Assembly: GCA_951406725.2 (NCBI GenBank)
Contig: OX597818.1
Coordinates: 24,180,001 to 24,244,000 of the forward strand
Direction: 5' to 3'
DNA: 64,000 nucleotides
From: Octopus vulgaris
Lineage: Eukaryota
Shown here one piece after another: positions 1 through 64,000 of this stretch (positions within the stretch are counted from its first letter, which is position 1; the number at the start of each line of letters is the position of its first letter). The notes beneath the pieces were generated by a model that was not told where the DNA came from, made no database searches, and was given only the letters and a program-made list of their open reading frames with translations. The translations under genes and the position numbers were made by a program.

Positions 1-791
1 AGCAATGGTTGAGAAGCTCAGGACTCAAAGCAGAAACAGAGGGATTTTTAATTGCAGCACAAGACCAAAGCCTCCCCACCAGAAATTACCAAAAACATGT
101 AATGAAAAGAAATATTACAAGTAACTGCAGAATATGTGGAGATGGACAAGAAACAATAAATCATATTATCTCTAGCTGCCCAGTCCTGGCTAAGAAGGAA
201 TATATTCACAGACATGACAGAGTTGGAACCTACATACATTGGAAGCTATGCCAACATTATGGAATAACAACAGAAAAAAGATGGTATAGGCACACACCAG
301 AAAAGGTCACAGAAAATGAGAAAGCAACCATACTCTGGGATATGCCGATACACACAGATAGAGAAATTAAGGCCAACAGACCAGATATAGTTGTCAGAGA
401 TCATGAAGAAAAAAATGCTTTCTAATTGATGTATCAATACCGGCAGATGACAACGTGTCTCTAAAAGAAATGGAGAAACTCTCAAAATACAAAGACCTGG
501 AAATAGAGGTAACTAGAATGTGGAACCTGAAAACAGAAACAATTCCTATCATAGTAGGTGCATTAGGCATGATAAAAAAATATTCAGACAAATACATAAC
601 AAAAACACCAGGACTTGCAAACACATATAACATACAGAAAATTGCACTACTAGGCACTGCACACATCCTACGCAGAACACTTTCCATACAATAACCATCA
701 GAGCATCAGAACAAATCACAGCACATACCCAAGGCACACAGAGCTGCGCTCGGTAGTGAAGTGAAAGCACGCTATAAAAATAAAACTACTG
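1..791 (+). mobile_element. R4/Dong-type RLE non-LTR retrotransposon, 3' part (CCHC knuckle, RLE, 3' UTR), frameshifted near 420, cut by window edge
   Basis: ORFs 9-425 and 455-694 give CRICGDGQETINHIISSC (CCHC), RHD, ILWD, RPDIVV...(fs)LIDVSIP...KYKDL, IIVGALG. The element ends directly in a (TAA)n tract. Confidence 0.9.
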
Positions 792-884
792 AATAATAAT
801 AATAATAGTAATAGTAATAGTAATAATAATAATAATAATAATAGTAATAGTAATAGTAATAGTAATAATAATAATAATAATAAT

Positions 885-930
<46 letters not shown>
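792..930. repeat. (TAA)n/(TAG) microsatellite, target/tail of RLE elements
   Basis: Seen directly. Confidence 0.95.
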
Positions 931-1477
931 TGCAGTACCAGGCAATGGCTCTCATGGCTTCTGATCTTAACTGATTGGAAGTGTTATCATGTACATTGTT
1001 TTGTCTTGGTATAAAAGATGGGCTACAGCAAATATTCTGCTCAATACCACAAATTTGCTTCTCAGTTGTTTGACCATAACCAGTTGAGCATGTCCCTTAG
1101 TGGCTGACGATATGTGCATATCTGATCACGTGCAGAAGTAGTGGGGGAGCATCATAGCCATGTGTTGAGAGGGATTCTTTGGGGTTTGAACAATTCACCT
1201 CTGGAAACATGGGTGGTTCTTTAAACATCCTTAAACAACCCTTATTCAGGGACCTTTTGAGCGGGATGGGCTACTCAACCTGAAGAAAATTCTAACTGGG
1301 CCCCACTTGCAAGGTCATGTGCTGTTTATCTTGATATGAGATCACCATGTCGCGCACATATGGTTGTGATGCATGTGCCTGGTGTAACCTTATCAGACGG
1401 GTAGTATTGATGGGTATATTGGGCTTCGTATATTTTACCCCAGTGTCACTTTGATGGCATGCACTGCTCTCTCACTC
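931..1477 (+). mobile_element. Non-coding insert between two TAA tracts; probable 3' UTR fragment or non-autonomous partner of a TAA-targeting retroelement
   Basis: About 550 bp, higher GC than the surroundings, no ORF in the track, ends ctcactc(AAT)n, flanked by TAA repeats on both sides. Confidence 0.5.
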
Positions 1478-1521
<44 letters not shown>

Positions 1522-1523
<2 letters not shown>

Positions 1524-3015
1524 TTTAGGGATAAATGAAGGCTCTGGTATTCAGCATGCAAGCATGAAAGAGAAAATCAGGAAGGAATGTTATAGGAGAG
1601 TTCGTTCAGTCCTGAAATCTGAACTAAATGCACGTAACAAGGTGTTAGCTATAAATTCCTTAGCAGTTCCAGTTGTTACTTATAGCTACAATGTGTTGAA
1701 CTGGAATATGAGTGAAGTAAAGAATATAGATGCTGAGTTGTAATAGGATGCACCACCCAAAGGCAGACGTAGATCGCCTTTACTTTCCCAGAGCCCAAGG
1801 AGGTCGAGGCCTGATCCAATTTGAACTAGCTTACAAAACAACCACAATTGGACTGGCCAAATATCTCGAAATATCGAAAGACTGGATGCTAAAGCTTGTG
1901 GAACATCACGAGAGACGAAAGAAGCTTCATTCTATCATAAAGGAAAGCAAAAAATTTGCTATTGAACTCGTGCAGGATACCCAAACTGAACAACCCGAGG
2001 GAAGTACGGCAACTATTATTGCAAAGAAGGTGAAAATGATGGCAATGAAAAAAGCGCACGAGCAATTGGCTGATAGGTGGGAGGAGAAACCTCTGCACGG
2101 CAAATATGTGACCCGCAGCAAACAAGCTGATGTTGACCAGAAGCAAACCCATCAGTGGCTACGGAGCTCAGGGCTAAAAGCAGAGAGCGAAGGTTTCATC
2201 CTGGCTGCTCAAGATCAAAGCCTATTAACCCGGAACTACCAGGCCAATGTGATGAAAAATGGAGCAGACCCAAAATGCCGATTCTGCAACGACATGATTG
2301 AAACAGTGGACCACCTAATCTCTGGATGTAAAGTCTTAGCACCAGTGGAGTATAAATTAAGACATGACAGAGTTGGCCAATATCTCCACTGGCTAATAAG
2401 TCGGCATTACAATATCAAAACTGCCGACAAGTGGTATAATCACCACCCTGAGGCTGTAACTGAAGGAGAAAATGTAACCATTCTGTGGGACTTTCCAGTA
2501 CATACAGACCGAACCATCAAGGCCAATAAACCAGATATTGTTGTGAAAGACCAAAACAATAAAGTTTGCTTATTGATCGACATGAGCATCCCCTGTGATC
2601 ATAATATCTCAGCGAAAGAGTTTGACAAGCTCAGAAAATATAAAGACCTACTCATTGAAATTGAGAAAATGTGGCATCTCAAGGCGGTTACAATACCAGT
2701 GATCGTAGGAGCACTAGGAATGATCAAGAAGGGAACCGAAAATTATATGAGAATGATCCCTGGCTTACCATCCCTGCAAGAAGTGCAAAAAATTGTCTTA
2801 ACTGGTACATCACACGTATTGAGAAGAGCATTGTCGATGTGAGAACTGTTGCTGCTCATGTATTTTAATTTAACTTAAAAAAAAAAAAAAAAAATGAACG
2901 AACTACTGAGTTTGGTTTAATGGCCTACCAATGTATACTATGAGTTTCTTTGCCCTAGGAGTCGGGAAGACACTCGGCAAGAGATGGAAGCAGATTTGAA
3001 AGAAGAAAAAAAAAG
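1522..3015 (+). mobile_element. Second, distinct R4/Dong-type RLE retrotransposon, 5'-truncated at the end of RT
   Basis: From 1522 it reads YLGINEGSGIQH...AINSLAVPVVTYS, with a frameshift/deletion near 1730. ORF 1730-2842 follows: RLYFPRAQGGRGL, CRFC-x8-HLISGC, RHD, KPDIVV...LLIDMSIP...KYKDL. It is followed by (TAA)n/(GAT)n at 3016-3088. Confidence 0.92.
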
Positions 3016-4494
3016 TAATAATAATAATAATGATAATAATAAAAATAAAAATAATAATAATAATGATGATGATGATGATGATGATGATATGGGCTAAAAG
3101 TTTGATTTAGGTTGGCATGCAAAAGGATGACAGTGTGAATTGGATCAAGGTTTCAAAACAAAACTTCTTGTGGCTGTATTCTCAATGTGCCTTTAATTAA
3201 AGTGCCTTTAGGTGCTGTGTTATGGAATTGTTGATTAAAAAGATGAAGACAGCCTTAACATTTGAGGCCATAGTGAACTTTAAGTAAAACTAATTGAATT
3301 TGTTATCAGAGAGCAATTTATCATGTTATTTATAAGCAATATATTCAAATTATTATCTTCCTTCTCTATCACGTAAAGGTCCTCTGTGTCTCTCTAACTG
3401 CACTTCTCCTCTCCTTTCTAGTTAAGTTTCACTGCATGCAGACCAAGGTGGACATTAAATCAAATGGGTGTGTTGTGAAAAATTTGTTATTACTTTTTTT
3501 TTCTTTTGATGGCACTTAAAACATTTTGGGGCTTCTGAACAAAACAGTTGGCTGCTAAAATGAAATGAAAGATTTATACTCCACTGAAATAAGAATTTTT
3601 TGTTTTCATTTGATGAAAGTTAATAGAAATTTAGTTTCAAAAATTGTTTCGGGAAATTGCCATTGTAAAAGTATAAGGGTTAAAAAAATTACAAGATGGT
3701 CATTCAAAATGAGAGAGTAACTGAGAAAATTGGGATTGCACAAAGATTATCACCCAGGACCCAGAGAAATTCTGTAATACATAAATATTGTAATATATCC
3801 AGTCTTTGTATATTAGTCTAAACTGTATGATAATGTACATTTACAAATATCCAGCAGAATGCCTGAGAAATATTAATTCATTTATGTATTGGCAGAACAA
3901 CTGATCTTTCTTCCAAATTAACAAGTCAAAGAAATAACTGTCTAATCACTTGAATATTATCTACCCTCTTCTGTAAATCAGGTGACAGCCATCAAAGCAA
4001 GTACTGGATCTTTAATTTGACCATTGTCTGTGATAGAAGAAATCAAAGTCATCTTTGCTGGTTGATTAATGAGCCACTATTTAGCTTAGTAGTTGAAAAT
4101 GTTTTCTTTGAGATCAGAGACAAAACATGAAAGTGAAGAATTTTTAATGTTAGCTCTACAGAGGTTGAAAAGCTTTAGGTTAATTAGAAGAGTTTATCAT
4201 ATTCAGCTTTCTTCTGGAGTTAACTGTATGATGATTTTAAAGTAGGCAAGCTCCTATGATATGAAAACAAAATAACATTTATAGTTTCAACACTTTTATT
4301 GAAAATAATTTCTTTCTAGTTAATAAGTCAATATATCTCTCATTCAGTCATTAATATTTTACTCTGCTGTGTTTTAATATTATTGTTAATCAAGACCTTA
4401 TGCAATCAAATTGAGTTTGTAAATAGTGATTTACATGTTGACAAAACATGGAGCATAGGAATAAAAAAATGTATTATATTTCAACTGATACATA

Positions 4495-4532
4495 CTTACA
4501 TATACATATATATGTATATATATGTGTGTGTA

Positions 4533-4586
<54 letters not shown>

Positions 4587-4602
4587 CTCATACACACACA
4601 TA
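4495..4602. repeat. Compound (TA)n/(TG)n microsatellite
   Basis: Seen directly. Confidence 0.9.
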
Positions 4603-4869
4603 TACAGTTACCCCCCTCCCTCACCTTATAATTATTTAAGTTACACTTTTTCAATGTTATGTTACTGCTCTGGAAATATCAAAAAAATCTTGTAATCTTT
4701 TCATCATAATGATATGCTCCAATAGTACAGACAGAATAGCTTGATAACTTCAACAGGCATGAAGATGTTGTTGGCATTGCACCTTTTCTCTCTACAAATT
4801 CACTGCATCACTTTGTAATTTCTTTGATTATGCTTCTCAATTAATTTTTTTTATTTGTGTTATTTTTTA

Positions 4870-5005
4870 TCTTTTACTTGTTTCAATCATTGGATTGCAG
4901 TCAAAGCAAGGCATTGTCTTGAAGGATTTAGTTGAACAAATCAACCTCAGTACTTTTTTTCTTTAGTCTGGCATTTATTCTACCAGTCTCTTTACCAGGG
5001 CACTA
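4870..5005 (-). mobile_element. SINE 3' fragment
   Basis: Resembles the reverse complement of the SINE tail at about 48030-48140 (agtact...ccagcatgg...tgattgaaacaa). Confidence 0.45.
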
Positions 5006-6674
5006 ATTTCAAATATTTTCCCCAAAATATACTTAACAAGTGTAAAAGTGAGATTTATGCTGGTAGCAAAAAAAAAAAAAAAAAAGAAACAAGATTACAG
5101 ATATTGATTCAGCATGGTGGAGGAAAATCAATTCTAATGCTTACACAAAATTTTGATTTATCCCCAATCATTACCATTCTTGGGGATGAGTACCATATCT
5201 GTGATGCAGTAAAGGCATCTGAATTCTTTAAATCTACTGTCAGTCATGAAAAATGGATCTATGATGATTGAGAAAATGGAACAAATTCAGTCATATAAAT
5301 TGAGAACCAAATTCAAAAAAGAAGACTACTCAGTCTTTTAACTATACTGACCAAAACAAAGAGGCATACTAAGTTGCATTGAATGAAAGGAAAGTGCGTT
5401 GAAGTTATCTAGCTGTTCTGTCTATATAACCATATCAACTGAAATATAATACATTTTTAGTCTTATGCCCCATATTTCATTAACATGTTAATCATTATTT
5501 GTCAATGCATTCTGACTGCATAAGGTCTTGATTAACAATATCAAAACACAGAAATATTAAACCCTGTAAAATATTAACCACTGAATCAGAACATAGGATT
5601 CATGCATTTCTGCATCATTGCATATCATCAGGTATGGATATGGAATCATCATTGACAGCCACTAAAAACGTCTTTTATATTAGGACAACAAACAATATAT
5701 TTGCTGAGGTTCACAAAGCTTTGTCAAGCTGGAATTATTAAATTAAAGGTGTACTATGTAGCATCGAATGAACTATAGGCATGTACAATCATATTTAACA
5801 TGTTAATCTACACCCAGACATGGAAAGACATATGCTGAGGAAATTGTTTCAAGAGCAAAAATTCTCTTTATAAACAACATACATGTAAAACACACCACTG
5901 GGCTGTGAATGATATACTGGGTGTAGAGGGTGCGTGCATTTTGCATCAATGCAAATCATCAGCTACAAATATTGAGTCATCATTCGTAGCCACTATGAAC
6001 TTATTGTTCTTATATTAGAACATGTGACAGTACACACCTTTCTTTCATTTAATGCAACTTAGTATGCCTCAAATTAATTAATTCCTTCAGCATTTCAAAC
6101 AAACTCTTTGTTTTAGTATAGTTAAAAAACTGAGAAGTCTTCTTTTTTGAATTTGGTCCTCAATCTGTCTGACCGAATTTGTTTTATTTCCTCAATCATC
6201 ACAGATCTGCTTTCCATGACTGTTGATTTAAAGCATGCAGATGCCTTCACTGCATCATTAATATGGTACTTACCCTTAAGTTCTTACCTACAGAAAGTTA
6301 TGAGAAGAGCAAATGTTCTGGGAAGGAGGGATTGATTGTGTGGAGCCTGGAGATTTGGGAACAAGGAGTAATAAGAGGAGAAAGGACTAGTGACACTGGA
6401 GTTCCTGGGTAGCAGTTGCATGAGACCAACAACTTGGAAGAACAGAGGACATTATAGTACCAGTAGTAAAGGCAAGGAAAGAAGACAAAATGCCCGTGAA
6501 CTAGAAGCTGGAGCATATCTGAATGATTTTAAAGTAGCTAGGCAAGCACCATTTTTCTGATGAAGAACATGGGTAGATGTTTACTGTGGTATAAAACAGA
6601 GCAAGTCTATGAGGGAATTATGATCCAAAAAGGGAATCTGAGCAAATAAGGGCACCCCAATTCAATAAGAGAGT

Positions 6675-6840
6675 AGCTATGTGGCAGCTAGAAATAACAG
6701 TTCTCAAACCATACCACAGTGCCTTAAAAAAGGAAGGACATATTGAATAATTTAGTCCAAGATATGCAATATTCCATGGTTTTAAATGCCTTTGGTCATG
6801 AATCTGTTTGATCAGGGTTTATTTAGGATTAAGCAAAAAA
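6675..6840. repeat. Interspersed repeat family (also about 19150-19300, 52515-52720, 56860-57020)
   Basis: Shared motifs such as gctagaaataacag...aatgcctttg...gatcaggg appear in either orientation across the copies. Confidence 0.45.
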
Positions 6841-7247
6841 CAGCATCAAGTGAATATCAATACTGCAAAGCTCATTAAGTTTATAGAAAATCAAAGAAAA
6901 AATATATGTAACTGATCAACAATCATTTAACTATAGACACAAGGTGTACATGATGAACTTACGAATTTAAGATACTGAGGTGAGAGCAAAATAAAAATTA
7001 ATCATTTAGAATACAGCCTTTTATCATGAGATACTAACTGCATGGTTGTGGTTCACAGCCACATTCCAATGGATTTGAAAATCTTATCAAGCCATGAGAA
7101 GATCATTAATTTCCTAGAAAATCACTGCAATATATGAAATAACAAAAAGAAAAGAATTTTCATGGTGGAATGATAATCAAAACAGATATGCACGAAAGGA
7201 TCATTAAATATATAGAAAATCATGAAGAGCACTAAATTGACTGAAAT

Positions 7248-7345
7248 TGTGTGTGTGCGTGTGTGCGCACATGTGCGTGTGCATGTATGTGTATACACAC
7301 TTAGATATAGATACACTTATGTATGTATGTATGTATGCATGTATG

Positions 7346-7418
<73 letters not shown>

Positions 7419-7430
7419 CTATATCCTATA

Positions 7431-7512
<82 letters not shown>

Positions 7513-7640
7513 CATACTCACACAAATATACATATACACTCCCACACACATTCACAGTATGTACACATGTAATATGTGTGTGTGTGTGTGTGTGTATGTG
7601 TACGATTGGTGTGCATATCTATCTATCTATCTATCTATGC
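7248..7640. repeat. Compound microsatellite block (TG, TATG, CT, TA, CA, TATC)
   Basis: Seen directly. It explains the spurious YIYI/CVCV ORFs. Confidence 0.95.
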
Positions 7641-8498
7641 ATAGTTATCGCTGTGTAGTTAACAAGTTCACTTAAAATAATTGTGATTTAGATTTCAGTC
7701 TTATTGGATGGCATTTTGGGTAAATGTCTTCTACAGTAGTCCCTATTGAACCAATTCATTGTAAGTGAATTTGATAGATGTAAATTGTGTCAAAACCTAT
7801 TGTAATGAACTTTACAGGCATAAGACAATTTGTTTTAATGAAAAATTCACTATAACATGATTGCCATTGAATGAAAAAAAAAGTATATCTGAAATACAAG
7901 CATATGTACACATACACACAGATACACACACACATACACACACATACATACCGACATGTGTGTGTATTATGTGCATTATAAAATATATAAGAAAGAAACT
8001 GGCTAAGTTTTGACATTCATTTGTTTCATATTATAACTTGTATTGTATCTTCCCCTACCATCTGTTGCTGTTAAGTTATCAATACATCCCTCCATATGAC
8101 CATAATCAACCATCAGTTCCATAGGTCTCTCTCTCTCTCTCTGTATAATACAGAAGCCATTTCTCACCACCCATGTCAGATGTTGCTATCATACTAAAAC
8201 CATGCATCGATGACTAAGTAATATTAATATCCTAAATGCTTTAATACATGGTGTGCTTCCTTACATTATATGTCATCACTGAGTTATCACAAGAAAAATA
8301 TGACACAAACTAACCAATGGCAGTTAAGTTGTCTCTGTAATAAAGATGCCACCTTGTTTCCCTTCATTCTGCTTCTGAGTGTCCCAGAAGATGTCCATGA
8401 GATTTTAAGTAACACGAGGAGCCAAATCAACTTTTTACTAAATGAACACTTCCATTCATTTGTTCACTCACCTGTGTACATATGAGTGTGTGAGAGTT

Positions 8499-8566
8499 TA
8501 TGTATGTATGTATGTATGTATGTATGTATGTATGTATGTATGTATGTATGTATGTATGTATGTATG
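8499..8566. repeat. (TATG)n microsatellite
   Basis: Seen directly. Confidence 0.95.
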
Positions 8567-8589
8567 AATACATATGTATTTATAAAATA

Positions 8590-11500
8590 GATTACACCAA
8601 ATCTAAAGATCACCCATATATCAGGAACAGGACACACCAGCAACATCTTAATACCAGGCATGACCAACCCCACAAAACAACAATAGGATAAGAAGCACAC
8701 CACATACCAGGCATTACTACCCCATTACCCAAAACTACTGGTCCTTATCAAACAAAAGAACAGCACAAAATAACACTAGGTCAAGAAACACCCTGCATAC
8801 AAGAAATTTCAAACAAAAATATGCTGCATACAGAAATGTTACACACATCACTAACCAAAACACTCATAGACATCCACACACATACATAGCAATCTAAGGC
8901 AACAGTACCACCACTTCCCGGGACCAATTCCATACAACCTCACAGACAGCTCATACAAACAAAACTGCAACCAACATTTTTTTAACCCCAGAGCAGAGAC
9001 ACCAGGACACAAGTTGGAACCTGGTGATCAGGAAAAACCAAAGTTAATTAACTTCTCAACTAAAACTCTTTCAAGCACAAAGATAAACATCCTCTCAAAA
9101 GGGTTAAAATTCATCCCAACACCATGCAGAATCAACCAAAATGAAGTGAAGGACAGTATAATAGAATTCTGTAGAAAATTAAGACTCGCAGAAGCATTAA
9201 CCAATTACAATACTAAAGATGATTCACTAGTCAAAAACAAAAGTGAACCCCCCCCACCACCACCACCACAAAGGAAGAAATAAAAATCTTGATGAATCCT
9301 GCAACCACATTGAGAACTTTCCCTTCCACACCATGTATAAACAGAATATTACCTCAAACTTTAGCACTACACAATGGAAGGAACTAACAGAATTTCAAAA
9401 TAATGAAGATATAACGATTAAGGAAGCAGATAAGGGAAGTGTGGTGGTAGTAACGGACACATCATACTATAAAAATCTAGTAATCTCCATGCTTTATGAA
9501 AGTCAACATTACCAAAAAATCACAAAATACAACCCTCCAAAAATAATGAAAACCCTATTCTCACTAATTAAAACCTATGGAAAAGAACTGACAACCAAAA
9601 AATTGAGCATTTAACAAACTTTAAATGCAAACCTAGCCTATTCTATGGTCTACCAAAAGTCCACAAAAGAAAGATTATAAATGAAACCATAAAAAATCAC
9701 CAAAGACATACATACATACACCAGGGGACCTAAAATTGTGACCCATTATAGCTGGCCCAGTATGTGAAACACAGACTAAGTCTGTTTATGGACATCCTCC
9801 TGAAACCCTTTCTTAAACACATCAATAGTTATATCAGAGATGACTTAGACATGTTAATCACCTCCCAGAAAAGTCAAGGAAGAAACAATCATGGTTTCAT
9901 TTGATGTGATTAATTTAAATACCAGTATACCTCATAATTATGGACTAGAGGCAATTCAGTTCTGGCTGGACCAATATCCAGAAGAAATACCGGAAAGGAT
10001 TAGCAAAGAGTTCATAATTGAATCCATTGAATTCATCCTACTGAACAATCATTTAATGTTTGATAACACTTTTTATCAACAAAAATCTGAAATTGCCATG
10101 GGTACTAGGGCAGCCCTGGTCATTGCCCAACAATGGGTTATCTGGAAATAAGAATATACCAGGAATCTTTATCTACCTTTAGAAACTCTCTTTCCCAATA
10201 CATAAAAGAAAATTTGAAAAGATTCCTGGATGACTGTTTCATCCTTTGGAATGAAAACAGACAAACTCCTGGAATTCAAAAGATTATTGAACAGCATCAA
10301 CCCTAACATACAATTCCCGATGGAATACAACCAAGAGGAGCTCCCTTTCTTGGATATATTAGTTAAAAAAATAAACCTAAAAACAGAAACGGACACATTT
10401 TACAAAACCACAGACACCAAACGATATCTACTTTTTAATTCCTGCCACCCAAGACACACCGAAACAAACATCCCATTCAACCTTGCACCATAGTATCAGA
10501 AAAAAATATCAGACTTTAGACTGCAAGAACTCAAAAACACCCTCATTGACAGATACTACCCAGTCCAACTTATAGAGGATGGAATCAGACTTGCAACACA
10601 AATCGACATAAAAACCTTACGAAAAGTACAATACAGCAACACACCCTCCCTGAAAATACTGCTGAACATAACCATGTACAACCCCAGAAACAAAGAAGCC
10701 TTCACCATCATCACCCAAAATCTACCAATGCTACATAAGGACCCCAAACTAAAGGAAATTTTACACATACATAAGATCCTTGAAAGCCACAAACAACCAA
10801 AGTCACAAAGAAAGATCCTCACAAAGGCAAAATTATTTTCTAAAATAACAGATGCAAAAGTAAAAAAATGTGGTCAACCAAATTGTGCAACATGACTCAT
10901 CATTCTAGAAGGATCAGAATTCCTTATTAAAGAGGACAAAAATTCAAAATCAAATCTGACTTTACTTGTACCTTGGAAAACCTGATTTATGTTATAAGAT
11001 ACTTGGGCTGCCACCAGAATTACATAGAGTCCATGGGATTATCGCTCAGGCACAGATGTACTCTGCACCGACAGCAGATTGTGTTCCCAGAATACAGAAT
11101 GATACCCTTTAGTGAACACATTGACAGATGCGCAAAATAACTGCTACCACAATTTGTAATTTTTCCATTTTGTCAATGTGCTATTGGAATACCAATACAA
11201 GTTAGATTAAAAAAGGAAACCTACTTCATTGAAAAATATAAGCCAAAACTTAACCAGTTCTAGCATTTTCAAATAAGGAAACTTACCTCATTGAAAAATT
11301 GTGGTGTTATGAGCCAGGTTGTGTTGTAGAGATGGATCGGAAGTTAGGGAGTAGGCATGTACTGTTGGAAGTGGGGCCTGTGGGTCCTACCAGAAGTGCT
11401 GTGGTGGGCATGCTGCATCAGAGAAGCGTGAGAAGTCAGTTGGCAGTGGACAGCGCATTAGAGCAGATATGTGAGACTGTTCAACAATGGATAGCGTATG

Positions 11501-11780
11501 TGGATGTGGAGTGAACCTTGTAGATTGAGAGAGCACGTGGATGTTGAAAGTGACCCTTTTTTCAGACTGACAGGTAAGACTATCGCAATTCTATCTTCAC
11601 TTCTGTCTTTTTCTTCCTTTACATCATAAAAATATAAACCAGAACTTAACCATTTCTAACATTTTATTCTGTCAAAACCAAATCATGTTAAATTATAAAA
11701 CCTAATCATTCCCAACATTTTTTATTATCTTCCTTATACTGAAAATATCCCTGATTACCTCCCCCTGTTTCAAACTCATA
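8590..11780 (+). mobile_element. Penelope-like element (RT + GIY-YIG endonuclease), decayed
   Basis: Across frameshifts: LSKGLKFIPTP, IKEADKGSVVV, FYGLPKVHK, PIIAGP, VSFDVINLNTSIPH, AMGTRAA, FLDDCF, LPFLDILV, YLLFNSCHP, CGQPNC, then LIYVIRYLGCHQNYIES (GIY-YIG-like, about 10980-11030). Confidence 0.88.
11300..11628. mobile_element. Solo LTR (about 329 bp) with 5-bp TSD AAAAT
   Basis: Begins TGTGGTGTTA and ends TTACATCATA (imperfect inverted termini). AAAAT lies at 11295-11299 and 11629-11633. Removing it restores a repeat unit matching 11225-11268. Confidence 0.65.
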
Positions 11781-12169
11781 ATGAATAGATGACACAACAT
11801 CGCTAAAGAAGTTATGTTGTCTAGTTAGGTTGTGTCTAGTTGAATGCTTTAAGTATCCATATTGAGGGTTAAGTCTGGGAGGTAAATTTTTCCATTGACT
11901 GTTAGATGTTGGGGGTAGACTGATAGGTAGTGATTCCCTAGGTTAGTCTGGAGGGTTGGAAGGATCTTTTGATTTGTATGTAGGGGTCCTTGAAAATTAC
12001 GTCCGGATTTTCTATTACAAGCTGAATTCCTATTTGTTGTTTGAATGTTATTTTGGGGTTTAATAGAAGTTAGGCCGGTGGAGTCATGTCCCCTAAATTG
12101 TCTGTAGTTTGAGTGAGGTAAATGTGAGGTCATTTCTGCGTGGGTTTTTTTTTTTTTCAGGAGGGGTTA

Positions 12170-12175
<6 letters not shown>

Positions 12176-12223
<48 letters not shown>

Positions 12224-12280
12224 ATATATACATATGTATATATATATTTATGTATATATATATATATATATATATTTATA

Positions 12281-12318
<38 letters not shown>
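12176..12318. repeat. (TA)n-rich microsatellite
   Basis: Seen directly. Confidence 0.9.
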
Positions 12319-12321
<3 letters not shown>

Positions 12322-12662
12322 CAAGACAGTGTGTGAGAGAAAATTGTGATGTCACAAGAGAGAAATGTGTCTGCATGGATGATGGTGCACTTGCATTTAA
12401 TGATTCTGCAAAGAAACGGGCTTGGAGAAGCCATTATGAAAGGCTGCTGAATGTGGAGAATGAATGGGAGGAGGAGAGCCTGCCAAATGTTGGCTCAGTA
12501 GAGGGACCTGTTACCTGAATAGAGAGCACCCTGACAGATAAAGCAATTAAGGATATGAAGTCAGGAAAAGCTCCTAGTCCATCAGGAATCACTGCCGAGA
12601 TGCTTAAACTATCTGGTGGTGTGGGTTATGGCCTAGTCACCTGTGTTATGAACCAGGTAGTT
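12317..12662 (+). mobile_element. RTE-clade LINE internal fragment (pre-RT region)
   Basis: [18 protein letters not shown]...AIKDMKSGKAPSPSGITAEMLK. Confidence 0.8.
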
Positions 12663-12832
12663 CATTGCCAATCACTTTATAGAGTATATTGGATGCATTA
12701 TAACATGACACCAGCATTAAAGAGATTGCCTCCTCAAAGCTTGCAAAGACTGAACTAGGATCCTCAAGCAACATTCTTTGACTGCTTTTCACTTAGCCAT
12801 AACACCACAGAAAAGACTATATATTAGTCATA

Positions 12833-13516
12833 CGATATAGTGTATATTTAAACACATAGAGAATCCACTTATAGGGATTCTATGCATTAGAAAGAACAGC
12901 TAGGTTCTATGACCACAAAAAATTGGGATAAAAATTCGAGAGGAATAAATTTGGAAATGAAAAACATTTACCATCTAGTATCCTGGACCAATTGGTTTCT
13001 AATCATGTTTTAGCGAGTCATGGAGAACTTTTTGACTAAAATTTTTTTACACGTTAGACCACTGGAAATGTAAATTTTGATTGAATGCTTTTAATTTTAA
13101 TTAAATTCCATTTCCCTTTGATATGATTAAATATTGTAAGTTTTTGGATAATTTTCGGTTAATAAGTTGGCGGTTTTTTATTGTAGCCAACGAAGGACTG
13201 CGTCTGCGCAGTAAATTTGAAAAGTTAGTTCGTATAAACACGAGACAGGTAGCCTTGTTTGTCTCGTGTGGATATGTTTAACACTAGGTCGGACCTGCTG
13301 AAGAAAATCAAACCTTGTGAGTTCTCTATGACCCACTAAAACATGATTAGAAACTAATTGGTCCAGGATACTAGATGATAAATGTTTTTCATTTCCAAAT
13401 TTATTCCTGTCGAATTTTTATCCCAATTTTTTGTGGTCATAGAACCTAGCTGTTCTTTCTAATGCGTAGAATCCCTATAAGTGGATTCTCAATGTGTTTA
13501 AATATACACTATATCG
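12833..13516. mobile_element. MITE with about 200-bp terminal inverted repeats and TA TSD (Tc1/mariner-type target)
   Basis: 12833-13029 is the near-perfect reverse complement of about 13320-13516. TA lies at 12831-12832 and 13517-13518. Confidence 0.88.
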
Positions 13517-14399
13517 TACATACATACATATATATAAATATTTACATGTAATATAAGAGCAAGTAGTTATTACATTAGAATTTTTTCAGAGGACATTTCA
13601 TAGGAGGCAGTATCCTATACCACATGCCAGCAAAGGATGAACAAACTTGTTAAAAAATCTCAACCTGGCAATAAGTGGTTTGATATCTCACATTGATTCT
13701 ATATATCCTTGTTCATATTAGAGATCAGCGTAGGTGTATATGTAGTATTATTAGAAAAGCTTTGGCAAGGTAACCATCACATATAATGTGAGCTGCAATA
13801 ATAAGGAGGATCAGTATAAAATATATTTGGATTTTGAATTCTTCTCTTTAATAGCATGTGTTCTTTTATGTCTGGTATGTTACACACTGTGCACAAGTTT
13901 AGGCTGCAGAATTAAGAGGCAAATGTAAAGTTGGCTTTCCACAAACTAACTTAACTTGAAACAAATTATTTTTGCAGAATCTTCAATAAAAACATTTCCT
14001 TTCTTTTCTGTGGTGTTATGGCTAAGTGAAAAGCAGTCAAAGAATGTTGCTTGAGGATCCTAGTTCAGTCTTTGCAAGCTTTGAGGAGGCAACCTCTTTA
14101 ATGCTGGTGTCATGTTATAATGCATCCAATATACTCTATAAAGTGATTGGCAAATGAACAAAGACAACCCGGACTGAAGAGGGTTTCTTTCTTTTTCTAG
14201 AAAATTCGACTTTGAAGCAAACAAGTGGTTTTATGAACATATATTCATTTTAGTCTTTCATCAAAATTATCTACTTCAAAATTGAGAACAACCTGTCAAC
14301 CTATTTCTGAAGAAGAATTAAATGTCTTTCAAGAACCAGAGATTTCTTCCAGAGAGACAGAAATATTAAAACTTTGAAAACCATAAAACAGGAAAACAT

Positions 14400-15750
14400 A
14401 GCACAAACTATATCATCACAGTGTAGGTTTCATGGTGTTTGATAAAATATCAATGTCATGTAATTTTATCAGATGCCCTGTAGATAGAAATAGTTATATT
14501 GGATTCCCCATATTTGAATGAAAGATTCTTTAGAAGATTTAGGAAACATCGTTTGTTTATTCTGTAGATAAGAAAGCAGCTTCTTGCTTTTGTGGTTTAC
14601 TGTTTTTCTAATACTTGTTGCTTTTCATAAGAACATCACAATGGATCCAATCATTAGCATAGCACCCATGAAAAGGCAAAAAATTATTATTAATACTTTA
14701 CCGTATGGAAGGAAATGGAAAGAAATCTTTTAGAGTATAGAGGAAAAACACTGCCAGAACTTTAAGCTCAAATTGCATCAGAGAAATATAAATAAGATAA
14801 TTTCTACAGAATTTTTCATTCCTTTTGGCCACAATGAATCACAAGAAGAGGAAAGCAATTTTGGAAATTTTGGAGGTTTTTAAATTATTGGTGAACTTTG
14901 ATCCTGTCATAAAAGATCATCTGAGTAATGTGAAAAAGAACCCTGAAAAAATATCATATTTAATCTTCATTAGTGCAGAATAATTAATTTATTCAGCAGA
15001 TATGTTCTACTGTTGGAGTGAAACTGCTACATTGTAATTATAAGGTAAATACGTTTGATCTTATATTTGATTCTACTCCAGATCAAGTACATTGAGAACA
15101 AATTGAAAAAAAAAAGTAACAGTGTTTTTGTTGATATTGATTTAAAGAAGAAAGCAATTTTATACAAAGAGCTTTTTCTTGGAGATAAGAAATTAAAATA
15201 AAAGAATGCTGAAAACATGGAGGAATTAATTTTGGAACAATTTGTAAAAAAAAGGAAATGCCATTAAGAAACTGTTGGCCTCAGTGGTATGACAATACTG
15301 CCATTATGGCTGATTATAAAAGGGATGGTTGACAGAGGATTAATGTGAAAAATTGCAAAACCATTTTTGTAAATTGCAATAATCATTCTCTTAATTTGGT
15401 TAGAGTGCATGTCGCTAATCATGATATATTGATGGTAATGTTTTGCCATGCAATTCATCCACTTTATTTATTCTTTTCATGCTCAACCTCTTGTTGGCAA
15501 AAGCTGTAAGATGCCACACCGATAGTTATTAAATCTGAATCTGAAACTTGATTGAGTTCCAAAACAAAGACTATGAAGTCATTTCATGAATATTTTAATA
15601 TCTTAGTGGAACTAAACATGGCTGATGATCAAAATCAAACTGCTGAGTTTGTTTGGAATGAAATTTTTAATCAGAATGACTGTGTTCAAAATACCTCCAG
15701 GATCATTCTATGAACTTCCAAGCTGCTGCTTGTGATTTAAAATCCATCTT
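14400..15750 (+). pseudogene. hAT transposase remnant (DUF4371/ZMYM1-like type)
   Basis: Frameshifted motifs: GHNESQEEESNFGNF, KLLVNFDPVIKDHL, ISYL, FDSTPDQVH*EQ, QWYDNTAIMADYKG, FVNCNNHSLNLV (CxxH), KSESET*LSSK. Confidence 0.75.
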
Positions 15751-18156
15751 AATTTCCAGGAATAAAAAATATACATGTTACAATATTAATTTTGTCATTA
15801 CATAAATTTACCAAGAATTTTATGTTATCTATTTAACTCACTAGGTTTATTGATGAAAAGTCATTAACTATTGGGTTAACCATTTTCTAAGATGGTTTGT
15901 TGTCATTTCTTCTAACTCACTACCTTTAGTTGGTTATTCATATTTTCTCAAGTATAGCCAATAATTCAACTAGGACCGACTTTAGAGTGATGATGTTATT
16001 CTTTCTACTCAAAACTTATCTTCTTTTATTTCTCTTTGCATGATCCTTTATCTAGTAAAGTCTCAGCTCAGTGTAAAGTTTACTTTTGTTATATATGTCT
16101 CCATATAATAGATTGAAGGAAGTATTACAGATATAGGGATTTGCTGGAATATAAGCAATTTCTTCATTTTTTTTTGCCAACAAGTGCTGAATTGATATAA
16201 CGCTCACTTTGGTATACAGTATACTTAGTAAAACCAGTAAAGACACAACAATCTCTTGACCACCTACTGTGTACTCTGGTACTTCATGTATTTCTCTAGG
16301 TTATTCTATTTGTCATGTGGGAGGGGTGTACCATTATTACTAATTCCCTACAACAGTAAGCTGATAGTTTGATGGCTTATATTTTGCCACCAGTGCATTA
16401 CTGTACCCGTGGTTAGCTCTCTTAAACATCAGATACTCCAGTCTATGTAGCTGTAATAAAAGCTGCATAGTAGGAGCAAAATTTCAGTCTAAATAGTGGT
16501 AGTATTGTGAATTTCACAAGGATTTTGTTAGCTTGCAGAATCAAGCTAAATTTCCCCAGTGATTATATCTTGTAAAATAATGGACTCCATCAGGTGGATT
16601 TATTCTTGATTCACTATATGAAGACACACTTGAGTAGTGTCTGTTGTGAACCAATAAGCATTAGTATTAATAGTACTAATATTGTAGACCTCTGTTCTGG
16701 AATAACATAAGTATCCAGATGGCAGAAAACTTAGTCAATAATAGTGAACAGTACTTTTGAAAGTAAGTGTAGATTTAAAGACTAGGAAACCATGTAAAAA
16801 AACACAACAACTCAACACTAAAATTAGTCAAATGAAAAACTATGTAGAAATACTTGAAATGTTTAAATATTGAAAGATTAGAGCAACTAAAGCACATGAT
16901 GATGATCAATATGATCATAGTGGTGGTGCAGTGGATAATCATTGAGGGTTTTTAAAATATAAATATAATTTCATGTTAAATGTACAAAGTAAACTTCCCA
17001 AATACACATTTCAGTATCTGCATGTTTTTATTTTTATCTGACTACTCACTCATAGGAATTTCAATAAATAAAACAAGAAATTTGAAATAATAATCTATAC
17101 ATTGTGAGCCCAAGAGTTAATTCACATAATAAAGGCTTTTAGACTTTCATTGCATTAAAATAGAACTATTTTTTTTGTATTTTTATTTGCATTTTGTTAT
17201 TTTTGTAAGAATTTTATAATTTTTTTCTTATATGAACTATATTTTAAATGACTGAGAATCAGAATGCGTAGGTGTCTGCATGATAAGTGTTTACAAGTGA
17301 TTTATATATGTGTATTAGAAATGTGTCAATAAGAATTTAAAATTTATAACCATATAACAATAATCCCTTTTTACACACATTCCACTTTCTGATATTGCTT
17401 GAAGGACATTACTCAAAAGAAAGGTATCAATTAGTGTTAGCACTTGAGTCGATCGTTATAAAGAAAATAGATCATGAAACAAAAATGAATAAACTAAATA
17501 ATTCCCTGAAACAGTTGTGGTTTTGGGTATACTTTTTAACAATTAGAATTATTGGAAACATGATTCTGTTTATTGTCAAATTAAAAACAGAGATTTCAAT
17601 CCTTGTTGTTCATTTTTTAAACTCCAGAAATAACCCATTCATACACATTTAGCAACATGAATTCTATTGTTCACCATTTTTATATTCATGATAGCATGTC
17701 AAATTTAAATGGCAAAAAGGCTACTTTTGAATAATTAACTTTTGAAAATAAAATTAGACTACTTGTTGAATATTGTATTTTTCTTTGGCCTTGCTTTATT
17801 TCCATCATAGTCTAATAAGGCTAAAGGTTTTGAAAACTAATTAAGTGCAAAGTGAGTGGGTATTAAAAAGACATATGTATGAGAGAATAAAGCAATATCA
17901 GGTTTTACAATAATATGACAATATCAGTAAAAACTACAAATACCAAAGTTGTTTTGATATTAATTTATTACATTAGCTCAATGCTAAAGATGTATGGTCG
18001 ATTGAATCAATCCCAGTTCATAATTAGTGGATATTTTATCATCTATGAAAGGAAAAGTCATCTCTTGTACTATTTGGAATCATGATGCAGAAGGATAAAA
18101 CAAATTAGTAAATTATTTAATCTAGCACTATTTCTGCCAACTGCATTTGAGTTTGT

Positions 18157-18520
18157 ATTGGGTTGGCCAAAAAGTTTGTTCAGTTTTTGAAGCAAAAATG
18201 AGATACAAGTTTGAGATACAAAATGATTTATTCAATCAATAATATAATTACTGTTTCATTCCAGTATCTGCTGCCACCTTGTGGGCAGAGTTGTAATCCT
18301 CTACTCAAAGAATTTCCTGTTTTTACTGACAAAAAGATCTTCTAAGTGAATTTTAACATCCTCTTCAGAATTGAAGGTTTGTCCATTCAATGAACTTTGA
18401 AGAGACTGAAATAGATGGAAATCTGAAGTTGCAAGGTCAGGTGAATGTGGGTGGTGCAGCAAAAAATTCCCAGTAACTTCTGGCATGTCTGTGGTTTGGC
18501 ATTACCAAGGTGAACGTCTG
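18157..18520 (-). mobile_element. Mariner transposon 3' fragment with TIR
   Basis: HHPHSPDLATSDFHLFQSLQSSLNGQTF (YSPDLAPSD motif). TA-TTGGGTTGGCCAAAAAG is TIR-like at about 18157. Confidence 0.85.
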
Positions 18521-19339
18521 TCCTTATGGTTAGCAAGTTCTTCTATAGCATTTCCCTGTTAACACAATTAGACAGATGTCTAATTGTGATCAGTGGTGAT
18601 GTTTGTTGTATTTTTTGTTGGAGATATTAAAGAGAAAAAAATTGAGCCAGTTATGTATGCATTGGAGTAAAATCCAGTAAATGAATGCAATGAATGTGAA
18701 TGAGTGATTTGTATAAGTTATGTATACTTAGATATAAAAATTAATACATGTGTTTTATAAATTTTTCACTGTCAGCAGGATTGTAGACTCTTCAGGCTTT
18801 GCATGAAAGTAAGGAAAAATGAAAAACTGTTTTTGTAACATGTGTAAGTAAACATTTTATTAAATTCTTTTATTGACTAACAGTTGTTCATGTAAATCAG
18901 CATCACTTTCCTTGAATGACAAATTCTTATTCTATCAAAGCTATGCATAATTTTATGCAAAAATAATAACTGTACTGTTTTGTGAATATAACTCAATGTT
19001 ATGATATCAGGTATAAAGAATAAATTTTTTGAGATGGCATAAGAGAGTACTTGGACCAAAAAGCAAACCAAAACAGTAATATTACTCTGTTGAAACAATA
19101 ATGTCTTTAAAAATATTATATGAAGAAGCATAGGAAAATATATACTCGTTGTTGTTTAACTTCAGGTAAGCCCCAATTAACTTATAATCAACCTTGACTA
19201 TCTAATCATAGTTTTTTTAGGATTACATTTTCTATGTCTATTGTTAAAACAGTGAAGTGTGATTTGAGGCAGGTTTGGCTATTATATCTAGGAGGTTAAA
19301 GTACTGGTACCTCTAAATAATTGCTTCATCTATTACAAA

Positions 19340-19655
19340 TAACTGGCACTCTGCTGGTTACGACGATGAGGGTGCCAGTTGATCTGATCAATGGAACAGC
19401 CTGCTTGTGAAATTAACATGCAAATGGTTGAGCACTCCACAGACATGTAGTTCTCAGGGAGATCCAGCAGGACATAGAGTGTGACAAGGCTTGCTTTTTG
19501 AAATACAAGTATTACTCATTTTTACCAGCTGAGTGTGGACTAGAGCAATGTGAAATAAAGTGTCTTGTTCAAAGACCCACTGTACCACCAGGAATCAAAT
19601 TCACAACCTTATGATCAGGAACTGAATACCCTTTCTACTAAGCCATGCACCTTCA
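19340..19655 (-). mobile_element. tRNA-derived SINE
   Basis: The minus-strand head has a B-box-like gtgaatttgattcc near 19590-19610. The body is related to fragments near 49255-49310. Confidence 0.55.
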
Positions 19656-20375
19656 CAAATAGCAGATAAATTCCAACAATCTCTCTCTTTAAATAAAACT
19701 CCATATTGTATAATGTTGTCCAGGGTACATTATTCTTGAAAATGAAAAAAACAAAACAAAACAATAACAACAAAATAGTCATGGTTTGAAAGCCTTTAAA
19801 TACAGGTGTACTCAATCAGGGAATACTTAGGGTTAAAGAGCAACACCAACTAGCAACAGACAAACTGCCTTACTAACTGAAGAAATGTATAGGTGTTCCT
19901 CTCTGTATAAATCATATACATTACATTTAAAAAATATTAAAATAATAGTGTAGATGATCATAATCATTGTAAGCACTAATTTGAGACAGAAAATGAGCAA
20001 AGCCCACTTTTCATCACAAACTTTGAACATCGTATGTTGGACATTTGTAGAATGGTCTATTCAGCTGCTATTTTGGTGATTGAAGAATTATGAAATGAAT
20101 TATCTATGAAACAGATGAGAGAACTTGTGAAAATAAAACAGCACAGTTAAACAGAAGTAGCAGAAAAAGTAATTTATGGTACTTAATTTGGGAACTAGAA
20201 TGATAGTCAGTTTGCGTTGTAATCAGTAACATAATAATTTGGCAAGGAATAAAGATATGTTTGTGTCACATCAACGGCAATATTGCTCTTCTTCTGACTC
20301 AGATTGGTATATATAATATCTGATATCATTTATATTAAAACCTTAACTGTTAGTGGTATTGTATGCTCATTACTG

Positions 20376-20432
20376 TTTTTTATATAAATAAAAGGTTTTT
20401 ATATAAATAAAAAGTTTTTATATAAATAAAAA
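20376..20432. repeat. Three copies of a 19-bp AT-rich unit (TTTTATATAAATAAAAAGG)
   Basis: Seen directly. Confidence 0.85.
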
Positions 20433-21528
20433 AATTTCAGCTGTGTCCCAGAAAAAGCAATAATTTTTATAAATGTAACTTATAATAAAGTCTATCTTAT
20501 ATTAAAACTATTCATTTACTTTGAGACCTTTAACCCTCCCAATCCTTGTGAGCTTTATTCATTTTTAAGGGCAAGAGAAACCCCATGCCTAGGACTACAA
20601 ATAATGAACACATGTACAACTGGTATATACAATGTATATTTTGGAAAACTGTCACAACCATAGCTATGACAAAGAGGAAGTAAGAATAAACAAGAAACAA
20701 GACTAACAGCTATGAATCTGTTAATCAAATAAATGCTGGATGTTAGAAATAGCTTTAGGGAAAACAAAAAAGAATCTTGATTTAATGACTTTTGAATTTA
20801 ATTATTTGGTCATTATATCCATCTACACATATGAGAACAATCATCTTTGTTTCTTTGTTTTTCAGTTCAATTATTGAAAATTAAGAATGAAGTTCACACA
20901 CATGCACACACACATGCATGCACGCACGCACGCACGTGCGGGTGCAAAGAATAAAAGACAAAACAAAAAAACCTAATAACTTTACATTTGTTCAGTGACA
21001 ATAGATATGCATATCAACCATTCAATTTCTGCTTCATAAATTCATTTCTTTGTAAGATGATCCATACTATTATTTAGGAATGATGAATATATGAAAGCTG
21101 GGTGAAATTTCACTGATTACTTTAGATAGCTGATATAACTTAATCAATCTTACTTTCATATATATTTTTCATCATTTGTTCTAAATACTTCAAAGAACTG
21201 ATCATTCAAATAACATTGATGCTAATTCAATGTCCCTTGGTGGGCACATCTTCCAGAGGAAAGCTGGAGTTACAGAAATAAGATACTCCAAGGCCTGGTC
21301 AGCAAAAAGTTTTATTAAATTCTTTCTCAAATATTCTTTTGAAATATAATCATAACAGAAAATTAATCCATGTCATCAATCAAGTGAAGGTGACAGTAAA
21401 AATATTAAGTTTCTGAAACCAGACGGCATTTCTGGAGTTGATGTTGACTATGAAAAATGTACTCCTAGATGATAAAATAAAAATTGTGTGGATAAACAGA
21501 ATATAGATAATCATATTCTAAAAATGTG

Positions 21529-21572
<44 letters not shown>

Positions 21573-22815
21573 TGACATATCTATGTATACTTATAAAATA
21601 TTCTTTTTTTGTACATCACCAGTAAGTGATACCTTATTCAAGAACTTAAAAAGACAAAAAAGCAAGTTTAACAGTGAGGTTAAATGTATCCAGCTTGTAT
21701 ACTAGACAATTTAGCATGAGTGACAGATAAAAATAAAGACAAATTACACAAAGAAAAAAAATTTGCTACATCTATCAAATGATATATATTCTCATCAAAT
21801 ACGTGTAAAAAATTATGGTTTCCAAAGTCTTAGTAGTAAATTATAGTGGTGAACAAATAGAAAAAATAGAAGCGAAAATAGAGAAAGAAAATAGGCTAAT
21901 TATATTTTAGGTTATTATCAATACAAATATTCTCCTGAAAACATCATCCTTTATTAGACTAATTAAGGTTCTAGGAATTCATATGGAATTTTTTAATGCA
22001 ACCTTCTCAGGAAGCTGATGTCGTATAACTTTAATTGAAGCTGACATGTTTGTAACTTAAATGGCCTAATGTCAACTGTGTATTGGTATAGAACTAGTTT
22101 GTGTATCATTTCTTTCAGAAAAACAACTGTTTATTCAATTCCAGGAAATAAGAGACAGGAATTGTAGAATATTTAGTATTTAAGTAATAAAAACATGTAA
22201 TTGGAGAACATATGGCAGAACCTCATTGATGGGAAATGTCAGTCCGATGCTAACATTTCTGGTGGAGTGAATATGCAATTCAAAGAAACAGGGAAGTCCA
22301 GAAGTTGTGCTAACATAAAATATTCAATTATACACACTATATGCAGTATAGTTGTTCATGCAAGAGATAGGGTTGAATATTTTACAAAAGATAGAAACTA
22401 GAATAGATATACTTTCATAGCCTAAGCTTCATTTTAAGAAAAATGTTTGCTAAAAAGAAACCAGAGAAACTGAGAAGTTAAATATGTAAAAAGGTCAAGA
22501 TGCAATTTGAAAGATTTACTGAGAGAAGCAAAAGTAGCCAACTGTATGTTAGTGGGACCTCTAATAAAACCATTTGGGTTGAACAATGGATGTGATGAAA
22601 AATAGCAGATGTGTGTTTGTTAGAGGTAAAAATACATTGGTTGATAAATTTATATCTTATTAGTGGACTTTTGCTTTTTTGATGATCTGTTTGCCATCAT
22701 TTGCAAAAACAACGAATAAATTGGCTAACATTAATGGATAAGGCCTACAGCTCTTGCAGCTTTTGTTACTTGGAGTCATTTTAAATGAATGTCTTTTTAG
22801 TGAATTCTACAACTT

Positions 22816-24426
22816 TGTGGAATGAAAAATGAATTACTTGATATATTATATGATGGGCTGGTGCTTTGATTTACTTAAGCCTGAAGCATTATTTGTCAAA
22901 TAAAGTCTTTGGTATATGGAACTTTTATCATTAATTCTTATGACAATTTATTTAATAAATCAAATATAAACACAATTTTATAGCTATAAAGACTCAATGC
23001 AATTCCTTCTCAACTGGTGTCAGCCACTTTGGAATTTCTGATTATATACATTCGAAAATTCCATGAGCTTGACAGATTATATGCCTTCATATCTCACAAA
23101 GTATTTGGTTTCAACACAGATCGTGACAATTACAAGGATGTGATAAATTGTTTGACGGATATCAATGTTAAAGGGTATCTATACTATAATTGCTTAAAGA
23201 ATATCAATATTAAACTGGTGAATGAGGGTTTTGTTAAAACTGTTGAATGTGCTCTGAACTAAAGCTTAAATTTACAATCCTATGCATAAACATCTTGTAA
23301 AGGCTATGGAGCTTATTTCATTGGATTTTGTGGAAGCTAAACAGTTGGTATCTCAAAACAAATACCTTTTAGTGGCAGTTGATGATTAATCACATTACTT
23401 GTTACAAAAAGCTATTTTCTCTAGCCAGAACTTCCAGTACTGTCAACACTGATAAAGAAACTCAGTTCATGTCTATGAAAGTGTGAAATTTCCTAAAACA
23501 AGGAAATGTACAAAGCAGCATCCTGCTCTTACAACCACAGAGAAAATAGACCAAGAGAAAAATTGATCAGATTGTACAGAAGTCAGTAATGTTATATTTA
23601 AAGCCATAAGATCCTTCAGAATCTTGTTGGAAAGTTGTGCTTTTTGAAATACTTTATTCACAATTAGATGTTGACTCTCAACAGTTAACTGATGAAATTC
23701 ATGATTGTCTCTTTCTTTTTAGACACCATTCTTCAGACTGCATCCCAACCTTCTTGTTTAATTTCTTTTAGCCATGTCCTTATAAAAAAATCATGCATGC
23801 ATGCATATGCAAAAGTGACCCCTTAGAAGAGGAAGTTTAAACAACTGTCATATAATAACAAGTTTGACTTTGTTTGGAAAAAGTAGTTCAATAGTAACAC
23901 TCCATTATTTGTCATGATGCCCAACATCTTCAGATAAAATACTCAAGTGCATAGAGTTGGACTTACCAATTGCTAAGTCATTTCCAGATCCTAATAACAC
24001 CCTGGTCCTCATCTTTTAGTCCATCATAATATTATTTTTTAAGAGGAAGACTCTTTGACTGGCAGAGATGGAAAAATCATTTTACTTTGCCTTCTCAAGT
24101 TTATTGCTCTTATTGATGAACCTTGTTATCGATAGAAAGCTAACAAATCACCTGAAAGACTTAATTTGTAATTTTTTAATTGTGTTAAATTGTATTAGTA
24201 CAAAAATCTATTCCAACTATAACTGTTAACTCTTGCTGCTTTTAAAATGCCATAGTTTATCGTTTTCCTTAAGGGAGGGTGAATTTTGTGATCCTGGGTT
24301 TCTATAACAATGTAAATTATGATGGGTGACTACTTTCCTTTACTGATGCTAGATACTCTGTTATAGCATTATTCTTTGAATAAAGTCTTTGGTATATGTA
24401 TCTCTTATAGATATGTTTTTATGACA
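22816..24426 (+). mobile_element. Internally deleted Gypsy-type LTR retrotransposon remnant
   Basis: Integrase-like KAMELISLDFVEAKQLVSQNKYLLVAVDD*SHY at about 23300-23400. Diverged direct repeats at about 22816-22945 and 24287-24426 share AATAAAGTCTTTGGTATATG and end ATGACA. A purine tract AAGGGAGGG at 24271-24279 precedes the right repeat. Confidence 0.6.
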
Positions 24427-25659
24427 ATGGTGTAAGAGGTGTTTCAATTGGATGGTATTAGCTGTAGAAAATGGTTTTTCACCTTGGATAAACAGGATAC
24501 TTCATGCAAAGATCAAATCAACTGGCTGGTTTAAATCATCAGGGTATAGAGGGTGCTACATTCTATAACATTTTGGTGGTATGGTAATCAAAGTAATTGA
24601 ATGTGAGTTGAGAAAAGTGATGATAAAGCTTAAGTTAGGAAATAAGAATCTAATCAACAATATGAGTAGCATAGTTAAAGTGTATTGCTGGAATATCAAA
24701 GACATTCCAGTTGTGACTATCTCATCTTTTTTTTTTAACTGTATCTATAATTACATTATTCAGTGTCCTGTTTTAAAATACTACTAGTTTGAGTTGAATA
24801 GGATTTGGCTATTATTTCCAGCAGAGAGATTGACTATATAGAAGCTTTTTCTGACAAGAGTTAGAAAACTCGATTGGCATCACTGTTGCCTCTAAACTGT
24901 GCACTTTAGCCTTGGGCTGACCAATACATTTTGAGTGATATTAGATAGGTAGACACTATGTGGAGGCCTGTCATACTATATATGTGTGTGTGTGTGTGTG
25001 TGCATGCACGTATTAATTGTTTTTGATGATGCAGTTAAAGCTATGAATATTGGAATAAAAAAAACCCCTTTGGATGGAAAAAATCAAAGGTTGCTTGTGA
25101 GATCTGAACTCGTGTCTGGTGTGAACATGACTGATATTTTATCATTGTACCAAAGCAACCCTTTGAATTTCTCCATTAACCTAGAAACTTTGTGAGAACT
25201 GTATGTTGGTGACATCATACCATAAGAATTTAGAAACTTCAAAAGATGTGAAATGAGTAATTTTTAATGGTAAACTTGTTCCATCCAAAGAGTTTCTTCA
25301 AACCAATACTTAAATACTTTTATTTATAGCTTTAGCGACATTGAATTCTTCAATTAAAAATGATTAATTTTATATCTCTTGAAGTTTCTAAAACCTTATG
25401 ACATAAACAACAACAACAACAACAACACACACACACACACAGTTCAAAATTATACAAAAAACAAAAAAGAGACAGGTGAAGGAACAACAAACAGGGTGTT
25501 ATCTATATATAAAAATGTTTGAGCTTGGCAACAAAAAGAGACAGTACTAAGTATGTGCTGCAGTAGATAATTGATGCTTTGGAATGCATTCTATGTGGTT
25601 TGCATTTTGGTGTCTCTAGACTGTGAATCTCTCTCCTGAGTTAATTTGGTTAGTTATTT

Positions 25660-25860
25660 AATCTGGTTCAAATTTTCTACCTGTTTTATGCTCAAACTAG
25701 TCACATCTGGCCTCTCACATCTACCCTACTATGTTATTCTAAAAATAAGCAATCACATTATTGAAATCTCAAAGATATGAGACAATGCATGGTTAATTCA
25801 AAACAGTGTGAATAAATAAGTATTACAGTTGACAGCATAATCTGAATGCTAAAGGGTTAA
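25660..25860. mobile_element. piggyBac-like (TTAA/CCCT) MITE family copy; others at about 54158-54385 and 63570-63792
   Basis: Ends ...aatgctaaagggTTAA. The other copies begin TTAAccctt(t)a and share the internal sequence. Confidence 0.7.
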
Positions 25861-26186
25861 ATATTTTTTCATAATTTGAGTTTCACGATAATTTTTTAGA
25901 CGTAGTGTAGATATCATGCTCATTGGGTCTTTTCTAAAATTATCATATATATTTTTTTAGTTATCTTTAATGAAGGTGTTGTCTGTGGCGAAAATTTTTG
26001 TTGGTCTGTTTTCAAAATTGTTTTGTTACTTTTGGGGCTTTCACCATGGTTTTCATTGCATATATACATGCACATGTTGAATGTTATTGTGAATATATAT
26101 CTATGTATGTATATATATGTATGTATACACACATATACACACCACATACACAGAAGCACCTCCACATGTGTGCATATGAGTGCTTC

Positions 26187-27975
26187 TCATCATTATCGTC
26201 GTTTAACATCCACTTTCCATGCTGGCATGGGTTGGATGGTTTGACTGAGAACTGGCTAGCCAGGAGGCTGCACCAGGCTCCAATCTGATTTGGCAAGATT
26301 TCTACAGCTGAATGCACTTCCTAATGCCAATCACTCTGGGAGTGTAGTGGGTGCTTTTTACATGACACCAACCCAGGAGCCAGTCAGGCAGCACTGGTCT
26401 CAACCATGTTCGAATGGTGTTTTTTATGTGCCACCAGCACAAATGCTGGTTAGGGCAGCACAGGCATCAGCCACGACTATGATTTCACTCAGTTCAACAG
26501 GTCTTCACAAGCATGGCATATCGCCCAATGATTGAAAGGTGCTTTTTAATGAGCTAGTTATGTGAAATTGGCATTGGCCATGACTACAATCTCACTTGGC
26601 TTGTTGGGTCTTCTCAGGTATGGCATTTCTCCAAAGGTCTTACTTGCTTGTCATTGCCTCTGTGAGGCCCAACATTTGAAGGTCATGCTTCACCACCTCA
26701 TCTCATGTCTTCCTGAGTCTACCTCTTCCATAGATTCCCTCTAATGTTAGGGTGTGACACTTCTTCACACAGCTGTCCTCATCCACATCACATGACCATA
26801 CCAGCCCAGTCATCTCTCTTGCACACCACATCTAATACTTCTTATGTCCAACTTTTCTCTCAGGGAGCTTACATTCTGTTGTGTATGCACACTGACATTA
26901 CACATCCAGCAGAGCATACTAGCTTGATTTCTTTCAAGCCTACACATGTCCTCAGCAGTCACAGCCCATGTTTCATTATCATGTAGCATGGCTGTTCACA
27001 CACTAGGTGTCATACAGTCTACCTTTCACTCTGAGTGAGAGGCCCTTTGTTACCAGCAGAGGTAGGAGCTTTCTGAACTTTGCCCAGCCTGTTCTTATTC
27101 TAGCAGCTATGCTCTCAGAGCATTCATCCCTACTACTGACTTGGTCACCTAGGTAATGGAAGCTGTCAACTACTTCTAGTTTTTCCCCCTGGCATGTGAT
27201 GGAATCTGTTTTCTGTACATTTTTGGTGTTTATTACCTGTGCATCTGCCACATACAAAAACTATCTTCCCAGTTAACCTTCCTTTGATATAGCTGCACCT
27301 TTTAAGTCTCCATAGCTTACACTGGGTACAGCATATGAAGTTTTTACCTACACCTTTTCTACAGACTGAGCTGGGCCATCTACCTGAAGGGAGTTGTGAT
27401 TTGTCTGCCTTCCTACTTACTACAACTTTGGTTTTTGCTAGGTTAATTCTAAGGCTCTTAGATTCTAGACCTTGCTTCCACACCTGAAACTTCTCTAGTT
27501 CTGGTAGTAACTCTGTTATTAGAGCAAGGTCATCAATATAGAGGAGCAGCCTGTCTTGAATTTCTGTTATCTGGAAGACTATGATGAACAAGAGGGGGTT
27601 GAGAAGTGATCCTTGATGAACCCCCTACTTCTACCCAGAATTCTTTGTTATACTTGTTGCCAGCCCTCACCTTACTGACAGCATCCCTGCACATGGCTTG
27701 TACAGCTCTCACCAACCACTCCTCTATCCCCAGTTTCTACATTGATAAGGGATCGGGGGGACCCTGTCAAAAGCTTTCTCCATGTCAACAAAAGCCAAGT
27801 ACAGAGGTTTATCTTTGGCTAGGAATTTCTCCAGTAGCTGTCTTACCAGAAATATAGCATCAGTGGTACTTCTCTCTGACACAAACCCAAACTGCATCTC
27901 ATCTAAACTAACTCTCACCCCAATTAGTTGGGCTATGACCCTCTCTGTGACTTTCATCACCTGCTCCAGTGTTTC
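26187..27975 (-). mobile_element. RTE-clade LINE, 5'-truncated, with RT, 3' UTR and (GAT)-type tail
   Basis: QFGFVSERSTTDAIF, AFVDMEKAFDRVP, LLYIDDLALI, FHYLGDQV, ARIRTGWAKFRKLLPLL. Confidence 0.9.
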
Positions 27976-28568
27976 TGTATACATTTATGCATTGTGTGCT
28001 GTGTGTGTATAAGGATACACAGATGCATGCATGCACATGCAAACATTTATATATACACACATGCTCATGTCTGTGTCTATATGTACATACATTGCTATGT
28101 ATGTTCTTATGCTTGCATATTTATGCATCACTGTGTACAGGTATCTGTATACATATGCACATACATCTGCTGATGCTTTCTTTGCTAACAATAAGTCTGT
28201 GAATATATATGCATACACTTGTATATGTGAACAGTTATCCAATTGTTACTTAATATTCCTTACAACAGGCAACTAATATTCTGATAGATACTGTAGGTGG
28301 TTTGTATTTTGATGTTTCTGCATTGACATTCATTTTTGTGCTTTAGTTTGGTTACTCTGGTGTTTAATTTCTGTTGGTATTTTTATGCTGTCACTGCTGT
28401 TGCGGTGTAATTGGATGTTTACATGTTGCAGTGAGACCATTCTCAAAAATGAACACATTCTGGTAGCTGAAATGTGATATCGCTTATTTCTTTAGTTTAG
28501 CAAGCACATTCATTGTATAAATATATTTTTCTGAATTGTACAAGGGGCACATACCAAAAACATATATA

Positions 28569-29191
28569 CTAGATGTACTTGCCATGACCCATTGGGTTAC
28601 AACTACTCCAAGTTAAAAATGTCGATGCACAACGGAAAAGGAAAAAATACTATTTCGAATATCATGTAATAAAATTCTTAAATAATACAGTTCTCCTGCC
28701 TTTGGTGTGACAAAGGTAGGAGAACTGTATCACTTTCTTCTTTGCCATTCTTTGTTACTACTGTTCCCTGTGAAATATATGGATACTTCAGCATAAAGTA
28801 ATGTTTTTTGCGAAGTCATCATTCTGTCAATGTTGTTCTCATATGTTGTTCATTGACAGCCTCATTATTTCTGAGCAATATTCTCTGTTCATCTGGTAGA
28901 TGAACTTGCAATCTAACTATTGCAGGTGCTCTTTCATGAATTGAAAATCCAAAAATGGATGCAACTGCTTCGGATGGTCCAGTGTACCTGCCCATTAGAT
29001 ATTGACTAATTTCGTTATCATTATTTATTTGAACAGCAGCTTGGTCATTTCCTTTCAGTGTGTACTTGAGGACGTACTTAACTGACCTCACTGAGGCAAT
29101 GATTTCAAGGTACAACCCATTTGTCGTTTGTTTTTCCATTCTTATGAGATTCAGTTCCCCCCATTGCAACTGATCTTCGTCTATAAAGAGA
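28569..29191 (-). mobile_element. Short Helitron derivative with Rep-helicase linker fragment
   Basis: VKYVLKYTLKGNDQA...EISQYLMGRYTGPSEA...VRLQVHLPDEQ. The 3' end has the hairpin ACCCA-A-TGGGT followed by CTAG|T at 28572-28569. A possible A|TC 5' end lies at 29191. Confidence 0.75.
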
Positions 29192-29200
29192 TAGTCTCTC

Positions 29201-29518
29201 TGTCTGTTTTTCTACCTTTTGTTTAAGATAAATAAAATTGTAATTTTCCCCTTTAAGAAAAAAAAAAAAAAATCAAGTACCTGTGATTCAAAAATATCTC
29301 ATAAAAATATAGGAAGAATTTCTATCTTTCAAGCCCACAGCACTCCAAAAGTTGTATAAGTGATTAAGGGGAGAAAAAAGAAAAGAGAAAGGGTGGACAG
29401 ATGATGACTTTTTGAAATGCTGGCATTTTCAACTTGATTTGTTTTTTCTTAAAGGGGGAAATAACTATTTTATTTGTAATCTTCATCATCTTAATCACAT
29501 GGTAGGAAAACAGACAAA
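29201..29518. repeat. Old MITE-like element with diverged inverted ends
   Basis: 29201-29280 (tgtctgtttttctacc...cccctttaagaaaa...atcaagt) mirrors 29432-29518. Confidence 0.55.
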
Positions 29519-29651
29519 CTTTGAGTTTTAGTATAATATAGATAAGAATACAAAAGCTGTGAAACGCAACTAGCAAGCACTGAACAATAACAAATTAAGG
29601 AACAGCTTCTGAAAAAACAATATAGTCAATGAACAAAATAAAACTTTGAAA

Positions 29652-29693
29652 AGAGAGAGAGAGAGAGCGGGGAGGAGGGGATGGATGGAGGGA

Positions 29694-29752
<59 letters not shown>
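29652..29752. repeat. (GA)n microsatellite
   Basis: Seen directly. Confidence 0.9.
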
Positions 29753-29755
<3 letters not shown>

Positions 29756-29889
29756 ACATCAGAAACATCATACTATATAGCAACTAACAAATCATAACTA
29801 AAACAAGAAACAACTTCAGAGAAATGATTTTAAGTAGCAAGAAAATAAGAGCATGCATGTATGTATGTTTGTGCATGTAAAAGGCAACA

Positions 29890-31960
29890 AAGACATACCT
29901 CTCTGAGAAATGCTTGGTAGCTTCAAAACCTGAAACTGACCATCACAACTTAAAGACCCAAGAAAAATTTGAAGCAGACCTTATAGACACAATAAAGAAA
30001 GTAAGAGTCAAAATCTAAAGTGATACATTTCAGAACCGACTACACTTAGAGATCAAATCAGTACAAAATCTGGAAAGACCTTCATATTCACAGACAATAC
30101 AAAATACCTGTATGATATAGGAAAAAAAAAACACTCACCCACAACAACTTATGGAACAGCATACCAAAAATGTATAAAATAAACTTCAACATCTACAACA
30201 CAATCAAGAGAGAAGCACAAAAGATAGTAATAACTGTACAAACAGAACAGAAATCCAAGCAAGATGTCAACCATACATTATAATGAAAAACCCAATGTCT
30301 GAGCAAACCCCAAATGCAACTAATTAATCCAGTAAAAGACAAATAAGGTGTAGTGAGCAAGGAAATCTTTGCAGTTATCAACACTAAACAGCACATTTGT
30401 CAACAACTGGCTCAACAACATGGAGATCAAAATGTTGTCTAACTTGACAGAAGTCAACATTGTATATTTCTATCCATTGTTGAAAAAACACTTCTAATAA
30501 AAGCATTGAACTTTATGATAAGGTTCACTATCATTCGTGACTACAAGGCAAGCAGTATAATGCAGTCAAGAAGGAAAAGAACCTGAACTTTTAACACGAG
30601 CATCAGATGTTATATAGAGTGGAAACATGCAAACACATGGAACTACCATATGTTAACATGTATAAGGAACCCTTTTTTTGTCAAAAATTAGGTTGAAAAA
30701 ATATGGGAGTTTCTTATACATGGGTAATATTATAATCCCTTACAAAACCTTTTTTCCAAATTTTAGGCCCCCAAAATTAGGAGGTTCCTTATACATGTTA
30801 AAATACAATACATTTGCAAGTAAATATAAGCAAAATAGCCAACCAATAAAAAAATGACTATGTAGTAGTCTCTCTAAACGTGGATGGACATTGATTAGAG
30901 AAATTTCGAAAAAACTCAATAAATGCCCCCAAAAACTTATATTTCAAAGTATTCTTCCAAACAAACCTACCCATAATATATTTCCTAGATAAAATATTAA
31001 ACTTAAGTAGGAATTCCTGCTTAGGTTTAGTGTTACAACTAAAAACAACAAAATTTAATGAATTGCTATATACAACCCCTCCTTCCCCAATCGCTGATCT
31101 ACTGACAATCATTAAGTATCTAGTCAGAAACACAAGCTGGTGAACTTATACAATATCATCAGATAAACTAATATTTGACAAAGCAGTTCCATTCTACAAC
31201 AAACCCCTAAAAGTGAACAGGTTCACATACCACACACACACACAAAATTTTAAAAAAATATATATACCGAGAATTGTTCAACGATAAATCAAAAATCAGA
31301 AAAAGAAACATCAGCTGGTTCAACCCACTCTTCAACCTCAATGTTGTGGCAAACATGGCAAAATAACTTCCTAACACCAATCTCCAGATATTTTGTAGTC
31401 AACCATAGATACCACGAGCTAATCAATAGGAATCAGGAACTATATGAAAGTTAATTACTGCTGTACAAAAACTATACAACATGCAACTCAAGTCATAAAC
31501 AACCTTACACCTAGAAATACACAGCCAATAGCCAAAAACAAATGCAACTGTTGCAGACCAAGGTCATGCCATTAAGTGGAAAACTGTTTTAAAAAGTAGT
31601 GATTTACAAGGCAACAGCACTGGATAAAGGAAAACCAAGACTAACTGCATCAGAACAGAAAGTAGAATGTTCAAAGCAATAAGCTCAAATCATATTCACT
31701 CTGCAACACTGACAGAACTGCAATGTCCCTATCAAAGTATATTGGTGACCTGAAGGAGAACAATATAAGACATAGACTGGTAAATAATAGTTGGCACAAC
31801 CCCTTACATAAATAGTTCTGGGATTTGCCTTTTATACACTACAGACAACTATAACATTATTGCATAACAAATATGCTTGTTAAACAAATGAAATGAGATG
31901 TCTTATAGATACTACAATAAACTCATTTTGAAAAAATGAGTCCTAACTTAACTGCAGACA
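29890..31960 (+). mobile_element. Second, heavily decayed Penelope-like element of a different family
   Basis: QLINPVKDK*GVVSKEIL, NIVYFYP, RKRNISWFNPLFNLNV, MKVNYCC, KCNC, VIYKATA (GIY-YIG-like). It is interrupted by a small TA-type MITE at about 30644-30810. Confidence 0.65.
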
Positions 31961-32136
31961 AGGTTCACACCTATTAATACCTTAACTGCAAACAAGGTTG
32001 ACACCTATTGATAAGCGTTGGGGCGTAACAATGTCAACACCGACAGAAGCATAAACTAACCAACCAACTCATGAAAATGAATGAAAGTCCAGAGATAACC
32101 AAATGGATACCACTTAGAGTACATATCAAAGTACTA

Positions 32137-32761
32137 CCATAAAAATCCATGTAATTTGCGCACCTGTGTAATTTATGCAGGTGTTCTACTCATGTAAAAT
32201 TTGCAGTTTTCAGAACTGCTATGGCCAGGGGAAAAAGGTTTTCAATTTAATTGTATTTAGCATAATCTAACTTAGGTCTTATTAAATTTTCATTAAATAA
32301 AAATAACTTCTGTTTAACAGGTATCACATTAAAGCTATTAAATTAAAAGTGTTTGTGTTGTTTATCATAAACTTTATTTTACAGTTCTTGCCCACAAGAG
32401 TTTATGTCTGATCTTTAGCATACTGCTGTATGTCTTCTGAAATCACAATCACAGGAAAAATTGTTGATAAGAATTATTAACAAAAACAAAGCTGATAAAT
32501 ACACATAGGTGTTGCAAATTAAGTTTAATTACCAATAAACATAAATGGTTTTAGTAAATTTATACAGAAAAATTAAGCATTATACTGTCCATCAAAAATA
32601 AAAGTCAACTTCACTATATTTAAGCCCTTATTTTTTCTGTAAAAACCTATTCTGACATTTCTAAAAAATTATGAAAACAATCTACTCATGTAATTTACAC
32701 ACCCCTAAAGTTTATTTTTATTTTTGTAAAAAAAAAGTGTAAATTACATGGGCTTTTATGG
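32137..32761. mobile_element. pogo/Tigger-like MITE with TA TSD
   Basis: TA|CCATAAAAATCCATGTAATTTGCGCAC ... GTGTAAATTACATGGGCTTTTATGG|TA. Confidence 0.75.
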
Positions 32762-33731
32762 TAATTACCACTCTCAACAAACATTAATTACTAAGTATTA
32801 ATTGTAAAAATCATTCACAAATACAACTGTATACATGCATATTCACAAACCGATTGTTAAGGAAGAAAATATCCATTTTCACATATACATATATGCATAA
32901 ACAGATACATGTACACACTTATGCTTAATTATACATACTTATGAACACGTGTATGCATATATATATATATCGACACACACAAAAAATGATGTGTGTGCAT
33001 GTGTTTGTGTATGTATATATACAAATACAAATGCATAAAGTGTTCTGAAGCTTGACAGCTAATTCAAACTGTTTTGAATCAGTAATCCAAATGGTTGTTC
33101 AATGAATTGGATTATGAAGAAGTAGAGTTATTCTTTTGGATATAAAAACTACTACTTGTCACTTTGTATACATCTATTAGCATTTAATATTAGTGTAACC
33201 ACTGTTCAGTTGCAAATAATGAATCAATATACCATTCAGTTTAATAATAAAATTGTTTATTCAACACTTTTGCTGCAAAAAAAGCCAAACCTGTACAATT
33301 ACTGCTTAGTTCAATGCCAGAATTTGAAATTTCATTTTCTCATCAGTTTGTTATCTGTTAATGATATTATATATGGAATTGGTGTAGGTTTAGTCTTAAC
33401 TAGACTGGGTCTCCATGTTTGAGCTCCAAGAAGCTTTACAGATTTATCATGTTTCTGAAGTCCCACAAAAATGAAACACTAAAATTACATCTCCTAATGT
33501 ACATGACATATTTAGGTTCTCTTTTGTGAAACTTCCTTTTTTTTTTCACAATATATTTCACTTTTGAAAACAGGAAAATTATAAAATTCCAGAGTCAGCA
33601 AGTTACACAATAAATTGAATGGACAAAGTTGGCAAGATACTTTATTAGAATCTTTTCTCAAAATGATCAGAATTCAATTTTAAAGTTGAATTCTAAAAAT
33701 GTATTTGAGGCAGAGGAAATCTAATGGTAAA

Positions 33732-33737
33732 TTTATT
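33732..33737 (-). terminator. Candidate polyadenylation signal AATAAA of the selenoprotein gene (second candidate at 33641-33646)
   Basis: tttatt on the plus strand, about 125 nt downstream of the SECIS core on the minus strand. Confidence 0.45.
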
Positions 33738-33841
33738 GTAGTTAAATACCAGTGAAAAATATATTGATATGCATCAAAATATATTTTTGAAATAGTTATA
33801 ATTAATATAATAAAAATAAATTCAAATGAATAGGGAAATCT

Positions 33842-33924
33842 GATGCACCAACAAAACAAAAATCAGGCGATCTAATCAGTGATTATTCTGTTTTTTAGAT
33901 TGCCATCATAAGTCTATATCCATC
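33842..33924 (-). promoter_or_regulatory. Type II eukaryotic SECIS element
   Basis: The minus strand reads ATGA-T-GGCAATCTAA-AAAA-CAG-AATAATCA-CTG-A-TTAGATCGCC-TGAT. This gives the AUGA/UGA quartet (33909-33906; 33865-33862), a 10-position helix II with 9 Watson-Crick pairs, unpaired apical As and a CAG/CTG mini-stem. Helix I is weak. Confidence 0.9.
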
Positions 33925-34853
33925 TATTTATTTGATTGAAAGTACAGATCATGAAATTAAGATAGAGGTAATTATAAATATAATATAAGTAAGAATCTAA
34001 ATTTACAATATCTTAAAACATTCTAGAAATTTGTTTTTCATTAATTTAAATCTAAGCAATATCAGTATATAGAAAAATATCTCTAAGATGGAGATAAAAT
34101 TTTAATATTTCTGACAATGATTCAATATAAACCACCACAGTATCTGTACACAAATAGACTAAACAACAAATTATATTAAGATATTCTATTGGTTCTATCA
34201 TAGTTCAATAGGTGTTACAGAGGAGGTAAACTTTTATAATATCAAACTATATGAAATTATTGTAAATATTTGTAGAGAGCTAACAATAAGAATAGTAACA
34301 TAGAAGAAGAAGAAGAAACAGAGCCTAGATACAAGATCAGTATTCAATTAATCATAGAAATAGATGGCTAGAAGGCTGTTTGTTGGTTTAGATCAGTTAT
34401 TTGATTTCTGTAGGAATACAACTCAGATACAGAAGCAGCAAATTATTATTTTCCATTTAACATCCTTTGGAGCTTGTCACGCTATATGTAGACAAGGTTT
34501 CATTTAACTTATTGGAATGGTTAGGATTATAAGATAATATCAAGTGTGGGTAAGGAAATGTCCTAGAGATTCCGATGTTCCAAATTAGGAGAGAAAAAAT
34601 AATAATAGTAACTTAACAGTAATTACAAGTCAAAGGATTTTTAGCATAATCCAAATATATCCAAGACTTTCACAAATGCACTTATATATGTGCACACATT
34701 TATTTATATATCTGCTAGTACTTATAAGTAAATATATACAAACAAAAATTAGTAAACTACGCAAGGAAACTTTTGATCCGTTGTAAAAATAGGACTGATA
34801 AATGGAATACATTTAAACTGAACTGCTCTGAACTGCATAATCCCACAGAAAAT

Positions 34854-34936
34854 TTAACCTCATCCTCCTCTGGTATTGGATCGTCTAGGAGGGCGATAAG
34901 TTGATCCACCACCGTGACCCATCAATGGACGGTGAC
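34854..34936 (-). CDS. SELENOS: Selenoprotein S-like, last coding exon with Sec TGA at 34862-34860
   Basis: Acceptor tttgcag| then (G)GT CAC CGT CCA TTG ATG GGT ... AGA GGA GGA TGA GGT TAA = GHRPLMGHGGGSTYRPPRRSNTRGG-U-G-stop. This matches the SelS C-terminus (human [27 protein letters not shown]), and a SECIS lies downstream. Confidence 0.9.
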
Positions 34937-35039
34937 CTGCAAATGTATAAGAATAAAATTCATTTAAAGTAAACTGAAACCACGCAGAGAGCAGATATAT
35001 TTTATTTTTCAAATTTTTCAGCACAACAAAATGAATGCA

Positions 35040-35170
35040 CATCAGGACGATGATTGGGATCATGTGGATGAGAAAGGCGCGATCCAGAGAGGAGTGGACA
35101 GCGTGTTGTGACCAGCGGTGTCAAATGGACACCTGATGGACTGGTCGGTCAAGGTGATCAAGGTGATGAC
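35040..35170 (+). mobile_element. Short LINE 3'-end fragment (RTE-like) in the last intron
   Basis: GC-rich island reading GIMWMRKARSREEWTACCDQR, with a short repeated tail caaggtgat x2. Confidence 0.45.
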
Positions 35171-35344
35171 ACTATTTATTCTAACTATTTGTGAAACACA
35201 TTGTCATGAGAATAAATTGCTGGACTAGCCATAGTGTCATGAGCTTATAATTTACTAGACAAGGAATATACACCAACTATGAAAATAGTTGCTTGAACCA
35301 TTATTAATAATAATATATATATATATTAATATAAAAAGGAAAAA

Positions 35345-36200
35345 AGAAAAGTTAGTCAAAAAGGAATAGTAGTGTGCATTGCTTTTAAGTTAATCAGCAT
35401 ATTGGTGAAATAAATGTGGGTGGGAAGGGAATTATAGAGGATTACACTTCTGGGAAAAAAAGGGAGGTGATGGATATATTAGTTGGAGTGGGTATGCAAC
35501 TAGCTAATTCAGAGAAATGTAACATGTTGGTGAGTGAATCTTTGTATTCTTTTGGATGTGGTCTAGAATGTGGTCAAAATGTCAGTTGTAGGCAGGCAGG
35601 CTTTGAGGCCAATGGATGTCTGTATCAGTTCTGTAGGGAGTCATAAGGGTAGCTGATTTCAAATGAGCTATGGATGGGTAGCTGCCTTCAAACGAGCTAT
35701 GAAAGATGGAAAGTTGCACAGTGTCTTCCCATATCTTTACAATATTACTATTGCTGGACATACAAGGGAGGGACAAAATCCAAATGTAAAGGAATTTCTG
35801 AAAGTCATTAACTAAAAGAACCATGACTTTTGAGGATTCAATTAATGTCCTTGGATACTGTGAGGGAATGGCATCATTAAGTCACATCCTGAGAGGTTTC
35901 TGCCACTACAAGGAATTCCACCTTCAGAAGATATGTGATCTGTAAGATAGACACCTAGGATGTTGGCATATTATGCCAAGTGAACCTATGAGTTCTCTGA
36001 TGAAATTCAAATGTTGATAAACACAAAGATGTTTCCATTTTAAAAGAAGGCTCTGAGCACCTTTAATTTGCTGAAGAGGGAATAGGAAGAAGCCACCTTG
36101 CATTTAGTGCATGAAAAACTTACTCTTTGAGCCATGTATCAAAACCCCCTAGCCAATTTGGGTGGGGGTAATCTCTTAAAATTGTTTGATACTGGTAAAT
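35345..36200 (-). mobile_element. Very old LINE-like remnant (CR1/Jockey-type 3' region)
   Basis: Elevated GC and weak fragments (DSLTNML, FSELASCIP, HYSFLTNF) on the minus strand. Confidence 0.3.
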
Positions 36201-36414
36201 TTCCTCTTTACTTGGAGGGAATGTTCTGTATACATGCATGTGTATTTTCATATTTATAACTGGAAATAGACTGGGGCATGATATAAATAACACATACAAT
36301 GATATGATATTCTGGACTATAACTAAACAATGGAGTTAAATAAAGCTTGAGAAACAGCCTCCAATACTGTAAGATTAATCAGAAGTCTTTCTAGACAAAT
36401 ATAAAATTACTTAC

Positions 36415-36472
36415 CATCCGAAACGTTCTTGTTTTTTGGCTTAGGTTTTTCAGGGGATTTCTCTTGGGAATT
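36415..36472 (-). CDS. SELENOS: Selenoprotein S-like, penultimate coding exon (58 nt)
   Basis: ttttattttttcaatag|AAT TCC CAA GAG ... TCG GAT G|gtaagt = NSQEKSPEKPKPKNKNVSD+G. The donor is a perfect consensus, and the phase-1 end joins in frame to the last exon. Confidence 0.82.
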
Positions 36473-36634
36473 CTATTGAAAAAATAAAAGTAACATTATG
36501 AATGCAAAATTACTTTATATAATGTTTAGCAGCAAATAAGAACTGAAATTCAATTTATATACTGATAATAAATAAATTTTAAAAACTATCTGTACGTAAT
36601 TCTAAATATTTCCACTGTTAGAAATCTCAAGCAT

Positions 36635-38170
36635 GCACTGACACACCACATCATCTACAGTATATGTTATCAGTCATTCAATGATATCAACATTACATGT
36701 CATCTATACCACACACTGACTTACAAAACTGCATTTACAGTACTGTGAACAACAGTACACTACTCATAATCTATAATAATATCAACAACTACACAACAAT
36801 AAGTTACATACTGTTTACAGTTTTAGGGAGTCGGTGTGTAATTGGTAACAAAACATCACCTACAATGTCAGCAACTATACATTGACATACCCCATATCAT
36901 TTGTAAATTTTGCCATAACTGCAAAATGACTCACTGTACATCATCTACAATATTGTCAATAACCATAAAATGAGATGTTACATATTTTCTACACATATGT
37001 CAATATCCACACACCGATACACTGCATGTCATTTACAGGATTGTCAACAAGCAATGCTGACTCAGGGTACATTATCTACTGTAATGCTAACAGACACAGA
37101 ATGACATCCTCTCTATACTGATATCAACAAATTCACACTACTCAGCATCTGTAGTAAAGCCAACAGTTACATACTGTAAATGATCTAAACATATTGTCGA
37201 CAACCACACAGTGACTCACAACATACCATTTACAGCACTGTGAACAGCACATTATCCATCATTTACAATAATGTTAATAACTGCACAACATTATGTTAAA
37301 CATTGTTTACAGTATTGTTAATCACTACAGAACAGCACCCAATACATTATCTGCAAGTATGTCAACAACTACATCTTAACACACCACACGTCATCTACTG
37401 TAATATCAAGAGTTAGTACACTGACAGTAATGTGGAAAATATAACACTGATATACTACATATGATGTACAATAATGTCAATAACTACACAATGATATATT
37501 ACTTTATTTATAACATCATACTGATATACTACATTATCTATAATAATGATTTACACATCACCTACAGTATTGTCACCGATTACACACCGACTCTCTAAAC
37601 ATCAACTGCAGTATTGTCAAAATCACACAAACATACTACATGTCTCTTACAGTAATATCAAAAACCATACACCGACACACTACATACCCTCTGCAGTGAT
37701 ACCAACAGCCAAAAATAACAGACTCATGATACACTGTGCATCATATATGGTATTGTCAACAACCACAAAACAACACAACACTAATGTTAACAATCACACT
37801 GTGCATATCTTCTACAGCAATAACAGCAACCTCTGTAATGGACTGTATATTATCAACTCTATTGCCAGGAAGTGCAAATCAACATAAGAAAACTGTGTCA
37901 TTAACCTTCAGATGATAGGTTATCTGCTGATCATTAAATGTAAAAGAAACTATGCCATTAAGGCACTGTCAACAAACCATCATTGACATATTGCAGTTAA
38001 TGTACACATTAATTATAATACACTTAGCAACAACTACCCATATATTTATAGCCTGTGTAGCAACATTATCAGTAATCCATACATTTACAGCCTACACTAT
38101 TTTACAATATGCTCAAAATAACATTGTCTGACAAATTGCTTATAAGTAAAGTTGTCTACAACACACTACA
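36635..38170. repeat. Degenerate minisatellite, unit roughly 40 bp (…cacactgac…tacatcatctacagtattgtcaacaac…)
   Basis: Recurrent catc/atttacag...tgtcaacaa...cacac motifs over about 1.5 kb. Confidence 0.7.
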
Positions 38171-39756
38171 AACCTTCCCATTGGACTATCCAAATATTAT
38201 TAATTATTACTCATTAGAGTTGGCCTGGGTTAGAAGAGATATATTTAATCCCATTTCTTGATACGTACATCCGGTCCCCTCACAAAACTAACGTTGGTTG
38301 ATATAAGTCATCAATAACATAAAAATGCTCATTAACAGTAATTCTAGTCACTGATATGAGTTTTGGTCAGAAATCTAGTCCGGAATAATTAGAAAGGGCC
38401 ATATTCAATTTTTCTTCAATGACTTGCAAGGAGCCATTAATTTCCAATAAAGCACAAAGAAAAGCAGTGAGTATGGAATTACCTCTCTATATGACCAAGG
38501 ATCCAGTTTCTATGATAAAAAAACAGTAAAACAAGAAAAATAAATTATTTCAGTGGTATTCAATTATACTTCATTGGAAGAGGCCAGTATATTGTAACTG
38601 GAGACATTGTCTGCTGTAATATCTTGTGACTGAATACAGCCTGATGCTGTGATGTATACATATTGTCACGGAAGTAGCATGTCAAGCTTTCCAGGGAAGA
38701 GGAAAAGAAGTCATTGCTGAGAAACTGTAATCCAATACTGAGAGTCACTACCTAGAATAATACACAAAGATCTACTGCAGAAAAGAAATTGATGTCATCT
38801 TTTTTTCCCCGCTCACTTGATGGACTAGTTTATAACACTTGGCAAACGATAACTAAAAACACAAATTTCATGTCAGTTTAGCAGCTGCAAGAAAATAAGG
38901 AGGGAGAAAAACATTGTAATTTATCTTATAAATATGAATAAAAAGTAAATTACTGGTTCAGGAACAAAGTGGGGATTTTCTATATATTGTTTTCTTGGAT
39001 ATCATAAATGCCATTTGCAAGAAAATAGAGGTTGAGGAATGAATGGCATCTACCCAAAGAAAAATGCTTTTGCTTTTCATATGAACCAACCTATTTCTTC
39101 CAACAATTACAGTGACTAATTCGGAGCGTGTTTTAAATTAAGGATTTCTCAAGTATACTCACAGTTTCAAATTAGAAAGATATGCACACATTAATCTCTC
39201 AAAAAAAAAAAATATACCATTAGACATGATATGAAACAAAGACTACAGCCTCAAATGGTCTGGAAACTGTTGGGTCATATAAGAACCATTCAAAGACATT
39301 ATTTCCATGCTGTTAAATCTAGAGGGCAAAGCAGAATACCAAACTCCAGCCCTCTTTCAGGTTTACTGGGGGGGGGGGGGGAATTCAGACTCAGTTTCAC
39401 AAGCATTTGTCAATTATCCATTCTTTCTGTTGCTCTGATTGGTCTAACCTAGTGAAAGTTATGTGTCTTGGCAACAGATTTCGTAAAGCAATGACAACAG
39501 GATAAAATATAAATAGTAAAACTTAGACAACCTTTAGAAATAATAGGCTAATATTCTATTGACTCAACTACACATTAATATATCATTTGAAATAATGTTT
39601 GAACTCTAAGCTAGCAGTTATTCATGATGGCAAGATGAAATGTAGCTTCATGAGATTACCCTTTCAGTGAAAGTTGCTTCAGACACATGTTGCATGATTT
39701 TGAGACCCCTGACTTGATTCTTCCTTGATCATTCATCACTTGTTCATCTGCCATTT

Positions 39757-39788
39757 ACACACACACACACATACGCATGCATGCACAA

Positions 39789-39851
<63 letters not shown>

Positions 39852-40036
39852 ATCAACAGGAGTGAAGACAGGAGCCACCATATTGTCTTCCTTTGAAATT
39901 CACATTGCTATCCACCTACAGCCTCCTTTGAATCTTGAAAGTGTGTATGTGTACGTGTACAGACATACATATATACTTACACACACACACCACAACAACA
40001 CACATATGAACACACACACACACATGTACACAAATG

Positions 40037-40105
<69 letters not shown>

Positions 40106-40175
40106 ATATATATAGATGTGTGTGTGTGTGTGTGCATGTGCGTGTGTGTAATGTGTATAATATGTATGTGTGTGT
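39757..40175. repeat. (CA)n/(TA)n/(TG)n microsatellite cluster
   Basis: Seen directly. Confidence 0.9.
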
Positions 40176-40550
40176 TAAAGAGCAATAAAAGAAATTCGTT
40201 AATATGTGTGGTAAAAAGTATTGTGATGAATTAGATAACAATTTCTAAGAAATCCTATCTGTGTGTCATGTCTACATATTAGTAATATGATGAATGACAA
40301 AGGAGTTACAGACAAATTTTCTATAAGTTCATCAACTTTGAGATATTTCTTATTCAGTTATTCTCTAACCCAAGCAGAGAAGCAGATGTGATGGAATAAA
40401 ATGGGAAAAAAAGCCTTGATGAAGATAACGAAAAATTATTATATTAAAAAGGATATGAATTGAAAAAGATATATTCAGAAACTAAATTCAGAAAATAAAT
40501 ATCTATTGAATCAAAATGTTAATAAAAACCTGAAGAAAATTTTAAACAAC

Positions 40551-40592
<42 letters not shown>

Positions 40593-40830
40593 ATGTAAAC
40601 ACACACACACACACACGTGCACTTTTTTATTTCACTTTTTTATTTAGCATAAATTCTTTTACACTAAACACACATCAGAACTACTGTATAACATTGTGCT
40701 GAATAGCTTTCTTGTCCTTTTGTGATAAAATTCAGGTCTAGGAAAAAAAAAAAAATGAAAATAAACCTAAATGCAATTACTTTCTATATAAATTTTTTTT
40801 AAATTTCAGATTTGATTAATGCAATACGAC

Positions 40831-40864
<34 letters not shown>

Positions 40865-41024
40865 ATATACACATACATACATATATAGATATCCACATAT
40901 GCACAATATATGTAAAACTTTTTTAAAATTCAGTGAAGATAAGCAAAGTCTTTCGTTCTACTATAGGTTTAAGAACAAATACTTCGTAAGTTAAAAAAAC
41001 TAACATGAACATAAAAAAATTATA

Positions 41025-42145
41025 ACCCAGTGTAAGCTATGGACACATAAGAGGTGCAGCAACATCAAAGGAAGATTAACTAGGAAGATAGCTTTCGTGT
41101 GCAGCAGATGCACAGGGGCAATAGACACCACAGATGCTCAGAAAACAAACTCCATCACATGCCAGGGGGAAGAACTAGAAGTAGTTGATAGATTCCATTA
41201 CCTAGGTGACCAAGTCTGTAGTTGGGGTGGATGCTCAGAGAGTGTTACCGTTAGAATAAGAATAGCCTGGGCAAAGTTCAGAAAGCTTCTACCCCTACTG
41301 GTGACAAAGGGCCTCTCACTCAGAGTGAAAGGTAGATTGTATGATGCATGTGTGTGAACTGCCATGCTTCATGGCAGTGAAACATGGGCCATGACTGCTG
41401 AAGACATGCGTAGGCTTGAAAGAAATGAAGCTAGCATGATCTGCTGGATGTGTAATGTCAGTGTGCACACACGACAGAGTGTAAACGACCTGAGAGAAAT
41501 GTTAGACATAAGAAGCATCGGCTGTGGCATGCAAGAGAGACGTTCACATTGGTATGGTCATGTACTGTGGATGGACGAGGAGAGCTGTGTGAAGAAGTGC
41601 CACTCACAAACAGTGGAAGGAATCCAGGGTAGAGAGAGACCTAGGAAGACATGGGATGAAGTGGTGAAGCATGACCTTTGAATGTTGGGCTTCACAAAGG
41701 CAATGACAAAAGACTAAGACCTTTGGAGGTAATCTGTGACTGAGAAGACCTGGCAAATAAAGTGAGTTCACAGCTGTAACCTACACCAGTGTCACATAAC
41801 TAGCCCTCTTAAAAGTACCTTGGATTGTAGGGTGATATGCCATGCTTGAGGAGACCTATTGAGTCAAGTACATCAACATCAAAATCTGAACGTGGCCAAT
41901 GGCATGTAAAAAGCACCACCCAATTGTGGTTGATGCCAGCTTCCCTGGCCCCTGTGCCAGTGGCACATAAAAAACACCCACTATACTCTCGGAGTGGTTG
42001 ATGTTAGGAAGGGAATCCAGCTGTAGAAGCACTGCCAGATCAGATTGGGGCCTGGTATAGCCTCATGGCTTCCCAGACCCCAGTCGAACCATCCAACCCA
42101 TACCAGCATGGAAAATGGACGTTAAATGATGATGATGATGATGAC
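41025..42145 (+). mobile_element. RTE-clade LINE 3' part with 3' UTR and (GAT)n tail
   Basis: TQCKLWTHKRCS..., FHYLGDQV, RIAWAKFRKLLPLL, MLHGSETW, RPRKTWDEVV. Same family as 26187-27975. Confidence 0.9.
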
Positions 42146-42859
42146 ACATATAAATGTAAACGTAAGAAAATAAACATATTTACCACACTTACTCAAATAA
42201 AATGTCTGCTTGTTTTCACACCTGTTTTTACATGCAAGCATGGGTTATGTGAATATGTTATTGAGGCATTATTTTATAGCCAGCAACCCTTCCTGTTACT
42301 AACACTTACCTGTTTTTCAAGTAAGGTATCTCTTATTACACTTATCTTCAAAGGCACAAAGCCAGCAGAAATGATAACGATGTCACAACCAGTAATTGAG
42401 TAATTTTTGGAGAGGCTCAAATAAAAACAATCACACACACCTTTCTTTATACCTTTTTCACTGGGCTACTATTTTGTGTTTTAATATTTTGCAAGTAAAG
42501 AATGTTGATAGTTACTTTCCATAAATATTTTGAAGTGAGGGCAAAAAGGTACAATGAAACAATTGAGATATAGCAGAATACTGCTAGGTAAGAAATCCTG
42601 TAGGAAAGTGTGCTCAGAAAATAAAAAATCTCAACAGAAATACATTCACAACCATTTAAAATTGCTTCTGTTGTAGCTGAAATTTTCCTCAAACCAAAGG
42701 CCAGTGAATGAGGAAACTACATCTATATCAAAGTGATATGTCAATTGTATTTGTCACATCTAATGAATGATCTTTTAATTTCAGTATTTTGTACATGCCC
42801 TTAACTAATACTAACAACAGTCAGAGAAAGATCAGAGGGTTATTATCTCTGTTGGTAAT

Positions 42860-43325
42860 TGTCAGAGTGAAAGGCAGATTGCATGCGGCCTGACAATGAA
42901 GAGAGATACTACATGGTAGTTAAATGTGAGTTAGGAATAAGAGGATATATATGCAAAGACTAGAAAGAAATGACATTGCATATCCAGTAAAGCATAGAAG
43001 CTTTACTGGATATGCAATGTCAGTGCGTATGTACAATAAAGTGTAAATATATATAGAGAAATAACTGGGCATAAGAGACATCAAATGGGGAATGCAACAG
43101 AGAAGACAGTGCTGGTATAAACATATGATAGATGAGGTTAGCTGCATAAAGAAATGCTGATTTTCCAAATGAGGATGGAACTTGTGGAAGATGAAGACCC
43201 AGGAAGACGTGGGACAAAGTAGTGAAGATTGACTGCAGGATGTTGATGTTGAAACTCAGGAAAGAAATGACAAAGGACTGAAATGATTTGTGATTTATGG
43301 TGCTTGAGAAGAGCACAGTTAACAC
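42860..43325 (+). mobile_element. Older RTE 3' fragment
   Basis: Similar to 41320-41750 (cagagtgaaaggcagattg; agacccaggaagacgtgggac). Confidence 0.65.
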
Positions 43326-46165
43326 ATCTAGCAGATAAAAAAAAAAATAAATAAAATAAAATGAAAAAAAAAAAAAGAGGTCCTAGAAGTATATCACATA
43401 TGTTTATGCCTCCACACCCACTTTCTCCCAGTGAAGCTTTCCCTACAATTCATCTTCCTATCATCTGCCCCTCCATCATTCTTCTGACTATGGCACAATT
43501 TATACTCAGGTATTGTAATAGCAGAACTGACATGCTCAATTCTACTTTTTATGCTACCAGTTGTCCCTCTTCTTGGGACTACTTCCCTTGTCACCAGTCC
43601 TGCTCTCTCAACATCACCCCTAACCGCTTTATTTTTTACTGAAAGCACCCTTCCCTTTAAACATCTCATATCTGCCATCCAAAACCCCACCTTCTTGCTT
43701 TCCCTTTTACCTTACACTTGCACTTGCTCCTACCTGATCACATCCATGCTTTACTCACACTTAACAATTACACACACACACACACTAATACCACACAACT
43801 CCATCAGCCTATATCACTATACTTCAGAATTTGTCTACACACATATATGTACTCCTAGAACCCCTCTCCACATTTGCACATCTCTAAACATAGATACACT
43901 CACACATACACATCCACCCTCCCCTTCTTATCTTCACTCCCATATTCCCATCTGGCTCCTAACTGCTCTTTTCATTTTGTTTTTTCTCTTTTCCTCACCT
44001 AGTTTCCTCTTTCTTGCTCCCCTATACTTTTCTCTTATTTCAGATGAAGGCCTAAAATCCAAAATCTTAAGACTCTTTCTCTTCCTTTTAATCATTAAGC
44101 TAATACTGTATTTGTTAAACCTTGTCCCTGCTGCATTGTCTTTTATTGTTCATTGTATTTACAATATATTTTTAATGTAGAGCCTGAGAGGGTCCTTTAG
44201 TCCTGCTGGGGGCAAGACTACCTCTAAAGTGCTGCTGCTACAAAATAATGCATACAGAACATTTGGCAGTGTGTTTGGTGTTAGGAAGAGCAACTGGCTA
44301 TAGACATTGGAGCAAGATAAGGTCTTCCAGTCTATTAGATCCTGTCAAACTGTCCAACCTATGCCAGCATGGTGGTGGTGCTGCTGTTGCAGATGAGGAT
44401 GATATATTACATGCATACACAGCATACAAAACATATCTGGAAAGATGTACCCACATTCATTTCTTGTCAGTTTTGGAGCAAGAAAGAGGGTTTGTACTTT
44501 GCTCACCCAAAGTTTTGGTTCTAGAACTAAATCTAAATCAAGACATTACCATTTTGCCTGAAGAAATCTTAAAACTTGCTGGTTTTGAACTTATGGTAGA
44601 AGATTTACAATAGGCAGTAATTTCTGCAGGATAGTCATTAGGCTAGAAAAGGAACCACATGTGTGCTCATTAAAACTATTCAATCAAGAAGATGTCATTC
44701 ACAAAATGAAATACACTACTGCCATATAAAAGAGCAAGAAGAATGAGAAACATTCAAATAAGAAACTGGAAAAAATTAACCCCAGGTAGTCTTCAGTAAA
44801 TGGCACTGTAAAAATTTTACCATAGAGCTCACCTAAAATTCTGTCACAATTTTCAGGAGACACAATGATAATAAAAAGCCACAAGGTAAAATATATTTTA
44901 CATAATTTTCATCAATGTAATTCATATACTATACTGTAAATAGTTTCAGAAATAGAAATATTAATTATTTACTGAAAAATAACTGGTTATGTGCTAATAC
45001 CTTGAGATAGGCAAAAATCCACATTATTAAAATACTTGATGTGAGTGCTTAAGTCAGTAAAGCTACTTGGGTGAATATAGAGGTCAAACAACTAAATTCT
45101 GTAAAGTGTGAAAATGAGCTTTTTTTCAGAAATCACTTTATATGAGTAACAAGTCAAAGATTTTACTTTTTTTTGTTATATATTTTCTGCTTTGGCTATT
45201 TAGGTAAAATTCAATGTTGTTCTTATTAAATTATGTGTTTTATAATAACTTGAAGGAAAATGAACTCCCAATGAGCTTTCAACTCTTGGTTAGATCCTGA
45301 CATTTCACTTCTATTGTTTTCACTTGACTAATATTGTTGGAAAAAGTATAAGCAATGAAACATTATTAATTCTCTGATACTCCAAAATTTTTTCCTTATT
45401 AAGAAGCCACTATGTTACTGCTTCAATGAATTATTCATAATAAAGAAAAAGTTGAGAAACATCTCCTTCATGCATCATTTACATGAAGCTATACACCAAA
45501 CAAAATGACCATCTAAGATAAGTAAAATTTATTTAAAATATAAAATATTTGAAAATTAATTGGGATCTCACACATAAAGAATACTCAGATTCAGTTTGAA
45601 TTCTCAGTAAAAAAATACAGAAGAAAAAGTAAATTACTATTATTGGAAGATAAAACAAAACAAAACAAAACCTTTAGAATTTTATAATTTTGTGGAAAAA
45701 TTTTGAGTTGAAGGAAGAACAGCATCCTGAATAGTAAAAATTGCTGTAGTTGATGCTCAGGTCGAATTTTTGTTAATAAATGCCTATGATAAAATGTGAA
45801 TCCTGTAGAAATTCCAGAGAGATAGTTTTGAGAGAGAATACTAAACAAAGAGATTAGTTTGTGCTTGGGGATAATATACAATGGAGATGAGAATAGAAGA
45901 ATACATGAGAATGTATCAGCTGGTAATAAACAGCTTTATAAGTTCAAATGAGCAGAAGCCATTATCATAGAAGAGACAGATAAAAAGCAATGTATTTGTG
46001 AGTTAGCAGTTGCAGTACTTTGCCATTTAGTTAGATAGCTTTCTTTTAGCCTTGTTACAGGAGGCCAAGATGTTCATTAATAGGACCATCCCAGAATGTA
46101 AGCAACAGTTTAACATGGGCTACATTTCAATTCTACAGGATTAGCAACTGATCAGGACTAAAGTA

Positions 46166-47006
46166 TTGGGTCTTCCCATAAATAATTCAGCTTTTTCAAT
46201 TGCATGAACTAAAAGTTGGAGGGGAACAGGATAAACTACCTGCATCAACTTGCTATAAAACCAGTAATAATTTTACCTTGTGCTTATTCTTAGCACCAGT
46301 TTTGAAGAGTGCAGTTTGATTTTAACAGTTAGTTTTTCAAAGTTGTAATGGAAGTGACAAAGGAGTATATTCAGCATATTTTGCTTTATGAGTTCAATAA
46401 AGGTAATAATGCAATGGAAAGTGTGAGGAATATTAATGCAGCATATGGGGATCAGACAATAAGTGTAAGCCAGTGTCAATGGTGGTTCCAGAAATTCCAA
46501 GCTGGAAACTACAGCCTAGAAGACAAGCATTGTCCTGGAAGATCTGTAGAGCTCAGTGAATTTGTCCTGCAAAACCTGATGAAACAAAATCCCATTGTAA
46601 CTGTTGAAGAACCAGCAGAGAAGCTCGGATTTGGTCATTCAACCATTCATTAACACCTGCATGCCACCAGAAGAGTATTGTAGAAAATGAAGGAGAGTAT
46701 ATTTTAGATTGAAAAAGAACTTTGTTTATCTTAACCCTTTCGTTACCAACCCGGCTGAAACCGGCTCTGGCTCTTTAGTATAAATGTCTTGTTTTCATAA
46801 GTTCTGAATTCAAATCTTCCACCAAATCTTAGTCACAATTTATGTTCCGAACACTAGCTTAATGATAACAATGTTATTTTACTAAATTCTTTGTTATATT
46901 TAAAATAATTGAAAGAAACACAGAGCATCTCAAAATAAATACGGTAACGAAAGGGTTAATCTTGAAAAATAAAAGAAGTATAAAAGTCCCACATTATTTA
47001 TGGGAT
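46166..47006 (+). mobile_element. Internally deleted mariner element (HTH N-terminus only)
   Basis: ORF 46348-46653 reads ILLYEFNKGNNA...WFQKFQAGNYSLED..PGR. TIR cccataaataat / attatttatggga. Confidence 0.85.
46735..46955. mobile_element. piggyBac-like MITE nested in the mariner
   Basis: TTAA|CCCTTTCGTTACC ... GGTAACGAAAGGG|TTAA: perfect 13-bp TIR and TTAA TSD. Confidence 0.9.
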
Positions 47007-47834
47007 ATTTGCTGGTCCTGAAGAAAAAAACTTGTCTTAAGACTGCAGTACTGATAATGTTGTGTGTGTGTGTGTACATGCACACATATGTGTTCATGCA
47101 TGTGTGTGAGCTTGAACATCAGAAATTACGAGGCCTAGCATTTATTAGAAATCTGAGATATTAGCCATGTGCTGTTCATGCAAAGGAATGAGGGAGTCCT
47201 CAATACAGGATATTTTTGAAGTCTGTTCAATGAAGTGGTGCAATTATGGCATGAATTGTTTAGATTGTGTAGCATAAATAATACCTGTACTTGAATAGTT
47301 GAATGAAGAATGGTATCATATGTTTAGAAGTGCCAGTGTAATTAAAAATAATTGTGAAGTCATTAACATTCAAAGGTAAGAATGTGTTCAATGTAACCAA
47401 ACTCTGAGATAGATTGGAGCTAATAAAAGCTTTAACACACTGCAAAAGCTTGAAACTTTTTAATAAGCAAGATGTTTTATCATTTATTTAAAAATTTAGT
47501 TCAGTAAATAGTAGAATAAGTAATGTTGGACAAAATTCTTTGCAGTATTTAGTTTAGAATTACATGGATTTTAGTGGAGCTGATTTCATATTTCAATCTA
47601 TCAGTTAAGTATTATGGTTATCATTTTTTAATTTAAAAATAATAGAGTACCAGTTAGTTTTAGTTTAGTTTCTTATGTTTTGAGCTCAAATGCCACTCAA
47701 TACTTTGTCTTATATCCCATTTGTGTTGGTAAAAGAAAAATTACCAGGGATGTGCTGAGCTGAATCAGTCTTATATTCTTTGAATTGAAATTTTATTGAA
47801 AATGACTTCAATTTTTTTTTCTTGTTAGTTTATA

Positions 47835-48150
47835 GGTGCAGGCATACCTGTTTGATAAGAAGCTTATTTCTCAACCACATGGTTCCAGGTGCAGTCCACT
47901 GTGTAACACCAAGGCTTTGTAAGTGGATTTGCTAGATGGAAACTGAAAGAAGCCCATTGAATATGTGTGTGTGTGTCTTTGTGTTTGTCCCCATCATTGC
48001 TTTATAAATGGTTTTGGTTTGTTTATGTTTTCATAACTTAGCAGTTTGGCAAAATAAGACTGATTAAAATAAGTATCAAGATTAGAAAGAAAGTACTGCT
48101 CCAGCATGGTCACAGTCTAATGATTGAAACAAATAAAAAATAAAAAAGAA
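47835..48150 (+). mobile_element. tRNA-type SINE (related heads at about 50855, 55475, 7645)
   Basis: gcaggcat...taagaagctt...aaccacatggttccaggt(t)cagtcc head; gagtggatttggtaga..aaactgaaagaagccc body shared among copies. Confidence 0.6.
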
Positions 48151-49749
48151 TAAAATATGTAACTAAATTATACCATGTTCAAAAGGTTATTTGTTTCAGA
48201 ATTTATCTTGTATCTAATGAAAAGAAATTATTAGTCAGTTTCATTTTTGGCACAAAATATACTGATTAAATAATATATTGAATCATCACTCAAAGTAAAC
48301 ATCAATTTAGTAATATATTTTCAAAATAAATTGACTGAATTTTTATGAGATATAAAGTAAAATGCATAAAATGATGCTCAAAATGAGACAGGCTTGATAT
48401 TAATGCTAAATATAGCTAATCAGTTGGATTAAATGGATTCCCCATTTGTCATTAAAAAATATACAAAAAAAGAATAAAACAAAACTTGAAAGCAATCAGT
48501 ATTTGTAATACTTTCCTAGAAAGTTAGGAATGTTATTTATTCTACCAGTTGAGAATCAGAGATAAAAATTATTAAAAATTGGTTTTATAGTAGTACATTT
48601 AGTCATGTTGGCACATTTAGGGTCAGAAAAGTGTAAACAACAGATTCTGAGCCAAAATTATTAGAGTGAAGTATTGAGAGCTTATGAAACATTCCTTTAT
48701 GAAAATGGCAGAGTTGCTAAGCATCTGTTGTATGATATAAAATACAACAGAAAAAAAAGCATAAACCAACATAAACAGTATTCTTTCTTATAGGCAATCT
48801 TTAGCATTTAGACTTGTTTAAAGATTGTAATGTGATTAGTTTGTATGAGATAAAGCTTAAGTAATTTTCTAAAGATTCTGAATAATAAGCACAGCATATG
48901 ATTTTTTACAGCAAACATTGTTTTCCAAACATCATCTGCTGCTCTTGAACAAAACTAAGACTTGTTGGCATTTTATTTCATTTTACTTATGAATATCAAG
49001 TGAAAGAATACAATTCTGGCAAGTATTAAAAGTATCAAACTGTTTGAAGCCTTGCTGGAATTATTTGTTGATTTAGTCAAAACTATAATAAACAGATGAA
49101 TTATGAGAAATAGATTAAGACAGTTATGCAACACAAAACAACCAGATGTTGAGACACATACAATTTCAAATATTAGAGTATATACATACACATATTGGTG
49201 GAGCTACATTGTATGAGGATGATAATTCAGTTATTTTGTGAACTGAATAACCTACTCTTGAACTAATGTACAAGTGGCTGAGTATTCCAGATACATGTAC
49301 CCTTAACATAACAAGTAAAATAAGCATGACACAGTGCGTAGTGTGTAAAGTGTGTATCTTTTGATTTATGGATAGAATTTAACTGGTGGGCTAACAGTTT
49401 CTATCTACCCAATTACACTCACTAGATGTGTTGACCAGAAGCTATAGGAAATGACATTTACCCAAAATGCTATGTAGTGTGACTGAATGCAGGAATTTGC
49501 AGTTGTGAAGTGAAATTCTTGACTATTCAGCCATACTACAAGCACACACACATATGCATACACATACATATATATGCACCTTTATGAGTACACTTGTCAC
49601 CACTTTGGTGAAACAGTGATGTTGGCATCCCTTGTCATTATTTGCACTTTCAAAAGACCTGTTTTTCAGTCAAGTCCCTTACCCACAAAAAAAAAAACTG
49701 GTAAGAGTTGGTAACAAAAGTATCTGACTATAAAATCTTGTCTCAAATA

Positions 49750-49935
49750 ACTCAAACACACACATGTAACCTATGGGTGCATAAGAGATGCAATGGAATC
49801 TTGGGTAGATTATCAGATACGGTTGCTTTCATGTGTGGCAGATGCACAAGAACAGTAAGTACTAAGAGCATGAGGGACTTAAACACTCTCAAATGCCCAA
49901 GAGGCTCTCTTGAGGTAGTAGATAGTTTCTCTTCA
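49750..49935 (+). mobile_element. RTE fragment containing the Cys/His finger
   Basis: TCNLWVHKRCNGILGRL...FMCGRC...LEVVDSF. Confidence 0.7.
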
Positions 49936-49964
49936 AGGTAAGGCAACAAAAAAGATACAGCAAC

Positions 49965-50842
49965 TGTATCTTGTTTTATAATTCACTTAAATGTTTGTGT
50001 GAAAGTGCATTTCTTACTCCAAAAAATGAGACAGTAGCAAGGATCAACCATGAATTAATTAACAAGATTCCAACAATCATTAAGAAGTACAAATCAGTTG
50101 ATTCAGTCCTTGATGAAAATCAAGCTGTCCATTACCCAACAGAGTTCCTTAATTCTCTTGAGCCACCTGGAACTCACAAACTTTTTCTGAAAGTAGGAGT
50201 CCCAATAATGCTTCTAAGAAATTTAGATCCTCCTAAATTAAGCAATGGGACAAGGTTGATTGTGAAGACATTATCATCTACTGTGCTAGAAGCTACCGTC
50301 ATTACTGGATGTGTCTCTAGGGAAGAAGTTTTCATTCTAAGAATCCCAATCAAACCAACAGACATGCCATTTAAGTTCAAATGAACATAATTTCCAGTGT
50401 GACTTTGCTTTGCAATGTGTATTAATAAAGCTCTAGGTCAGTCTTTGAAATCTACTGGCTTGCTTTTCTCATGGTCAACTTTATGTTGGTTGCTCCAGGG
50501 AAGGTAGTTTGCAACACTTATTTGTCTATGTTCCAAACCAGAAAACAAAGAATGTTGTTTACCCAGAAGCTCTTACATAATTTCCTTCAACATATGCGGT
50601 AGAATATATCTCCTTTCATAAAAGTGGTAAATTTTGTATTTTTGTTTATCATTATTATTATTATTATTTTATATTATGAATTCAGAATTGATTTCCCAAC
50701 TAAAGAATAAATTGTATTCCAATTGAAGAATAAATTGAATTTAGAATACAATTTTCTATACAACATATTTTACTTCCCCCACCCCAATATATAAAGAAAA
50801 ATTTCATTCCTGGGCAATGCTGGGTGCCTCTGCTCATACTAG
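49965..50842 (+). mobile_element. Helitron 3' fragment, PIF1-type helicase C-terminus
   Basis: LTPKNETV, YPTEFLNSLEPPG, LKVGVPIMLLRNLDPPKLSNGTRL, FAMCINKALGQSL, FSHGQLYVGCSR, TKNVVYPEAL*. The 3' hairpin-like cctgggcaatgctggg is followed by CTAG at 50839-50842. Confidence 0.9.
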
Positions 50843-53214
50843 ATAAAAAGCAGCAGGCATGACTGAGTGTTTAAGAAGTTCCCTTCACAACTGCCTGGTT
50901 TTGGATTTAGTCCCATTGTATAGCATCTTGGGCAGGTATCTTCTTTGCTACTATGATCTACTTTTGGTATATCAGTACATTTTCCACTTGATTTACAATT
51001 AGAGTACATATGATATAAAACTGCCAAGGGAAAACTAATGAGAAGAGAAGAAAGTTAAATGACAATGACTGGGTAGAGATGAAAGACAAGATGAATGATA
51101 ATCAAGCAAATAGAAAATTCAAGTTGACAAGAAACATAAAGAAAATCAAAGACGGAAGGATATGAAACAGAAAGAGGAGTGAGACATAAGTAAAGTTGAA
51201 ATCTATGCATGACAGAAAGATTAAAAAAGAGATGAAACAACAGTGATGAAAATATAAAGTTATAAAGTAAAGGAAAATTGAAACAAAAAGTGAAATATGA
51301 AAATAAAATATTACATTTATGTATTTGTTTTGCAAGAGACTTGATGTGAAATTGTGTGTTGAAACAGATATTGTTATATTTGGGAATAGTCATATTTTAC
51401 CAACCAACCAACCAACCAACCACATGCATTATATGTTTAGTCTTTACTCCAACTTTATTATTATTATTTTTGTTTCTTTATCAAAGCTTTTTCATCACAC
51501 ATCCTGTGACCTCTTCAGTGCCTCTTTATCCCACGTGCCTTCTCTTGTTTTGCTTAGTCTATTTTGTCTTTCTATGATATGTATACTTATCTAGGTAAAG
51601 TGGATATGAGCAAGTAAAATTGAGAGACAGTGAGTTTGAGAGGTGACTTTTGTGTGAGCTGAGTAGAAATGGAAACAAAATAAGCAGCTTTGTTGGTAAA
51701 AATAACTGCTTTCAGAGCTATCTTGGTTGAAGAATGACAGGTAAGTTAATTGCATAAACAAGGTGAGCATGTTTACATGCTCTGTGATGCACAGTAACAT
51801 TTTTTTGCTTTGATGATGCTCATATGGTACAGTGGCGCATAAATACATACTTGCTGAGGATAGTGGATGATTTCTCCCAGATCCCATTGGTAATATTCTT
51901 AGATGCAGGACATCTATGACTTGAAATTTCAAGCTTTGGTTACATAAAAGATATAGAGAAATATTTCAAGAAAGAATGGCTCTCACAGATAAGTCAGGGA
52001 TAAAGAATGGGATAGTCAGCATAGATGTGTTACATTTTTTTATCAATTTACTGTTTAACTAATAGGGATTTTGATGGGTAGAAAATGTGAAATAGATTGA
52101 AATCTTATGGTATCTATTTCAGTTAGATGGATTGAACCATTGGAAAGCTGAGGCTCTCACCCAAGGGTTAAAAATATGCAGTTGTAGAATGAAATGCTTT
52201 TATTAGGCAGTGGTTAGATTTTATGGAAGGAAGAGACTGTCATTGGGTTTGGAGGTAAGAGAATGGTCAACTGTATTTCAAGAGAAATTTGTCAGAGACC
52301 TGTGAGGAAAGGGGAGGATGAAATTATCTCAATCTCTGTATGTAACCTAGCTGGAAATCAGTGGCTAAAGAAGAGCCTGCCAACATATAAGGAATTTAGA
52401 TGTTCTTCGTGAATAAAGGCCCTTCTTCTATTTATCAGTGGCTACTGCTAAATAATCCTGTTCTCTTGTACTCTCTAACAAGCTGGGACAAGAGAAGATG
52501 CAGTTGCATTGCTGACATTGTTTAACCCACAAGTTAATCCTGATTGAGCAGACCTATGATCAAAGGCATTCCAGCTGTAATCAACTTGTCTTTTACTATG
52601 TGTAGGGAACTCAGGATCAAATTATCCTGTTTTTAAAAACAATAAGGTGTGATCTGAAGGAGATTTAACTGCCATTTTTAGAAAGTTGAGTGGACTCTTA
52701 AAGACTCCCACATTGGCAACACCCAAGGAATGTTGTTCAAGATAGTAAATATCTCAAACTCTCTTCCAATAATGTCCATGTAAGGGGAATACAAGAACTA
52801 AAAGTGTGTATTGACATTAGGTGTTCGTATTTCAGGATGAGAGATTGTCAAACAACTGTTGGTGGTTAGAGTTCATAGAGCAGTACACACAGCATATGAA
52901 TTGAGAAGAATGAAGAAGAGACATGAGACTTTCAGTCACAGTAACTGGAAGTCTTTGTTACTCCTGTCCCAGTGAGAAAGATATAAAGAGTAGATTCCTT
53001 GTAATATTATGGTACCGATTTCAGTTAGATAAACTGAGTCCTTGGAAAGCTGCAGCTCTCGCCCAAGGAATATAATATGAAATTTTGTTTGTAATACAAC
53101 TTCTAGAACCATCAATTCTTTCATTCAAATCATGCCATATTTATTGATTTTTAACAATGTTAGTATTCATTTTGCATATCACCTCAAAGATTGATTGAAA
53201 GCTGATGCTTGTGT

Positions 53215-53965
53215 TTAGAAATTAATGCTTAGTATTTAATGACTAGCAGACACTAGTATTTTGTAAATTAATGGCTTGTAGATGATACTAGTATTTTGTA
53301 ATTGGTTTCAAACTTTAGTACAAGGCCAGCAGTTTCTGGGAAGAGGTAAATCAACTATATCAGTCCCAGTATATGACTAGTACCTATTTTATCAACTCCA
53401 AAAGTATGAAAAGCGAAGTTGACCTTGGCGGAATTTGAACTCAGAACATAGAGACAGAAAAAAAAAAAGTCACTAAGCATTTTGCCTGGTGTGCTAATGC
53501 TTCTGCCAGCTCACTGCCTTACTAGCATCTTGTAATTAACAATTACCTAGTTGATACTAGCATTTGAGAATTAAAGGTTGACTATCTGTCACAAACATTC
53601 TGTCATTATAATTGACTAATTGTTTGTAATTAATGGTTGATTAGCTGACAGTAGTATTTAGTAATTAATGGTTGATTAGTTGACAATAGTATTATGCTAT
53701 AAATATTTGACTAGCAGCCACTAGTGTTTTGTAATTAATAGTTAACTAACTGATATAATTATTTCATAATTAATAACTGATTAGCTAACACTTGTATTTT
53801 GTATTTGAAGGTACAGTAGTTGATATTAGTGTCTTGTAATTAATGGTCAATTAGTTGATACTAGTGTTTTGTTGTAAATAGTTGATTAGTGCATTGTGTA
53901 ATTAATAGTTAGCTAGTTGTTTGCAATTATTAGTTGATTAGCTAACACTAATGTCTTGCAATTAA
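53215..53965. repeat. Degenerate minisatellite of about 35-40 bp (tagtattttgtaattaatggttgattagttgacac) interrupted by a SINE
   Basis: Recurrent unit on both sides of 53303-53521. Confidence 0.75.
53303..53521 (-). mobile_element. tRNA-derived SINE; same family at 55234-55445 (+), 57131-57345 (+), 61430-61620 (+), about 17995-18145 (-)
   Basis: Head aaggc(a)gtgagctggcagaa, B-box-like gagttcaaattc, tail ttgtgccaaaatttgaaa shared among copies. Confidence 0.75.
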
Positions 53966-56900
53966 TTTCATCAATTGAAAGGCAAGTGGTATTTTGCATT
54001 TCAAATATAAGAAATTAATGTTTATGAAGCATATGTGATATTTTCAACACTACAATGCAAGAGGGGAAATTCAGAAGTAAGGACTGAGTCTGTAAAGAGG
54101 TTTAAATTTTTGGTGGAAAGCAATTCCCTTTGTTTATGTTTATGCAACTAAATATCTTAACCCTTTAGTATTTAGATTACTCTGATAAATATATTGCTTA
54201 TCTATTTACATTGTTTTGAATTAATTGTGCATTGATTTCAATGCTGTGAGATTTCAATGATGTGATTGTGTATTTTTAGAATGACATTGTAAGGTAGGTG
54301 TAAGTGGCCAGATCTGGTCACTTTGAACATAAAAACAGGTAGAATATTTGGCCACATATGACTGGTTTAAATGCTAAAAGGCTAAAACAATCATGTATAT
54401 AGCATGGACTAATTCCTGCACTCTACAAATTTTGCTCCTAAGTAAGAACTCAGTTTCTCATTTGATAGTGACTTCCTGCAGTTTACTAAATGATATTTTT
54501 CTTCCTTTTTTTTTATGAAGAAGACTATACACCAAATAATAGCCTATTCATATTTGAATAAACAATTACTAATCCTTTTTAAAGATCCATCAATTCTTTC
54601 ACCATTATTTAACCTACTTAGGAGCAAAATTTGTAGAGTGCAGGAATTAGTCCATGCTATATACATGATTGTTTTAGCTTTTTAGCATGTTGGGCAGCAG
54701 TTTTTCTGAAATCTGCACACAACTTAGAAAGACCAAAAGAGATACTAAAAATAATTGGTGTTTCTAGTGTTAACACATTTAGTAACTAAAAGTAAATTGC
54801 ATTAACTAAAATACACATCTGTGCAATAGATTTTCATTGTAGCTAATCTCAGATCTACATATCAATTTGGAAACAAATCCTCAATTGTTTTAGATGATTA
54901 ACTTTTATTTTCTCTTGATAAGGATATTGTGCATATACTTCATTATTAATAATAGATCATGATAATTTGTAAAGATATGCTTCAGTTTGCAATCCTTCCA
55001 TTCATGAAATTGAATTCTCCAGCATGTTGAGATATCTTTACTTATGTAGTTTCATATCAATATCATGTACAGTGTTACATTATTAATACTGTAAAAACCA
55101 AACACTCACAAGAAATGGTGCAAACTGCAGTTGTAGCAGTTAAAACAGAATAATTTTATAAAAAGACATTCTTAAGATTAGAAAATATATATATATGCAC
55201 ACTCATATATTATAACTATTATTGTTGTTGTGAAGGTGGTGAGCTGGCAGAATCAGTAGCACACTGGGTGAAATGCTTAGCAGCATTTTGTCTGTCTTTA
55301 CATTCTGAGTTCAAATTCTGCTGAGGTCAACTTTGCCTTTCATCCTATTGGGGCCAATAAAATAAGTATCAGTTGAACACTGGGGTCAATGTGATTGACT
55401 TACCCCTCTCCAGCAATTGCTGGTTTTGTGCCAAAATTTGAAATCATTATTATTGTTGTTGTTGTTAAGTACAAGCATGGCTGTGTGGTTAAGAAGTTTG
55501 TTTCACAAAAGACATGGTTTCAGGTTCAGTCTCATTACATGGCACCTTGGGCAATGTCTTCTGCTACAGACCTGGATCAACCAAAGTTTTGAGTGGATTT
55601 GGTAGACAGAAACTGAAAGAAACCCACCATGTGTGTGTGTGTGTGTGTGGTGTGCATACCCTTATCTTAATATTGTGTAATAGTTGAAAATGATTGTCAC
55701 TGTCATATAAGTGGTGTCCTTCATTTCCAGCCTTCCATGAAAACATGTCTAGCCACAGGGAAATATTACTATGCTTGGAAACAGGATGAGCATCTAGCTG
55801 TAGAAAATCTGTCTCAACAAATTCTGTCTCACCCATGGAAAAGTGGATGTTATGATGATGATTAACACTATTATATCACTGAAGACTGGAATTTTGGGAT
55901 TAGTTATTGCTAGCATTTAATAACTTAAATAAAAAAAAATATATATTTCTGTATTTGGAAATGTTATCAATTTGCTAATCTGACATTTCAAAACTAATTT
56001 TAAATGAACATTCCCCTGCCTCAAAAGTAGTTTCTTAAACATCTGCAGCAATTTATGATATAAATCCCTTCAATAATGTTTTACAAGTATTTATTTCAAA
56101 ACAAACAGAACAAAAAAAAAACATACTAAATAATTTTAAAAAGCGATACCCAATACATTCCGATTATTTAATCGCAAATATTTTAATGCATATTAAGTAT
56201 TTTAATGCATAAAATATTTTAATACATATTAAAAAAGGAGATTGAAGGAGTAGAAAATGATTGTAATACTTGTTGGAACTAATGCTGAGCAAGTAGGAAA
56301 GCAAAATAAAATGCTGATATATTGTTATCATCATTATTATCTTTCATTATTTACAAAATTACATGTTTTGCACAGAAATATGTATTTTGACTAAACTGAG
56401 ATAAGAAAACATGAATAATACTGCCTTCTTTGCTTCTCTGCCTCTGATTCTTTCTTTTTCTCTCTCTCCCTCTCTCTGATAACAAAGAGTGGGTAAGTAC
56501 TGTTACACAACTTAGCATTCAATAAGAATAATTTTTTGCTTTGTTTCTTTCTCTTCAAGTATAACTGATTGAATTAGGATGTAATATACCAGATAAAATT
56601 TCCACATATTGAGCCAAAGAAATGCAAGATTTTATGGGATTTTCCTATTCAAATGGATAAGAAGCTACAAAATAATAGACCAGATATAACAATAATAGAG
56701 AAGGAAAAGCAAAGTTGTTTACTAATTTATGTATCATGTCCATAATCTTATTTCAAGTCTTCTTTGATGCACTGTTATATACTGAGTACTTTCTCATACC
56801 AATTCATGATGTCAACAAAGAAACCTATACAGTGCAAACTGCAAGAAATCACCCCCAAATCATGCCCTATTACAGAAAAAAAAAAAAAGAAAAAAAGTAA

Positions 56901-58920
56901 AGCCACATTAGATAATATGGTCCCTCTGTATACTGCTAAAAAGATTGATTGATTATGGCCGAAATGCTTTTGATGATAGGTACCTTGATCAGAGTTAAAC
57001 TGGGGCTAAACAATAACATTTCATTCACTAAGTATTAACAAATTTGACAGGGACAGACACTTATCTTGTATACATCAGGTAATATCTTTAATAGTCACCT
57101 GCTTTTTCAAGTTAATATTACACATTCAATTAAGGAGGTGGGCTAGCAGAATTGTTAGCATGCTGGGCAAAATGATTAGTGGTATTTTGTCTGTCTTCAT
57201 GTTCTAAGCTCAAAGTCTGCCAAGGTTGACTTTACCTTTCATCCGTTTGAAGTTGAAAAAATGAGTACCAGTTGAGCACTGGGATTGATGCAGTTGACTT
57301 ACCTCTCCCATGAAATTGGCTTTGTGCCAAAATATGAAACCAATATTACGTATCTTATGGGTCATAATCATCTCATTCTTCTCCAGTCACTACAGATATT
57401 CTGCATTTAAGTCACAGGCATTGAATTTCTTATACATATTTCACAGTCTTGTCTTTGTACAACCAGAGAAATCCAGTGTTTTTAGGAAACAGTATTTCTA
57501 AAAGCTGAGGGTTCTCAAAACACAATACATCAAATAGCAATTTTTTAATATTATATGATAAGAGAGATTCATATATGTCATGATAATTCTTTAAACTTAA
57601 TCTATTATTTAGCTTAACTCCATCTCATGGTCTTGAGTGCTTTTAGTGGAGTCCAGTTAGCTGCTCTGCTATCTAAGGATGAATAACTTCCTCCCTGCTG
57701 CCACTCTTGATGAGCATAAAAAATATCATGGGAGACTACACTTCTTTCTTTAACTAAAATATTAGAAGTGATATAAAATAAATATCTGAATTTGTTTTAC
57801 TCTGCACAAAGCAAATTATTTAGGAGTTTAAAAGATTTTACATAATCATTTTTTAGTTTGATATTATTCAACTTCTGGTGGAGAAAGGACTTCTCAACCT
57901 GTCTTTTCTCTTTTCAGTTTATTCAAGCAAGAGTATTCCATTTTTATCTTATCATTTATTAGTGTTTTCTATCTGCAAATTGATCAACTCAATTTTAATT
58001 GGTCAATTTTCTGTTGCAGGCAGACTATTCTGTGCCAGTTTGAAATATCCTGGTGTTTCTCAAAATTATATTATAGTTAGGTAATTAAATTATTGTTAGA
58101 CAAATAATTTTATAGTTTCTATTGTTACTGTTATTACATTTGCATGCTGAGGTCAAAAATTCTTTCAAGAAAATCCCATTGATAAAGAAAAATCTCCTCT
58201 CAATGTTTCAATTTATCTTAAACTATACCCCCTTACTCTATAGTGTTCAAAATAGCAAATGTGGTTGAGTCAATTTAATTTTAAAAATCTATCATGTTGA
58301 CTTTTGTATGATACCATGTTTCTAATGCTGGAATGCTTAATCACAATCTATTTTCTTAAGATTGCATCTCATAACATCTATTATTATTTTTTTCCTTATT
58401 TGATTAAGTCATCTGTAAAATTAATTAAATATAAGTCTGTTTTTGATATTCCAATTTTATTTCCTTCATTAACTGCTTGGTTGGGTTTATTGAATATGCT
58501 TGGTTAATGTCTGCTATTTATATTTGCTTCTCTTTTACAGATTTTGGGCTTAATACTCATTTCAACATTAGTTTCTTGATTATAATATCTAACAATATGG
58601 AATAATCTTTCAGACAAAGTGCAAATTTTTTCTCTGACATACAGTATTGTTAAGGCAATTGAAGGTATCGGTTGCCTTAATACAAAATACACAGATACCG
58701 TTAGTTTTTGTGTGTGTGTTTGAGTGTATTCTAGGTCTAGTTTACTTTAAACTGATTGTCTTTTCTGCTTTGGGCAAAATCTGTATAAAGATGTAAGTAC
58801 TGGAATTCTTAACATGAGGAATGCTTTATAAGGATCAATATTTTGTTATCCATTTCTTTTTGAATAATTTTAAGAGCTCCTTTGACTATAGGTACCACTA
58901 TTGTGTCTATATCCTAATTA

Positions 58921-59570
58921 CTACCGCCACTGGCTCCCGTGCCAGTGGCACGTAAAATACACCAATCTGACCGTACGACAGGCACCCATGCCAACCCCCT
59001 TGCTTGCGAAGACATGTTGGGGCAAGCGAAATCGAATTGAACCAGCCAGGTTCCCTGGTCTGGTGGTACGTAAAAAGCACTATCCGACTCGTGGCCGATG
59101 CCAGCGCCGCCTCCACTGGCTTCCGTGCCGGTGGCACGTAAAATACACCAATCTGACCGTACGACAGGCACCCATGCCAACCCCCTTGCTTGCGAAGACA
59201 TGTTGGGGCAAGCGAAATCGAAATCGAATTGAACCAGCCAGGATCCCTGGTCTGGTGGTATGTAAAAAGCACCATCCGACTCGTGGCCGATGCCAGCACC
59301 GCCTCGTTTGGCTTCCGTGCCGGTGGCACATAAAATACACCAATCCGACCGTGGCCGTTGCCAGCCTCGCCTGGCACCTGTGCAGGTGGCACGTAAAAAG
59401 CACCCACTACACTCACGGAGTGGTTGGCGTTAGGAAGGGCATCCAGCTGTAGAAACACTGCCAGATAAGACTGGAGCCTGGTGCAGCCTTCTGGCTTCCC
59501 AGATCCCCGGTCGAACCGTCCAACCCATGCTAGCATGGAGAACAGACTTTAAACGATGATGATGATGATG
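58921..59570 (+). mobile_element. Young RTE 3' UTR copy with internal 186-bp tandem duplication and (GAT)n tail
   Basis: The 3' end matches 41945-42145. Units start at 58927 and 59113, and CpGs are retained. Confidence 0.85.
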
Positions 59571-60384
59571 TAAAATCCTTGACTTATGAATATCTTTTAT
59601 CCCATTAATATTTTTCTGTCCATTGGGCATAACATATAAAATGTAATGCATGTTTTTGCCTTTCTAATCTCTTATGAATAGATCAAAAATTTCCTTATTA
59701 GTACATTATATGATATTTTACAATACTGTTATATTTTTCTCTACAACTTTCTTGAAGTTCTGCCAACATTGTGTTCTATAACATACGTAGATGGTGGCTG
59801 TATTGGTAGTTAAAATGACAACTTACTGTCCTACACTGTGTAGCTAAATATCAAAAAAACTTATTTTCCCAGAATAAGGTTAGCTGGGTGAGTATACCAC
59901 CTGTGGGCCTTAGGGGTTAAGAAAGAACCTTCTTACTTAAGGGTTCAGTTAAGAGAAAAGGATAGTCATCATCAGCAGCTAGATGAAATGTTAAATATAG
60001 CTAAGCACATATAAGAAGGCAAATATGCATTAGCAGTACTCCAGTATGTGACAAACATTGTCTTGTATAAGATCAGTAGCTGAATGGAATTAAATATTTT
60101 CTGGCTCTGAAAAAGAAGCTTGTTGTTATGATGCAATCTTAGCTACGTGACCACTAAAAAATATCATTAGAAACAGTGAAACCAAGTATTTACAGAGAAT
60201 AGGATGATTTCATTTGCATGTAATTTATGAACAGCAGTGTTGTCATGTGTATATGTATATGAATATAGTAACTGTTGATTATCATACCATACTGCATGTC
60301 TGAGATATACAAGTAGAGTAACCATTATTTTATTATACTGTTTACTTTGAAATGCTTGAAAAGCTCCCTAACAACTTCTGTTAT

Positions 60385-60975
60385 CTAGTTGATCTAATTA
60401 GCAATGAAGGTTAGTGCTCTGAAAGCATGGTAGCTAGAATAGCAAACAACAGGTTTGAAAAGCTCTGCTGCAACAAAGAGAGTCTCTCTCAAAATGAAAC
60501 TGTTTTACTACCTTTCAACATTGTACAGAGTGTAATGTTGAATGGTAGTAAAACATGGACACAAAATGCAGAGGATATGTCAGGGATGGAAAGAAATGGA
60601 GTGAGCTTGATTTGATGGGTGTGTAATGCTAGTGTGTGTTACCAACAGAATACAAATGAGTTGATAGAAAGCCTTGATATAAGAGGAATCTGTTGTAGTA
60701 TACAAAATGGAAGACTGAGCTGGTGTAGCCATGTAATCATATGAAGAATGACACTGGGGTAAAGAAGTTCCAAGTGATTTAAGTGGGAGAAGCCTATGGA
60801 AAAGGAAGAGTGAGAAAAGCATGGTGAGAAGTTGTGAAGGTTAATCTTAAAATGATGAACCCCATGAAGGAGATGACAAGTGACTGCAACAAGTAGCAAG
60901 ATGATGTGCTGGGAAATATTCATTTAACCCATGCAAGTATGGAAAAAAACACATGAAATGATGATGATGGTGATG
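60385..60975 (+). mobile_element. Old RTE 3' fragment
   Basis: VQSVMLNGSKTW...DMSGMERN, (GAT)n tail. Confidence 0.7.
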
Positions 60976-61960
60976 ACAGCTATTCATTCTTATAGTTATC
61001 TTCTTTAGGCCTACATATTTTTCTTTTAATAATCTGGAACTAAAAATCTTCAAAAACTCACATACTTCTTAACTCTACTCCTTCCTCCTTTATATTATTT
61101 TACTGCTAGTGTCATGTATGTACAGCACATCTTGTGAATATAGTTTGGTGCTATGTTGCATTGATTAGAATTTTAGTTTTAAGTATTGAGTGGTTAGCTA
61201 CCATTAGTTACTTTGCTTATCACAGACTTATCCATTCTCAATGGCTACTTCCCAAGTAAGGATTTATTTTCTCATTGCTATTTCTCTTATTGATTATAAT
61301 TATTATTTTATTTGTTATTGATTTGTTTGTGGAGTCTCTTTGTTGCTCTGTGAGATCCTCCTACCCAATCAAGTTACAACTGCCACTTTATATGGAATTA
61401 AAAATATTATAATTGATATTATCACTATTAAGTACGGTGGGGTACCAAGAATTGGCAGAGCAGCAGACAAAATGCTTTGCAGTATTTATTATAGTTCTTC
61501 ATGTTCATAATTCAAATCCTGCTGAAGATGACTTTATGGATCAATTAAAGTAAGAACCAGTCAAGTACTGTAGATGATTTAATTGACACTACCCACTTGT
61601 TTGTGGCTTCATACTCAGAAATCTTTATTATGACTGATTTAATGACAAATGAATAATAATGCAAAAGTGAGGAATCTATGTGAATCCTTAAAACTCATTA
61701 CTAATATATAAAAATTATTTTCTAGGCAAGATGTAAATTTAATGTGAACTTCATTCTCATTTTCAGAAAAATCTTATAAATCATATAATACATTGTAGCT
61801 GGGTTGCAATAAAAGGTTAGAGAGGATATTGGTTGTAAATTAAAGATCATTCATTAATAGCCTATTAAAAGTATTCAGCAAATAAAGAGAAATAAATGAG
61901 AGGAAATAAACAGTAAATGCTCCCAAGTGCAGCTGTATTTGAAGACTAGCAGGACTAGTA

Positions 61961-61962
<2 letters not shown>

Positions 61963-62023
<61 letters not shown>

Positions 62024-62024
62024 T
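61963..62024. repeat. (TA)n(GA)n microsatellite
   Basis: Seen directly. Confidence 0.9.
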
Positions 62025-64000
62025 ACATACATAGTATTGTGTGTCACAAAATCAAAATCCAAAAAAAAAAAAAATCCAGCTTGACCATAGCCGCATGGCT
62101 AAAATGAGTAAAAGAGTAAAAGAATATATATTTGTAATAGAAAAGTTAGCAAGAGAATTACTTTCACTATTGCAGTGAGTGAATTCTCATTAAAGATGAA
62201 GGAAACAAAATATTACAATGCTCGATGAAGATTTTTATGTTGACATTTGTAGAACTTTGGTAGTCAACAATAATTCCACATCAACCGATTTTATCTCATT
62301 AAAGTTCACATAGCATTTTTCTTACATAATTTCAGTTCTGCCTATGAGCTAACAAACCTATACTTGCATAGGTGGGTAGGTAGATCTTCTTGAGCACTGT
62401 AAATTACCAATCATCTCAGTCCTTTGTCATCTCCTCTGTGAGGCTCACCATCCCGAGATCCATCCCCACCATTCCATTCCACAAATTCCTGGCAGCCCCA
62501 AAATAAACAAATTGTAAAAGATCATACTAATGGATATCTCACATATTTTACATATGTTCCTCAGTTTTATTATGAATTTTATAAAAGGGAATTCTTTCTT
62601 AACACTCAAATAGAAATTTTTCCAAAATGATTAAATCTTTAGATGCAAAAAACTTGTCCCTTGATGCCTTTGGTTGAGACTGGAGTGCACCTTGTACAAA
62701 TTAAAGGAAGGGCAAAATAAAATGATAATGATAAATAAATTAATAAATTGAAACATCTCAATCCTTGAGAGGAAATGCTTGGATATTCTTAAAAATCTCA
62801 ATAATCCAAACTATAAATAAATCCTATTAAACTAGAAATTATTGAAATTGTAAATTGGTACACTCTTATAAAGAAAAATAATGAATTCTCTTTGGCAATG
62901 TGGTTAAAGTAAAGCCCAAAACTTTCTTCAACTAGGCATGGGTCTCTTGTCTTGAAATCAGTTCTTTTCGGTGTTAAGATGGTTTACACGTGAACTATGT
63001 GCTACAGATTTGCCATCTGCTCAAAAAGCAATACAAATAGGTTTAGATAGTGTCTACTAGACAATGGACTTAACTGATATGGGTAAATTAGCTTTTAATA
63101 CATAGTAAAATCTGAAGAAAATAATTTTTGTACAAAATTATATCAGAAACAGTTTAATTGATGTGAGCACAACCAAAACCTTTAGCCAAACTGCTAATTT
63201 ACATTGCATTTACACTTTTAAAAATTTCATTGAATTTTTCACATATATGAACATAGACACACACATATATACACAATTACAGCCATTACAATCATTATCA
63301 TCATTTCAAATTACATCTGCTTTCCATGCTGGCATGGGCTGGATGGGCTATCTCAGTTGAAGTCAGTCCATATGTGGAGTTACTGTCTTTGTAAATGAGC
63401 TACAGGAACACATCATGCTCATATATACTATTTTTGGCACAGTTTCTATGGCTAGGTGCATTTTCTCATTCCGCAGAATACAAAGCAATGTTACTCTCAC
63501 TCTTGCAAGGCAAACACAATTGAGGGGTGCAACAGGAGAGAATGACATATCATCAGCTGAAGCACCATTTTAACCCTTAAAGATTTAAACAGGCCATATC
63601 AGGCTCAAATATTCTACCTATTTAATACTCAAATTGGCCAGATTCAGCTTCTCAAACTTACCCTATAATGTCATTTTAAAAATAAATAACCACATCATCA
63701 AAATCTCAAAGCTATAGGATTAGTTCAAAACAATGTGAATATTTATTTATTATTATCATTTTGACAAAGTAATCTGAATTCTAAAGGATTAAGTTTCACT
63801 TTTCTATGTTTCTACAAATCAGATGGAATTCATTGAGACAGACATTTTATAGCTGGATGCCCTTCCTGTTGCTGGCCCTGACCTGTTTCCAAGAAATATT
63901 TCCTCATGGCCAATCAGGATTTCATGGGAGATTGGAAATGAAGGACACCATTTGCCAACTATCATGCAATGGCAAGACTAAGACACACACACACACACAC

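Follow-up and report, generated by a model that had tools for sequence, protein, structure and literature searches.

The 3' end of a functional animal SELENOS/VIMP (SelS) gene, made up of its two final exons and its 3' UTR, most probably lies on the minus strand of the window, that is, the whole stretch of 64,000 nucleotides of Octopus vulgaris DNA that was analysed. The earlier exons of this gene would be situated past the window end, separated by a transposon-rich intron longer than 27 kb. Three separately rare features are ordered on this one strand: a Gly-Gly-TGA-Gly-stop coding end, seen in 10 of 1500 block-shuffled windows; a SECIS that passes a structural filter, no more than 1.35 kb downstream, seen in 7 of 1500 UTR shuffles; and a Pfam match, the only one obtained, to the end of the SelS family model. 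The coordinates of the features are presented in Table 1.

Table 1. Features of the putative SELENOS locus (positions counted from the first nucleotide of the window)
Feature	Position	Strand	Basis or remark
Exon A, penultimate coding exon	36472-36415	minus	58 nt, phase 0 to 1, 19 codons, Lys/Pro-rich
GT-AG intron	36414-34937	minus	1478 nt, phase 1
Terminal exon, coding part	34936-34854	minus	SelS-type Gly/Arg/Pro-rich tail; completes Gly codon
Ser codon at the human Cys174 position	34904-34902	minus	14 residues before Sec
In-frame TGA, putative Sec codon (penultimate residue)	34862-34860	minus	Codon table; motif shuffles
TAA, inferred true stop	34856-34854	minus	Codon table
Type II SECIS	33924-33842	minus	SECISearch patterns, added filter and shuffles, folds
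Two AATAAA, candidate poly(A) signals	33737, 33646 (33737-33641)	minus	Downstream of the SECIS; weak

Exon structure, recoding site and surroundings

An earlier note on this DNA had proposed two minus-strand exons with consensus splice sites and an in-frame join, and this was reproduced here: exon A and the terminal exon join to 141 nt, by computation the frame is kept, and the translation is the claimed peptide. Exon A is flanked by a T-rich tract and an AG acceptor upstream and by a GTAAGT donor downstream. According to a self-made, crude splice matrix run over the window, the donor of exon A ranks 8th among the 3666 GT sites of the minus strand; among the 3504 AG sites of this strand, those that serve as acceptors for exon A and for the terminal exon rank 23rd and 10th, respectively; within 33500-36600, the donor of the gene is the best one, and its two acceptors are the best and the fourth-best. 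The GC content is 0.40 in exon A, against 0.24 immediately upstream, and 0.52 in the terminal exon. Exon A alone presented zero matches in Pfam, so that its call depends on the splice sites, the frame and the composition. An alternative open frame of exon A hits a stop 4 codons inside the last exon and was discarded. The last intron of human SelS presumably interrupts the identical Gly in the identical phase.

The coding part of the terminal exon ends in Gly-Gly-TGA-Gly(GGT)-TAA, and this Gly-Gly-TGA-Gly-stop arrangement occurs a single time in the window. The penultimate UGA in a Gly-Gly-Sec-Gly-stop context, a feature of SelS membership, is present at the sequence level. It had been stated earlier that the ORF track would stop at the TGA; indeed, the mechanical ORF list closes the frame of the SelS tail at this codon. 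Database entries of SelS cut at the UGA have been reported for 22 of 36 sequences (PMC3628699). The gene model ought to continue past the TGA to the TAA, with a UTR extending to about 33620.

Regarding the earlier exons, the 27.5 kb upstream (36473-64000, minus strand) yielded none with a membrane helix or with a coiled-coil/VCP motif. On the minus strand of this region there are 350 frames of 24+ codons; Pfam presented no SelS match at E<=0.02 for 346 of them, and the other 4, which are dinucleotide repeats, were excluded; the charged frames are microsatellites or retroelement ends and none is SelS-like; and, out of 189 phase-compatible candidate exons, none of the 30 listed is SelS-like. A scan for strong donors and another for short motifs revealed no upstream SelS exon, and no other host-gene domain was found on the minus strand of 36473-64000 either. 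A single, very large intron with LINE, mariner and Helitron remnants inside it probably occupies this region. The simplest account is that the earlier exons probably lie past the window end, the intron in between exceeding 27.5 kb.

The lack of a 5' exon in these 27.5 kb and a neighbourhood with many remains of retroelements, mariners and Helitrons would also be expected for an orphan, non-expressed 3' fragment of SelS, either a partial duplicate or relic, or an assembly piece parted from its 5' exons. We consider this reading unlikely, since the splice sites, the frame, the TGA-Gly-TAA end and the SECIS pairing are intact, which is not what one would expect of a degenerating copy; moreover, long introns packed with transposons are common in animal genomes with many repeats. 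The SelS tail is not a retrocopy, because the intron is retained. The end of a functional SELENOS gene is kept as the preferred reading.

The window is AT-rich (GC 0.28-0.44), CpG-depleted (observed/expected mostly <0.4) and full of microsatellites and transposon remnants, including reverse transcriptase pieces; tRNA genes were not found in it. Two related non-LTR retroelement 3' regions with zf-RVT are located at 3-705 and 1522-2842 (plus strand). For the 370-codon frame of these regions, 418 relatives were obtained at E<=1e-20, and the named relatives of the neighbouring retroelement protein come from shrimp, cnidarians, sea star and fish, with 53-65% identity. Inverted RTE-like LINE remnants with RVT_1 matches (26187-27984 and 41004-42143) are about 78% identical over 1.1 kb. 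A Mos1-type mariner HTH (46333-46653, plus strand; E 1.8e-20) and a Helitron-like Pif1 helicase 2B domain (49926-50384, plus strand; E 1.6e-13) were also identified, and a frame at 28819-29211 (minus strand) resembles, by eye, a Helitron fragment. Broken frames at 8870-10895 (plus strand) resemble, also by eye, a Penelope-type retroelement, with no Pfam match above cutoff. The inverted near-identical segments at 12660-13029 and 13320-14159 (96-99% over 158 and 199 nt) represent a young foldback or inverted duplication. At 58924-59352, a GC-rich segment of about 186 nt is duplicated in tandem (93% identity); the CpG ratio is the highest of the window here (0.6), and each strand carries long open frames, with no credible Pfam match.

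Assignment of the tail to the SelS family

The tail encoded by the terminal exon (25-30 residues) presented a sole match among 24,736 Pfam families, Selenoprotein_S (PF06936), which had been predicted in the earlier note before the match was obtained. The match covers positions 167-192 of a model of 192 positions, i.e. the exact model end, with E 0.07-0.28; the scores obtained with this 25-30-residue query were 11.5-13.4 bits, against a curated cutoff of 29.8, and a 23-residue piece had no match. The last 16 residues were aligned by eye with the human C174-G189 loop (PMC13524514), without gaps, and presented 8 of 16 identities and 2 conservative changes. The identities include R177, P178, R180, R181 and GGUG, and the position of P183 is occupied by Asn. 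Both P178 and P183 are described as important for p97 binding in a review (PMC10650576); P178 is retained here and P183 is not.

Other searches were made with the tail as a short query and gave weak negatives. The word-indexed search among proteins of 152-2000 residues returned 1 candidate and none at E<=10; that among proteins of 71-2000 residues returned zero candidates; and phmmer, with a 30-residue query against 1.84 billion representatives, returned 0 at E<=0.001. In PDB sequences, the short query found 1 chance match (E 0.71).

The locus shares with SELENOS/VIMP the Gly-Gly-Sec-Gly end, a type II SECIS in the stop exon and a truncated form ending in Gly-Gly. With SelK/SelG (SELENOK) it shares a C-terminal Sec, a Gly/Pro-rich tail, no nearby Cys, a possible intermolecular diselenide and a Gly-Gly degron on truncation. 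On the other hand, it differs from SelK in the position of the Sec, which is penultimate here, as reported for SelS (PMC3628699), whereas that of SelK is third from the end (PMC9344019). It also differs in exon layout: in vertebrate SelK a splice site adjoins the stop, while vertebrate SelS carries the final codons and the UTR in a single exon (PMC3316567). Two GT sites near the stop of the present gene were scored and rejected as donors: a SelK-style donor directly after the TGA (GT 34859) scores -8.7, and the GT at 34846, located 8 nt into the UTR, at the offset of the SECIS-removing donor of primate SelS variant 1, scores -2.1 and is likely a chance occurrence.

A SelK, or another C-terminal-Sec protein of SelS/SelK organisation that is not SelS proper, would fit the lack of a resolving Cys, a trait of SelK; Gly/Pro/Arg-rich tails with a Gly-Gly-Sec end are common to the two families, and the window does not show the N-terminal part, which would be diagnostic. 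This possibility is very improbable in view of the penultimate Sec, of the lack of a usable splice site beside the stop and of the Pfam result, in which SelS was matched and no SelK match was found for the tail at E<=10, a level at which the HMMER filters conceal most weak matches. The earlier preference for SelS over SelK is thus borne out by the SelS-only Pfam match, the loop identities, the penultimate Sec and the stop/SECIS exon layout, and the assignment of the tail to SelS rather than SelK is supported as far as its sequence goes.

SelS with Sec in invertebrates is previously known, as is the family. One study (PMC3473315) reports it for sponge, sea anemone and amphioxus and did not find it in the limpet or in the annelid that it covered; it has also been reported in planarian (PMC3828610).

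The SECIS element and the 3' UTR

The SECIS lies 950 nt past the TGA, on the matching strand. Its core is formed by AUGA at 33909 and by the 3' core UGAU at 33865-33862; helix II has 9 Watson-Crick pairs and one A.C mismatch, with an AAAA bulge at 33894-33891; and the apex has a 3-bp apical helix with an 8-nt loop, which corresponds to type II. All the features of type II membership are present, namely the UGAN/KGAW core, 11-13 nt to the AA, a paired helix II and an apical mini-helix. The SECIS of human SelS is also reported as type II (PMC6844570). The strict, default and loose patterns of SECISearch, recoded from the supplement of PMC3753652, are all satisfied by this element.

The raw strict pattern occurs at 10 sites in the window and at 9.1 per shuffled window, which is chance level; therefore the weight of the SECIS rests on its position, on the same strand as the TGA and 950 nt after it. 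An added filter, composed of the KGAW core rule (PMC3753652), a core-anchored helix and an energy <= -5 kcal/mol, and chosen after the hit was known, retains 1 of the 10 raw sites, which is the SECIS and the sole passing site in 128 kb (both strands). In shuffled windows, the same filter passed 303 sites in 866 windows (0.35 per window).

As in other eukaryotic type II SECIS, the element presents the AUGA/UGAU core, 11 nt to the AA motif and an apical mini-helix; unlike them, its helix I is weak, interrupted and AU/GU-rich, and the element is under the Rfam reporting thresholds, with no SECIS match at E<=5 in the whole window or at E<=10 in 33700-34860. From the weak-SECIS signature described in human (PMC2761289), it has one of the two marks: the helix-II G-C pair is present and the upstream T is absent. 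In folding, the upper stem exceeds 197 of 200 shuffles in stability (z -2.6). The element had been described previously as a textbook type II SECIS about 950 nt downstream; geometry, strand and distance agree with this description, but stability does not, since the whole 88-nt element is not more stable than its shuffles (z -0.84; 38 of 200 equally good).

In a further reading, the gene is a SelS homologue whose translation truly ends at the TGA, and the hairpin resembles a SECIS by chance or is vestigial. This would be compatible with the chance frequency of the raw pattern, with the lack of an Rfam match and with an AATAAA at 34704 that could terminate transcripts before the SECIS, but it is highly improbable, given that the only filter-passing site on both strands of the window falls on the matching strand, 950 nt after the TGA, and that the Gly codon and TAA past the TGA exactly match the end of the SelS family.

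The stop and the SECIS of the putative SELENOS gene are apparently in one exon, as the splice matrix revealed no strong donor between them. The UTR distance to the SECIS is about 940 nt here, against about 335 nt in human SelS (PMC6844570). The AATAAA hexamer was observed 4 times in the 1353-nt UTR stretch, with 2.1 expected; with no enrichment, the evidence for the poly(A) signals is weak. Two of these hexamers, at 34704-34699 and 33932-33927 (minus strand), precede the SECIS core and could yield mRNA ends without the SECIS. The hairpins SL1 (SL1/PSL) and SL2, reported for chordate SelS UTRs (PMC3628699), were sought in the UTR by folding and were unsupported (z +0.06 to +1.2).

In the proposed mechanism, splicing would be followed by the binding of SBP2 to the SECIS kink-turn, and, with eEFSec and the Sec-tRNA, the UGA would be read as Sec, giving a product with a tail ending in Gly-Gly-Sec-Gly. 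Failure of recoding would leave a protein ending in Gly-Gly, which may act as a C-end degron; in mammals, such an end is reported as a degron read by the KLHDC1/2 ligases (PMC7090344). The product is predicted to span the ER membrane once, to act as an adaptor for p97/VCP and Derlin in ER-associated degradation and to carry a disordered cytosolic redox tail. The source animal very probably keeps the Sec machinery.

A probable SelS tail without the resolving cysteine

In human SelS, the loop is closed by a Cys174-Sec188 selenenylsulfide (PMC13524514). Here, the residue at the position of the human-type resolving Cys is a Ser, and the count of Cys in the 46 encoded residues is 0; therefore, the tail as encoded cannot close the selenenylsulfide loop of the human protein. 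For the same reason, the oxidised Sec would more likely be resolved between molecules than by an internal loop, through a diselenide dimer, as reported for SelK (PMC9344019), a partner Cys or a small thiol. A Cys located further upstream may serve as the resolving Cys. We tentatively suggest, as a reading of rather low probability, that this is a lineage form of SelS that retains the scaffold of the family, with no intramolecular resolving Cys and with SelK-type chemistry (an intermolecular diselenide or a partner bond), a natural form of the "open loop" of human C174A.

No description of a Cys-less SelS was found in the literature searched, which was mostly outside subscription journals. Other invertebrate SelS may likewise be without the resolving Cys; if this is true, the absence of the Cys would be the ancestral state.

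A Tyr codon at 34898-34896 (minus strand), 12 residues before the Sec, is one A-to-I edit from Cys. Editing of this codon to create a switchable redox loop is a speculation of very low probability, and would be relevant only in an animal with heavy coding-RNA editing.

Judged from the sequence, the locus appears to be a real stop-codon recoding site prone to mis-annotation, and represents ordinary known biology apart from the missing resolving Cys, without evidence of any new recoding mechanism. The maintenance of the Sec and of the loop Arg and Pro residues in a tail that lacks the Cys suggests that selection can act on the loop sequence and on the Sec independently of the Cys-Sec bond. A SelS tail without Cys would then be a natural test protein for the Cys174-Sec188 mechanism of human SelS.
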